Virus record (IMG/VR): IMGVR_UViG_3300005573_000023
Coordinates: 1-39,901 of that record
Origin: a virus
Taxonomy: Duplodnaviria > Caudoviricetes
Strand: one strand, 5' to 3'
DNA: 39,901 bases
Below are positions 1 through 39,901 of this stretch, piece after piece; within the stretch, counting starts at the first letter, position 1, and each line of letters starts with the position of its first letter. The notes below the pieces were generated by a model. That model ran no database searches. It had not been told where the DNA came from and saw only the letters and a program-made list of their open reading frames with translations. The position numbers were made by a program, and so were the translations under genes.

Positions 1-121
1 AGGGACCGGAAAGATTGTTGGTAGAGGAAGAGGAGAAGGTGCCGTTATAATTGTCAGAGTTATTGTAGGAAATGTTGTTTTTGAGAATAACGTTTGTGGT
101 GGAAGAGCTTGAAGTAATACC
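1..121. repeat. Terminal 121-bp direct repeat (circular assembly overlap), copy 1
   Basis: Identical to 39781-39901; an ORF reads through the join in frame when one copy is removed. Confidence 0.97.
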
Positions 122-781
122 AAAAGTATGACCTACGCAGGTGTTGTTGTAAATGTAAGCATTCCGAGTTATGCCGGAACTATTACCAACGTCTATACCA
201 TATGAATTTGCATATCTTGTTCCATCAAAGTAGACGATATTGTTCCAAATAGACATATTTTGATTATATGATGATGTTCCATTAATTCCATAAGTCGCCC
301 CACTGGTCTTCGACGAACTTTGAGCTAATCTGATTAGGCAATTTGAGATATAGGTCATAGATGAGGAATTGTTATAATAAATATTAATTGCGTTTGGATA
401 CGATCCATTTGCTTGGTCATAGAGGTATATTTGAATTCCATCTATGTAAACATATTGCACTCGTATGATAAAAGCTCCTACCCAACTTGTAGTGGTGTAT
501 TCGATTCTAAATTTGCTGGGGTCATATACTCCACTATGTCTATACCCATCGCTTCGATCAGCATATATCTGGATGTAATGCGTTGGGTCTGTAGTGAAGG
601 TGTCAATATCTGTTGACGATGTAAGCGCTGCGCCGGTAGTGCATTTACATCGTGCCACCAGATAGACATCAGCAGACACCAGATTTGGGTAGCTGGTGTT
701 CATCGCCGACTCCCAGGCGGCCAACGAAGTATAGTCCCCAGAGCCTCCGGTATCTACAATTTTTTCGACCTTCACAAGCAT
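1..781 (-). CDS. 5' part of a 352-aa parallel beta-helix (pectate-lyase-like) virion/fibre protein that spans the origin; missing from the ORF track
   Basis: ATG at 781 overlaps the upstream TAA (TAATG). Hand translation MLVKVEKIVDTGGSGDYTSLAAWES...ISNCLI...IWNNIV...IYNNTC...LKNNIS is open to base 1 and continues at 39780; Asn-ladder repeats typical of beta-helices. Confidence 0.85.
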   Translation of the reverse strand, partial: MLVKVEKIVDTGGSGDYTSLAAWESAMNTSYPNLVSADVYLVARCKCTTGAALTSSTDIDTFTTDPTHYIQIYADRSDGYRHSGVYDPSKFRIEYTTTSWVGAFIIRVQYVYIDGIQIYLYDQANGSYPNAINIYYNNSSSMTYISNCLIRLAQSSSKTSGATYGINGTSSYNQNMSIWNNIVYFDGTRYANSYGIDVGNSSGITRNAYIYNNTCVGHTFGITSSSSTTNVILKNNISYNNSDNYNGTFSSSSTNNLSGP

Positions 782-1200
782 TACGCAAAATCCCCCGCAG
801 TCTCGCCGGTCTTAAGATTCCGCAAGTAATTCTTCAGGGCCGTCCAACTAACATCTTGCCCTACGACAATCTCACCTTTTTGCGTCGCCGCAGTCTTGAG
901 CGCATTGGGCACATTGTCATAGGTCAATTTCCACAACCTGCGGGCTACCATTTTCATAATAGGTAGTCCACCCGTGTCGTATAGGCCGGTATCTTCGATA
1001 TACTCTTCGATGAACTTGAGCGCTTTTTCTTTGGGAACGCCAGGAATTTTAAGGACAAAGAACTGAGGCGGCCTTTCTTCTCTGCCCCAAGGATGGCCGT
1101 CGTCCATCACCACGACCGGCATCCCAGTCTTCCAGCATCGTTTGTCCACTTCTGGATCGGGATCGGTGCGTTGGCTGAGTTTGATCAAGATTTCGCACAT
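781..1200 (-). CDS. Phage hypothetical protein, probably virion-associated (MCEILIK...; start may be up to 1287)
   Basis: ORF in the late operon, translationally coupled to the beta-helix gene. Confidence 0.7.
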   Translation of the reverse strand: MCEILIKLSQRTDPDPEVDKRCWKTGMPVVVMDDGHPWGREERPPQFFVLKIPGVPKEKALKFIEEYIEDTGLYDTGGLPIMKMVARRLWKLTYDNVPNALKTAATQKGEIVVGQDVSWTALKNYLRNLKTGETAGDFA

Positions 1201-1217
1201 AGGCAAAATGATTTCTG

Positions 1218-1236
1218 GGGGGGCAAGATGCCCCCC
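1218..1236 (-). terminator. GC hairpin after the capsid/cement genes (weak terminator or mRNA stabiliser)
   Basis: GGGGGGCA-3nt-TGCCCCCC stem with a poor U-tract. Confidence 0.45.
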
Positions 1237-1249
1237 GCAAATTGAGGGT

Positions 1250-1690
1250 TTACTTGTCGCTTTCCGAATCCATTCCGATCCAGGCATTGACCGTTCCGGC
1301 GGTCATGTCGGCGGTCCCGACCGTATAGACCAGTTTCAAATACCGGTTCAAATTGACGGGCAAAGGAACACTCAGAATGTTATACCCGGCCACCAAAGAA
1401 GCCTTTCCGATGGCTGGCGTCGCAATATTGGCCTGGGTATAGGTTCCGCCCGCTGTAGCACAGTGTTGGAGTGCAACGGTAAGGGTGGCCGATCCGGCGG
1501 AAGCAAATGCCGTTCCGACCCTAACATTCAGCCACAGAGGTTTGGCCGCCTGTCCGGGATTGGCAGAAGCGGCGCTTCCAAAGGCATCGTATCCGGCCCC
1601 AAGATCAACAGTGTTGGTGCTGTTGGCGCTCCCGACAGTGGTCAGGGCCTGGTCTTCACTGAAAATAAGTTTGGAATCCATAATAGCCAT
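1250..1690 (-). CDS. Bbp16-like capsid cement/decoration protein
   Basis: MAIMDSKLIFSEDQALT...STNTVDLG...RYLKLVYTV pattern; directly follows the major capsid gene; GGAGGT SD before ATG 1690. Confidence 0.85.
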   Translation of the reverse strand: MAIMDSKLIFSEDQALTTVGSANSTNTVDLGAGYDAFGSAASANPGQAAKPLWLNVRVGTAFASAGSATLTVALQHCATAGGTYTQANIATPAIGKASLVAGYNILSVPLPVNLNRYLKLVYTVGTADMTAGTVNAWIGMDSESDK

Positions 1691-1703
1691 ATCATTCACC
1701 TCC

Positions 1704-2672
1704 CTACGAGACCTGAGATTCGGTATCGAGGATAGCATCCACTTTCCGAACCGGGCAGCCCCGAACACTGGTCACAGGAACGCCAAAGGCGTCCTTGACG
1801 GGGTAAATCACGTTACTTTTATCATTAGCCAGCTTATCCAAATAGCTCTTCATTGTGGCGTTGGCATACAGGATGCAGCCCTTCCCTGACATGGGCATGC
1901 GGTTCAAGGCCTCGATGATCAGGTCCACGTCAATGATGTTGGTGGTCCCGCTCGTCTCACAGTTGGCAATCCGGAAGATGCAGCGCTCGTCTTTGACCAC
2001 CAGCCCACACTTGACCTGAAAATGATCACGATAAACCTGCCACATATAGCCACTGCTATCCACTTTGGTCACTTCACCCAGATCGGTATGGGTAATCCCT
2101 CCGGACTTAGAGCCCTTAGGATAAACCATAAAAACACGATTTTCGCCCCATTGCACCCCATACAGGGACGTCAAATCGCTTCCTGTTCCACCAGCTCCAT
2201 AAACATTGGTCTGGGACAAGGCGTCCAGCCTGGGGGCTAAACCGGTAAATTTTTCGGGATCAACCATCGCATTGCCATAGATCACGGTGGAGGCCAGGGT
2301 CTGAGATAGACCCTCCAAAAAGGCCACCGCCTCAGAGTTGCGGAAGGCCCTGGGATCGGGAGCGGCCAGAACCAGATCCTTATCGGCCTCGGAATAGGTC
2401 TCAAGCATCCCGATCGTTTCGGTTACCGGCTTGGTTTGCGAGGCCTCGGCCGCCACACCGGAGTTCAACTTCCGCCACGACCCGGAGGGTAAGGATAGAC
2501 GCTGAACGATCCGATGGGCAAAAGTATCATTCGCTTCGAGCCAAGGCGCATCCTGAAGGATTTCGTTATCCCGCGAGAGTACCTCGGCGATAATCGCCAT
2601 ATTCCCTTTCGGATCCATGCGATTGGCAAGTTCCAAAAGGGTGAGTTGACTGTATGTATTCAAGGTTGCCAT
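1704..2672 (-). CDS. Major capsid protein (BPP-1 Bbp17-like, HK97 fold)
   Basis: LTLLELANR...NEILQDAPWLEAN...WRKLNSGV...FTGLAPR...PVRKVDAILDTE; follows the scaffold gene; AGGAGG SD. Confidence 0.92.
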   Translation of the reverse strand: MATLNTYSQLTLLELANRMDPKGNMAIIAEVLSRDNEILQDAPWLEANDTFAHRIVQRLSLPSGSWRKLNSGVAAEASQTKPVTETIGMLETYSEADKDLVLAAPDPRAFRNSEAVAFLEGLSQTLASTVIYGNAMVDPEKFTGLAPRLDALSQTNVYGAGGTGSDLTSLYGVQWGENRVFMVYPKGSKSGGITHTDLGEVTKVDSSGYMWQVYRDHFQVKCGLVVKDERCIFRIANCETSGTTNIIDVDLIIEALNRMPMSGKGCILYANATMKSYLDKLANDKSNVIYPVKDAFGVPVTSVRGCPVRKVDAILDTESQVS

Positions 2673-2688
2673 GTATACCTCCTATTAG

Positions 2689-3369
2689 CTATCCCGTCTT
2701 TTCCATCGACGGGAAGGTCAAAAGCGGTTCTCCGCCAAGTGTTCGCCTGATTGTTTCCGGTTTTCGCTTCCCCAAAACCAAGGAATCCTCCGATATTGCG
2801 TCACCTATGGCCGTGAACGCCTTGACCAGAAGAGGATTGTCCCCCAGGCCGGTCTGGTCCAGGAAGGCAACCAACTCTTCACTGCCGAAGGTCTTCAGGG
2901 CCTTTCTGGCCGTCTCCAGTTTTTTTTCGAAATCCCCCTTCCATTCATCTTTCAGGGATTTGCGCATCTTTTCCCGGAGTTCGTCCTGTTGTTCCTTGAT
3001 CCGCTTCACGCCGTCGTTCCACCATTCGGCCAATGATTTGGCCTGTTCGGCCGTCAGCTTTGCCTGGTGGGCGGCGGCCTTGAATTCGGATATGAATTTC
3101 TCGTCTTTCGGCAGATCCGCCGGTAGAGGGATATCATATTCTTCAGGCTTCTCCGGAATTTTGGGCATCCCCTTGATCAGCTCTATATAGCGGGCTGCTA
3201 AAGTGCCCACATCCGGAATATCCTTGAAACCCTCATGTCCCCTTAGATCTTCCGGTAAAGATTCGATGAACGCATTACCTTGGTCATCTTGGTTGTTTTC
3301 GCCTCCGTTCCCCTGTCCTTCGGTGGCAGCCTGAGAACCGGCCCCTTCGGCAAAATTTTCTTCTGACAT
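2689..3369 (-). CDS. Capsid scaffolding protein
   Basis: Acidic low-complexity N-terminus; PEKPEEY, LKDEWKGDF, GLGDNP, IGDAISED motifs; position before the capsid gene. Confidence 0.85.
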   Translation of the reverse strand: MSEENFAEGAGSQAATEGQGNGGENNQDDQGNAFIESLPEDLRGHEGFKDIPDVGTLAARYIELIKGMPKIPEKPEEYDIPLPADLPKDEKFISEFKAAAHQAKLTAEQAKSLAEWWNDGVKRIKEQQDELREKMRKSLKDEWKGDFEKKLETARKALKTFGSEELVAFLDQTGLGDNPLLVKAFTAIGDAISEDSLVLGKRKPETIRRTLGGEPLLTFPSMEKTG

Positions 3370-3381
3370 AGACACCTCCCA

Positions 3382-3513
3382 TTATTTTCCTTTATATCCG
3401 TGAGCATAAGCGGCCCGGCCTTGCTTCTCGGCCTTCTTCTTGGCCCCCTTGCCGTGATAGATTTTTCCGTGTTTGCCCCATTGCCAACCGCCCTTGACTC
3501 GATGCACAGGCAT
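3382..3513 (-). CDS. Small basic phage protein, 43 aa (MPVHRVKGGWQWGKHGKIYHGKGAKKKAEKQGRAAYAHGYKGK); not in the ORF track
   Basis: GGAGGT SD, fills the gap between genes, resembles a recurrent small phage family. Confidence 0.8.
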   Translation of the reverse strand: MPVHRVKGGWQWGKHGKIYHGKGAKKKAEKQGRAAYAHGYKGK

Positions 3514-3525
3514 TTTGCACCTCCA

Positions 3526-3822
3526 TTATTCATTGATTTCTTTTTTCAACCGCTCCAGGCCTTCCGCCGTAGCCATTTCTCTCATGGCCAAGAGATAGAG
3601 GCCGATGTTTCTTTCCCCTTCGAGAAAAAAAGTTTTCGAATTGCCAGTAAAGGTCGTACTGAAAACATGGCACCGCTCCAAGAGATGCCGATAAATTCTT
3701 TTTCCGCTCTCCGTCGAAAAGGTTTTCTCAAAATCGTGCAGGAGATTCTTGAACTCCAGGTCCTTTTTTTTCGCCTCATCCTGAACCTGCTGGACTTCTT
3801 CGTGCAAAATATCCGATTCCAT
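3526..3822 (-). CDS. Bbp19-like protein
   Basis: TFSTESGKRI...LLERCHVF...FLEGERNIGL motif; lies between portal and scaffold. Confidence 0.85.
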   Translation of the reverse strand: MESDILHEEVQQVQDEAKKKDLEFKNLLHDFEKTFSTESGKRIYRHLLERCHVFSTTFTGNSKTFFLEGERNIGLYLLAMREMATAEGLERLKKEINE

Positions 3823-3823
3823 A

Positions 3824-5473
3824 TCACATCCCCAACCCGCTCAAGAGATCGCCCAAAACATTCCCTTCTTCCGTTCGGGTCTCCGACAGGGTCTTGGCTG
3901 CCCCTATTTCGTTCATCGCCGCTTCGGCCTGCTTCTGCTCTTCCATCATCTTCTGCCTGGCCGCCCTCATCTCCTGGACCCGATCATCCGGCAATATGAC
4001 CTTTGCCGGCACCCCAACCATCTCCGCAAATTGATCCACCGCCTCATCGGCATTAAATTTGTCCAGGACCTCGGGTTTGAACTGGGCAAGGCCGGCAACG
4101 AAATCTGCGGCCGCCCTGATCGACTGCGTCCCGATCATCCTCTGGGCCTGGGCCAAGATTGAGACGTAATCCACCTTCAGGTCTTGACCTATAATCTCTT
4201 GCGGTGGTGGTGGAACCATGCCCCGACGAACCATGATGCCGAAGGTTCTGTCAATGACCCGATCATGAAATTCGGTGGAATGCCGGTCAATGAACGGTCC
4301 CAATATCAGTTTCTCCTCGTGCCGCTCCATGACCTCACGGGCCGTCATTTGCGGGTTATCACTTTGGGTGAGCATCAGAAAAATGTCGTTGAAAAAGGCC
4401 CGCCGGATCGATAATTCGATCCTGGCGATCCTCTGCTCTACGCCGCCGAAATCCGTATTGACCTGATATAATGGCTCGGCCCTCCCCATGGTTTGGGTGT
4501 CGATATAATTGATCGCACCTGGTAGTAGAGACACTACCCCCTTGAAGCCAGAAGGGACCGACATGGGCGGATCTACATGCTTGTGCAACGCCTTCAGGGT
4601 GGTCTTTTCTATTTCATTCAGCATCTTGACATTGGACAAGACCTTCATGGCTTGGGACCGGCCATACACGTCCGGGCCAGATGTATTCCAGCGTGGCACG
4701 AAATAGGGGAATTCTTCGTATCCGCCCACCCAGAGAGGTTTATCCAGGTTGCCCATTTCCAGATAGACCGATTCATAGGGCATGTTCAACCGATCCAGCT
4801 TGCCGCTGTCTCTCTCTCTGCGGGGTTGGACGACGTGGAGGATCTCCATCCATTCGTGGGGAGACCTGTCCACCTGATTGCGTCTCGTCTCGGAGAGGTT
4901 CTCGATCCCAAAAGATGCAGCCGCATTCTTGACCGTCATCCAATAACGGCGGTATAAGGTGTCCACTAAGCCATTGTGTCCCTCTGCGATACAGTATTCG
5001 CCGACGGCGCAGGGACGGAACCAGATGGTTGTGGTTGGGGATTCTTCTTCATACATACATGAAATGCCAAAACCAAGAATATCTGCATAAAGAGACATTA
5101 CGGCTGCATAAAAATTGGATTTGGTGAACAGTCGATACATGAGCTGCTCGACATAATCCAGCCATTCCCTCACCGGGCCATATCTGGCCAGTTCGGCATC
5201 GGCTAAGGTCAGGCGAAACCAGGGGCGGGAGGGGGAAGTCAACCCCATCTGCATCCCGGCGGCCCCTCTATCCAGGGCTTCCTCGGCCACACCATTAATG
5301 ATCTTGGACCGTCTCTTTTCGCCCCGGTTGGGTTGCTGCCCCTCCCGCGAGAAAAATCCGCTGTCGGGCAAAATATATTCCTGGATTTCTTTCCAGTACG
5401 CCTCCCAAGGAGACCGCTCTTCTTCTAATTCGGCCAGGCGATCAAAATATTCTTGTATCTGTTCTCGCTCCAT
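3824..5473 (-). CDS. Portal (head-tail connector) protein, T7/BPP-1 type
   Basis: LTSPSRPWFRL, PRW...YGRS, MTAREVMERHEEK, SILAQAQR motifs; 549 aa. Confidence 0.95.
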   Translation of the reverse strand: MEREQIQEYFDRLAELEEERSPWEAYWKEIQEYILPDSGFFSREGQQPNRGEKRRSKIINGVAEEALDRGAAGMQMGLTSPSRPWFRLTLADAELARYGPVREWLDYVEQLMYRLFTKSNFYAAVMSLYADILGFGISCMYEEESPTTTIWFRPCAVGEYCIAEGHNGLVDTLYRRYWMTVKNAAASFGIENLSETRRNQVDRSPHEWMEILHVVQPRRERDSGKLDRLNMPYESVYLEMGNLDKPLWVGGYEEFPYFVPRWNTSGPDVYGRSQAMKVLSNVKMLNEIEKTTLKALHKHVDPPMSVPSGFKGVVSLLPGAINYIDTQTMGRAEPLYQVNTDFGGVEQRIARIELSIRRAFFNDIFLMLTQSDNPQMTAREVMERHEEKLILGPFIDRHSTEFHDRVIDRTFGIMVRRGMVPPPPQEIIGQDLKVDYVSILAQAQRMIGTQSIRAAADFVAGLAQFKPEVLDKFNADEAVDQFAEMVGVPAKVILPDDRVQEMRAARQKMMEEQKQAEAAMNEIGAAKTLSETRTEEGNVLGDLLSGLGM

Positions 5474-5475
5474 TG

Positions 5476-6021
5476 CTATTCACCCAAAAGGGTTTTTCGT
5501 TTTGTGGGTGCAGGGGAGGTTGCGCCGGTCCCGCCGGTCATCATGGTTGACTTTCTTCCGGCGGCGCCGGAGGCCAGACGACGACGCAGATTCTCGGTAT
5601 AGGCCTGCTCCTGGGCCTCTGATTCGGCCTTTGCCTTGGCCAGGCGCTCCTGCTCCCTCATATAGGCGTCATACTGCATGGCCAACATGTCGGATTGGAG
5701 GTTGTAATATTCCCCCATCATCTGAGCATATTGCTGGTTCTGCTCCTCGATTGCTGCGTTATGCCTGGCTAGTTCGGCTCGGGCCGCCGCCGCATCTTCT
5801 TCAGCTTTTCTCTTGTCCGCCTCTTCCTGTTCTTTTTCTCGCTTAACGTCTGCCTCAGCCTCTCCCCAAGTCTCCACGACATCTTTGATGCCATAGGCCG
5901 AGGCAATGCCCGGATCAAAAGAGAGACCCAAATACTTCCAGGGATCGTTTTCAATTCTCTGCCATCCCTTACTGGCACCCCGCATAAACAAATCAAAAAA
6001 ATCTCCCTTATTGCCGCCCAT
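5476..6021 (-). CDS. Virion assembly protein preceding the portal
   Basis: MGGNKG start, coiled coil, C-terminal GRKSTMMTGGTG...KTLLGE typical of pre-portal proteins in this phage group. Confidence 0.7.
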   Translation of the reverse strand: MGGNKGDFFDLFMRGASKGWQRIENDPWKYLGLSFDPGIASAYGIKDVVETWGEAEADVKREKEQEEADKRKAEEDAAAARAELARHNAAIEEQNQQYAQMMGEYYNLQSDMLAMQYDAYMREQERLAKAKAESEAQEQAYTENLRRRLASGAAGRKSTMMTGGTGATSPAPTKRKTLLGE

Positions 6022-7495
6022 CTTTCCCCCCCATCGAATAATCCAAAACATCATATTCAATCTTCGCCTGCTGCCGGGCCCGCTCTCTGCCTCGCCATCC
6101 CTCTTTTCTGACAGGCCGTGCGAAGGAGAGGGCCAAGGCATCGGCCCGGTTCGGCGAGGGCAATCCCCGCTTTTTCATGTCGTCCTTCGATTCCAGGAGT
6201 AGCTTCCCGGCATTTTTCCCCGTGGCAATCACATGGGCCTCCGGTCCTATCAGGTCGTCGCACAACACACGATCATCTGGGATAGCCCCCCCATCCCGCA
6301 ACCATTGCTTCATCTGCGCCCACATATACATCCGTAGGTTGGCATATTGGGGATCCGGAGATGCCTCCCCGAAGGGGACAAGGATCCAGTCCCGTCCCAA
6401 TTGCTTGCCCGCCGAATAGACCCCGGTCCCATAGCCAAAATCGATAAACACGGCATCTGCCTGGTGCTCATCCTCCAGCCTGGCCAGATGACCCGCAATG
6501 ACCATGTCGTTGTCGTTCTTCTGAAAAGTAGCCAAGATCGAAAAGACCAGGCCCTGCCTCATCCCGATCACCGTTTCATCGCTCCCTGTCCAGGCGTTGT
6601 CGAGGGTAATGATCTTGGGTGCCCACTGATATTTGGTGATATGATACTGCCTGGCCCTCGCCTCCTCGACATACTCGCGGGGGATGAATTGATGATCCGA
6701 GGCAGAGGGGAATTGCCCGAGAATGCGGACCTTAACAAAGTCGGAATCCAGCCCATAATCCTCAATCCATTGATTGATCTGGTCCTTGTTTGTCCGGGTG
6801 ACCGAGCGGCTATCTATTTGCCGGGTGATCCAGCGTGTGCGGAACCGGTGGAAGCAATCAAAGAATCGCCCCTGATTGCGTGTTGGGTTGCCGAAGGCCA
6901 ACCAGAAGGCTCCCCTCTCGGTCATGGCCCCCTCGGTTACCTCCCAGATCACATCATCGATCAGTGAGGCTTCGTCATAAATGATCAGGACATTTTCCTC
7001 ATGCGTGCCGGCAAAGGCTTCTGACCGTTCTCTGGTCCATGGGATCGCTGAGGCGAACCAGGTCTCCGGATGTGGGACGAAGTAGAACTTTGTGGCCGTC
7101 CATTCAAACCAATGGGCATGTATGGCCAAACGATGCCACTTGGCCAATTCACGCCATGTTTTGGTTGTGAGTTGGGTTTGGGTATTGGCCGTGACGACGA
7201 TCTGGGGGTGGGCGCGGGTTGAGATGAACCAGAGGATGATCCAGGAGACCAGGGCTGTCTTGCCGATGCCATGTCCAGAGGCTACCGCCACCCGCACAGA
7301 CTCCCGTGACGTCAGGGTGGCCTTCCCGACCTCCGCCAGGATGTCTGCCTGCCAGGCCTCCGGACCGTCCTCACTGGCAAGCGGCCCCTCGCCCCAAGGA
7401 AAAATGTAATGAACGAAGCCAAGAGGGTCGTCGTAGAACTGGGCGACGTGATCCATCAGGGTCTCATCACGTCTATTGGCCGTCATCACCGCCAT
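6008..7495 (-). CDS. terL: Terminase large subunit
   Basis: Walker A ASGHGIGKT, Walker B IIYDEAS, FGNP, C-terminal SPNRADAL nuclease motif. Confidence 0.96.
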   Translation of the reverse strand: MAVMTANRRDETLMDHVAQFYDDPLGFVHYIFPWGEGPLASEDGPEAWQADILAEVGKATLTSRESVRVAVASGHGIGKTALVSWIILWFISTRAHPQIVVTANTQTQLTTKTWRELAKWHRLAIHAHWFEWTATKFYFVPHPETWFASAIPWTRERSEAFAGTHEENVLIIYDEASLIDDVIWEVTEGAMTERGAFWLAFGNPTRNQGRFFDCFHRFRTRWITRQIDSRSVTRTNKDQINQWIEDYGLDSDFVKVRILGQFPSASDHQFIPREYVEEARARQYHITKYQWAPKIITLDNAWTGSDETVIGMRQGLVFSILATFQKNDNDMVIAGHLARLEDEHQADAVFIDFGYGTGVYSAGKQLGRDWILVPFGEASPDPQYANLRMYMWAQMKQWLRDGGAIPDDRVLCDDLIGPEAHVIATGKNAGKLLLESKDDMKKRGLPSPNRADALALSFARPVRKEGWRGRERARQQAKIEYDVLDYSMGGKDGRQ

Positions 7496-8057
7496 GCGCT
7501 TTTCTTTTGGCCGCTCTGAGTCGCTCCTCCAGATTGGCGATCGTTACGTCTTCGAGTTCGACACGCTCCGCCCACAGGCGGAGATATTTGGCGAGCTTTT
7601 CCAAGGCCGCGGGCTTGTCCCAGAGTTTGATCTTGCTGATTTTGGCCCCGTCTCTGCCATCGATGACGTCCAGGCTGGCAATGGATGCGGCCGTGGCGTC
7701 ATCCCACTCCGATGGTCTCTTGATGGTGCCGTCCTCATTGAGGATTTTGCGCAGATCGGCCATCGCCAAATAGGCGAGTTGCTTGAGGACATTATTTTTG
7801 GTGACGCCAGATCTTTTCAAGATATCTTCTTCGTATAGCCGCACCGCCGCCTGGACCTGTTCGCACCCGCGGCGGCTGCTCAGGATGGTAGAGGCGAGAG
7901 AGTCGGCCGATCTCGGCGAGTATCCGGCGGCTATGGCCGAGGCCCTGGCGTTGTGAGTGATGGCGTAATGGTAAGCAAATATCCGTTGCCTGTAGGTTAG
8001 TCCGAGCTCACGGATACCCGGGATGTCAAGATTGGCTTCAGTTTTTTTTCTGCCCAT
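7473..8057 (-). CDS. terS: Terminase small subunit
   Basis: LTYRQRIFA...NARASAIAAGYS HTH and KIKLWDKPAALEKLAKYL; directly upstream of terL. Confidence 0.92.
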   Translation of the reverse strand: MGRKKTEANLDIPGIRELGLTYRQRIFAYHYAITHNARASAIAAGYSPRSADSLASTILSSRRGCEQVQAAVRLYEEDILKRSGVTKNNVLKQLAYLAMADLRKILNEDGTIKRPSEWDDATAASIASLDVIDGRDGAKISKIKLWDKPAALEKLAKYLRLWAERVELEDVTIANLEERLRAAKRKAHGGDDGQ

Positions 8058-8064
8058 ACCATGG

Positions 8065-8092
8065 CAGATAACATTTTTATTTGTGCTGTCAA
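8065..8092 (-). promoter_or_regulatory. Candidate late promoter for terS (possibly leaderless)
   Basis: Minus-strand TTGACA (8092-8087), 16 bp, TG-T-TATCTG; the A of ATG 8057 follows 7 nt later; no SD. Confidence 0.5.
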
Positions 8093-8156
8093 ACCGACGC
8101 TAAGGGCGACACCAAGGTAGCGAAACATAGATATGTTCTTCAAGGTTACGAAAAAG

Positions 8157-8203
8157 CCACAATATATTGTGGTTTGAATATTTTTAGACGCTATATCTTG
8201 TAG
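8157..8203. promoter_or_regulatory. Tandem NrdR-type boxes, pair 1
   Basis: CCACAATATATTGTGG (8157-8172, perfect palindrome) and ACGCTATATCTTGTAG (8188-8203); match acaCwAtATaTwGtg; starts 31 bp apart. Confidence 0.75.
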
Positions 8204-8263
8204 CCTGCAAATATTCTTCTCTGGCAATGTGATCCATTTCCCATTTTCGTCTTCCGTTTTTTC

Positions 8264-8279
8264 TGGCACACTTCTTGCT
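8264..8279 (+). promoter_or_regulatory. Sigma54 (RpoN) -24/-12 promoter
   Basis: TGGCAC-ACTTC-TTGCT matches TGGCAC-N5-TTGCW. Confidence 0.6.
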
Positions 8280-8292
8280 TCCAAGCCCCAAG

Positions 8293-8339
8293 ACACAATA
8301 TCTTGCGGTCACTTCTCAGCCCACCACAACATATCGTAT
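8293..8339. promoter_or_regulatory. Tandem NrdR-type boxes, pair 2
   Basis: ACACAATATCTTGCGG (8293-8308) and CCACAACATATCGTAT (8324-8339); starts again 31 bp apart. Confidence 0.7.
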
Positions 8340-8340
8340 C

Positions 8341-8400
8341 TAAAAATTTTTAATTTTTTTGCATTTTTTTCTTGACAACAAGCTAATCATGATATATATT
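8341..8400 (+). promoter_or_regulatory. Strong sigma70 promoter with UP-like element for the MoxR/vWA operon
   Basis: A/T tracts 8341-8370, TTGACA 8372-8377, 17 bp, TATATT 8395-8400. Confidence 0.85.
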
Positions 8401-8422
8401 ATGATCAAAAAATAAAGGAGGA

Positions 8423-8773
8423 ATGATCATAAACAAAACGCATCTGGACCTGTATGGGATTACCCGCTCAATGAGTGGAGTGGTGATCTATGGCCGAGAG
8501 GCCCTAGTCTGTAATTGGGCCTCTATTGATGGCCTACCCCGCCTGGACCCTATGGGCGTCCGGGTTATCGGCCTCGGGGAGGAGATCCCCGAGGTGGAGG
8601 GCCGGGACGCAACCGGCCCAGAAATAGCCGCCATCCTCGGCGGCGTCCGGATAATATATTCGGACGCCCCAGCAGGGGACATTGATGACCTATTCCGTGG
8701 CCGGTGCCCCGGGAAGGTCTATAGCTTCCCGGAATTCGGGGCGATCGTAATCGCCCCGTGCGGCTGGAATTGA
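8423..8773 (+). CDS. Hypothetical protein, first gene of the accessory operon
   Basis: 116-aa ORF behind the promoter; AGGAGG is unusually close to the ATG, so the start is uncertain. Confidence 0.75.
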   Translation: MIINKTHLDLYGITRSMSGVVIYGREALVCNWASIDGLPRLDPMGVRVIGLGEEIPEVEGRDATGPEIAAILGGVRIIYSDAPAGDIDDLFRGRCPGKVYSFPEFGAIVIAPCGWN

Positions 8774-8789
8774 GTCGGAGAGGAAGGCC

Positions 8790-9626
8790 ATGAACCTGGA
8801 AACCCGCCTCCGGGAGGCGGGGTATATCCCCCGCCGACCGGAGCTATTAGCGCTCCTGGGGGTCCTGTCCCGGACCAACGGATCGGTCCGGGCCCTCCTA
8901 TTGGAAGGTCCCCCGGGTGCGGGTAAAACAGCCCTCGCCGAAGCGACGGCGAGGGTCCTCGGAGGAGGGTATATCTATGCCCTCCTACACTCTTGGTCAG
9001 ATGACCAAGAGTTGTTCGTCGGAGTTGACGTCGCCGCTGCGGTGGCGGGCGACGCCGACCACGTCCGTCAGCCGGGCATCCTCGCCCGGGCGGCGGAATT
9101 GTCTCTGTCCGCCTCGCCGGGCAGACCGGTAGTGGTCTGTCTGGACGAGGTGGATAAGGTCCAGGAGCGGACCGAATATCTGCTCCTGGATTTTTTACAG
9201 ACCGGGAGGGTCCCGGTCCGGCCTGGTGTCCAGCTCCAGGCCATAACACAAAATCTGCTGGTCTTCATGACCAGTAATGCCACCCGATCCTTCTCCGGCG
9301 CTCTGTTGCGTCGGGTCCGGAGGGTGTGGGTGGCCCCTCTACCAGTTGACCTGGTAGAGGATATCTTGTCTCAGAAGACCAGTCTCCCTCACGGCCTGGT
9401 GAGGGTCACCAGGAAGGTGGCCTATGCCGTGGCAAAGGAGGGAGGCCGTCAGGTCTCTCTCCAGGAGCTGGAGCATCTGCTCCTGGAGCTCTCGTCCGTG
9501 GCAGAGAGCATTGAAGACGTCCGCTACATCGTTAGTGGTTGGACGTCAGATGGAAGAACTCTGCCTGCACGGGACCTGTGTGCCCCTGTGTGGGCAGAGT
9601 TGATAAAGTCCAGGAGGGCCAAATAA
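8790..9626 (+). CDS. MoxR-family (CoxD-like) AAA+ ATPase
   Basis: LLLEGPPGAGKT Walker A, VCLDEVDK Walker B, TSN sensor I, ALLRR arginine finger. Confidence 0.9.
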   Translation: MNLETRLREAGYIPRRPELLALLGVLSRTNGSVRALLLEGPPGAGKTALAEATARVLGGGYIYALLHSWSDDQELFVGVDVAAAVAGDADHVRQPGILARAAELSLSASPGRPVVVCLDEVDKVQERTEYLLLDFLQTGRVPVRPGVQLQAITQNLLVFMTSNATRSFSGALLRRVRRVWVAPLPVDLVEDILSQKTSLPHGLVRVTRKVAYAVAKEGGRQVSLQELEHLLLELSSVAESIEDVRYIVSGWTSDGRTLPARDLCAPVWAELIKSRRAK

Positions 9627-11068
9627 TGCCCTACTGGGCTAAATATTGGACCCTCAGGGACCTCCGGCGCTATGCCGGCAGGCATGGGGTCCAGAAGGCC
9701 GTCCAGAAGGCCAGGGCCTTGACTCAGAAGGATTCTAAGATCCTTCTGGCGGCCGGCTGGGTCCCCGCATATGAGAATGGTGGAGAATACACCATTCATA
9801 AGGGGCCCATAAAGCCCTATATGGACATCCTAAAATGGTGGGGTCTCATCCCACCAGACCTGGCGGCCATTGACCGGGCCATCACTCTGCTTGGCCCGGA
9901 TTATGAGTTCCGGTCGCTACTGACGTGTCCGTGGCGGCCCGACAGGGAAGAGCAGAAGGAAGACAAGAAGGAGGAGGTGATCGAGCCCTCCTCTGGTGGA
10001 ACTCCACAAGAGGAGTCCACAGAGGAGGGAAACAAAGAAGGGGATGACGGTCAGCCCCGTTGCGGGGAAGATGCCGGAGAAGGCTCGAAAGAGGCCTCCG
10101 GGTCTGGCCCCACACTCGGAGAAATCCAGCGGGAGGGTGCGCCCGACGGGGGTGGCCGAATGGAGTCGAGCCCTAATGAGAAGGGTGAGATGACCGAGGG
10201 GAATAGCACGCCCCGGGCGGACACCATAGGTGCCGTCTCCGACACTACCCAGTGCGATGCTGGGTCTGCGGCTGGGGAGATGGACGCCAATGGTGAATCC
10301 CCTAACTTGGCCGAGAAATTTGGGGGCGGGGAGGCCGCATCAACCGCTCCTACCGGATACGCCTTTGGTGGCGTGTTCGCTAAAATTAAAGATGAGAAAA
10401 GCCGCTTGAAGACCCGTGCGTCTGCTGAGGTTGCACGAGCATTGAAGCGGCTTTTTTCTTTGTGGCTCGGCGGCCTGGAGGAATCCCCTCGCATCGACGG
10501 ACGCCGCTTGGTGAGGGAGCTCATCTCTAAACGTTACCAGATTAGCCGGGCCAAACGCCGGGAACTGGAGACCGGCACCATCTTGCTGATGGCCGATGTC
10601 TCTGGATCATGCTCTGCGGCCGCCCCCCAGACGATTGCCGCCTGTCAACAGGTAGCCCTGGAGTTGGATAGAGTTATTTTGATCGTCCACTCTAATGGGT
10701 GCCCTGTTGAGGTCATGACCAGAGACGGCATCTTCGGCATTAACATAGATATAACCAGGTGGAAGAGGGCAGAGGTATTGAACTGGTGGCGACGTGAGAT
10801 GTTCCAAAAATATCATCTCGTCGGTGCCATCAACTTCGGAGACTGGGACGCAGGAGACGTCTTAGAGCTAATCTCCGCTCAGTGCCCTCTGGTATGGTTG
10901 GACAGCTATGCGGCCATAGCTGGCCCAAAACCTGTCCATCGGCATAGCGCCCTCAGAGACCAGATGACCTGGGCTACCCCACCTATCGTCTGGTGGCAGG
11001 GGGTCATTGATATTGGCTCTGCAGCTATAGCCCTTAGAGCTGCAGTAAGGGCTATAACCAAAAAATGA
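9626..11068 (+). CDS. vWA-domain partner protein (CoxE/CobT-like architecture, long acidic linker)
   Basis: TAATG coupling to the ATPase; E/G/S-rich central region; MIDAS DVSGS after a hydrophobic strand; later FGDWD. Confidence 0.8.
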   Translation: MPYWAKYWTLRDLRRYAGRHGVQKAVQKARALTQKDSKILLAAGWVPAYENGGEYTIHKGPIKPYMDILKWWGLIPPDLAAIDRAITLLGPDYEFRSLLTCPWRPDREEQKEDKKEEVIEPSSGGTPQEESTEEGNKEGDDGQPRCGEDAGEGSKEASGSGPTLGEIQREGAPDGGGRMESSPNEKGEMTEGNSTPRADTIGAVSDTTQCDAGSAAGEMDANGESPNLAEKFGGGEAASTAPTGYAFGGVFAKIKDEKSRLKTRASAEVARALKRLFSLWLGGLEESPRIDGRRLVRELISKRYQISRAKRRELETGTILLMADVSGSCSAAAPQTIAACQQVALELDRVILIVHSNGCPVEVMTRDGIFGINIDITRWKRAEVLNWWRREMFQKYHLVGAINFGDWDAGDVLELISAQCPLVWLDSYAAIAGPKPVHRHSALRDQMTWATPPIVWWQGVIDIGSAAIALRAAVRAITKK

Positions 11069-11084
11069 AAGGGGGTGAAACGAC

Positions 11085-11297
11085 ATGAAACTCGCTTGCG
11101 GCAAAGATCCAGTGGCTGAGGGAATTGAGCGTCAGCCAGGGGTATGGGACATGCGTGTCTTTGACCGGCACGTAGAGTCATGTCCAGAGTGCACGGCGCT
11201 GGTCCGTAAGATCCGCCGGCGCTTGGAGGACGCCCTACGTAAGGGCGCTCCATCTACAATCATTGTAACAGCCAAAGACCTGGGCATCAAGGCTTAG
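11085..11297 (+). CDS. Small zinc-finger protein with ZAS (zf-HC2, anti-sigma-type) motif
   Basis: C5-x23-H29-x3-C33-x2-C36; GGGGGTG SD. Confidence 0.7.
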   Translation: MKLACGKDPVAEGIERQPGVWDMRVFDRHVESCPECTALVRKIRRRLEDALRKGAPSTIIVTAKDLGIKA

Positions 11298-11338
11298 GCC
11301 AACGGACGGGCCCGGGGACAACACGGGCCAAACCAAGG

Positions 11339-11373
11339 GCCGACTATCCCAATGAGGGATGGTCGGCTTTTTT
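11339..11373 (+). terminator. Rho-independent terminator closing the accessory operon
   Basis: GCCGACTATCCC-AATGA-GGGATGGTCGGC-TTTTTT. Confidence 0.9.
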
Positions 11374-11514
11374 ATTTCGACCGGTTTTGGCCAGAGAAAA
11401 GAGAGCTTTTTGCCGGCACAGGGGCGGCCTTTTTCACTGATTTTTGAACCTAAATTATGCGGTTTTTCCAATAAAGCTTACAACGGAAAATTTTTTGGGA
11501 ATTGGAGGGACAAC

Positions 11515-11712
11515 ATGAAAGAAGCAAGCAAAAACATGTTCCTACGCAACATTCCCCAGTCTGTCCATCGGGCGCTGAAGGCCCGTGCGGCCCTGGAGGG
11601 CAAGTCTATGCAGGGACTGATCCTGGACCTGATCTGGGAATACATCAACAGCCCACTTCCGGGCGTGGGAAAGAAAAAATTAGACACTAAGCATGGCGAT
11701 AACAAACAATAA
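11515..11712 (+). CDS. Arc/FitA-like ribbon-helix-helix DNA-binding protein
   Basis: MFLRNIPQSVHRALKARAALEGKSMQGLI; GGAGG SD before ATG 11515. Confidence 0.85.
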   Translation: MKEASKNMFLRNIPQSVHRALKARAALEGKSMQGLILDLIWEYINSPLPGVGKKKLDTKHGDNKQ

Positions 11713-11758
11713 AGTAGCGCCTTAAGTTTGCCTTACAAGTTCTTGATTGTAGGGTATT

Positions 11759-11998
11759 TTATTGTTCCACATAGAACACCCTCTGCATCCAGCGGGTGAA
11801 GTATGGTTCCACAACCTTGACCCGGGGGCCTCGTCGAGTCGGTATCTTGATGAGCGCCCCCTCCTTGAACGCGCTCTTGGCGTAGGTCCTCTGGAGCGTC
11901 CGGATCGACAGCAATGGTCTGTCGTTGTCGTAGTCCCAAAAATACTTCCGCTGGATCGCCCGCCAGCCGACAACCCCGCCGAAGCCATCTATCACCAT
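11759..11998 (-). CDS. Small basic DNA-binding protein (excisionase-like or late activator candidate)
   Basis: GWRAI...SIRTLQR winged-HTH-like pattern; last gene of the early operon; GAGGGGG SD. Confidence 0.55.
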   Translation of the reverse strand: MVIDGFGGVVGWRAIQRKYFWDYDNDRPLLSIRTLQRTYAKSAFKEGALIKIPTRRGPRVKVVEPYFTRWMQRVFYVEQ

Positions 11999-12116
11999 GT
12001 TGTTACCCCCCTCTGTAGATAGCGTTTTTCTGGCATTTCCCGAACGATCTCCAAAAACCCATAGGAAGATACCAGCCAAAAAAGTTTTCTTTTTTATCGT
12101 CAATACAGAAGCGCTT

Positions 12117-12416
12117 CTACGACATAGAACGGCGTTTTATTGACCGAGCTGTGACCAGATTTTTGGGATTGCGCTCCGTCCTCACCCGATTCGGGTTATA
12201 GGGCATGTATGGATAGAGCGGGCATGTGTGATCTTTGCAGTCCTTGTCTGCTGTGAGTCCATCATAAAAACCCAAGCAATCATAGCACTTGGCATAGATT
12301 GCCTGTTTCGGTGTTAGTCTACTTCCGTCATAGTGCATCAACAATTCTCTTTTTCCCCTGGCAGTCTTGCCGTATTTTTCAACTAATTCAACCTGCTCCG
12401 AATGTTCTGTGATCAT
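12117..12416 (-). CDS. Cys-rich phage protein (AIxAKCxDC...CPLYPY family)
   Basis: TPKQAIYAKCYDC...DCKDHTCPLYPY. Confidence 0.75.
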   Translation of the reverse strand: MITEHSEQVELVEKYGKTARGKRELLMHYDGSRLTPKQAIYAKCYDCLGFYDGLTADKDCKDHTCPLYPYMPYNPNRVRTERNPKNLVTARSIKRRSMS

Positions 12417-12841
12417 CGTCGTTCCTCCTCTCCCTGGGTTAACCCGCCCAATATCGCTGCTATCGGTTCCGGTTCATCCTTTGGTTGCGGCGACCCGCCA
12501 CGCATGGATGCTATGAAGGACCTTATCTTTTCTCTCAAGGCGGGGTTCGCTGAAATAGGACGCTCCTCTGGATCGTGTCTCGGGATTGCCCTGTTGGGCA
12601 GGGAGCGGTAGATCGAGATTACTTTCAGCGGAAAATTCCGGGGCCACATCTCTTGAAGCTTCATACGGTCCCAGACTTCATCCCAACGATCCTCTGGTAT
12701 CTGCCTGATGATCTCGTCGATCCACATGATCAGAGTTTCTCGTTCTGGTTCGTGCCGCTCAAAATACCTGCAACATTTTGCTATCAGACCACCGACAGCC
12801 CGTCTTCGTGCTTCGCTTTCGCTTCTTCCTCCTCCAGCCAT
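12413..12841 (-). CDS. Hypothetical protein, possible helicase loader/inhibitor (start uncertain)
   Basis: Directly follows the replication initiator; helical W/P pattern. Confidence 0.5.
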   Translation of the reverse strand: MAGGGRSESEARRRAVGGLIAKCCRYFERHEPERETLIMWIDEIIRQIPEDRWDEVWDRMKLQEMWPRNFPLKVISIYRSLPNRAIPRHDPEERPISANPALREKIRSFIASMRGGSPQPKDEPEPIAAILGGLTQGEEERR

Positions 12842-13689
12842 TCCTCAATCACCCCCTTCTTGCGCTTCTCCCGATAGCCACCCTCTGAGATTTTCTCCCA
12901 CCTTCGCATCGCAAAGTCTATATTTGCTACCCAGCCCCTGTCGTTTCGGCCGAGGAGGAATGGGCAGTCATGTAGAGACTCGAATAGATCACCCCACCAC
13001 TCCAGGGGATGATGTTTTAGGGCGGACCTAATAGCCCGTTCCCGCGCCGGCGATACAGGTAGCCTAACCCTTGGTAGCTCCCTCGGCGCTTTTTCGTTCC
13101 ACAAGTTCACAAGTTTTTTAACCAGAGAGACAGGGGTGGGTCTATCCGACCCGACAGGGTCGGTGGACTCATGGACTATACCTTGTCTTTTTTCTTTTTC
13201 TGTTTCTGTTTCTGTTACTGTTTCTGTTACTGTTTCTGTTTCTGTTTCTGTTACTGTTTCTGGTTTCGAATGGGTTTCGAAAGGGATTCGAAACCGTTTC
13301 GAAAGGGTTTCCAAATGGTTATAAACTGGTAATAATATCTTGGACTTAGGAAGGCCGTAAAATAATATCACTAAATTCTTACATTGGTTGGGATTTCCTG
13401 GTGGGTTATGCTTCAAGAATTTATCGACAACAACCACAGAGGTAGTTTCATCATAGGTTACGAAACCCTTTCGAAACAGTTCCGAAAGGGTTTGCGAAAC
13501 CTTTGCCGTTGACCATTTCAGGTCCTCGGCTATATATCCTTTCTTTAGGACATAGGCCCCCAGGGCGTTTGAGTGAGGGCAGGTCAATATGTATAGGAAT
13601 AGCAGCTTCCCATCTGGAGACAATGAGATAAATTTTTCATCATGCCAAATCTTGACCTCAATATTTTGGTAACGCCCCTTCTTGTTCAT
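12784..13689 (-). CDS. Phage replication initiator / replisome organiser
   Basis: IWHDEKF..LS..GKLLFLYILT.PH N-terminal wHTH, ETVTETETE linker, C-terminal FLLGRNDRGWVANIDF. Confidence 0.85.
   Translation of the reverse strand: MNKKGRYQNIEVKIWHDEKFISLSPDGKLLFLYILTCPHSNALGAYVLKKGYIAEDLKWSTAKVSQTLSELFRKGFVTYDETTSVVVVDKFLKHNPPGNPNQCKNLVILFYGLPKSKILLPVYNHLETLSKRFRIPFETHSKPETVTETETETVTETVTETETEKEKRQGIVHESTDPVGSDRPTPVSLVKKLVNLWNEKAPRELPRVRLPVSPARERAIRSALKHHPLEWWGDLFESLHDCPFLLGRNDRGWVANIDFAMRRWEKISEGGYREKRKKGVIEEWLEEEEAKAKHEDGLSVV
13199..13505. repeat. Iteron cluster / likely replication origin inside the initiator gene
   Basis: TGTTTC/TGTTAC hexamer array ~13200-13260; repeated GGTTTCGAA/TTCGAAAGGG units at 13261-13320 and 13456-13505. 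Confidence 0.7.
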
Positions 13690-13725
13690 ATTAGCCCCCC
13701 CACCCCAACAGATTGTCGAACAATG

Positions 13726-13983
13726 CTATAAGTCTCTCGGCGTAACCTCGGCCCCATTCTCGTCATTCCAAATTACAGATGCTTCGCAACACCTGGACAA
13801 GACGGCCAGGTAAGTGTCACTATACCTATGCCCCCAGGCCTCATATCCGCCTATCCCGACATCGGCAACAAACATCCCATCACGATCGAAGGTCCTCCCA
13901 CATAGCGTACAACGATAGAGATGGCCATCATCGTGCGTTAGTCTAATTGATCCTCCTTCTTGCCTGTATTCTCCCCTCGCCAT
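13726..13983 (-). CDS. Zn-ribbon small protein, paralog A
   Basis: CTLCGRTFDR...DVGIGGYEAWG...SRCCE. Confidence 0.75.
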   Translation of the reverse strand: MARGEYRQEGGSIRLTHDDGHLYRCTLCGRTFDRDGMFVADVGIGGYEAWGHRYSDTYLAVLSRCCEASVIWNDENGAEVTPRDL

Positions 13984-14345
13984 GGTGCTACCCTGACGAC
14001 TATCCTCGGATTCTTCCCGTCATAGATCAGCCTTGACCCATCCCAGGACTCTATCTGTCCGTCGTTCTCCCATAGGATGCCTTCGAAGCAATCTCCTATA
14101 GACTCCAGCGCCCCGGATAGGTCCGGTCGGTTCCCCTTGTAGTAGATGATGGCCCTCACAGCCAACGGCCCAGACAATGGCTTAACGCCGGCCATTATCT
14201 TCCTTACTTCCTTCTCCCACGCCCTATAAGCGGTGGAGGGGAGGGCGACATATTTCGCCGCCGACCCCTTCCCAACTCGGGTAATGATCTTGGAGTTTTT
14301 TTTGGAGTAGACCCTCCCCGGAATGACATAGGTGTGTTCTGTCAT
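13938..14345 (-). CDS. rusA: RusA-like Holliday junction resolvase
   Basis: IPGRVYSKKNS, RPDL, IGDCFEGILWENDGQI motifs. Confidence 0.8.
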   Translation of the reverse strand: MTEHTYVIPGRVYSKKNSKIITRVGKGSAAKYVALPSTAYRAWEKEVRKIMAGVKPLSGPLAVRAIIYYKGNRPDLSGALESIGDCFEGILWENDGQIESWDGSRLIYDGKNPRIVVRVAPWRGENTGKKEDQLD

Positions 14346-14371
14346 CTATAACCCCCACGCACTGCTATCCT

Positions 14372-14602
14372 CTACAGATCATCTAATAGGATGACCCTAC
14401 GGTCATCATCGTTCGTCAATACCATTGTCTCGCAACATAGCGACATGACGGCCAAGCAAATATCTTGCCCCCTGCTCCCCCATGCCTCGTATGACCCGAT
14501 ACCGACATCGCCTACAAATAGACCACGACGGTCAAAGGTCCGGCCGCAACAGCTGCACATATAGGGATAGTCCAGTGCGTCTATGTATGGTTGTTTGCCC
14601 AT
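14372..14602 (-). CDS. Zn-ribbon small protein, paralog B
   Basis: CSCCGRTFDR...DVGIGSYEAWG...SLCCE. Confidence 0.75.
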   Translation of the reverse strand: MGKQPYIDALDYPYMCSCCGRTFDRRGLFVGDVGIGSYEAWGSRGQDICLAVMSLCCETMVLTNDDDRRVILLDDL

Positions 14603-14628
14603 AGATTCCCCTCCTTTTTCGACCATCT

Positions 14629-15288
14629 CTACCTCCTGGCCCCTCCCAAGCTTGACTGGGGGAAAACCTCAACCCCCGGTATTCTTGTCTTCCCTTTATC
14701 TGCCCTGATCACGGCCCCGATCTTGGTCAAATTCGGCATCATGTATTCCCTCGGGATCAGAGATTCATTGACAACCCGAAATGTCCAGGTCGTCCTCTCA
14801 GCCAGACCAGATATTTTTGGGGTTCGTGGCTGGACCGTGACCACCGGGACTTCTATCGGCTCTTCAAGAATGGCCTGGGCCGCCTTTAGGTCTCCTTCCC
14901 TCTCGGCCTGTATGGCCTCGGCCAGACGAATCTCCTCTTCCCTCCGCCGGGCTTCCTCCATGATCCTCCGGGCCTTTTCTTCGGCCTTCCTTTCTTCCTC
15001 CCTCTTCCAGGCGATCATGGCCGGCGCAACCAAGGCCTCGGCCTCTTCCAGCGGTTTCAGAGCCTCCTTCTCTTTTTTAACAAGCGCCTTGTGGGCCTGA
15101 TCCGCCTTTTCCTTGAGTGGACGGAACCAATCCTGTATGGCCTTCCGCTGGTCCTTCAATCTTCTAAGGAACTCGCCAGCAAACTGATAGTCTTCAGCCG
15201 TTTTCACAAGGATTGATCTCGCCTGTTCATACAGAGTCAGGGCTGTTTCCATCGGTTCCTGATTTTCTATTTCGGCCATTAAACTCAT
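14629..15288 (-). CDS. Coiled-coil phage protein of the recombination module
   Basis: Long coiled coil, C-terminal WTFRVVNESLIPREY...IPGVEV. Confidence 0.7.
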   Translation of the reverse strand: MSLMAEIENQEPMETALTLYEQARSILVKTAEDYQFAGEFLRRLKDQRKAIQDWFRPLKEKADQAHKALVKKEKEALKPLEEAEALVAPAMIAWKREEERKAEEKARRIMEEARRREEEIRLAEAIQAEREGDLKAAQAILEEPIEVPVVTVQPRTPKISGLAERTTWTFRVVNESLIPREYMMPNLTKIGAVIRADKGKTRIPGVEVFPQSSLGGARR

Positions 15289-15875
15289 TTTTTATTCCTC
15301 CTTCTCCAGTGTGTGATGGTTAAACATGCCAACGCCACCTTCCTATCCTCCCGGTCCCGATATTCCTTCCATTCATACTTCCCATCCTCGAATAGCCGAA
15401 CAGCAATTCGTCTCCGAGGACCGGGCGATAATAATTCGGACTGTAGTTGGAGTTGGATGGCTACCGACGGTAGGAGTTCTCCACTCTTGATCTCTACGAT
15501 AGCCGGTGTATCCTCCCAAAAGCCGTTCCTGTCTATGATCCCTGCCAGTTGAAGGGGGATAGAATATACGATTTGTTCAATCCCTCCCTCAACCCACCGG
15601 CAATCATGCTCCCGGCAACACCTGTCCCAGGCCTCCAGGTATCCCGCCTGGGGACCATCCAGGTATTCGGCATCCAGGACCCCCAGGTCAAAATATGCGG
15701 TCGCAAGGTGGACGGCAGACCCTCTTTCCCTGGCATACTCGTTGAACCAGGTAGTATCAATCAGGCCAGCGGAAAGGAGGGCCTGTGTAATGGATGGGAT
15801 GGGCCTGCCATCCAATCGAAATAGATGGCGGTCCCGATCGAATTCAAGGTGGTCGTCTATTCGTTCAAAGGCCAT
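15285..15875 (-). CDS. PD-(D/E)xK (Cas4/RecB-like) exonuclease
   Basis: PSITQAL, RGSAVH, AGIIDR, IVEIKSG, IQL motifs. Confidence 0.85.
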   Translation of the reverse strand: MAFERIDDHLEFDRDRHLFRLDGRPIPSITQALLSAGLIDTTWFNEYARERGSAVHLATAYFDLGVLDAEYLDGPQAGYLEAWDRCCREHDCRWVEGGIEQIVYSIPLQLAGIIDRNGFWEDTPAIVEIKSGELLPSVAIQLQLQSELLSPGPRRRIAVRLFEDGKYEWKEYRDREDRKVALACLTITHWRRRNKK

Positions 15876-15881
15876 GGGACA

Positions 15882-16724
15882 TTATTCCCTTATCTCCTCA
15901 ATCACCTTCCGGATGCGCCCCAGGGTTGCCTCGGCCCATTTTTCGGATCTTAATAGGTCGTCCAAATTCGAGACCGAGTGTTCCTCACCCTTTTTATCGA
16001 CGAACCGGGAATAACCCTGGATAAGTTCCGATTCAGTCCCTCCGATCAACCCTACGAGTTCCTTCAGGGCCGATTCCAGTTTTTCCCTCAATGATAATCC
16101 CTCTGGGGTTTTTTCTTCCTGGGAATCGTTGGTTTTGCCGGCCATCTTTGGCTGCGAAATTGGGGGCTTCCCCTTTTCCCTGTATTCGATTCCCCTTATG
16201 TCCTCCCTTTTGATCCCGGCATACTCAAGGAGGTCTTCATAAGTCAGGTTCCTGATTCCCAGGATCCGGGTAATCCCGTTCCCTAAAAGGTTGGTCAGTG
16301 CCGCCATCTTGAGGTCACGGCGGTCCAGGGGCTTTTCCCCCACCTTCTTGCCACCCTCCCAGATATATTTCCGGAAAAACTCATCCCGGCTTGATCGGGA
16401 GCCCTCGGCCTCGATGGACCTCCCGGCCAAAGAAAACCTGCCCCTGTAAGTATATGTGATCGTTCCATCCTCCTCCTGTTCCATGGTTGGTTCATCAATT
16501 TGCCAACTGATATTGAACAGATTGGCGATCTTCTCGGCCCCAGAGGCCATTAGATACGGTCTCCCATTCTGATCAACCCAGTCATTGGCATTGGTGACCT
16601 TCAAGGCCACCCTCTTGATCTTCATCACCGCATCAATCCTCTTTTCTGCCCTTTCGGCGATGGCGATTAAGTGGTCATCGCCGAAGACCTCCCCCGTTAC
16701 CTTTTCGATCTGATACTCTTCCAT
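15882..16724 (-). CDS. Putative single-strand annealing/recombination protein
   Basis: PYLMASGAEKIA, EGSRSS, KMAALTN patterns; adjacent to the exonuclease; AGGAGG SD. Confidence 0.55.
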   Translation of the reverse strand: MEEYQIEKVTGEVFGDDHLIAIAERAEKRIDAVMKIKRVALKVTNANDWVDQNGRPYLMASGAEKIANLFNISWQIDEPTMEQEEDGTITYTYRGRFSLAGRSIEAEGSRSSRDEFFRKYIWEGGKKVGEKPLDRRDLKMAALTNLLGNGITRILGIRNLTYEDLLEYAGIKREDIRGIEYREKGKPPISQPKMAGKTNDSQEEKTPEGLSLREKLESALKELVGLIGGTESELIQGYSRFVDKKGEEHSVSNLDDLLRSEKWAEATLGRIRKVIEEIRE

Positions 16725-16741
16725 GCTTTTCCTCCTTTTTT

Positions 16742-17062
16742 TCATTCACCAAAGTGACCATTCCACCATCCGCAGAAGCCAAGATTAACGAAGCCAAGAA
16801 CCTTCTGCCGTGCAGAGGCCCAACGCTCTTTTCTGGCCTGTTTGGTCTTGGCCTTCTCCTCGGCCAATTTCATCATGCGGATCAAGACGAAGGATGGAAT
16901 GAATCCATCACGCCTGATCTCCGCCCTGGACACGGCCACTGACGGCTGCCGAGGTGGATCAATAACCCGGATGTAATTCCGGAGCCTGAGAACTTCATCG
17001 GCAACAGCCCGGGACTTAGGACTCATGTTTCGTATCGCCACTAATCTCTGGTCCATGTTCAT
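16742..17062 (-). CDS. Hypothetical protein
   Basis: ORF with SD in the tightly packed early operon. Confidence 0.6.
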   Translation of the reverse strand: MNMDQRLVAIRNMSPKSRAVADEVLRLRNYIRVIDPPRQPSVAVSRAEIRRDGFIPSFVLIRMMKLAEEKAKTKQARKERWASARQKVLGFVNLGFCGWWNGHFGE

Positions 17063-17204
17063 TTTCTCCCCCTTTCTTACATTCCAGGTATTCGATTCTG
17101 GCTTGGAGCTCAAAAATTTTCCTTCCGGCCATCAGGGCACAGCAAAAGAACCCCATGATCGCCCCACCAATTAGAAGCAGCAAATAGATGATCAAGAATT
17201 TCAA
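17016..17204 (-). CDS. Small membrane protein
   Basis: N-terminal hydrophobic helix then short coiled coil; overlaps the upstream stop. Confidence 0.6.
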   Translation of the reverse strand: MKFLIIYLLLLIGGAIMGFFCCALMAGRKIFELQARIEYLECKKGGENEHGPEISGDTKHES

Positions 17205-17539
17205 TTTCCCATCCTCCCTCGCTCAATAATCTTCCATCCGCCCCAATCGTGCCTGGATGCATAGTCCAGGCATTGCTCGTAATGCTCGCACCCGCCGTAG
17301 TATGGGTGATAGAGATGACACCCCTCCGGTCTCCCCGTGACAGCCTGTCGAATTAGGCACGATGCGGGCTGTCCAGCCTCCTTCTGCATGTGCCTATTTC
17401 CCGCCTGGCCACCAGCGCCATTTCGCCGCAGCTCTCTATCCATCGGAATGCCCCTCACTGCCCGGTAATAGGCCGTCGTGTAGCTGAGGCCATATACCTT
17501 CATCCCGCCCCATATCTCCGGGTATCGAATCTTCGGCAT
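17201..17539 (-). CDS. Hypothetical regulator (N-terminal HTH-like, C-terminal Cys cluster)
   Basis: GLSYTTAYYRAVRG; C...CEHYEQCLDYA; AAGGAGG SD. Confidence 0.65.
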   Translation of the reverse strand: MPKIRYPEIWGGMKVYGLSYTTAYYRAVRGIPMDRELRRNGAGGQAGNRHMQKEAGQPASCLIRQAVTGRPEGCHLYHPYYGGCEHYEQCLDYASRHDWGGWKIIERGRMGN

Positions 17540-17598
17540 GGTTCCTCCTTATGACCGAGTTAGAGCCCCCGGTCCCGGCATTCGGGGATGGTCAAAGC

Positions 17599-17619
17599 GC
17601 CGACTTCTCCCACCGCCCA
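17599..17619 (-). promoter_or_regulatory. 21-nt element in the early mRNA complementary to the integrase leader
   Basis: Plus strand GCCGACTTCTCCCACCGCCCA vs GCCGACTCCTCCCACCGCCCA at 18774-18794 (20/21), transcribed in opposite directions. Confidence 0.8.
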
Positions 17620-17627
17620 GAAAGGGT

Positions 17628-17831
17628 TCACTGCGCTAACTCCAACTTCTTGACTTCCTTGAATTTTTTTTCGAAGAAGTCAATTAGCCCTTCTCTTACT
17701 TCTTGTCTGATTTCTGGCCCCATGTTATCCAGGGCTACCTTAAAATAAATGGAAAGTTCGGGCAGGATCGCCCAGGTCTCATCGGCCAGCCAGACGGCGG
17801 GACAGGAACGGGAGGAAGGGGAATTAGCCAT
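17628..17831 (-). CDS. Small protein in the cII position
   Basis: First gene after cro, G-rich SD before ATG 17831; function inferred from position only. Confidence 0.55.
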   Translation of the reverse strand: MANSPSSRSCPAVWLADETWAILPELSIYFKVALDNMGPEIRQEVREGLIDFFEKKFKEVKKLELAQ

Positions 17832-17854
17832 TAAGACCCCCCTGTATAAATTTG

Positions 17855-17882
17855 TTGGCAAATTATTTTGTTGTTCTATAAT
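17855..17882 (+). promoter_or_regulatory. PRE-like promoter (antisense to cro, towards cI)
   Basis: TTGGCA 17855-17860, 16 bp, TATAAT 17877-17882. Confidence 0.55.
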
Positions 17883-18112
17883 TGTTGATATTGGTCGTGC
17901 CATATTTCCTGGGGGTCAACCCCGAGGATACGGCATAGTTCTTTCCTGACCTCTGGGAGAACCAGGGAACCTCTGAAGATGTGATTGATTGTGGAGCGAT
18001 GGATTTTTCGCCCCAATCTCTCGGAGAGGATTTCGGCGAGTTTGGCCTGTGACAGGCCCTTCTCTATGGTTAGGATTTTTAATTTTCGATGGACAGGATT
18101 TAGTTCATACAT
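17876..18112 (-). CDS. cro: Cro-like XRE HTH regulator
   Basis: GLSQAKLAEIL...IHRSTINHIFRG...LGVDPQEIW; divergent from cI. Confidence 0.85.
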   Translation of the reverse strand: MYELNPVHRKLKILTIEKGLSQAKLAEILSERLGRKIHRSTINHIFRGSLVLPEVRKELCRILGVDPQEIWHDQYQQL

Positions 18113-18146
18113 TGACCATACCTCCTTTAGGTAAAATTATGCAGTC

Positions 18147-18195
18147 GAGATACAACAATTGTTGGAACATGTCAAGCCAAAAATACAACAATTAT
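18147..18195. promoter_or_regulatory. Immunity region: leftward lytic promoter and operators
   Basis: Minus TTGACA (18175-18170)-17 bp-TATCTC; palindrome CAACAATTGTTG (18153-18164) in the spacer; ATACAACAATT repeated at 18150 and 18183. Confidence 0.7.
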
Positions 18196-18209
18196 TTAAA
18201 TTAAGTTAA

Positions 18210-18647
18210 ATGGCTGAAAAATCTCCAGAATTTAGCGCAAGACTAAACTCCCTATTTAAAGAAAAGGGGCTAAATCCAAACAGGTTTGCCAATGTTCTGG
18301 GGATAAAGACGCAAAACATCTATAACTATTTGAAAGAAGGACGAATTCCGGAAGCGCCCATCCTGTATAAGATCGCCCAAGCCCTGGGCGTCTCTATGGA
18401 ATGGCTCCTAACCGGTAATGGCGAATAAAAACAGGGGGATAGGACTGGCAGGCTTACCCGTTTCGACGACTATCTTTTGCAAAAAGACCCGGCATACAAA
18501 AAGGCAAAGGACGACCTGTATCGTATATTTGCTTCGAAAAGATCCGACATCAAAAAGGTGGTGGCAAATACCCTGGCGGTCTGCGCCGAGACCGTTGATG
18601 ATCATGAGAGACATCTGCTTACGACCGGGACTTCGCCTGGAAAATAG
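18210..18647 (+). pseudogene. cI: CI-like repressor interrupted by in-frame TAA (18426-18428); only the 72-aa HTH domain would be made
   Basis: XRE HTH ending LGVSMEWLLTG; the same frame stays open 72 more codons to TAG 18645-18647. Confidence 0.7.
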
Positions 18648-18737
18648 CTCGGGGCCGTGGTCATGTATCGCCGACCAACGGCCCCGAAGACCAGAGGCGG
18701 AAAGTAATTTTCGTAAAATTTTGAACCGTATTTCAAA

Positions 18738-18766
18738 TTGACGGCCACAATGAAATGTTCTATATT
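18738..18766 (+). promoter_or_regulatory. Sigma70 promoter for the int leader / integrase
   Basis: TTGACG-17 bp-TATATT; predicted +1 about G18774. Confidence 0.8.
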
Positions 18767-18773
18767 GGAGTTT

Positions 18774-18820
18774 GCCGACTCCTCCCACCGCCCATCTTGG
18801 AGGCAAGATGGGCGTTCTTT
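18774..18820 (+). ncRNA. Integrase leader RNA / attenuator (~47 nt)
   Basis: 15-nt unpaired 5' arm, perfect 11-bp stem CGCCCATCTTG/CAAGATGGGCG with GGAGG at the loop and ATG in the 3' arm, then TTCTTT. Confidence 0.65.
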
Positions 18821-19872
18821 CCCCTCCATTAACCATGCGATGTAAATGGTATCGGAAGGGGCCGAATTCCTACCAGGTATATCTTCACTGGCAAGGTAGG
18901 GCCTATTATCGCTCTCATTATGACCATCGCTTCAAGCTGATCAACGAAGAGATGGCCCGTCGTCTGGCCGATGCCATAAATCAGGACATAGACCTGAAGG
19001 GTCCAGGCTTCGATCCTAGGCAATGGTTTGAGACCAAAGGCTTCTTATTCAAAGAGTATGCCAATAGGTGGCTGGCCGAAAACCAAGACAGATACGCACC
19101 ATCGGTGGTGAGAGATGTGGTTCGTATGGTGTCGTCTTTCGTCGCCTATTTCGGCGAGATGGACATCAGGTCTATTAGGGCCGGCAACATCGCTGACTAT
19201 CTCAAAACTCTATCCCGCCTGTCGCCCAAGACACAAAAGAATTATTTGATTCAGCTCCATAAGATTTTTTCCGATGCCCTAAAGCGTGAAGACATTGCCC
19301 GGATTCCGGGATTCCCGTCCATTATTGTTCCAGAGCCGGAAACCAGGTGGCTATCCGAAGCAGAGCAGGATAGGGTATTCGAGAAAATTCCGGAGGAACA
19401 CCGCCCCATCTTTTGGTTTCTCCGGATCTATGCCTGCCGTCCAGCAGAGGCCAGGGCCCTAATGTGGGACATGGTGTCATTTGAAAAAGGAATCATTGTC
19501 GTTAGGCGGTCCTTCTCCGGGGGCCAATTAAGAGAGCACACCAAGGCCAGGGAGATTAGGTATCTGCCCATGATTGAGCCCATAACCTCCATCCTCAGAG
19601 AGATCAGAGGGATCAGCGGTTTTGTTTTCCGCCGGCCAAATGGAAGGCCCTATGGCGCTGATATGGGCAAGATCTGGAATAGGGCCTGTGAGGCGGCCGG
19701 CGTCGAAAGGATATGTCTCTACCAGGGAACCAGGCACAGCCGGGCCACCCAGCTGGCGAGAGACGGCAAAAGTCTGAGGGGCATACGAGATCTCCTCGGA
19801 CATGCCAGCCAGAGGACGACCGACCGCTATGAGAAGGCGGCAGCCGAAGGGATCAGAAAGCTGCTGGAATGA
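18808..19872 (+). CDS. int: Tyrosine integrase
   Basis: Catalytic R (ACRPAEA), K (HTKA), YQGTRHS, LLGH, TTDRY; start 18808 (GGAGG 4 nt upstream) or 18835. Confidence 0.95.
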   Translation: MGVLSPPLTMRCKWYRKGPNSYQVYLHWQGRAYYRSHYDHRFKLINEEMARRLADAINQDIDLKGPGFDPRQWFETKGFLFKEYANRWLAENQDRYAPSVVRDVVRMVSSFVAYFGEMDIRSIRAGNIADYLKTLSRLSPKTQKNYLIQLHKIFSDALKREDIARIPGFPSIIVPEPETRWLSEAEQDRVFEKIPEEHRPIFWFLRIYACRPAEARALMWDMVSFEKGIIVVRRSFSGGQLREHTKAREIRYLPMIEPITSILREIRGISGFVFRRPNGRPYGADMGKIWNRACEAAGVERICLYQGTRHSRATQLARDGKSLRGIRDLLGHASQRTTDRYEKAAAEGIRKLLE

Positions 19873-19874
19873 GA

Positions 19875-20054
19875 AACCTTGCAGAACCTTGCCGACCCAC
19901 CCATATCTAATCGATAATATTACAGAACATTCGGGTTCGAACCCCGTTGGGACCACCAGATTTTCATAATATTTCCAATATATTGCCAACTTGATGGACC
20001 TTGCGAAACCTTGCAGGATGGGATTGCCGGCAATGATTGAAATTGCAACCTTGC
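19875..20054 (+). repeat. Integrase arm-type sites flanking the att core
   Basis: (A/G)ACCTTGC at 19875, 19885, 19997, 20007, 20047; pairs are 10 bp apart. Confidence 0.85.
19932..19958 (+). mobile_element. attP core = 3' end of a tRNA (probably tRNA-Glu)
   Basis: CGGG-TTCGAAC-CCCGT-TGGGACC-A-CCA: T-arm, acceptor strand, discriminator and CCA; no 5' half. Confidence 0.9.
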
Positions 20055-20090
20055 ATTATTTACAAATTGTGAGTAGGCGTGATATAAGAT

Positions 20091-20210
20091 GGGTCTGGAA
20101 CGGTCATCGCCCGTTGTGATCGTTCGACCCCTGATCAGAAGGGTATATAGACGGGAAGGGGGCAGGCCCCAAATGCCCTGAATGAAGGGCGGGGAACCTG
20201 CCCCCTTTTT
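20091..20210 (+). ncRNA. Candidate structured small RNA with intrinsic terminator
   Basis: Upstream TTTACA...TG-A-TATAAG; 5' hairpin 20091-20130; 3' multi-stem 20156-20207 with T-tract. Confidence 0.55.
20156..20210 (+). terminator. Long terminator hairpin
   Basis: AAGGGGGCAGG/CCTGCCCCCTT outer stem, inner CCCC/GGGG and GCCCT/AGGGC, then T-run. Confidence 0.8.
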
Positions 20211-20221
20211 ATTCGATAGGA

Positions 20222-20494
20222 CTACCAGATTTGACCTCTCCTCTGAGTTCCTCCCCCAAAGTTGTTATAGGGATCGCCCGGAGTGATGATTCCCTTGTTG
20301 GGGTTGTAATTTCCGGGATAATTGTAATTGTCGGTCCGGGTCCCGTTAGGATAGGTCCTCTGATAGGGCTGGACCCAGGTATCCTTTACCCCATCCCGGT
20401 CGGTGTCCCGCCAGTATCCATGCACCCAGGCCCCGAAAGACACCGATGCAAAAACCAAGACCATTGCCAAGGCCAAAAATACGATTTTTTTCAT
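20222..20494 (-). CDS. Small secreted protein (moron)
   Basis: Signal peptide MKKIVFLALAMVLVFASVSFGA; VHGYWR...VQPYQRTYPN.TRTDNY..PGNYNP; GGAGG SD. Confidence 0.85.
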   Translation of the reverse strand: MKKIVFLALAMVLVFASVSFGAWVHGYWRDTDRDGVKDTWVQPYQRTYPNGTRTDNYNYPGNYNPNKGIITPGDPYNNFGGGTQRRGQIW

Positions 20495-20530
20495 AGGCAC
20501 CTCCCCAAAAAATAATTTTACACCATGTTT

Positions 20531-20559
20531 ATTTTACGGAGGTAACCTGCCAATGTCAA
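20531..20559 (-). promoter_or_regulatory. Sigma70 promoter of the moron gene
   Basis: Minus TTGACA (20559-20554)-17 bp-TAAAAT (20536-20531). Confidence 0.8.
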
Positions 20560-20566
20560 CAAATTT

Positions 20567-20914
20567 TTATTGGTTATCCAGGCCAAGGATTTCTTCAATT
20601 TTTTTGACTCGAGCGAGAACATCCTTGAGGTCGAGACGGTCTTCCTGCCCAGCCTGTTCTGCTCTTAAGGCCGCTAATCCCGATCTTGCCTGTTCCCGCA
20701 AGATCTGTTTAGTCTTAGCCTGATTGATTCTATTGGTAGCCTCTTCGTCAACGATCCACTTATCACCGGGGACGCCGTTTCGCTTATAGACCTTGCCGTC
20801 GTCCGGAGGATCATCCAGAATAACGGATGCCGGAAATTCTTTGTCAATGTCCTCAGCGCCAAGTATATTACCATTTTTGTCTAAGAAATATCGCTTAGCC
20901 ATTTCATCCCTCAT
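20567..20914 (-). CDS. Tail fibre assembly/chaperone-like protein
   Basis: Follows the tail fibre; PP...W.VDEE then coiled coil. Confidence 0.6.
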   Translation of the reverse strand: MRDEMAKRYFLDKNGNILGAEDIDKEFPASVILDDPPDDGKVYKRNGVPGDKWIVDEEATNRINQAKTKQILREQARSGLAALRAEQAGQEDRLDLKDVLARVKKIEEILGLDNQ

Positions 20915-22086
20915 GTCTTAATGATGAAGTTCACACCCATTACAGGTTGGATGTTATTATGAGCACTGCCGCCGCCAGTGTTTTGGATAGTTATTCCTGT
21001 TGTAGATGAGTCAACACTCTGATAGCCAAGAGTTCTATTCCCGTCACCAATACAGTATTTATCAACTATATTTGCTGATCCACCAACCTGGATAGAATGA
21101 GAATGCCCCGAATCATTGACTCCGTGATTATGAGACGGTATTTCAGATGTAGTTAGAGCGTGAGTCTCGGCACCTTTCCATGTTCCAAGTGATATTGCAG
21201 TCAGAGACGAGCCGCCGGTTGGTAGACCAGTTCCGGATGAGCCTCCTCCAGTTCCAGTCCCTGCACCTATTGGGACTCTACCCCTGAGATCAGGAACATT
21301 GAAATGAGAAGAGTCAGCTGCACCGTAAGTGGTTCCTATTACATTGAATAGGTCAGGATAGTTAGATCGTAGGTAAGAAGCTCCATCACATAGTAACCAA
21401 CCATCTGGAGCAGTGGCACCACCATACATCTTAATCACGCCAGGCAGGTCTGAAATGGCTGCGAGCTCATTAACATTTGCGCATTGTAACAGGGACGCCC
21501 CAAAGGATGTAATGACGATGCCAAGCAGATCTATTACCGCTTGGGCATCAGCAGCCGCCACCAGTTCAGCACCAAACTCGGAGACCAAGGTCTCGCCGAT
21601 AGAGGTTTTGTTCTCGAGTCCAGAACCATCAGATTTCCAGCCGATTACGGCATCTGCTTGTGGTTCGGGCATCTCCTGCGACGCCCCACCGGAATACGAT
21701 ATTGGATAGGTGAACGACCTGTCGGTTACCTCTTTGATCTGCTGGACCATCATGGTCAATTTGTCCAGGGCATCCTCGTGGGCCTCCGCCGGGAATGGAT
21801 CATTGGGCGGATAATCCGTCTCCTGAAGGAAGTCCAGCGACCTCACGATCACCAAGGTTTCTCCGGTGGCCGGAGCAGTGATCATCTCCACATTTCCACC
21901 ATCATCATCACCGGCTCCACTCACCGTATAATCCGTATTGAGCACTTGGGTGGTTTCTTTCCCATTCGTATCCCGCAAGATCACGAGTAGGTCAGAATCA
22001 TTAAAAATCTTGAAGGTATACGGAAACGTTGTAGTGGTCCCGTTGCCAGAATAGGATACTTTGTTCGTAGAAGATGATACGGTCAT
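20911..22086 (-). CDS. Tail fibre (T7 gp17-like N-terminal anchor + tail collar domain)
   Basis: YSGNGTTTTFPYTF...DALDKLTM; PDGWLLCDG...YPDLFNVIG...FNVPDLRGR; HNNIQP...NFIIK. Confidence 0.93.
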   Translation of the reverse strand: MTVSSSTNKVSYSGNGTTTTFPYTFKIFNDSDLLVILRDTNGKETTQVLNTDYTVSGAGDDDGGNVEMITAPATGETLVIVRSLDFLQETDYPPNDPFPAEAHEDALDKLTMMVQQIKEVTDRSFTYPISYSGGASQEMPEPQADAVIGWKSDGSGLENKTSIGETLVSEFGAELVAAADAQAVIDLLGIVITSFGASLLQCANVNELAAISDLPGVIKMYGGATAPDGWLLCDGASYLRSNYPDLFNVIGTTYGAADSSHFNVPDLRGRVPIGAGTGTGGGSSGTGLPTGGSSLTAISLGTWKGAETHALTTSEIPSHNHGVNDSGHSHSIQVGGSANIVDKYCIGDGNRTLGYQSVDSSTTGITIQNTGGGSAHNNIQPVMGVNFIIKT

Positions 22087-25000
22087 TTTCCCCTCTCCTT
22101 CTTGGGCGGCCTAAAAAATAGATCTGCCGGACTCGTGTCTTTTCCCTCCCATAGATCCAAGAGGGCCTTCATAGTGATTACAGCCTGGGCCGTGGGCAGG
22201 CCAAAGGTATAACCGGTTAACATCAATGAGTGTTTGATGATGTTCCAGGCCTTTGGATCCTTGGCCTTAATGGCCTTTTGCAAATCATGTAATTCATAGA
22301 ATATGCCGAAGGCAGCGCTGGGCTTGGGATCATAATCGGTCAGAATGGCATTGACCGCATCCCGCAAGAGCGGGAACCCGGCGGCCAAATACTGCGCAAT
22401 GTTTGTCGCATATTCCTTGGGACCAATGAACCTTTGCTGTCTGAAGGATTCCTCCAGATAGACAGGAACAAGAACCAGCCAGGTAAAGGCCTGAAACAAC
22501 CCAAAGACGCCTATGTTCCCCAGTTTAAAGTCATACCATCGTTCAATCAATCTGTTGAGGAGGGCGTTAAAAAAAGTCTGGAACATAGTGAATATGGACA
22601 TGGGGCCTTCCTTGCCCACCTGAAGCAATTTAGGCAAATCCTTTGTTGCTCCTGATCCTTGGGTCAACCTCACCACCTGATCGGCATACTCAATAGCCCT
22701 TCCTTCACTCCATCCAAACTTGTTCAAGCCATGGAAATAGGCGGTTAACCAAGTGGGATATGTTACAGAGGCATCCATAGTGTTCATGAAGAAAAAAAAG
22801 GATTTTTGCACAAGCTCCTTGTACCCGTCCCCTTTAGGATTGAACTGCTTCGAGAATTGGGCAATCTCCCGATCCAAGGTTTCTTGGCTATATCGGGTAG
22901 CCATCATGGCCGATCGTGCCTTTACGAATTCAGCCCAATAGCCCGGATGGGCATAGAATGTTTTCAGCCCGCCCATAAATGGGATGAGACCAAGCATATC
23001 GATTGCCTGCGTTGCAGCAAGAGGTTGAACGGCGGCAGTGATAAACTTCCAGCCCATGATCACAATACTGGCCTTCTTCCGAAGAGAACCGAACATGCGC
23101 TCCCAGGTGGTGATGGGCTGTAACCTGGGTCTGGCGATGGCCTGTAGCCAAGGTCCGAACTGTTTATAGGCTTCAGGCCACAACGCCTGTTCGATAGCTG
23201 CCCGCAGGTCAGGATGATAGATGAGCTTTTGGACGTCCCGGATTTCTCTCGCATGGGTCACGAAATGAATCACATCGTTGATATGCTTGGTGATGACGGA
23301 GAAATCCAGCAGCGGGAACATCTTTCCGCCCTTGCGCTCAATAGTAAAACCTTTTTCGGGGGTCGGCCTGGCATAATAATTGGCGAACATATCCTTTTCG
23401 GCCATGGCCAACATGTACTGTTCCGCTCTCTTACTCTGCTTGGGGTCGAACACTAACGGAAAATACATTCCCTCTACTTCGCCATAGGGTGTCTGGACCG
23501 TAATGCCCTCAACCTTTTTCAGCGGCACGCCGGTCATTTCCCTATGGACCTCATTGAGCGGTTCATACAGTTCGTTGATCAAAGCCCATATATCCTTGAC
23601 CAGCTCCCATTCCTGCCTGCTTAATTTGTTGGTAATGGCCTGGATGGTATCATCGGTCCATTTCATATCTGGGTTCGGCCCCGATCCCTCTTTTAATGCC
23701 AACCGATTGCCGGGGTTGCCGCTATTTAGGGCCACCATGATCATCTGCATCTTGGTCAGATATTTTTCCGGAAGGCCCTCTATGGCTATTTTTTTATCCA
23801 GCCAGGTCCTACGCTCTTCGGCCGGTATCTTTTCGAAAATAGCTTGGAGGCGCTTCATGACATCCTGGCCCATCTTGATTTCTTTGTCTTCGGCGGCCTT
23901 GATTTTGCCGAAGATGTTCTCATAGACTGGACCAAACGGTTTCAGCCCATCGAGCATTCGAACAATAACTTCGGGCTTGATCAGTTCGGTGGCCCCTTCC
24001 TTGCTCAATTCCAGCATCTTTTTGAATATGTTCTTGGCCTCTTCGAACTCCAGATGACCGGATGGGGGTTTCATCTTCGGCCCATATATGGCATTGACCT
24101 TCACTACCATATCCTCCACGGCCTCTTGGATGTCCCTCTTTTTTTGCTCGGCCAAAAATTTGCTCCGATTCCGGCCCAGGTATTCAAGCTGCCGGACGGC
24201 ACTATATAGATCCATCAGCTCATCGTAGGTGTGCCCCAGGGCATCGCCTCTGTAATTGCGATCCAGAATGTCGTCACTGATGTCTACCAGCTCGCCTTCG
24301 GACCGTAAAGACTCTACAAATTGACGCAGGCTCGGCATCCCCTCGCGAGGGAAATCTTGCCGTGCAATAATGCCGTGGTCGGCCAAGAGGTCCAAAATCT
24401 GACTCTTGAAATCCCAATCGATGGTTTTGGATTTGGCCACCTTATCAAAATATTTCCTCGCCCTTTCGATTTCTCGCTGTGCCCTGTATTGCTCCTTCAA
24501 CCGAATGATAATTTCTCTTTTTCGTTGTAACTGTCTTAAGGCTTCCTCTAATTCAGCCGATCGCGAAAGGTCTTTAATGTCTTTGGCGGTTAGGGCCTCT
24601 CGCGCGGCTCGGGTAGCCTTCTCGAGGCCGGCCTTTAGGGCATCATCGGAAACAAGCAGTTCGGAGACCCTGGCTCTTTCTATTTCGTCCCTGGTTCGCC
24701 TGATTAGGTCTTGCGTCTTGGTGATCTTGATATTTTTTTTCAACATCTGTTTGGACAATAGCTCGACTTCAGTCTCCAGCATAGACAGATATTCATCGGT
24801 AATGGCCGATTCTTCTATTTTATGCTCCGCATCAAACTCTTGCATCTTTTCCTGGACATATCGTTTGACGAATTCCTCCTTGGGTTCGGCCTGCATGAGC
24901 AGATCAACCAATTGATCGGTGGATATATCGCCATGACCAAACGCCACCATAGTGTGAGATAGTTTGCCGTTTTCTTGGACCAGCCCAGGGTGGCGCTGGG

Positions 25001-26606
25001 ATAAAGCATTCACCGTGGCCTCATCAAACTCTGTCAAAAGACTTTTTCGATTGAGGCCGCCGTTTTCAATGATCCATTTCACCGGGGCGTGACCATCGTC
25101 TTCTTTCCATAATTTCTCGGCCTCTTTCTGCCATTCCGATTTCGCTTGATCCAACTCGGTGACTCTACGGTTCTCTATGGCCTCGCTTGTGGCCTGAGCG
25201 GCCTTCTCGACGGCATCGTTGTATTTCTGCCATACCTCCGGCGCTATGCCCTCCGGTGGTGATTCCTTGGGCCACAAAGGTTGTATCTTCAATAAGGGCT
25301 CCTCTGCGGTTTGAACTGCTTGAGTGGATTCAGCGGTCCCTGCTTCTCCCTTGATTTGGCCGGGGGTCTCCGTGGCCTGGAGAATATTAGCCTGTTCTAC
25401 AGGAGGGGAGGAAGGGGTTTCTGGTTCCGGCGAAAAGGAGGAAACACCGGGTTGGGCTCCAGGAACCCCTTCCTCTATCGGGGAGGGCAAAAGGCCGGAT
25501 GGTCTGGGCCGGCCAGCAAGGGGAGATTGACGAATTGATCTAACCTCTTCATAGGGCGACAGAGAAAATATCTTGGTTTTGTTCAGGTCCTCCTTCAGCC
25601 GTCTGAACCAGGGCTTGTCTGTGATGGTGATAATCTTCTCTGCCGGTACTTCAATATCAATGCCCATGCGCAGGGCCTGCCGCCATTGTTCTCCATTGAG
25701 ATCAAGGTCTTTGATCATATCAGCTTCCGGGTCTTCAGCACCCAACTGGAGGGCCCGGACTCGTTCAGGAGAAATATAGATTTTCTTCGGCATTTGATAC
25801 TCGGTGATAACATCGCGAAACAGATTTTCGACGATGGCATCACGCACCTCCGGCATCAGCCGGTTCCAGCCCTTGATCAAACCACCGGTGGCCAAAGCCG
25901 AGCCGAAAAATTCGGCCATATTGACCAGGGCCTTCAAGGACTCACTGGCATCCGGCGGCAAAAAGGCCTCTGAAGTCTCCATGCCGTAATGATATTTTTT
26001 GCCGGTGGCCAAGGCCCCGACCGCCTTGGCCCCTTCCGATATTCCCGTAAAGGCCCCCACGGCGGACGCAGTTGTTAGAGGAGCGGTAACTAAGCCGGCA
26101 CCGATCAATGCCGGAAAGGCCAACTTAGCCAACCCATCGGCCAACTCATAGGCGCGGGTTACCGGGCCTGATTGCTCCCGTCCCGGCCCTGAAAAGTTCA
26201 TTCCCGTTATCTCGGAATCCCGCACGATCTTGTCATAGTGCTGATAGACCAACGACGGCGGAACATTCAGCTTATTGGCAATGGCTACTGAATTCATCGA
26301 TTTGGCTTGGACCACTCCCGGATCATCATCCAAAAACAAATGTTTGATTCCCGTCCATGTGGTGGCCGGGTTGCTTAGGATAGACAACTTATCCCATAGA
26401 CTTAATTCCTCCCACTTCGGCGGACCGCTATATGCGCTGATCATCTGCTGCTTGCCGGAGGGTTGGACTCCGGATCCGGCATCTGGTATCATAGACAGGT
26501 CGAGTTTGGATTTCTTTGCCGCCACAGGCTGCGGCCTAAGGACGACCCCGCCCTGTTGGGCTTCGGGCTGTTCGGCATCCGGGATCATTGAAAGATCTAA
26601 TGGCAT
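22083..26606 (-). CDS. Large internal virion (ejection) protein, 1507 aa
   Basis: Size, helical composition, position before the tail fibre, C-terminal hydrophobic helices. Confidence 0.75.
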   Translation of the reverse strand: MPLDLSMIPDAEQPEAQQGGVVLRPQPVAAKKSKLDLSMIPDAGSGVQPSGKQQMISAYSGPPKWEELSLWDKLSILSNPATTWTGIKHLFLDDDPGVVQAKSMNSVAIANKLNVPPSLVYQHYDKIVRDSEITGMNFSGPGREQSGPVTRAYELADGLAKLAFPALIGAGLVTAPLTTASAVGAFTGISEGAKAVGALATGKKYHYGMETSEAFLPPDASESLKALVNMAEFFGSALATGGLIKGWNRLMPEVRDAIVENLFRDVITEYQMPKKIYISPERVRALQLGAEDPEADMIKDLDLNGEQWRQALRMGIDIEVPAEKIITITDKPWFRRLKEDLNKTKIFSLSPYEEVRSIRQSPLAGRPRPSGLLPSPIEEGVPGAQPGVSSFSPEPETPSSPPVEQANILQATETPGQIKGEAGTAESTQAVQTAEEPLLKIQPLWPKESPPEGIAPEVWQKYNDAVEKAAQATSEAIENRRVTELDQAKSEWQKEAEKLWKEDDGHAPVKWIIENGGLNRKSLLTEFDEATVNALSQRHPGLVQENGKLSHTMVAFGHGDISTDQLVDLLMQAEPKEEFVKRYVQEKMQEFDAEHKIEESAITDEYLSMLETEVELLSKQMLKKNIKITKTQDLIRRTRDEIERARVSELLVSDDALKAGLEKATRAAREALTAKDIKDLSRSAELEEALRQLQRKREIIIRLKEQYRAQREIERARKYFDKVAKSKTIDWDFKSQILDLLADHGIIARQDFPREGMPSLRQFVESLRSEGELVDISDDILDRNYRGDALGHTYDELMDLYSAVRQLEYLGRNRSKFLAEQKKRDIQEAVEDMVVKVNAIYGPKMKPPSGHLEFEEAKNIFKKMLELSKEGATELIKPEVIVRMLDGLKPFGPVYENIFGKIKAAEDKEIKMGQDVMKRLQAIFEKIPAEERRTWLDKKIAIEGLPEKYLTKMQMIMVALNSGNPGNRLALKEGSGPNPDMKWTDDTIQAITNKLSRQEWELVKDIWALINELYEPLNEVHREMTGVPLKKVEGITVQTPYGEVEGMYFPLVFDPKQSKRAEQYMLAMAEKDMFANYYARPTPEKGFTIERKGGKMFPLLDFSVITKHINDVIHFVTHAREIRDVQKLIYHPDLRAAIEQALWPEAYKQFGPWLQAIARPRLQPITTWERMFGSLRKKASIVIMGWKFITAAVQPLAATQAIDMLGLIPFMGGLKTFYAHPGYWAEFVKARSAMMATRYSQETLDREIAQFSKQFNPKGDGYKELVQKSFFFFMNTMDASVTYPTWLTAYFHGLNKFGWSEGRAIEYADQVVRLTQGSGATKDLPKLLQVGKEGPMSIFTMFQTFFNALLNRLIERWYDFKLGNIGVFGLFQAFTWLVLVPVYLEESFRQQRFIGPKEYATNIAQYLAAGFPLLRDAVNAILTDYDPKPSAAFGIFYELHDLQKAIKAKDPKAWNIIKHSLMLTGYTFGLPTAQAVITMKALLDLWEGKDTSPADLFFRPPKKERGK

Positions 26607-26607
26607 A

Positions 26608-28551
26608 TCAATCCTCGAAAACCTTATTCCCGTACAGGTCCCATACCTTCTGGATGGTTTGTTCGTCGGTCATCTTGCCGGCCTCTTTCAATTTCTTAAC
26701 GATGACCGCCCGGGCCTGCGCAGGAACGGTGCCGGCCGGAACTATTTTCTCGATAGGCACGCCCTCCCGTATGGCAGTCAATGCCCTGAGTTTTGTTCCG
26801 GGAGTTACGGGCATCTTTTTTTCTTTCAGGGTCTCGAACACCCTTCTTATTTCTTCCGGCTTAGCTGTAGGCATATCTGAATCATAGAACCGGCCCATGT
26901 CGTAATTTTGTCCGGTAACCCACGGCCTCTTCTCGCCCAGATACTGGAACAATGGAGCCGTCGCATCGAACCAGAATCTTCTCGCCTGTGTAACGACGGG
27001 TTTCATCAGTCGATCGGCCAATTCATCCACCCTTGGATCGTTCGGTGTCAGTTTTTCTTTTGTCATCCACCAGTGGAGGGATTTAACAAAATCTTCCTTC
27101 ATTTTTTTGGTGTCGGCATCAATATCCTTATCGTCCTTGAAATATTTTCGGACGGCCGAATCGAAGTAATTGAATTGCTCCTTGAGACCCTGCTTGGAAA
27201 CATTTTCAATCTCATGTAGGGCCTGGGCGAACTTGTCGCCACGAACACCATTCTTTAGGAGATCGATGGGGTTCGTGATGGTGCCGTTGTATATTCCGAT
27301 CAATGTTTTCACCCAATCGCCTTCGGCGGTCTTGGGCGTTTTTTCTCCGCCGGTTTCGGTCAGCATCTTCCTGGCCTTGAACAAATCCTCTTGCTCAATC
27401 AGTCCGGCATCGGCCGCTTGTTGCATCAGTCTAAGTGCCTTGCTCGGCTGACCATTATTGACCAAGCCGTAAAAGTCATTGACCACCTTCTTCTGATTTT
27501 CTGCCTGAATACGGGCTATTTCGCTGTCGTTATATCGTTGCTGTGCCTTGAAAAGATCGGAGAGCTTCTCGGCCTGGGCCACATCTAAGCCCAGGGATTG
27601 ATATTGCTTTGGGTCTTGCAGGAAGCGTATAGCTCCATCCGGATTGTCTTTGAATTGACCGTATAGGGCCTCATAGGCTGTATTGACCTTGGCCGCTTCT
27701 TTTTCTTTTTCCAGTTTTTCCTGGGCAGACTGTATCTGTGCCTGATAGTAGATGCGCCGCATGGGGTCCAGGTCAACCAACTCGGCCGGATTCGATAAGA
27801 TCTTATCCGCGGCGTCGGGGGCCATATTCCCGTTTCGAACCGACATCACTATTCGCTTGGCATCGGCCTCGGCCAACCTCCCCAAGAGGCCCTTAGAGAG
27901 TTTATAGGCATCGGTCTTGCCGATTACCCCGGTCTGCTCCAGACCATAGAGATCTTTAAGAAAGCCTTCTTTTAGCTGTCTGGCGTTATCTGGGTTATCC
28001 TCGGCGGCAATCTGCCTCTCCACCAAATCGGCCTTTTCGTGCAGAGCTGCCACACTATCATCTATCGCCAAGGATCGGGCACGCTTCAAAACCTGGGGAT
28101 ATTCGGCAATGGCACGAGCATCATAGCGCGACACAAACTCATCCAGGTATGGGCCTTGCAGTTTGGTTTCTTGGAGAAATTTTTGCTTTTGGGATTCGGT
28201 GAAATCACGCCAATCTTGATCAAAGTTCTGGTAGTCTGTTCTATTGTCCAGCTCGGCCAATTTCTCCATGAGGGCTTTATTGATGGCGTTTTCGGCCCTG
28301 ATCAACTCAGCCCGCTGCTGGATATGATAGAATTTCTCGCCGATGCCGGTGATCTTATTCCCCAGGTCTTGGATGGCATTATATTTTTCCTCGAGTCCCT
28401 GGGTCATGAAACGTGAGGCCTGTAGGCCGGATGTGGCCGCTTCCGGATTGATCATCGGACCAGGCTGAATATCAGGCGCCCGCATAGGGACCGGTGCCGG
28501 TCTGGCAATCGGGGCCTCTACGGTACGGTCATAGGTAGGTATACTGGGCAT
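26608..28551 (-). CDS. Internal virion (ejection) protein, 647 aa
   Basis: MPSIPTY start, helical; second of three ejection-type genes. Confidence 0.7.
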   Translation of the reverse strand: MPSIPTYDRTVEAPIARPAPVPMRAPDIQPGPMINPEAATSGLQASRFMTQGLEEKYNAIQDLGNKITGIGEKFYHIQQRAELIRAENAINKALMEKLAELDNRTDYQNFDQDWRDFTESQKQKFLQETKLQGPYLDEFVSRYDARAIAEYPQVLKRARSLAIDDSVAALHEKADLVERQIAAEDNPDNARQLKEGFLKDLYGLEQTGVIGKTDAYKLSKGLLGRLAEADAKRIVMSVRNGNMAPDAADKILSNPAELVDLDPMRRIYYQAQIQSAQEKLEKEKEAAKVNTAYEALYGQFKDNPDGAIRFLQDPKQYQSLGLDVAQAEKLSDLFKAQQRYNDSEIARIQAENQKKVVNDFYGLVNNGQPSKALRLMQQAADAGLIEQEDLFKARKMLTETGGEKTPKTAEGDWVKTLIGIYNGTITNPIDLLKNGVRGDKFAQALHEIENVSKQGLKEQFNYFDSAVRKYFKDDKDIDADTKKMKEDFVKSLHWWMTKEKLTPNDPRVDELADRLMKPVVTQARRFWFDATAPLFQYLGEKRPWVTGQNYDMGRFYDSDMPTAKPEEIRRVFETLKEKKMPVTPGTKLRALTAIREGVPIEKIVPAGTVPAQARAVIVKKLKEAGKMTDEQTIQKVWDLYGNKVFED

Positions 28552-28560
28552 TACCTTCTC

Positions 28561-29298
28561 CTAATAGATCTGTTTCTGCTGCGGGTAATTGTATGTATTA
28601 GTGGCAGTGTTCGGCCTGAACTGACTGTAGATATTGGCCGCATTGGTCAGGAGCGTCCCTTGGTTTCGAAGGCCGATACCCTGTGCCTCGTAGCCATAGC
28701 CCAAGGCCCTATAGGACCCGCCTATGCCGGCCTGGTAGCCGTATATCCTGGCGATTCTGGATTGTGACAGTAGGGCATTCTGTTCGACCTGCCCCTCTAT
28801 GCCGGCCATCCGACCTTCCAGGCGATAGCCCATGGCTTTCATCAGTGCCTGGTGTTCCGCATAATCGCCCGAGGCGAATATATTGGCCACGTCTGTCTCA
28901 ATATTTGAGGCCGATTCCTGCATGACCAGAAGTGGTGTCCCCTCCATCTCCACACCGGCCTTGGCATACCTGGCCTGTTGGCTTCCCATGATCCGGGAAC
29001 CGGCTTGCCTGGTCCTGTTGACGGCATCCAGGGTACTGATCTTGATGGACAGGGCTTCGGTTTCGGCCCCCATGGCATTGATCTCGGCGTCCCGCATCAA
29101 GATCGCGCTCTTTTCTGCCGCAAGCCCCGCCTGCTGTTCATAGTCCCGGGCATTGGCAAAGTATAGATCCTGCTGGACACCGGCGATCAATCGTTCATAA
29201 TCGGCTTGATCCCGGGCCGCTTGGGCCGATTCCTGCCCGGCCCGATACTGCATATAGGCTCCGATTCCCTGAATGATATAGGGTATGGCTGCTCCCAT
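28561..29298 (-). CDS. Internal virion protein (T7 gp14-like)
   Basis: A/G/Q-rich; QQARYAKAGV.MEGTPL motif. Confidence 0.75.
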   Translation of the reverse strand: MGAAIPYIIQGIGAYMQYRAGQESAQAARDQADYERLIAGVQQDLYFANARDYEQQAGLAAEKSAILMRDAEINAMGAETEALSIKISTLDAVNRTRQAGSRIMGSQQARYAKAGVEMEGTPLLVMQESASNIETDVANIFASGDYAEHQALMKAMGYRLEGRMAGIEGQVEQNALLSQSRIARIYGYQAGIGGSYRALGYGYEAQGIGLRNQGTLLTNAANIYSQFRPNTATNTYNYPQQKQIY

Positions 29299-29738
29299 TA
29301 GGCGAACCTCACATAGCGATAATAGGTTTCTTGATTGGGCCCATATTTCTCCATCTTACTTTCCAGTAAAAACCCCAAGAGACGCACCCAGGCCAACGAC
29401 CTCTTGTGGTATTCGACAACATTCAACTGCACCCGATGTAGTTTTTCATCTCTTATGACCGCATTCAAAAATCCACGAACACATTTTGTGAATATGATCG
29501 GATAGCGTTCGACCAGGCTGCTGGTTCCGACCCAGGCCTCCCCTACGCCGGGCCAGAGAATCATCACTCCGCCAATCGCCATAATCTCATCATCTACCAT
29601 CATGGTCATGAACGGTCCTAAATGGGCTATCTGCCTGATCATCTCTGAAGGCTCTTGAGGAGCAATAGACCGACGATCTATTTCACGCAGCTTCAATCTG
29701 TCTGCATGTTCATCCCGAAAAGGCACAAGGATAATCAT
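29298..29738 (-). CDS. GNAT-fold virion assembly protein (T7 gp13-like)
   Basis: GGV...WPGVGEAW, HRVQ, WVRLLGF..E; ATGA overlap with the tail tubular B stop. Confidence 0.8.
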   Translation of the reverse strand: MIILVPFRDEHADRLKLREIDRRSIAPQEPSEMIRQIAHLGPFMTMMVDDEIMAIGGVMILWPGVGEAWVGTSSLVERYPIIFTKCVRGFLNAVIRDEKLHRVQLNVVEYHKRSLAWVRLLGFLLESKMEKYGPNQETYYRYVRFA

Positions 29739-32065
29739 TGATCGTTCACCACCAGTTGCGGCATTATGGCCAAGACAGACATGGGTAACGGCTGTTCTTG
29801 CGTCACCCAAATCTTTCCCTCTCGATTGTATCCGCCCGGCATCTTGATGACCTTATCTCCGCTGAATAATGGAACCGGTTCATCCATCGGATCTCCGGTA
29901 GAGCGAAAGGGGATCATATCCAGGGCGGTATCGTCCACCCCGATGCTACCCCCCACTGTCCTGAAAAATCGTATGGCCGCCGAATGAATCCTCTGCTTTT
30001 TGGCCTGGGCCGTTCCGTCCGAGGATCCTGCCTCAAGGCGGACGGTCTGCAATCTCGAATTATACCCGAGACCCACATGTATTTTTGATCCATACCATTG
30101 CAGGGTAATGGATCCGGAAGCAACGGTCATGTCCGGATGAACCGCTCCATCTACCAGCACCTGAACCTTCTCACCCTCAAGATGGTCCAGACCGCTAATG
30201 GTATTGACCACCTTGCGAGCATATCCGCCGCCCGTATAAGAAGAATAAGAAGAGGAATTAACGCCGGAAAGTTGGAAGCTGACACCGGATACTACACCGG
30301 TCACCGTATAAGCTTCTCCTTTTCCGATATTGATCTCGGTCATGCCCTCCACGGCCCAGATACGGACTTTGTCTCCATCTTCGAAAGTATGCCCAGGGGC
30401 AGAGACTACTGCCGGATTGGCCTTGGTAATGCCCGTTATTTCTACAGCATCGCCGCCATCATAGGATAAGCCGGAATCCACATAGAAGGCATCTTCAATA
30501 TTCTCTCCGAAATCTCCTTCTATCATCTCGATATAGCGCTTGATATTGCCGCCAATCGTCCTTTGGACGATCAGCCAAACTTCATCATGCCCATAGAGGC
30601 CGGGGATAACCGCCACAGACTCTACCAGACCATCACCTCCGAGGATATGTTTGTGCCAAGAAATGACCTCCTCCGCGGGATAAAAAGTGCACCCCAATAG
30701 AACCCCATCATTACGGACTATCCAGATGATAGAGTCGGGGTCCTGTTGATAATCGAAACCGGCAATTCCTTCTTCGACCAAATGTCCCGATAGCAAGCTT
30801 AGGTCCTGACCCCGAAAAGAATCATTGGCATAATCATAGGTCAGGTGTCTTAATGGATAGCCGTGCTTGCCCACGAAGATCAGGCTGGTATTGATCAACT
30901 TCCCTTGGATATTGGCGCTCCCAAAGGTATTTTCGCGCTCAAACCTGACATTGGTCGGGGTAATGGGGTCCAGGGAGCTGGAGGCCCCGGCGCTCCATTC
31001 ACTGCCAAGAGTCCCGATGAGCAGCCGCCGATAGGGCTCGATCCATCTGATCTTGTCGACCCTATTCGAAGCAATGGTATAGACCAATGCACTATCATCG
31101 GCGGTTCCGGTGGTCATGTCGTAATATGAGCCCGATACCGATCCCCATAGGGTTTGAGGTTGGGAAGGCGTAGCCCCCCACCATAGCCGCTGCTCAAAAA
31201 AGCCCACCACTCCGGGGTAATTAGTTCCGGTCCATTGTGCGGGCATCGAAATAAAAGAAATGGCACTCAATTCCCAATGATCATGATCATACCGGACCAG
31301 TTTGTAGGGCTGTACATTGGGATGGGCAATGTGCAGAACATCGGCGCTCTGGGCGAATCTCAGATAGGCGAGCTGGCTTTCCGTATAGGGAGAGCTGATT
31401 TTCAATGCCCCTATTTTCTGGACCGAAACGTCGTCAATTTTCCCGGTAAAATCGGCATCGGCCCGAAAAGTTATTTTTCCGTCCGATCCGGCGACGATCG
31501 TTTCCCGGTAAGTGCCATTGGCAGAAACAGCGGTTCCGGCTGTTCCCCCGACCATGGGCGTAACCGTTCCGGCTGTACGATCGGAAACGGCATAAACGAC
31601 CTTGTAAGATTCTCCGGGGGTCAGGGTAATGGATTGATACAGGTCGGAAGTAGAGGTCTGGGAACCGTCACAATTAGCCTTACCACCGCTGATAGTCCAG
31701 CCCGTTCCTTTCGTCCAGGAGGTGTCACTGGTAAACGAACCGTTGGTCACCAACTCAGTGCCATCCGGACCCTCCAGATAGCCCTGGTCATAGAAAAAGC
31801 GCATATATTGATCGCCGATCTCAATGATATAAGCCTGCTCTTCCGACCAGATGAATGGTATTATGATACATTGTTTTGACGAGTCCACGGTTTCCAAGAT
31901 GAATCGTGTCCCCGGTCTCCTGGTGGCCCCACCTTGAGGATGAACGATGAAATTCTCCAGGACGGAACATCCATTGAAATAACGACTGATGTCCACCCGG
32001 CCCATCAGTCGGGGCGACAGTTCCCCCGAAGTGAAGTTTGTGAATATCGGCGATACTCTGGGCAT
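29735..32065 (-). CDS. Tail tubular protein B / nozzle with two inserted domains
   Basis: NFTSGELSPRL.GR.D...GGATRRPGT, AQSADV, FFEQRL, QPLPMSVLAI motifs. Confidence 0.92.
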   Translation of the reverse strand: MPRVSPIFTNFTSGELSPRLMGRVDISRYFNGCSVLENFIVHPQGGATRRPGTRFILETVDSSKQCIIIPFIWSEEQAYIIEIGDQYMRFFYDQGYLEGPDGTELVTNGSFTSDTSWTKGTGWTISGGKANCDGSQTSTSDLYQSITLTPGESYKVVYAVSDRTAGTVTPMVGGTAGTAVSANGTYRETIVAGSDGKITFRADADFTGKIDDVSVQKIGALKISSPYTESQLAYLRFAQSADVLHIAHPNVQPYKLVRYDHDHWELSAISFISMPAQWTGTNYPGVVGFFEQRLWWGATPSQPQTLWGSVSGSYYDMTTGTADDSALVYTIASNRVDKIRWIEPYRRLLIGTLGSEWSAGASSSLDPITPTNVRFERENTFGSANIQGKLINTSLIFVGKHGYPLRHLTYDYANDSFRGQDLSLLSGHLVEEGIAGFDYQQDPDSIIWIVRNDGVLLGCTFYPAEEVISWHKHILGGDGLVESVAVIPGLYGHDEVWLIVQRTIGGNIKRYIEMIEGDFGENIEDAFYVDSGLSYDGGDAVEITGITKANPAVVSAPGHTFEDGDKVRIWAVEGMTEINIGKGEAYTVTGVVSGVSFQLSGVNSSSYSSYTGGGYARKVVNTISGLDHLEGEKVQVLVDGAVHPDMTVASGSITLQWYGSKIHVGLGYNSRLQTVRLEAGSSDGTAQAKKQRIHSAAIRFFRTVGGSIGVDDTALDMIPFRSTGDPMDEPVPLFSGDKVIKMPGGYNREGKIWVTQEQPLPMSVLAIMPQLVVNDQ

Positions 32066-32077
32066 AGGCAGTGAACC

Positions 32078-32689
32078 TCAGTCGTTCGTGTCCATATAAA
32101 TTAAATCATTGTCGGAAGATTCGCCTCGTGCAGTAATCCAAGACGAGGTTTGGTCTATTATTTCTCTTCCCTCCAGGGCATCCATCTGCTTGGCCTCGGC
32201 CAGCTTCCCGGTGTATAACTGCCACATGGTTTCCCGCATGGCGGCATTGGCAGTCAATCGGTATGCTATTTCAGCGGCCAGACGGGCCGAAACGGCATTT
32301 GCCAGAAGTGGGGACAAGGCATTAAGATCCGTCACCCTTTTGATATACTCGATCGTCGCCGTGGCGGAATCGGTCTCCAAGGTTCTGCCGACGATTTTCC
32401 ATTTATATCCATAGGCCTCTTCTTCGTAAAGTTTGACCACCCTTAGACAATAGGGATTAATCGGTAGTGCATAGGAGTAGGCATAGCCAAAAAGCGGTGT
32501 CGTGGTGTTCTGCGCCAGGCTGGCCTTCTCCAGGGCACAACCCCAGACATGAGAAGCCAGGACTTCATCCAAGACCATATCGAAAGCGGCATTGCAGACC
32601 CTGGCTTCCTCGGTGTTCTGCGAGATGGACATGATGACATTGGCTCCAAGAGCGATCAGGGCAGCGTTGCAAATCTGGACCTTGTTCAT
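32078..32689 (-). CDS. Tail tubular protein A / adaptor
   Basis: VQICNAALIALGA...EARVC...HVW..A...YALP motif. Confidence 0.88.
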   Translation of the reverse strand: MNKVQICNAALIALGANVIMSISQNTEEARVCNAAFDMVLDEVLASHVWGCALEKASLAQNTTTPLFGYAYSYALPINPYCLRVVKLYEEEAYGYKWKIVGRTLETDSATATIEYIKRVTDLNALSPLLANAVSARLAAEIAYRLTANAAMRETMWQLYTGKLAEAKQMDALEGREIIDQTSSWITARGESSDNDLIYMDTND

Positions 32690-32892
32690 GCCTTTTTCTC
32701 CTTGGTCGATCCACCACCCTTAATCGTCAGTTCTACGGGATCGGGCGATGATGCCTTTGTTTTTTCGAGTGATCCTACTGGCCGGAAATGATGAGAGGGC
32801 GGATATCCGTCAAAGGCATAGATTTTTCCAGCAGAAAAATAACGACCCTTGCAATATGAATCTTTGGTGGCGATGAATTCTGCCATCTTCAA
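32686..32892 (-). CDS. Hypothetical protein
   Basis: AGGAGG SD; coupled to tail tubular A. Confidence 0.7.
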   Translation of the reverse strand: MKMAEFIATKDSYCKGRYFSAGKIYAFDGYPPSHHFRPVGSLEKTKASSPDPVELTIKGGGSTKEKKA

Positions 32893-32897
32893 CCTCC

Positions 32898-33365
32898 TTA
32901 AGCGTAGAAAATATGATTACCAATGGTAATCAGTTCCGTTTTCTCTTTGGCCCATTTTGGCCTGATTGATTGCTCATGATAATACATAGCCACGGTATTC
33001 CGCTTGATTTCTCCGGATAGCAGGCCTCTGGCGATACGGAGACATTCAGCCAGAGATTTGCCGGTCTTGGGATCATGCAAGGCACTTTGAAAGTCCTTGG
33101 CTATCTCTACGGCCCCAAGATAGTTAGGATCAAGCGGATTCTCGATAGTCCAGGAGAATTGGGCCGGTGCCAGAATGACGGATTTGATTGAATTGCCATA
33201 AAGCCTCCCCCACCCCGGAAATCTCTGCCCCCAGGCAACTCTATTCAGTATCACCGACCCCACAGCAATCTTGCCATCTTCAGGCTCGCCCCGAGCCTCC
33301 CGGTCAATGCAGAGGGCAAGGAGTTCTTCATCTGATAACTTATTGAAAATACTATTAGACTTCAT
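32898..33365 (-). CDS. SleB/CwlJ-like cell wall hydrolase (probable endolysin)
   Basis: EARGE...AVGSVILNRV...QFS...YYH...PKWA...IGNHIFY. Confidence 0.92.
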   Translation of the reverse strand: MKSNSIFNKLSDEELLALCIDREARGEPEDGKIAVGSVILNRVAWGQRFPGWGRLYGNSIKSVILAPAQFSWTIENPLDPNYLGAVEIAKDFQSALHDPKTGKSLAECLRIARGLLSGEIKRNTVAMYYHEQSIRPKWAKEKTELITIGNHIFYA

Positions 33366-34134
33366 TTGTCTGGTCAAATAACCTGATAGGTGGAAAGGTA
33401 ATAGGATCAATGGTGATCCGTTTTCCTACGTGGATGATTGCCCCGCCGATCTTCGGGTAGTGGATAAAGTAGCCCTTAGCCCCATAGGCCCGAATAGGGG
33501 ACCATATCTTCCAGCAGGGGAGGTATGCCGCTCGGGTTGCCCCTGTGCAAATCTCGAAATACTTGTGGCCATGAGCGCCGAGGATCAAGTCAGCCTTCCC
33601 CAATTGATCGGATAACGCATCGCTATACAACCTTGCCCGATCCAGGGCGGTACCCTTATACATGGTCATCCCCAGATCATGAGCGGCGAAGATGGTCTTG
33701 CCCGTGCCCTTCACTTTCCACCACAACACCAACCCATAGCACTTTCCATTCGGCAATGTTGCAGCAATCTGGTGCTCGATTGAGGTATCCAGACTGCCGT
33801 GGTAAGGGGAACCGGTGACGCTGAGATAAGGCCTGTCCCCAACAAAGTCTTTGAGTATCTCGCTGGCGACGGATACTTGGACATTGAGGTCGGTCATGAG
33901 GATGTCGGCACCGAACTCCTTTCGATTGACACCATCGACGGTATCCCCAAGATTGAGCACATAATCGCAGTTGCGGGCTTCGTGTTTGAACTCCTCCCAA
34001 TATTCGTACAGTTTTAACTGGGCCCTGTTCGCTTTGATGACATTGCCACTCGGAAGCTCGTAGCTTCTGAGCATCAACCCAGCTGGATGACCGACATGGA
34101 GGTCCGCAAAGGCGGCGATAGATTTAACCGTCAT
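33355..34134 (-). CDS. Calcineurin-like metallophosphoesterase
   Basis: DLHVG, GDTVDG, GSPYH, AHD, GAHGH metal-binding motifs. Confidence 0.88.
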   Translation of the reverse strand: MTVKSIAAFADLHVGHPAGLMLRSYELPSGNVIKANRAQLKLYEYWEEFKHEARNCDYVLNLGDTVDGVNRKEFGADILMTDLNVQVSVASEILKDFVGDRPYLSVTGSPYHGSLDTSIEHQIAATLPNGKCYGLVLWWKVKGTGKTIFAAHDLGMTMYKGTALDRARLYSDALSDQLGKADLILGAHGHKYFEICTGATRAAYLPCWKIWSPIRAYGAKGYFIHYPKIGGAIIHVGKRITIDPITFPPIRLFDQTNEV

Positions 34135-34340
34135 AATTCTACCTGGTCGGTCCCCAGGAGGGCGTTGAGTAGGTCGTAATTGATACTACGGATTTGCTTG
34201 ATAGGCAGCCCCAGCGCACCCAATTTGCATCGAATACTATCCTCGCTGCGATTCAGCACAGCTGTCATATCCTTCAATGACAACCCCTTGTCATACATCT
34301 GTTTCAGGATTCGTGTTTCCTCGTCGGTCCACAGCATCAT
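34131..34340 (-). CDS. Myb/homeodomain-like HTH protein
   Basis: WTDEETRILK...LNRSEDSIR.K...LGL. Confidence 0.75.
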   Translation of the reverse strand: MMLWTDEETRILKQMYDKGLSLKDMTAVLNRSEDSIRCKLGALGLPIKQIRSINYDLLNALLGTDQVEL

Positions 34341-34656
34341 TCTTTGCCCTCCGCCTTCGAAATAGGGATAGTAATCTTGGGTTATCGGCTAAGAGCTGTT
34401 GTAAGGCGCAGGCCAAGCTCTGGATAGTCGAATGTTCCAGGTTCAGATCCAGGCTGGCATTGACGATCTCCACGGCTTCATGGAGGATAACTTCTCGAAT
34501 TTGCGACAGGGAGTAATCTGGATCATATCGGATTTCATTCTGAGAAATAAGCGCCAGCCCTCCAGCTTCAAATTGCTCGTTCAGGTTGGGGTCGGCGATA
34601 ACCCGATATTCATGCCCCAGAACACGCAATTTGTGGATTACCGGACCTTCACCCAT
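34291..34656 (-). CDS. Zincin-like (ImmA/IrrE-like) small metalloprotein, HExxE variant
   Basis: G......NEI...VILHEAVE...LEH. Confidence 0.7.
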   Translation of the reverse strand: MGEGPVIHKLRVLGHEYRVIADPNLNEQFEAGGLALISQNEIRYDPDYSLSQIREVILHEAVEIVNASLDLNLEHSTIQSLACALQQLLADNPRLLSLFRRRRAKNDAVDRRGNTNPETDV

Positions 34657-34847
34657 GTCCGCTCCAGTTCCCCCTGATCGAAGTCATGCCAATCAATGCC
34701 CCAGGTTTCTTTGATCGCCTCAAGATCGGCCTCTATCTGGCGAATATCGTCCATGTGCCGTATTCGTTCTTTCTCCAAAAACCAGGCCAGGGCCTTAGCC
34801 TCTGATTTGTTCCCTACCAATCTGACGAAAATGTCATTCGACGCCAT
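34638..34847 (-). CDS. Hypothetical protein
   Basis: Overlapping ORF in the operon. Confidence 0.65.
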   Translation of the reverse strand: MASNDIFVRLVGNKSEAKALAWFLEKERIRHMDDIRQIEADLEAIKETWGIDWHDFDQGELERTWVKVR

Positions 34848-35172
34848 GCTTCACCATCAGTTTCGCCACCTCATCGCAATCTATTCCCAACTTCTGACAC
34901 AGGATGATATTGGTATAAAGCAGGGTCCCAAGGATCAGCCGAATCTGCTTGATGTCTTCGTGAATCTCTTTGAATCGGGCATCGTCTGCAGCAAGTTTGG
35001 AGTTTTGAGCTTCTACCAAAGCCATTATCCGATTCAAACACGCTTCCCGCTCTTTTGTGCACATGGCCGCCGTCACCCTCGATGATTCAGCGAAATACCG
35101 GTCCCAGGCCCACTTTCCCAACAACGCTAAGATAGCGGAAATGATAATGTAGACTACTTGCTCCCAAGTCAT
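34834..35172 (-). CDS. Holin-like membrane protein
   Basis: N-terminal TM helix plus coiled coil; upstream of the endolysin. Confidence 0.55.
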   Translation of the reverse strand: MTWEQVVYIIISAILALLGKWAWDRYFAESSRVTAAMCTKEREACLNRIMALVEAQNSKLAADDARFKEIHEDIKQIRLILGTLLYTNIILCQKLGIDCDEVAKLMVKHGVE

Positions 35173-35483
35173 GGATTGAATATGACCCTTCCTATGTTTT
35201 CGGTTTAACTCTCGCCCAATATCCGGGCATCTGATTGTATGACAGATACGCTCTTAATTCCGACTTGGTCGTAATCTCATTATTCTGGTCATCCCATTTC
35301 CATCCGACATACTCGCCATTGGCGTCGAAATAGTTTTTGGGCCTGACTATCTTGACTAAATCCCCATCCACCCCGATCACCTTGAGAATGGGAGTAAACA
35401 TCTCATGCCAGACATCACCAACTTCAGGATGACACAAATGTTTTTCTTCCAAATTATTATTCGTCATGGATTGAATATGACCC
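35168..35483. repeat. 21-bp direct repeat flanking a single gene
   Basis: GTCATGGATTGAATATGACCC at 35168-35188 and 35463-35483. Confidence 0.9.
35192..35467 (-). CDS. Hypothetical protein within the direct repeats
   Basis: 91-aa ORF; ATGA overlap with the upstream gene. Confidence 0.75.
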   Translation of the reverse strand: MTNNNLEEKHLCHPEVGDVWHEMFTPILKVIGVDGDLVKIVRPKNYFDANGEYVGWKWDDQNNEITTKSELRAYLSYNQMPGYWARVKPKT

Positions 35484-36042
35484 CCATATTGATCTGTCCT
35501 GGCCTCGCTCCCAATTCAAGCAGCCGATCCCTTATGGCCGGCCCAAGGCGGAATCCGCAACGATCAGGTCCATCATTAGCAATAATGGTTACCGACTTTG
35601 CCCTATCCACAATCAGCTTCCCAGCGGCATCCCTCACAATCTTGTCGAACCATTGATGGATGGATGCCCGAAGTCCATGATCAGCATTGAAGCCGGCAAG
35701 GGAGCCTGCCCCATCGTCCGGCATCGTATGATCAGGACCAAAGGCATAGATGAAGGCCAGGGCATAATAGAGCGCATTGTCGTTTGGATGTTGGAATCCT
35801 GCGGCCCTCATCATATCAGGTATCCTATCCAGGTCAGCAATAACAAAAGAATCGGAAGTAGATGGTTGCGGGAATTCGACTGCTGGGGCCGTATATTCTG
35901 GTTTCTGCCCCTTGGCGAAGAACTCCTTCAACGCCTCCAAGCACGCCTCTTTCATCGCTGCCTTGAGATCGGGCAGGTATTTTGGGATCAACGGCTCGGC
36001 CTGTCTCACAATCTCCTTGGCTATATTTTCCCAAACTCCCAT
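35464..36042 (-). CDS. Hypothetical protein
   Basis: 192-aa ORF with AAGGAGG SD. Confidence 0.75.
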   Translation of the reverse strand: MGVWENIAKEIVRQAEPLIPKYLPDLKAAMKEACLEALKEFFAKGQKPEYTAPAVEFPQPSTSDSFVIADLDRIPDMMRAAGFQHPNDNALYYALAFIYAFGPDHTMPDDGAGSLAGFNADHGLRASIHQWFDKIVRDAAGKLIVDRAKSVTIIANDGPDRCGFRLGPAIRDRLLELGARPGQINMGVIFNP

Positions 36043-36054
36043 TCATCCACCTCC

Positions 36055-36315
36055 TTATCTCTTCTTCTTCTTTCCCGTCACAATCGGTTGATCCTTCTGC
36101 TTTTTCGGCTTCTTCCCTTTCGGCTTCTTCTTCGCCATTGCCATCACCTCCCTCACGAATTCGTGGTTGTTATGCGAAGCATCCTCTATTACCCTCAACA
36201 CCACCTCTTCGATCATGTCAGAGGCCTGCAATACAGTAAAATCCCACCAAGGCCGTAGCTCCATCACCACCTCTACCCCAATACCATTCAGGACCATCCA
36301 CCTATCACTGTCCAT
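36055..36315 (-). CDS. Hypothetical protein with internal in-frame start for a 27-aa Lys-rich peptide (36138)
   Basis: GGAGGT 7 nt upstream of ATG 36138. Confidence 0.55.
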   Translation of the reverse strand: MDSDRWMVLNGIGVEVVMELRPWWDFTVLQASDMIEEVVLRVIEDASHNNHEFVREVMAMAKKKPKGKKPKKQKDQPIVTGKKKKR

Positions 36316-36712
36316 TTGGGCTGACCTCTATCCGCAACCGGATCGGGACGGTCACGGTAGAAAAGTCAAAGATATATGAGCACTCATTGCTCGGCCCGCT
36401 TTCGAATCCACTTGTGGCGACGGCAGTAGCAACGAAGTAGAGCGTTGTCTTTTGTCCGCTGGGGACGGTCAGGACCGTAGTTGCGGTATAGGTGGGTTTG
36501 GCTTGGCCATCATAGGGAACCACAACGAATGTCTCATACGGCCCGCCAGGGGTGGGGGATTTCTTGATGCGCCATTCTTTCAGCACGGGCAGGTCTGTTG
36601 CATCCTGTTCCCAGGCGAAGGTGACGGATTTGTCCGCTGAGAAGCCGATATTGACCCACCAGAACAACAGACACAAAATACCAATGATTATTGGCCAAAG
36701 TATCCTTCTCAT
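36305..36712 (-). CDS. Signal-peptide/TM-anchored fibronectin type III-like protein
   Basis: Hydrophobic N-terminus; VTFAW...YFVATAV..SGFESGPSNE. Confidence 0.8.
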   Translation of the reverse strand: MRRILWPIIIGILCLLFWWVNIGFSADKSVTFAWEQDATDLPVLKEWRIKKSPTPGGPYETFVVVPYDGQAKPTYTATTVLTVPSGQKTTLYFVATAVATSGFESGPSNECSYIFDFSTVTVPIRLRIEVSPNGQ

Positions 36713-37248
36713 AGGCCCTCCTGCACTATGGATTCATAGACATCTCTCGTCAAAATGCCTTCGAATATAATGATCATATCCTTATCAATTCGCCACCTGT
36801 CGGCCAAGTCATCAGGCGTCAAACCATAGACAATATTGTGGAAGCAAGCTCCGTCCATAAACTTGGCAGTCAGCTCTGAGCAGACCCCTGGCCCAAAAGC
36901 AAAGAACTTGGAAATGCGCAGCAGGTGGAGGGGCAATCTCCATACCGGATACAGTTTCCCGATCATGGGCTTGATGGCCCGATATCCCAGTAAGAACCTT
37001 GGCGTGGTCATATCTTTATGGCGAACGACCATAGTCTGCTTTCCGATGATATCCCGAAGGTGGTATCTACTGATCCGCCATTTGGCCTCTATTGTAGTCC
37101 CAAGTCTGGAGACGATCACCCCAGCATGGTTATAGGTGCTCTCATTGTCTGTAGACCAAAACCACTGCACTACCCTGATGACCCATGGGATGAAGCCGCT
37201 GGTTTTAACGACGAAGAGGTCACCTTGCTTGATTTTCTCCACTACCAT
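36709..37248 (-). CDS. Permuted papain-like NlpC/P60 (YiiX/YebB-like) enzyme
   Basis: GD...YNHAGVI...IEA...IGKLY...VCSEL...TPDDL (His before Cys). Confidence 0.85.
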   Translation of the reverse strand: MVVEKIKQGDLFVVKTSGFIPWVIRVVQWFWSTDNESTYNHAGVIVSRLGTTIEAKWRISRYHLRDIIGKQTMVVRHKDMTTPRFLLGYRAIKPMIGKLYPVWRLPLHLLRISKFFAFGPGVCSELTAKFMDGACFHNIVYGLTPDDLADRWRIDKDMIIIFEGILTRDVYESIVQEGL

Positions 37249-37553
37249 TTCGTCTTGCCCCTCCCCCAAAAATCGGATTTCTTCGTGGAGTAATACACAA
37301 TACAAGACCCGCCACTAATTTCCAGATAGATACCATTGGGGCAATGGATCGGAGCGGAATGAAGCACCCCGTCAGTCGGCTTGTTTCCGTCGGCCACAAA
37401 TTGTTCCACAAGGCTACCGGAGTTATCCTGCCCGTTATAAATCTTGATGGTCCTGTTTGACCCCCCCGTAACCGCCACCACTCCGCAATAGACACAATCT
37501 CCGGTATAGATGATACTGTTTGCCGTCTTTTCGCCTGAAGAATATTTGATCAT
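37242..37553 (-). CDS. Small beta-rich virion protein
   Basis: IKIYNG...PIHCPNGIY...IVYY pattern; SD before ATG 37553. Confidence 0.7.
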   Translation of the reverse strand: MIKYSSGEKTANSIIYTGDCVYCGVVAVTGGSNRTIKIYNGQDNSGSLVEQFVADGNKPTDGVLHSAPIHCPNGIYLEISGGSCIVYYSTKKSDFWGRGKTKW

Positions 37554-37561
37554 GTCTTCCC

Positions 37562-37732
37562 CTACCCTAATATCGTGCTGAATGAAGTAGCCAGAATACT
37601 GACCCATCGGACCAGGGATGGGCTCATACTGGGGAGCACATCCATAACGCCCCAGGAGGCGAAGCGATTTGCCCGCCGCTGAGCACTGGAGGCCCCGTAA
37701 AATCCCCATCCCACGAAGGGTAAATAATTCAT
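37562..37732 (-). CDS. 56-aa hypothetical protein (MNYLPFVGWGFYG...); not in the ORF track
   Basis: ATGA overlap with the upstream stop; fills the gap. Confidence 0.6.
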   Translation of the reverse strand: MNYLPFVGWGFYGASSAQRRANRFASWGVMDVLPSMSPSLVRWVSILATSFSTILG

Positions 37733-38037
37733 AGTTTACCTGTCAGGGCCATCCAGGCCTTCTTGAAACGTCCGCCCTCGACCCTCTTGGTCAGGAGTTG
37801 ATCCATTAAGAGTTTGCCTTCTTCCAGATGTAACCTTTCGGCATTCCGCAACAGTTCCACATCCAACTCGTGGCCATCCGGGAAGGTCTCCCCCTTTTCC
37901 AGCCGATCATAGACCGCTTCCATGGCATTGGCTATCACAACAGGTGAGAACCCCTTTTTTCGCAGCCACGAGATTTGCCCCTCCGGCGTTCGTAGGCCGC
38001 CATCAGCGTAAGGCTCAATCAATCTCTGGTAATCCAT
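37729..38037 (-). CDS. Hypothetical protein
   Basis: TAATG coupling to the repeat protein. Confidence 0.7.
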   Translation of the reverse strand: MDYQRLIEPYADGGLRTPEGQISWLRKKGFSPVVIANAMEAVYDRLEKGETFPDGHELDVELLRNAERLHLEEGKLLMDQLLTKRVEGGRFKKAWMALTGKL

Positions 38038-39503
38038 TATTCCAACCTCTTTCTCGTCGTCTTAACAGAGTCGTCGGTGAGGCAATTGGCAACCGAGAAC
38101 TTGACAGTCGTCGAATTATCCTCATATAGCGTCACCGTTCCAGTCGAGTCCGTAACCTCAATCCTATTCCGCACAATGTCTTCGATCAGGTCAACGACGC
38201 TATCAACCGTGTCTATTGCAGATTTGATTGCCGAATTGCCGTAGGTTCCGTTCGTTGCCACAGCATACACATCTCCGCTCTGGGGCTGATGCGTCCCAGC
38301 GGCCAGCGTCCCGACAACACGGCTAAGAAGGGTCTGCATATCGGTATGCAACGCAACAGCTCCCCCGCCTAAGTTGTCCAAATACCCAGCTCTCGTTGCC
38401 GTCAGCCTGCTCTCCAAATCGTCCACAAACCCCTTGATCTGCTCGTTCCCGTAGGCGGCATTGGTAACCACAGCATAAGCATCCCCACTCTGAGGCTGGT
38501 GGGTGCCGGCGGCCAGCGTTCCAATAATCCTCGTCAACAAGGTCTGGACATCGGCGTTGAGTGCGACTGCGCCGCCGCTCAAATTGTCCAGGTATCCGGC
38601 CCTGGCAGCTGTCCAGGTAGTATTCGATAGGGCAGTAGCCGCCGCCGCTCTGGAGCTAATGGTTGCATCGAGATTGTCTAACTTGGCGGCCCTGGCAGAA
38701 GTATAGTCGCTTCCATTGGCCCTGGAACTCACGGTCGTATCCAAGTTCGTCTTCAGTTTCATCCCAATCGAGCTTGCCGTAGCAATAGCGCTTTCCAGCA
38801 CATCCCAAACCGCCACGGCCAACGAAGTCGAGAAGGCAGAAAGCGTCCTTGTCGAATAACTCCAGATGTCGGCAATCAATGTCCCAAAACTGCTCAAGGT
38901 CCTGGTGGTATAGGACCAGACATCCGCAGCTGTCAGGGTTGACCTGGAGCTGATTGCTGCATCCAGATAGCCTGCCTTGGTATCGGTCCAAGTAGTGTTG
39001 GACAGGGCCGTCGAGGCGGGTGCCCTGGAACTAATCGTTGCATCCAATTGAGCACCTAAATCTCTGGCAGTTTGTGCTGTTCCAGCAACATTGACCACAT
39101 TGACGCCTAATTGAGCGGTGGTGGTAGAGACTGCTGAGCCTGAAATTTGTCGCACATCAACCTGGGCGTAAGAGGACCCATAGAACGCATCGAATTCTTG
39201 AGCCGAAATAACTTCGAATTCGTGCCAAACAGGAAGGGCACCAGTCATGTTGACGGTGATGACTAACCGCCCAAGGGTGTCGGTGTCGGTTGCATCAAGG
39301 GTGCAGTAGTAATAGCCGTTGGCGATATGAGTGGCCCCGCCAGAATTCTTATTAGAAAAACTTATGGCGTTGTTCTTAGCCAGTTTGATGTCGGTGTTGG
39401 CTATGGTCAATGCGGTCTCCGCAGTCTTCCCATCGGTATCATCAAGAAATGGGCCAATGATAATTGTCTGTGAAGCTGTGCTGTATCTTATAGGAAGTGC
39501 CAT
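38037..39503 (-). CDS. Repeat-rich fibre-like virion protein, 488 aa
   Basis: Repeats LDATISSR, ALSNTTWT, RAGYLDNL, GTLAAGTHQPQSGD, VWSYxTRTL. Confidence 0.8.
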   Translation of the reverse strand: MALPIRYSTASQTIIIGPFLDDTDGKTAETALTIANTDIKLAKNNAISFSNKNSGGATHIANGYYYCTLDATDTDTLGRLVITVNMTGALPVWHEFEVISAQEFDAFYGSSYAQVDVRQISGSAVSTTTAQLGVNVVNVAGTAQTARDLGAQLDATISSRAPASTALSNTTWTDTKAGYLDAAISSRSTLTAADVWSYTTRTLSSFGTLIADIWSYSTRTLSAFSTSLAVAVWDVLESAIATASSIGMKLKTNLDTTVSSRANGSDYTSARAAKLDNLDATISSRAAAATALSNTTWTAARAGYLDNLSGGAVALNADVQTLLTRIIGTLAAGTHQPQSGDAYAVVTNAAYGNEQIKGFVDDLESRLTATRAGYLDNLGGGAVALHTDMQTLLSRVVGTLAAGTHQPQSGDVYAVATNGTYGNSAIKSAIDTVDSVVDLIEDIVRNRIEVTDSTGTVTLYEDNSTTVKFSVANCLTDDSVKTTRKRLE

Positions 39504-39901
39504 TATACCATTCTCCTACGACGATAATAATCCATGAAGATAGGAAGAGAACTTCCGCCGCCAGCGGCCACGTATTGATCCGCCCCGATGTCCCAGGTAG
39601 ACCCACGGGATTCGCCGTCTATGTCATCCGAGAACGCAAGATAAGAATCGCCCGATAAGTTCGCCCCATAACCCTTTGCCCCAGTGTCGGTTGAGGCAAG
39701 ATGATAGTTTTTGTTAGTCTCGTTAACAAAAGTAACCGTTACTGCGTTGCGTGGGTTAGATCCTGGGGCGTCGGTTTGAGAGGGACCGGAAAGATTGTTG
39801 GTAGAGGAAGAGGAGAAGGTGCCGTTATAATTGTCAGAGTTATTGTAGGAAATGTTGTTTTTGAGAATAACGTTTGTGGTGGAAGAGCTTGAAGTAATAC
39901 C
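39503..39901 (-). CDS. 3' part of the origin-spanning beta-helix protein
   Basis: ...NYHLASTDTGA...DDIDGESRGSTWDIGADQY...RRRRMV*, TAA 39505-39503 overlapping the next ATG. Confidence 0.85.
   Translation of the reverse strand, partial: GITSSSSTTNVILKNNISYNNSDNYNGTFSSSSTNNLSGPSQTDAPGSNPRNAVTVTFVNETNKNYHLASTDTGAKGYGANLSGDSYLAFSDDIDGESRGSTWDIGADQYVAAGGGSSLPIFMDYYRRRRMV
39781..39901. repeat. Terminal 121-bp direct repeat, copy 2
   Basis: Identical to 1-121. Confidence 0.97.

Follow-up and report, generated by a model that had tools for sequence, protein, structure and literature searches.

Paired NrdR-type boxes around a predicted sigma54 promoter in a temperate podophage without ribonucleotide reductase genes

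The window (39.9 kb; the whole stretch of DNA analysed here) corresponds to the complete circular genome of a temperate podophage and carries, in the gap between its leftward terS gene and a rightward accessory block, four NrdR-type boxes organised in two pairs with a predicted sigma54 (RpoN) promoter between them. On sequence grounds we favour, with a probability of ca. 0.5, a reading in which host NrdR together with dATP would repress this promoter, which is predicted to drive a small accessory operon, until replication takes place. The operator itself is of a known kind; the part that seems new is its setting on a phage, before genes other than ribonucleotide reductase (RNR) genes and at a sigma54 promoter. 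The -24/-12 site went unseen in the initial annotation, which had suggested that the boxes time late or accessory genes according to the dNTP status of the host. The idea of a dNTP-status switch is supported by the present data, but its target is more likely the sigma54 promoter of the rightward operon, and the link to the MoxR-vWA genes appears incidental when the relative G051 is considered (see below).

Gene context of the boxes

The window has a 121-bp terminal repeat and a completeness of 100%. Its genome contains a podovirus head and tail block (with matches to Bbp16, Bbp19 and GP7), which we take to be BPP-1-like, an integrase and two divergent HTH regulators. The features surrounding the boxes are listed in Table 1. 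The rightward block comprises, in this order, a 116-aa ORF, a MoxR-type AAA+ ATPase, a vWA-like ORF, a 70-aa zinc-finger-like ORF and a ribbon-helix-helix (RHH) ORF, so that the boxes do lie, as first described, between the divergent packaging/structural operon and the MoxR-vWA operon. The phage had also been described as having no RNR gene and, in agreement, a domain search of the two complete genomes (the window phage and its relative G051) returned no ATP-cone and no class I/II or class III RNR domain. Likewise, no Sigma54_activat domain is encoded by either phage according to the domain search. The MoxR ATPase was considered as a sigma54 activator and rejected, having no Sigma54_activat match and being absent from G051.

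Table 1. Features of the terS-accessory block region and of the attachment site (window coordinates)
Feature	Position	Strand	Remarks
terS	7473..8057	-	first gene of the divergent packaging/virion block; start codon 8057, 100 bp from box 1
Short repeats GGTAGCGA / GGTTACGA and imperfect inverted repeat	8097..8153	.	partly conserved in G051
Box 1 (pair 1)	8157..8172	.	CCACAATATATTGTGG; fully palindromic; -133 to -118 relative to the predicted +1; core 6/6 in G051
Box 2 (pair 1)	8188..8203	.	ACGCTATATCTTGTAG; 15-bp linker from box 1; -102 to -87
Segment of ca. 57 bp absent from G051	8197..8253	.	shifts pair 1 by 5.4 helical turns
Predicted sigma54 (RpoN) -24/-12 promoter	8264-8278	+	TGGCAC-N5-TTGC; between the pairs, pointing away from terS
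Box 3 (pair 2)	8293..8308	.	ACACAATATCTTGCGG; +4 to +19 relative to the predicted +1; offset identical in G051
Box 4 (pair 2)	8324..8339	.	CCACAACATATCGTAT; +35 to +50; linker of 15 bp (14 bp in G051)
Sigma70-type promoter	8372..8400	+	TTGACA-17-TATATT; strong, 11/12 match; 32 bp beyond box 4; hexamers unchanged in G051
AT-rich near-palindrome covering the -10 of the sigma70-type promoter	8386..8405	.	identical in G051
116-aa ORF	8423..8773	+	heads the rightward block; assigned to no family; homologue in G051 is 75% identical
MoxR-type AAA+ ATPase and vWA-like ORF	8790..11068	+	absent from G051; vWA call weak (Pfam E 0.067)
70-aa HxxxCxxC zinc-finger-like ORF	11085-11297	+	zf-HC2 E 0.008, below cut-off; kept in G051
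65-aa FitA-like RHH ORF	11515-11712	+	kept in G051
attP core	19933..19958	+	26-mer, 3' end of tRNA-Glu(CTC); identical in G051

The product of the 116-aa ORF gave a confident model (pLDDT 89.5) and five homologues were found, some of which are extended at the N-terminus by a stretch resembling an RHH domain by eye. A structure search matched the model to a single uncharacterised phage protein; against the PDB no match was obtained at E 0.001 (best Z 3.4) and the Atlas returned nothing useful. The HxxxCxxC motif of the 70-aa ORF resembles zinc anti-sigma domains.

Accessory genes on the opposite strand sever the late block from the early operon, and the late block would therefore need a promoter of its own in or near the terS gap. 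This argues for an alternative that we nonetheless regard as unlikely, namely that pair 1 or both pairs control a leftward terS promoter, the packaging and virion genes thus waiting for dATP drain or NrdR titration. Box 1 is indeed close to the terS start (Table 1) and only 4 bp away from the repeats at 8097-8153. However, a promoter search of the region found no leftward promoter overlapping a box, and the only candidate noticed by eye in this direction is a weak TTGACA located 65 bp from box 1. The repeats themselves are candidates for the enhancer of a host activator or for terminase or late-activator sites. A fifth box-like site was observed in the same area (8118-8133, 5/6 positions; 6404-6419 in G051, 6/6 positions), 38-39 bp upstream of box 1 and in the wrong phase for pairing.

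The boxes follow the rules of NrdR operators

The arrangement initially described, four 16-mers forming two pairs with an equal 31-bp spacing, was borne out by positions, scores and shuffles. No other site in the window matches the consensus as well as the four boxes (20, 19, 18 and 18 of 22, the next being 16), and they form its only pairs at 31-32 bp, a pattern that occurred in none of 60 composition-preserving block shuffles. According to a mutational study (PMC13584703), NrdR boxes are defined by C4, A6, A8, T9, T11 and G13 and by at least 63% A+T between C4 and G13, linker length matters while linker sequence does not, and NrdRs bind heterologous boxes. All four phage boxes display the six positions (6/6 each) with a core A+T content of 75-100%, and their linkers, of 15 and 15 bp in the window and of 15 and 14 bp in G051, lie within the 14-17 bp range of the linker rule (the alternative being 24-27 bp). 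Boxes with the six positions number 17 in the genome, of which only these four are paired at 20-60 bp. High-affinity NrdR pairs of E. coli have 15-bp linkers (PMC12176259), a 14-bp linker was bound in vitro by three of four NrdRs tested (2-169 nM; PMC12051234), and the NrdR tetramer spans three turns, requires dATP plus ATP and kinks the DNA by ca. 90 degrees per box (PMC9110341). Binding of NrdR to the phage boxes is thus predicted and considered very probable.

The phage boxes resemble nrdJ and nrdD operators of the candidate host lineages (see below). For instance, pair 1 and the nrdJ operator of one such lineage (L406) agree at 14/16 and 14/16 positions in the boxes and at 4/15 in the linker. 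A position weight matrix was derived from 27 boxes of these lineages and scored against the rest of the genome, a check proposed in the initial annotation. With this matrix, which is partly circular, the boxes stand above background (ranks 1, 2, 3 and 6 in the window) and both pairs are far ahead (33.4 and 27.5 versus 14.3 for the next pair). Overall, the NrdR-type identity put forward at the outset is well supported by the box rules, by the likeness to nrdJ/nrdD operators and by the occurrence of NrdR in candidate host lineages.

The same pattern was surveyed in viral contigs, where pairs at 31 bp were found in ca. 1900 stretches versus ca. 270 at the control spacing of 36 bp. After dropping loci inside ORFs of at least 120 aa (6/80 at 31 bp and 64/80 in the control, which leaves a control of n=16), 74/80 pairs at 31 bp were intergenic as opposed to 16/80 at 36 bp. 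This geometry is that of NrdR and argues against the boxes being sites for a phage protein (repressor, RHH or TerS) or the relic of a captured host promoter, with NrdR binding incidental, an explanation that we find doubtful. In its favour, an RHH gene belongs to the same operon, and the two ACAACAATT repeats found at window 18150-18200 between the divergent HTH genes (18152 and 18185, 33 bp apart) share a similar half-site. These repeats, the first of which lies inside a palindrome, are likely immunity operators, but they have no G13 and do not score as boxes. Sites for a phage protein are also at odds with the way in which box cores are conserved between the window and G051 while linkers drift.

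A predicted sigma54 promoter between the pairs

The -24/-12 site matches the sigma54 consensus at 10/10 positions and is the sole perfect match in the genome, for 0.07 expected per shuffled genome; the +1 is predicted at 8290. According to PMC3844500, TGGCAC-N5-TTGC is the form of mapped sigma54 sites and the enhancer zone extends 70-150 bp upstream. Pair 1 (-133 to -87) falls in this zone in the window phage, and pair 2 spans +4 to +50 of the predicted promoter. No other promoter-like element was found to touch a pair, and the offset of box 3 relative to the sigma54 site is equal in both phages. The strong sigma70-type site located downstream is overlapped by no box; it might bypass all four boxes, which counts against gating. 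The near-palindrome covering its -10 is a candidate operator for the RHH protein of the accessory operon.

Comparison with the relative G051

The one close relative retrieved by a terminase search (L005/G051; 37.9 kb, complete) is 95% identical over the structural block. It has no MoxR-vWA genes and retains the 116-aa, zinc-finger and RHH ORFs, the four boxes and the sigma54 site. Since the region occurs in only two distinct genomes, the conservation argument rests on this one comparison, in which the 18/18 core positions of the three alignable boxes and the 10/10 positions of the sigma54 site are unchanged versus 182/232 other intergenic positions (Fisher p 0.002). Linkers have drifted, with 10/15 and 10/14 positions identical, and box 2 of G051 has lost one core position (5/6).

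The position of pair 2, +4 to +50, differs by no more than one base between the phages. The distance from box 1 to box 3, in contrast, is of 136 bp in the window and 79 bp (7.5 turns) in G051, pair 1 having moved by 5.4 helical turns; in G051 it is found at -76 to -30 and ends 3 bp before the -24 element. The distance of 136 bp (ca. 13 turns) given in the initial annotation is thus correct for the window but is not conserved. In-phase looping between the pairs is unlikely given the 5.4-turn shift, and 13-turn phasing was rejected. Since G051 keeps the sites without MoxR-vWA and at 79 bp, neither the MoxR genes nor the 13 turns are essential, and a specific tie of the boxes to MoxR-vWA was also rejected.

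The displacement of pair 1 by 5.4 turns further speaks against a positive role for NrdR at this pair. IHF is known to bend DNA at sigma54 promoters, and a bend of ca. 180 degrees at pair 1 would similarly bring the activator to the polymerase at high dATP, with pair 2 capping the output. The kink of ca. 90 degrees per box described in PMC9110341 would suit such a role, as would the fact that, in G051 and in several unrelated viral loci, a pair separates the enhancer zone from the -24 element at an almost constant distance. Yet pair 2, lying over +4 to +50, would block the very same transcript, and the cited literature, in the parts consulted, describes NrdR solely as a repressor; altogether, this role appears highly improbable.

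Candidate hosts

The attP 26-mer was found in 58 genome stretches, most of which name Nitrospirota or Deltaproteobacteria/Thermodesulfobacteriota in their titles, and corresponded to the 3' end of tRNA-Glu(CTC) in 6/7 loci tested. It points to a host of the Nitrospirota/Desulfobacterota type, an assignment that rests on the tRNA end. An integrase search gave best identities of 52-64% with an uncultured deltaproteobacterium, no tRNA being called nearby. Fifty of the 58 stretches were searched (five that repeated a genome and three others were omitted), these genomes being candidate hosts by virtue of the tRNA end. NrdR was detected above cut-off in 45/50 and RpoN in 48/50. The strict box-pair pattern was present in 15/50 versus 1/50 with a reversed control, and pairs precede nrdD or nrdJ in 9 of the 15 host loci fetched (the ORF scan covered 14 ORFs of 13 loci). 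The idea that a sigma54-NrdR promoter was captured from a host was rejected, as no pair-plus-sigma54 match was found in the 50 candidate genomes, most of which are incomplete; the absence of such a match also weighs against the relic mentioned above.

Another alternative is that the phage boxes serve mainly as a sponge, replicating genomes titrating NrdR and derepressing host nrdD/nrdJ so as to raise the dNTP supply. A phage devoid of RNR that carries two full operators per genome, and candidate hosts with NrdR pairs at nrdD or nrdJ, are consistent with this view. A sponge, however, requires no fixed promoter offset, yet the two phages do not differ in the offset between box 3 and the sigma54 site, and the boxes occupy exact repressor positions on the predicted promoter. 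Moreover, two operators are few when compared to the array carried by another viral contig (L142, see below), and dNTP consumption should by itself free NrdR according to the mechanism given in PMC9110341. As a main role the sponge is therefore improbable; NrdR titration is likely a by-product whatever the main role.

Box pairs in other viral contigs

Among the 74 intergenic pairs of the survey, six precede nrdD, six precede TerS or TerL and two precede other head genes, the neighbours being mostly unannotated. The six terminase cases fit the control of terS considered above, as does an unrelated phage locus (L443) in which the pair is also backed by terS. The survey nevertheless showed no significant enrichment of terminase genes behind phage NrdR pairs (6/74 versus 0/16 in the control, p 0.59). 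The boxes were rejected as a family trait of the window terminase, no upstream pair being found in 78 distant TerL and 22 distant TerS loci, of which 62/78 (at least 1.2 kb) and 17/22 (at least 400 bp), respectively, had enough upstream DNA. Conservation upstream of terS, to which the initial annotation had drawn attention, therefore holds for the MoxR-less G051 but does not extend to distant terminase loci.

In a scan run without control, a pair was found directly upstream of a sigma54 site in 12 viral loci, a total that could be due to chance according to a rough estimate. The gap between pair and sigma54 site is 7-9 bp in 6/12 loci, one of these six lying inside ORFs with weak boxes, and a second pair occurs in three of the six; this clustering has a p of ca. 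0.06 after merging related loci, for a gap window chosen post hoc. The reverse order, a sigma54 site followed by a pair, was found in eight loci, one being the window phage and the others mostly weak. Among 121 unselected phage box pairs, a single one has a sigma54-like site within 120 bp. The pair-plus-sigma54 design is thus rare and its recurrence is suggestive only.

Several of these loci are described here individually. L443 (1000-1130) displays, in the same order as G051, terS, GGTTGC repeats, an NrdR-like pair, a sigma54 site and a sigma70-like site, with a divergent terS and a 3-bp gap between pair and sigma54 site as in G051. In L438, L444 and L447, a gap of 7-8 bp separates the NrdR pair from a strong sigma54 site downstream of it, and the ORFs that follow are similar, unannotated and 127-183 aa long; those of L444 and L447 are 31% identical, and a second upstream pair is present in two of the three loci. 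In L329 (2501-2575), a sigma54-like site precedes a good NrdR pair, and the ORF behind them resembles a glycosyltransferase by eye. Finally, L142 carries an array of ca. 500 bp with many NrdR-type boxes at periods of 31-32 bp and ca. 47 bp, and is a better sponge candidate than the window locus.

Proposed regulation and related systems

In the favoured reading, repression by NrdR at the sigma54 promoter, a resting cell or lysogen would have one NrdR tetramer on pair 2 (+4 to +50), blocking initiation, and a second on pair 1, in the way of the activator or of the polymerase at its upstream edge. Upon replication, dATP would drop while genome copies rise and outnumber the repressor, and NrdR would leave. 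A host enhancer-binding protein, none being phage-encoded, could then fire the promoter, which would act as an AND gate with dNTP demand as one input and a further host signal as the other. Its products would be the 116-aa protein, the zinc-finger ORF product, the RHH protein and, in phages that have these genes, MoxR-vWA, and the downstream sigma70 promoter would supply a level of expression independent of NrdR. Lytic infection by phage SpSL1 is reported to upregulate the pneumococcal NrdR regulon (PMC6755750), which indicates that a releasing signal exists during infection.

More tentatively, phages may build recurring two-input promoters from host parts, needing no regulator of their own. 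An NrdR-clamped sigma54 promoter would fire on dATP drain plus a second host signal, the same region may time the divergent terminase operon, and the U-turn bend could possibly loop the DNA as IHF does.

The boxes share with bacterial RNR operators (E. coli nrdAB, nrdHIEF and nrdDG; S. coelicolor nrdRJ and nrdAB) two 16-bp partly palindromic boxes with a conserved, AT-rich core, and a 15-bp linker of free sequence; like those operators they would also lie on a promoter if the predicted sigma54 site is active. They differ in being phage-borne, before genes unrelated to nucleotide reduction and at a predicted sigma54 instead of a sigma70-type promoter; the window locus is thus not upstream of nrd genes, as in the classical NrdR-RNR regulon. 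Listeria nrdAB also has two pairs at one promoter, distal and proximal, that are thought to tighten or tune repression. Unlike that site, which controls RNR, the phage pairs are 136 or 79 bp apart with a sigma54 site in between. Host repressors are known to control prophage genes, as illustrated by LexA boxes on phage antirepressor or late genes. Here too, a phage promoter would read a global repressor of the host for timing, but it would respond to the dATP pool or to titration of the repressor and not to DNA damage. To our knowledge, NrdR has been described almost solely as a repressor of RNR genes. In the literature searched, no report was found that places NrdR boxes at sigma54 promoters or at phage genes other than those for RNR. 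With the sigma54 promoters described in PMC3844500, the phage site has in common the TGGCAC-N5-TTGC element at -24/-12 and room for an enhancer ca. 70-150 bp upstream; it differs from them in being phage-borne, in having no phage activator gene and in that NrdR-type operators cover both its start site and part of its enhancer zone.

If the favoured reading is true, a phage without RNR would read the DNA-precursor pool of its host, or its own copy number, by means of ca. 200 bp and no gene. This bears on gene timing in small temperate phages that have no evident late activator and on a possible sensing of dNTP-depleting defences by phages, the sigma54 context adding a second input and a promoter class for which no NrdR report was found. 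The locus also offers a natural comparison, with and without MoxR-vWA and with two pair spacings, together with a clue to the host.

Other features of the genome

Two similar Cys-rich ORFs of 84-85 aa, both belonging to phrog_19173, flank the RusA gene (13726-13983 and 14372-14626); G051 has no copy between RusA and the replication initiator gene. Finally, an Asn/Ser/Thr-rich ORF of ca. 350 aa on the minus strand runs from the end of the window to position 780, spanning the origin of the circular genome, and probably encodes a beta-helix-like virion protein.

Follow-up and report, generated by a model that had tools for sequence, protein, structure and literature searches.

Integrase timing in temperate phages beyond lambda is poorly known. 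The locus described here raises the question of how the supply of integrase could follow the early genes when int cannot be co-transcribed with the early operon, because that operon points away from it. An earlier note on this DNA proposed an answer at the RNA level, namely that the early mRNA, acting in trans, binds a toehold with which the int mRNA begins and opens the hairpin behind it. The window (the whole stretch of DNA that was analysed) is an entire virus record of 39,901 bp with a terminal repeat of 121 bp. Family searches of its proteins identified capsid, head-tail connector, small terminase and tail-collar proteins, together with replication and recombination genes, and most phage proteins among the 57 ORF stretches scanned had no family. 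Genomes with more distant integrases are mostly labelled as Thermodesulfobacteriota or delta proteobacteria.

The int locus and the repeated segment

The features of the region, in order of position, are given below; L008, L053, L054 and L057 are relatives described in the next section.

17201..17539, minus strand: 112-aa gene, next after the trigger; no family found
17553..17574, minus strand: second hairpin, just ahead of the ribosome site of the 112-aa gene (predicted fold)
17584..17618, minus strand: bulged hairpin on the early RNA, its 5' arm formed by the trigger (predicted fold)
17599..17619, minus strand: trigger, the complement of the int leader within the leftward early transcript, intergenic
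17628..17831, minus strand: 67-aa gene in the cII position; no family found
17876..18112, minus strand: Cro-like HTH gene, first in the early operon (family search)
18210..18647, plus strand: CI-like repressor gene, broken by a TAA at 18426-18428; open in L008 (145 aa)
18649..18687, strand not assigned: strong hairpin after the repressor stop and ahead of the int promoter (fold; one pair changed on both sides in L008)
18738..18766, plus strand: predicted sigma-70 int promoter, TTGACG-17-TATATT (promoter scan)
18774..18788, plus strand: toehold, the unpaired 5' end of the predicted int mRNA (modelled fold)
18774..18794, plus strand: 21-nt segment complementary to the early mRNA, comprising the toehold and 6 nt of the 5' stem arm
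18789..18814, plus strand: 11-bp hairpin with GGAGG (18799-18803) and the start codon (18808-18810) (fold)
18808..19872, plus strand: tyrosine integrase, 354 aa (PF00589, 5.8e-17; phrog_1, 1e-42)
18815..18820, plus strand: short U-tract; absent from L053 and L054
19934..19963, plus strand: attachment core (contig junctions in both DNA runs)

The earlier note had the copy follow a cII-position gene; the position stands, the cII family identity does not, as the 67-aa protein matches no family. Ribbon-helix-helix-like proteins take its place in L054 and L057, and protein-atlas searches returned no usable match for either the 67-aa or the 112-aa protein. A near-consensus promoter (11/12) at 17855-17882 (+) lies between cro and the cII-position gene and is aimed at the repressor, a site that we take to be like that of an establishment promoter. 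In the CI-like gene the in-frame TAA follows codon 72 and leaves the HTH domain alone. Neither a 100% identical record (L003) nor the contigs of two hot springs metagenome DNA runs show an alternative letter at 18426-18428, and read depth was 69-107 for the phage contigs vs 17 for the junction contig; the uniform TAA and the deeper phage contigs suggest that the phage population here may be derepressed. The hairpin at 18649-18687 possibly insulates the int transcript. On the minus strand it has a T-rich tail, and a weak promoter match on that strand lies at 18736-18707; a short RNA complementary to the 3' end of the repressor gene could arise here. Elsewhere in this minus-strand genome, a plus-strand island (8423-11712) carries an AAA ATPase, a 480-aa protein without a family and a small ribbon-helix-helix gene, and 11-bp and 12-bp tandem repeats, plus an inverted second array, are found at 13179-13498 within the replication initiator gene, where they are likely origin iterons.

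Beyond int, contigs of both DNA runs break at 19934-19963 with other sequence joined on. Read from the sequence, this core resembles a tRNA 3' end, from T-arm to CCA, and it is flanked by four arm-like AACCTTGC repeats, two per side (19875, 19885, 20007 and 20047). An arm-type site for the integrase was considered as an explanation of the 21-mer at the start of the int leader and was rejected, the arm-like repeats being a different motif located elsewhere, around attP.

That 21-mer (18774-18794) recurs on the same strand at 17599-17619 with one mismatch, between the stop of the 67-aa gene (17628-17831) and the next gene, which starts at 17539; a pattern search thus confirmed the earlier report of a copy 1.2 kb off in an early-operon gap. 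The mismatch corresponds to a C-A mispair in the RNA duplex, not a G-U wobble. No further match to the 21-mer with three or fewer mismatches occurs in the window, and none of 100 shuffles reached two. By itself the repeat is marginal (self-BLAST E 0.081 in 39.9 kb) and ranks below another one, perfect over 21 bp, at 35168/35463, so the significance of the 21-mer rests on relatives. The higher-ranking direct repeat (35168-35188 and 35463-35483) spans the starts of two late-region genes.

The int promoter was present as earlier described, and G18774, where the 21-mer begins, is the eighth base past the -10 hexamer and the predicted +1. Folding of 18774-18825 bore out the rest of the proposed leader: 15 unpaired bases are followed by a perfect 11-bp hairpin (-20.7 kcal/mol, z -3.0), GGAGG is formed by the last stem base and the 4-nt loop, and the int ATG at 18808 lies within the 3' arm with TTCTTT behind it. 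A purine-rich site precedes this upstream start, whereas the family-conserved Met at 18835 is preceded by pyrimidine-rich sequence only and has no ribosome site ahead of it. An in-frame ATG or GTG lies 27 nt ahead of the conserved Met in all five loci that carry the leader/copy pair, and over the nine codons before that Met the window and L008 show three differences, two silent and one Val-Ile.

Distribution of the pair among related integrases

With an alignment of the best 53 full-length integrases of 59 matches, loci were gathered from collections of viral, genome and metagenome sequences. From 142 loci and the window, 68 were kept after dropping duplicates, loci lacking the integrase N-terminus and those with less than 900 nt of further upstream DNA, and the 200-nt stretch leading up to the conserved Met of each was aligned against up to 6 kb upstream. 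A same-strand match within the leader was found in five of the 68, representing four lineages: the window (score 18.5), L008 (22), L053 (21), L054 (19) and L057 (20.5), with shuffle maxima of 12.5-15. The integrases of the four relatives are, in the same order, 95%, 50%, 46% and 46% identical to that of the window. Among the other 63 loci the best same-strand score was 16.5, except for L078 (22), a self-match in A/T runs away from the leader that was rejected as a further case. High self-match scores on the opposite strand were seen in L039, L014 and L025.

The matched segments are 21-27 nt long and lie 1.1-2.6 kb apart. Identity between leader and copy is 95-100% within a phage (with two bulges disregarded in L054), against 48-71% between lineages; the two have thus changed together along several branches, as base pairing predicts. 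Co-conserved copies with matching changes, which the earlier note had proposed looking for, were in this way found in four lineages of differing sequence. The imperfections across the five loci (one G-U, one C-A and two bulges) are tolerable for an RNA duplex. In every one of the five, the copy occupies the intergenic gap that follows the second gene of the leftward operon. Counted from the first base of a TTGAC hexamer, the match starts 33-36 nt on, which puts it on the predicted +1 or no more than a few bases from it. It then runs 4-12 nt into the stem of the ribosome-site hairpin and ends 13-19 nt short of the in-frame start, never covering the ribosome site. A promoter scan of the five loci detected no promoter ahead of the copy. 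Judged from these sequences, the element is a real, conserved RNA-RNA pairing element, and it is highly probable that the early mRNA pairs with the int leader, whatever the sign of the effect.

In a quick tree the window, L008, L053 and L054 form one clade (SH-aLRT 92) with L057 outside, and the four lineages may share one origin rather than having four. Further lineages were not recovered by sub-alignment scans of viral contigs, in 401 + 21 genomes, or among annotated phages, where the best integrase match was about 28% identical. A search with the hairpin pattern returned 91 loci, of which just three, all known, are followed by an integrase; unrelated viral intergenic hairpins (L180, L181, L213, L172, L146 and others) show the same stem and GGAGA-loop pattern with no integrase after them. 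No copy was found in L023, which consists of pieces 51-64% identical with a split integrase frame. Around 6350-6390 it has TTGACA-17-TATACT six bases before the conserved Met, of the leaderless type, and since an N-terminal extension such as that of L023 can be a leaderless promoter, N-terminal extensions of database proteins are an unsafe marker of the system.

The pair coincides exactly with a cro(-) cI(+) int(+) layout, which it accompanies in five loci, though in the quick tree neither layout nor leader type can be separated from phylogeny. With a profile seeded on eight HTH proteins of L008, the window, L053, L054 and L057, a minus/plus HTH pair directly before int was detected only in the five pair-carrying loci of the 68; these seed loci match the profile by construction, and divergent repressors elsewhere may have been missed. 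The remaining 63 include one locus with the opposite HTH order (L060) and four with single HTH matches. In four phage-like relatives (L052, L059, L060 and L065), int ends a run of same-strand genes, and a ribosome-site hairpin starts near the +1 with neither toehold nor copy. More broadly, in all 14 examined relatives of this hairpin type (L052, L055, L056, L058, L059, L060, L062-L066, L072, L077 and L080) the int frame is open for 57-195 nt upstream, through promoter and hairpin, and long and short forms of Int are possible. In several of them the preceding gene stops 25-60 nt before the int start, and in some an upstream int-frame start overlaps the stop of the previous gene. Ribosomes on a long early transcript could open the int hairpin in cis in the co-directional relatives. 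This, though likewise confounded with phylogeny, suggests a family rule in which the hairpin keeps int low and the early transcript lifts it, which favours the reading of the pair as an activating device.

Predicted opening of the int start and alternative readings

The leader hairpin was compared across the five loci by predicted folds. The start codon lies inside the 3' arm in four and directly behind the hairpin in L054. The toehold is unpaired in the window and L008, partly unpaired in L053 and L054, and paired with coding sequence in L057. Two pairs are changed on both sides in L053, with the form of the hairpin kept, and two stem pairs are broken in the 95% relative L008, which weakens the stem; covariation in the hairpin is not significant, 50 of 500 shuffles scoring as high (n = 3 sequences).

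Two-strand ensembles were computed at 37 and 55 °C, and the cost of freeing positions -12 to +3 around the int start was compared with and without the trigger. The cost drops in all five loci at both temperatures, weakly in one: at 37 °C from 16.6 to 9.0-9.7, 11.8 to 3.6-5.3, 12.8 to 5.7-6.2, 13.9 to 11.4-12.3 and 15.4 to 10.7 kcal/mol. Randomising the stem-invading bases of the trigger (30 draws per locus) abolishes the gain in four of the five loci; in L054 the gain is 1.5-2.5 kcal/mol, equal to the randomised control (13.4 vs 13.6). The predicted ON state in the window is not fully open, with about 9-11 kcal/mol remaining, and its GGAGG can re-pair with a CCUCC at about 18823 that L008 does not have. 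With the trigger in context, binding energies were -18 to -32 kcal/mol for cognate pairs vs -3 to -11 between lineages, so the cognate pairs are predicted to be orthogonal between lineages. Four natural cognate pairs of differing sequence would make a ready and cheap set for testing cognate against cross combinations.

The trigger is itself largely paired in a predicted hairpin, whose loop holds the complement of the first bases of the leader in all five loci. The stem of this hairpin is no better than shuffled downstream arms (shuffle fraction 0.14-0.92), and its geometry follows in part from the adjacency. A few bases ahead of the trigger, at 17624-17632 (-), lies a motif like GTSAACCC, found at the same place in L008, L053, L054 and L057 and positioned independently of the upstream gene's stop in the five loci; it is possibly a processing site or a protein site.

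The core proposal of the earlier note is thus matched by co-conservation and favoured by folding. The element is most likely a natural toehold-type translational switch on the integrase, and we think it more likely than not that the early lytic mRNA activates int translation in trans. Int would be driven by its own repressor-independent promoter, with translation dampened in the lysogen, where the hairpin would hide the ribosome site and start codon until a trigger binds. On infection or induction the early operon would be transcribed and its intergenic segment would bind the toehold; branch migration would then strip 4-12 bases of the 5' stem arm, the rest would open more easily, and Int would be made just as integration or excision falls due. 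Pairing in trans would in this way replace the co-transcription open to relatives in which int closes the early operon. The leader may, in addition, have some lesser influence on the early RNA. A fuller proposal is that a family of temperate phages uses a natural, lineage-orthogonal toehold switch of one mRNA on another, whose duplex also remodels the early RNA; recombination would then be coupled in both directions to the lysis-lysogeny decision without any protein, an arrangement that arose when int left the early operon. This proposal has in our view an even chance of being correct.

The co-variation evidence says nothing about sign, and control of the opposite sign, which we consider unlikely, would make the unpaired leader a ribosome standby site that the early mRNA blocks or draws into an RNase III duplex, with Int made only once the repressor shuts the early operon. 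IstR-1 acts on tisB by blocking such a site. The duplex would end 13-19 nt before the start, about the edge of a ribosome footprint, its 21-27 bp could serve as an RNase III substrate, and integration only after commitment to lysogeny makes biological sense. However, the complementarity enters the stem by 4-12 nt in all five loci and lowers the opening cost, which would work against repression. A repressing RNA could also cover the ribosome site outright, and it never does so in the five loci, while the co-directional relatives tie int to the early transcript.

A further alternative is that the int leader, short or full, serves mainly to silence or terminate the early mRNA in the lysogen, in the manner of OOP, c4 and P4 CI RNA; this reading, in part already offered by the earlier note, we judge slightly less likely again. 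Its target lies directly behind the cII-position gene in all five loci, in a predicted hairpin whose loop matches the leader's first bases and which precedes a structured ribosome site, and the U-tract in the window, L008 and L057 could yield a short RNA. Folding energies gave no consistent support: the effect of the leader on opening the next early gene's ribosome site was -0.8, +0.7, -4.4, -0.4 and +2.0 kcal/mol, and flipped sign for two loci under another method. The target hairpin is, moreover, no better than shuffles, two lineages are without the U-tract, and pairing into the int stem would be unnecessary. A switch of the anti-SD type on the next early gene, plausible by eye, was rejected because the energies are inconsistent across loci and methods.

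The hairpin in the window scored as terminator-like, and U-rich tails follow it in three of the five loci (the window, L008 and L057; two of four lineages), as would suit a transcriptional attenuator that ends an RNA of about 47 nt and is antiterminated by the early mRNA. This part of the earlier proposal did not prove general: with the U-tract missing from L053 and L054, attenuation and the 47-nt RNA are not the shared mechanism, and what the hairpins share is more probably a role in translation than one in termination. The ribosome site and start lie in or beside the hairpin in all five loci and the stem is weakened in L008, which makes an attenuator very improbable. Least probable of all is a DNA-level element (a protein-binding site, the guide/target pair of an RNA-guided protein or a relic duplication), for which the direct repeat in DNA, its single-genome E of 0.081 and the many phage proteins without a family leave some room, but the repeat is non-palindromic, differs between lineages yet matches within them, tolerates indels and begins at the predicted +1, the arm-like repeats of Int are a separate motif around attP, no TnpB, Cas or IS110 family was found among the 57 ORF stretches scanned, and contigs of the two DNA runs contain no deletion joint between the copies.

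Comparison with known systems

Activation by small RNAs through anti-antisense pairing and regulation of one mRNA by another are known in general. In the literature searched, which was mostly open access and took in little of the older phage antisense work, no description of trans pairing between an early mRNA and an integrase leader was found. Rfam gave no match at gathering score in the window and the four other loci, and a snoRNA match at E 0.08 in 16500-20500 was dismissed as chance.

Lambda int is activated by CII at pI, and the divergent layout seen here is the same as the 186/P2-type arrangement of int-cI vs cro-cII. Retroregulation of lambda int by sib, through RNase III 3' processing, is covered in the excerpted part of PMC5389636, as are streptococcal prophage integrases with antisense transcripts and RNase III sites upstream, there apparently acting in cis and with a role not shown. 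A sigma-H-dependent int promoter also appears in an excerpt of PMC2869324. The task in lambda (CII/pI and sib) and in 186/P2 is the same as that proposed here, an Int supply matched to the phage decision, but it is carried out by a protein activator, 3' processing or co-transcription, and not by two mRNAs pairing at the int 5' end.

Lambda OOP, P1/P7 c4 and P4 CI RNA also work in the lysis-lysogeny switch through pairing between RNAs, as far as the relevant passages go (PMC12197685, PMC7067206, PMC4825925). The target position just behind the cII-position gene recalls OOP in particular. OOP, however, is cis-encoded and overlaps the cII 3' end, whereas the RNA here is encoded 1.2 kb away and its target is intergenic; c4 and CI are small RNAs dedicated to repression or termination, and in those passages neither they nor OOP are integrase leaders. 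Like the activation proposed here, IsrK of prophage Gifsy-1 works in trans: in the portion of PMC4825925 that treats it, this RNA opens a helix over a ribosome site and turns translation on. There the activator is a short form of the transcript that it activates and the output is an antirepressor, unlike the pairing of two divergent transcription units 1.1-2.6 kb apart with integrase as the output.

Other phage families can be searched sequence-blind for this signature, an early operon that contains a copy of the 21-27 bases with which the int transcript begins. If the activating reading is true, the locus would represent a third solution to integrase control besides CII/pI and co-transcription, in which one mRNA pairs with another in trans. 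The nearest likeness is to the synthetic toehold switch, in which, as summarised in an excerpt of PMC11423158, a hairpin sequesters the ribosome site and start, and a trigger binds a single-stranded toehold and displaces a strand. The int leader is predicted to share this plan, with its hairpin, its 5' toehold and a separate trigger covering the toehold and part of the stem. It differs from the synthetic device in that only 4-12 stem bases would be displaced, activation being predicted from opening energies, and in that the trigger is a structured intergenic part of a polycistronic mRNA in a natural system; if true, it would be a natural instance of a design that has until now been known from engineering.
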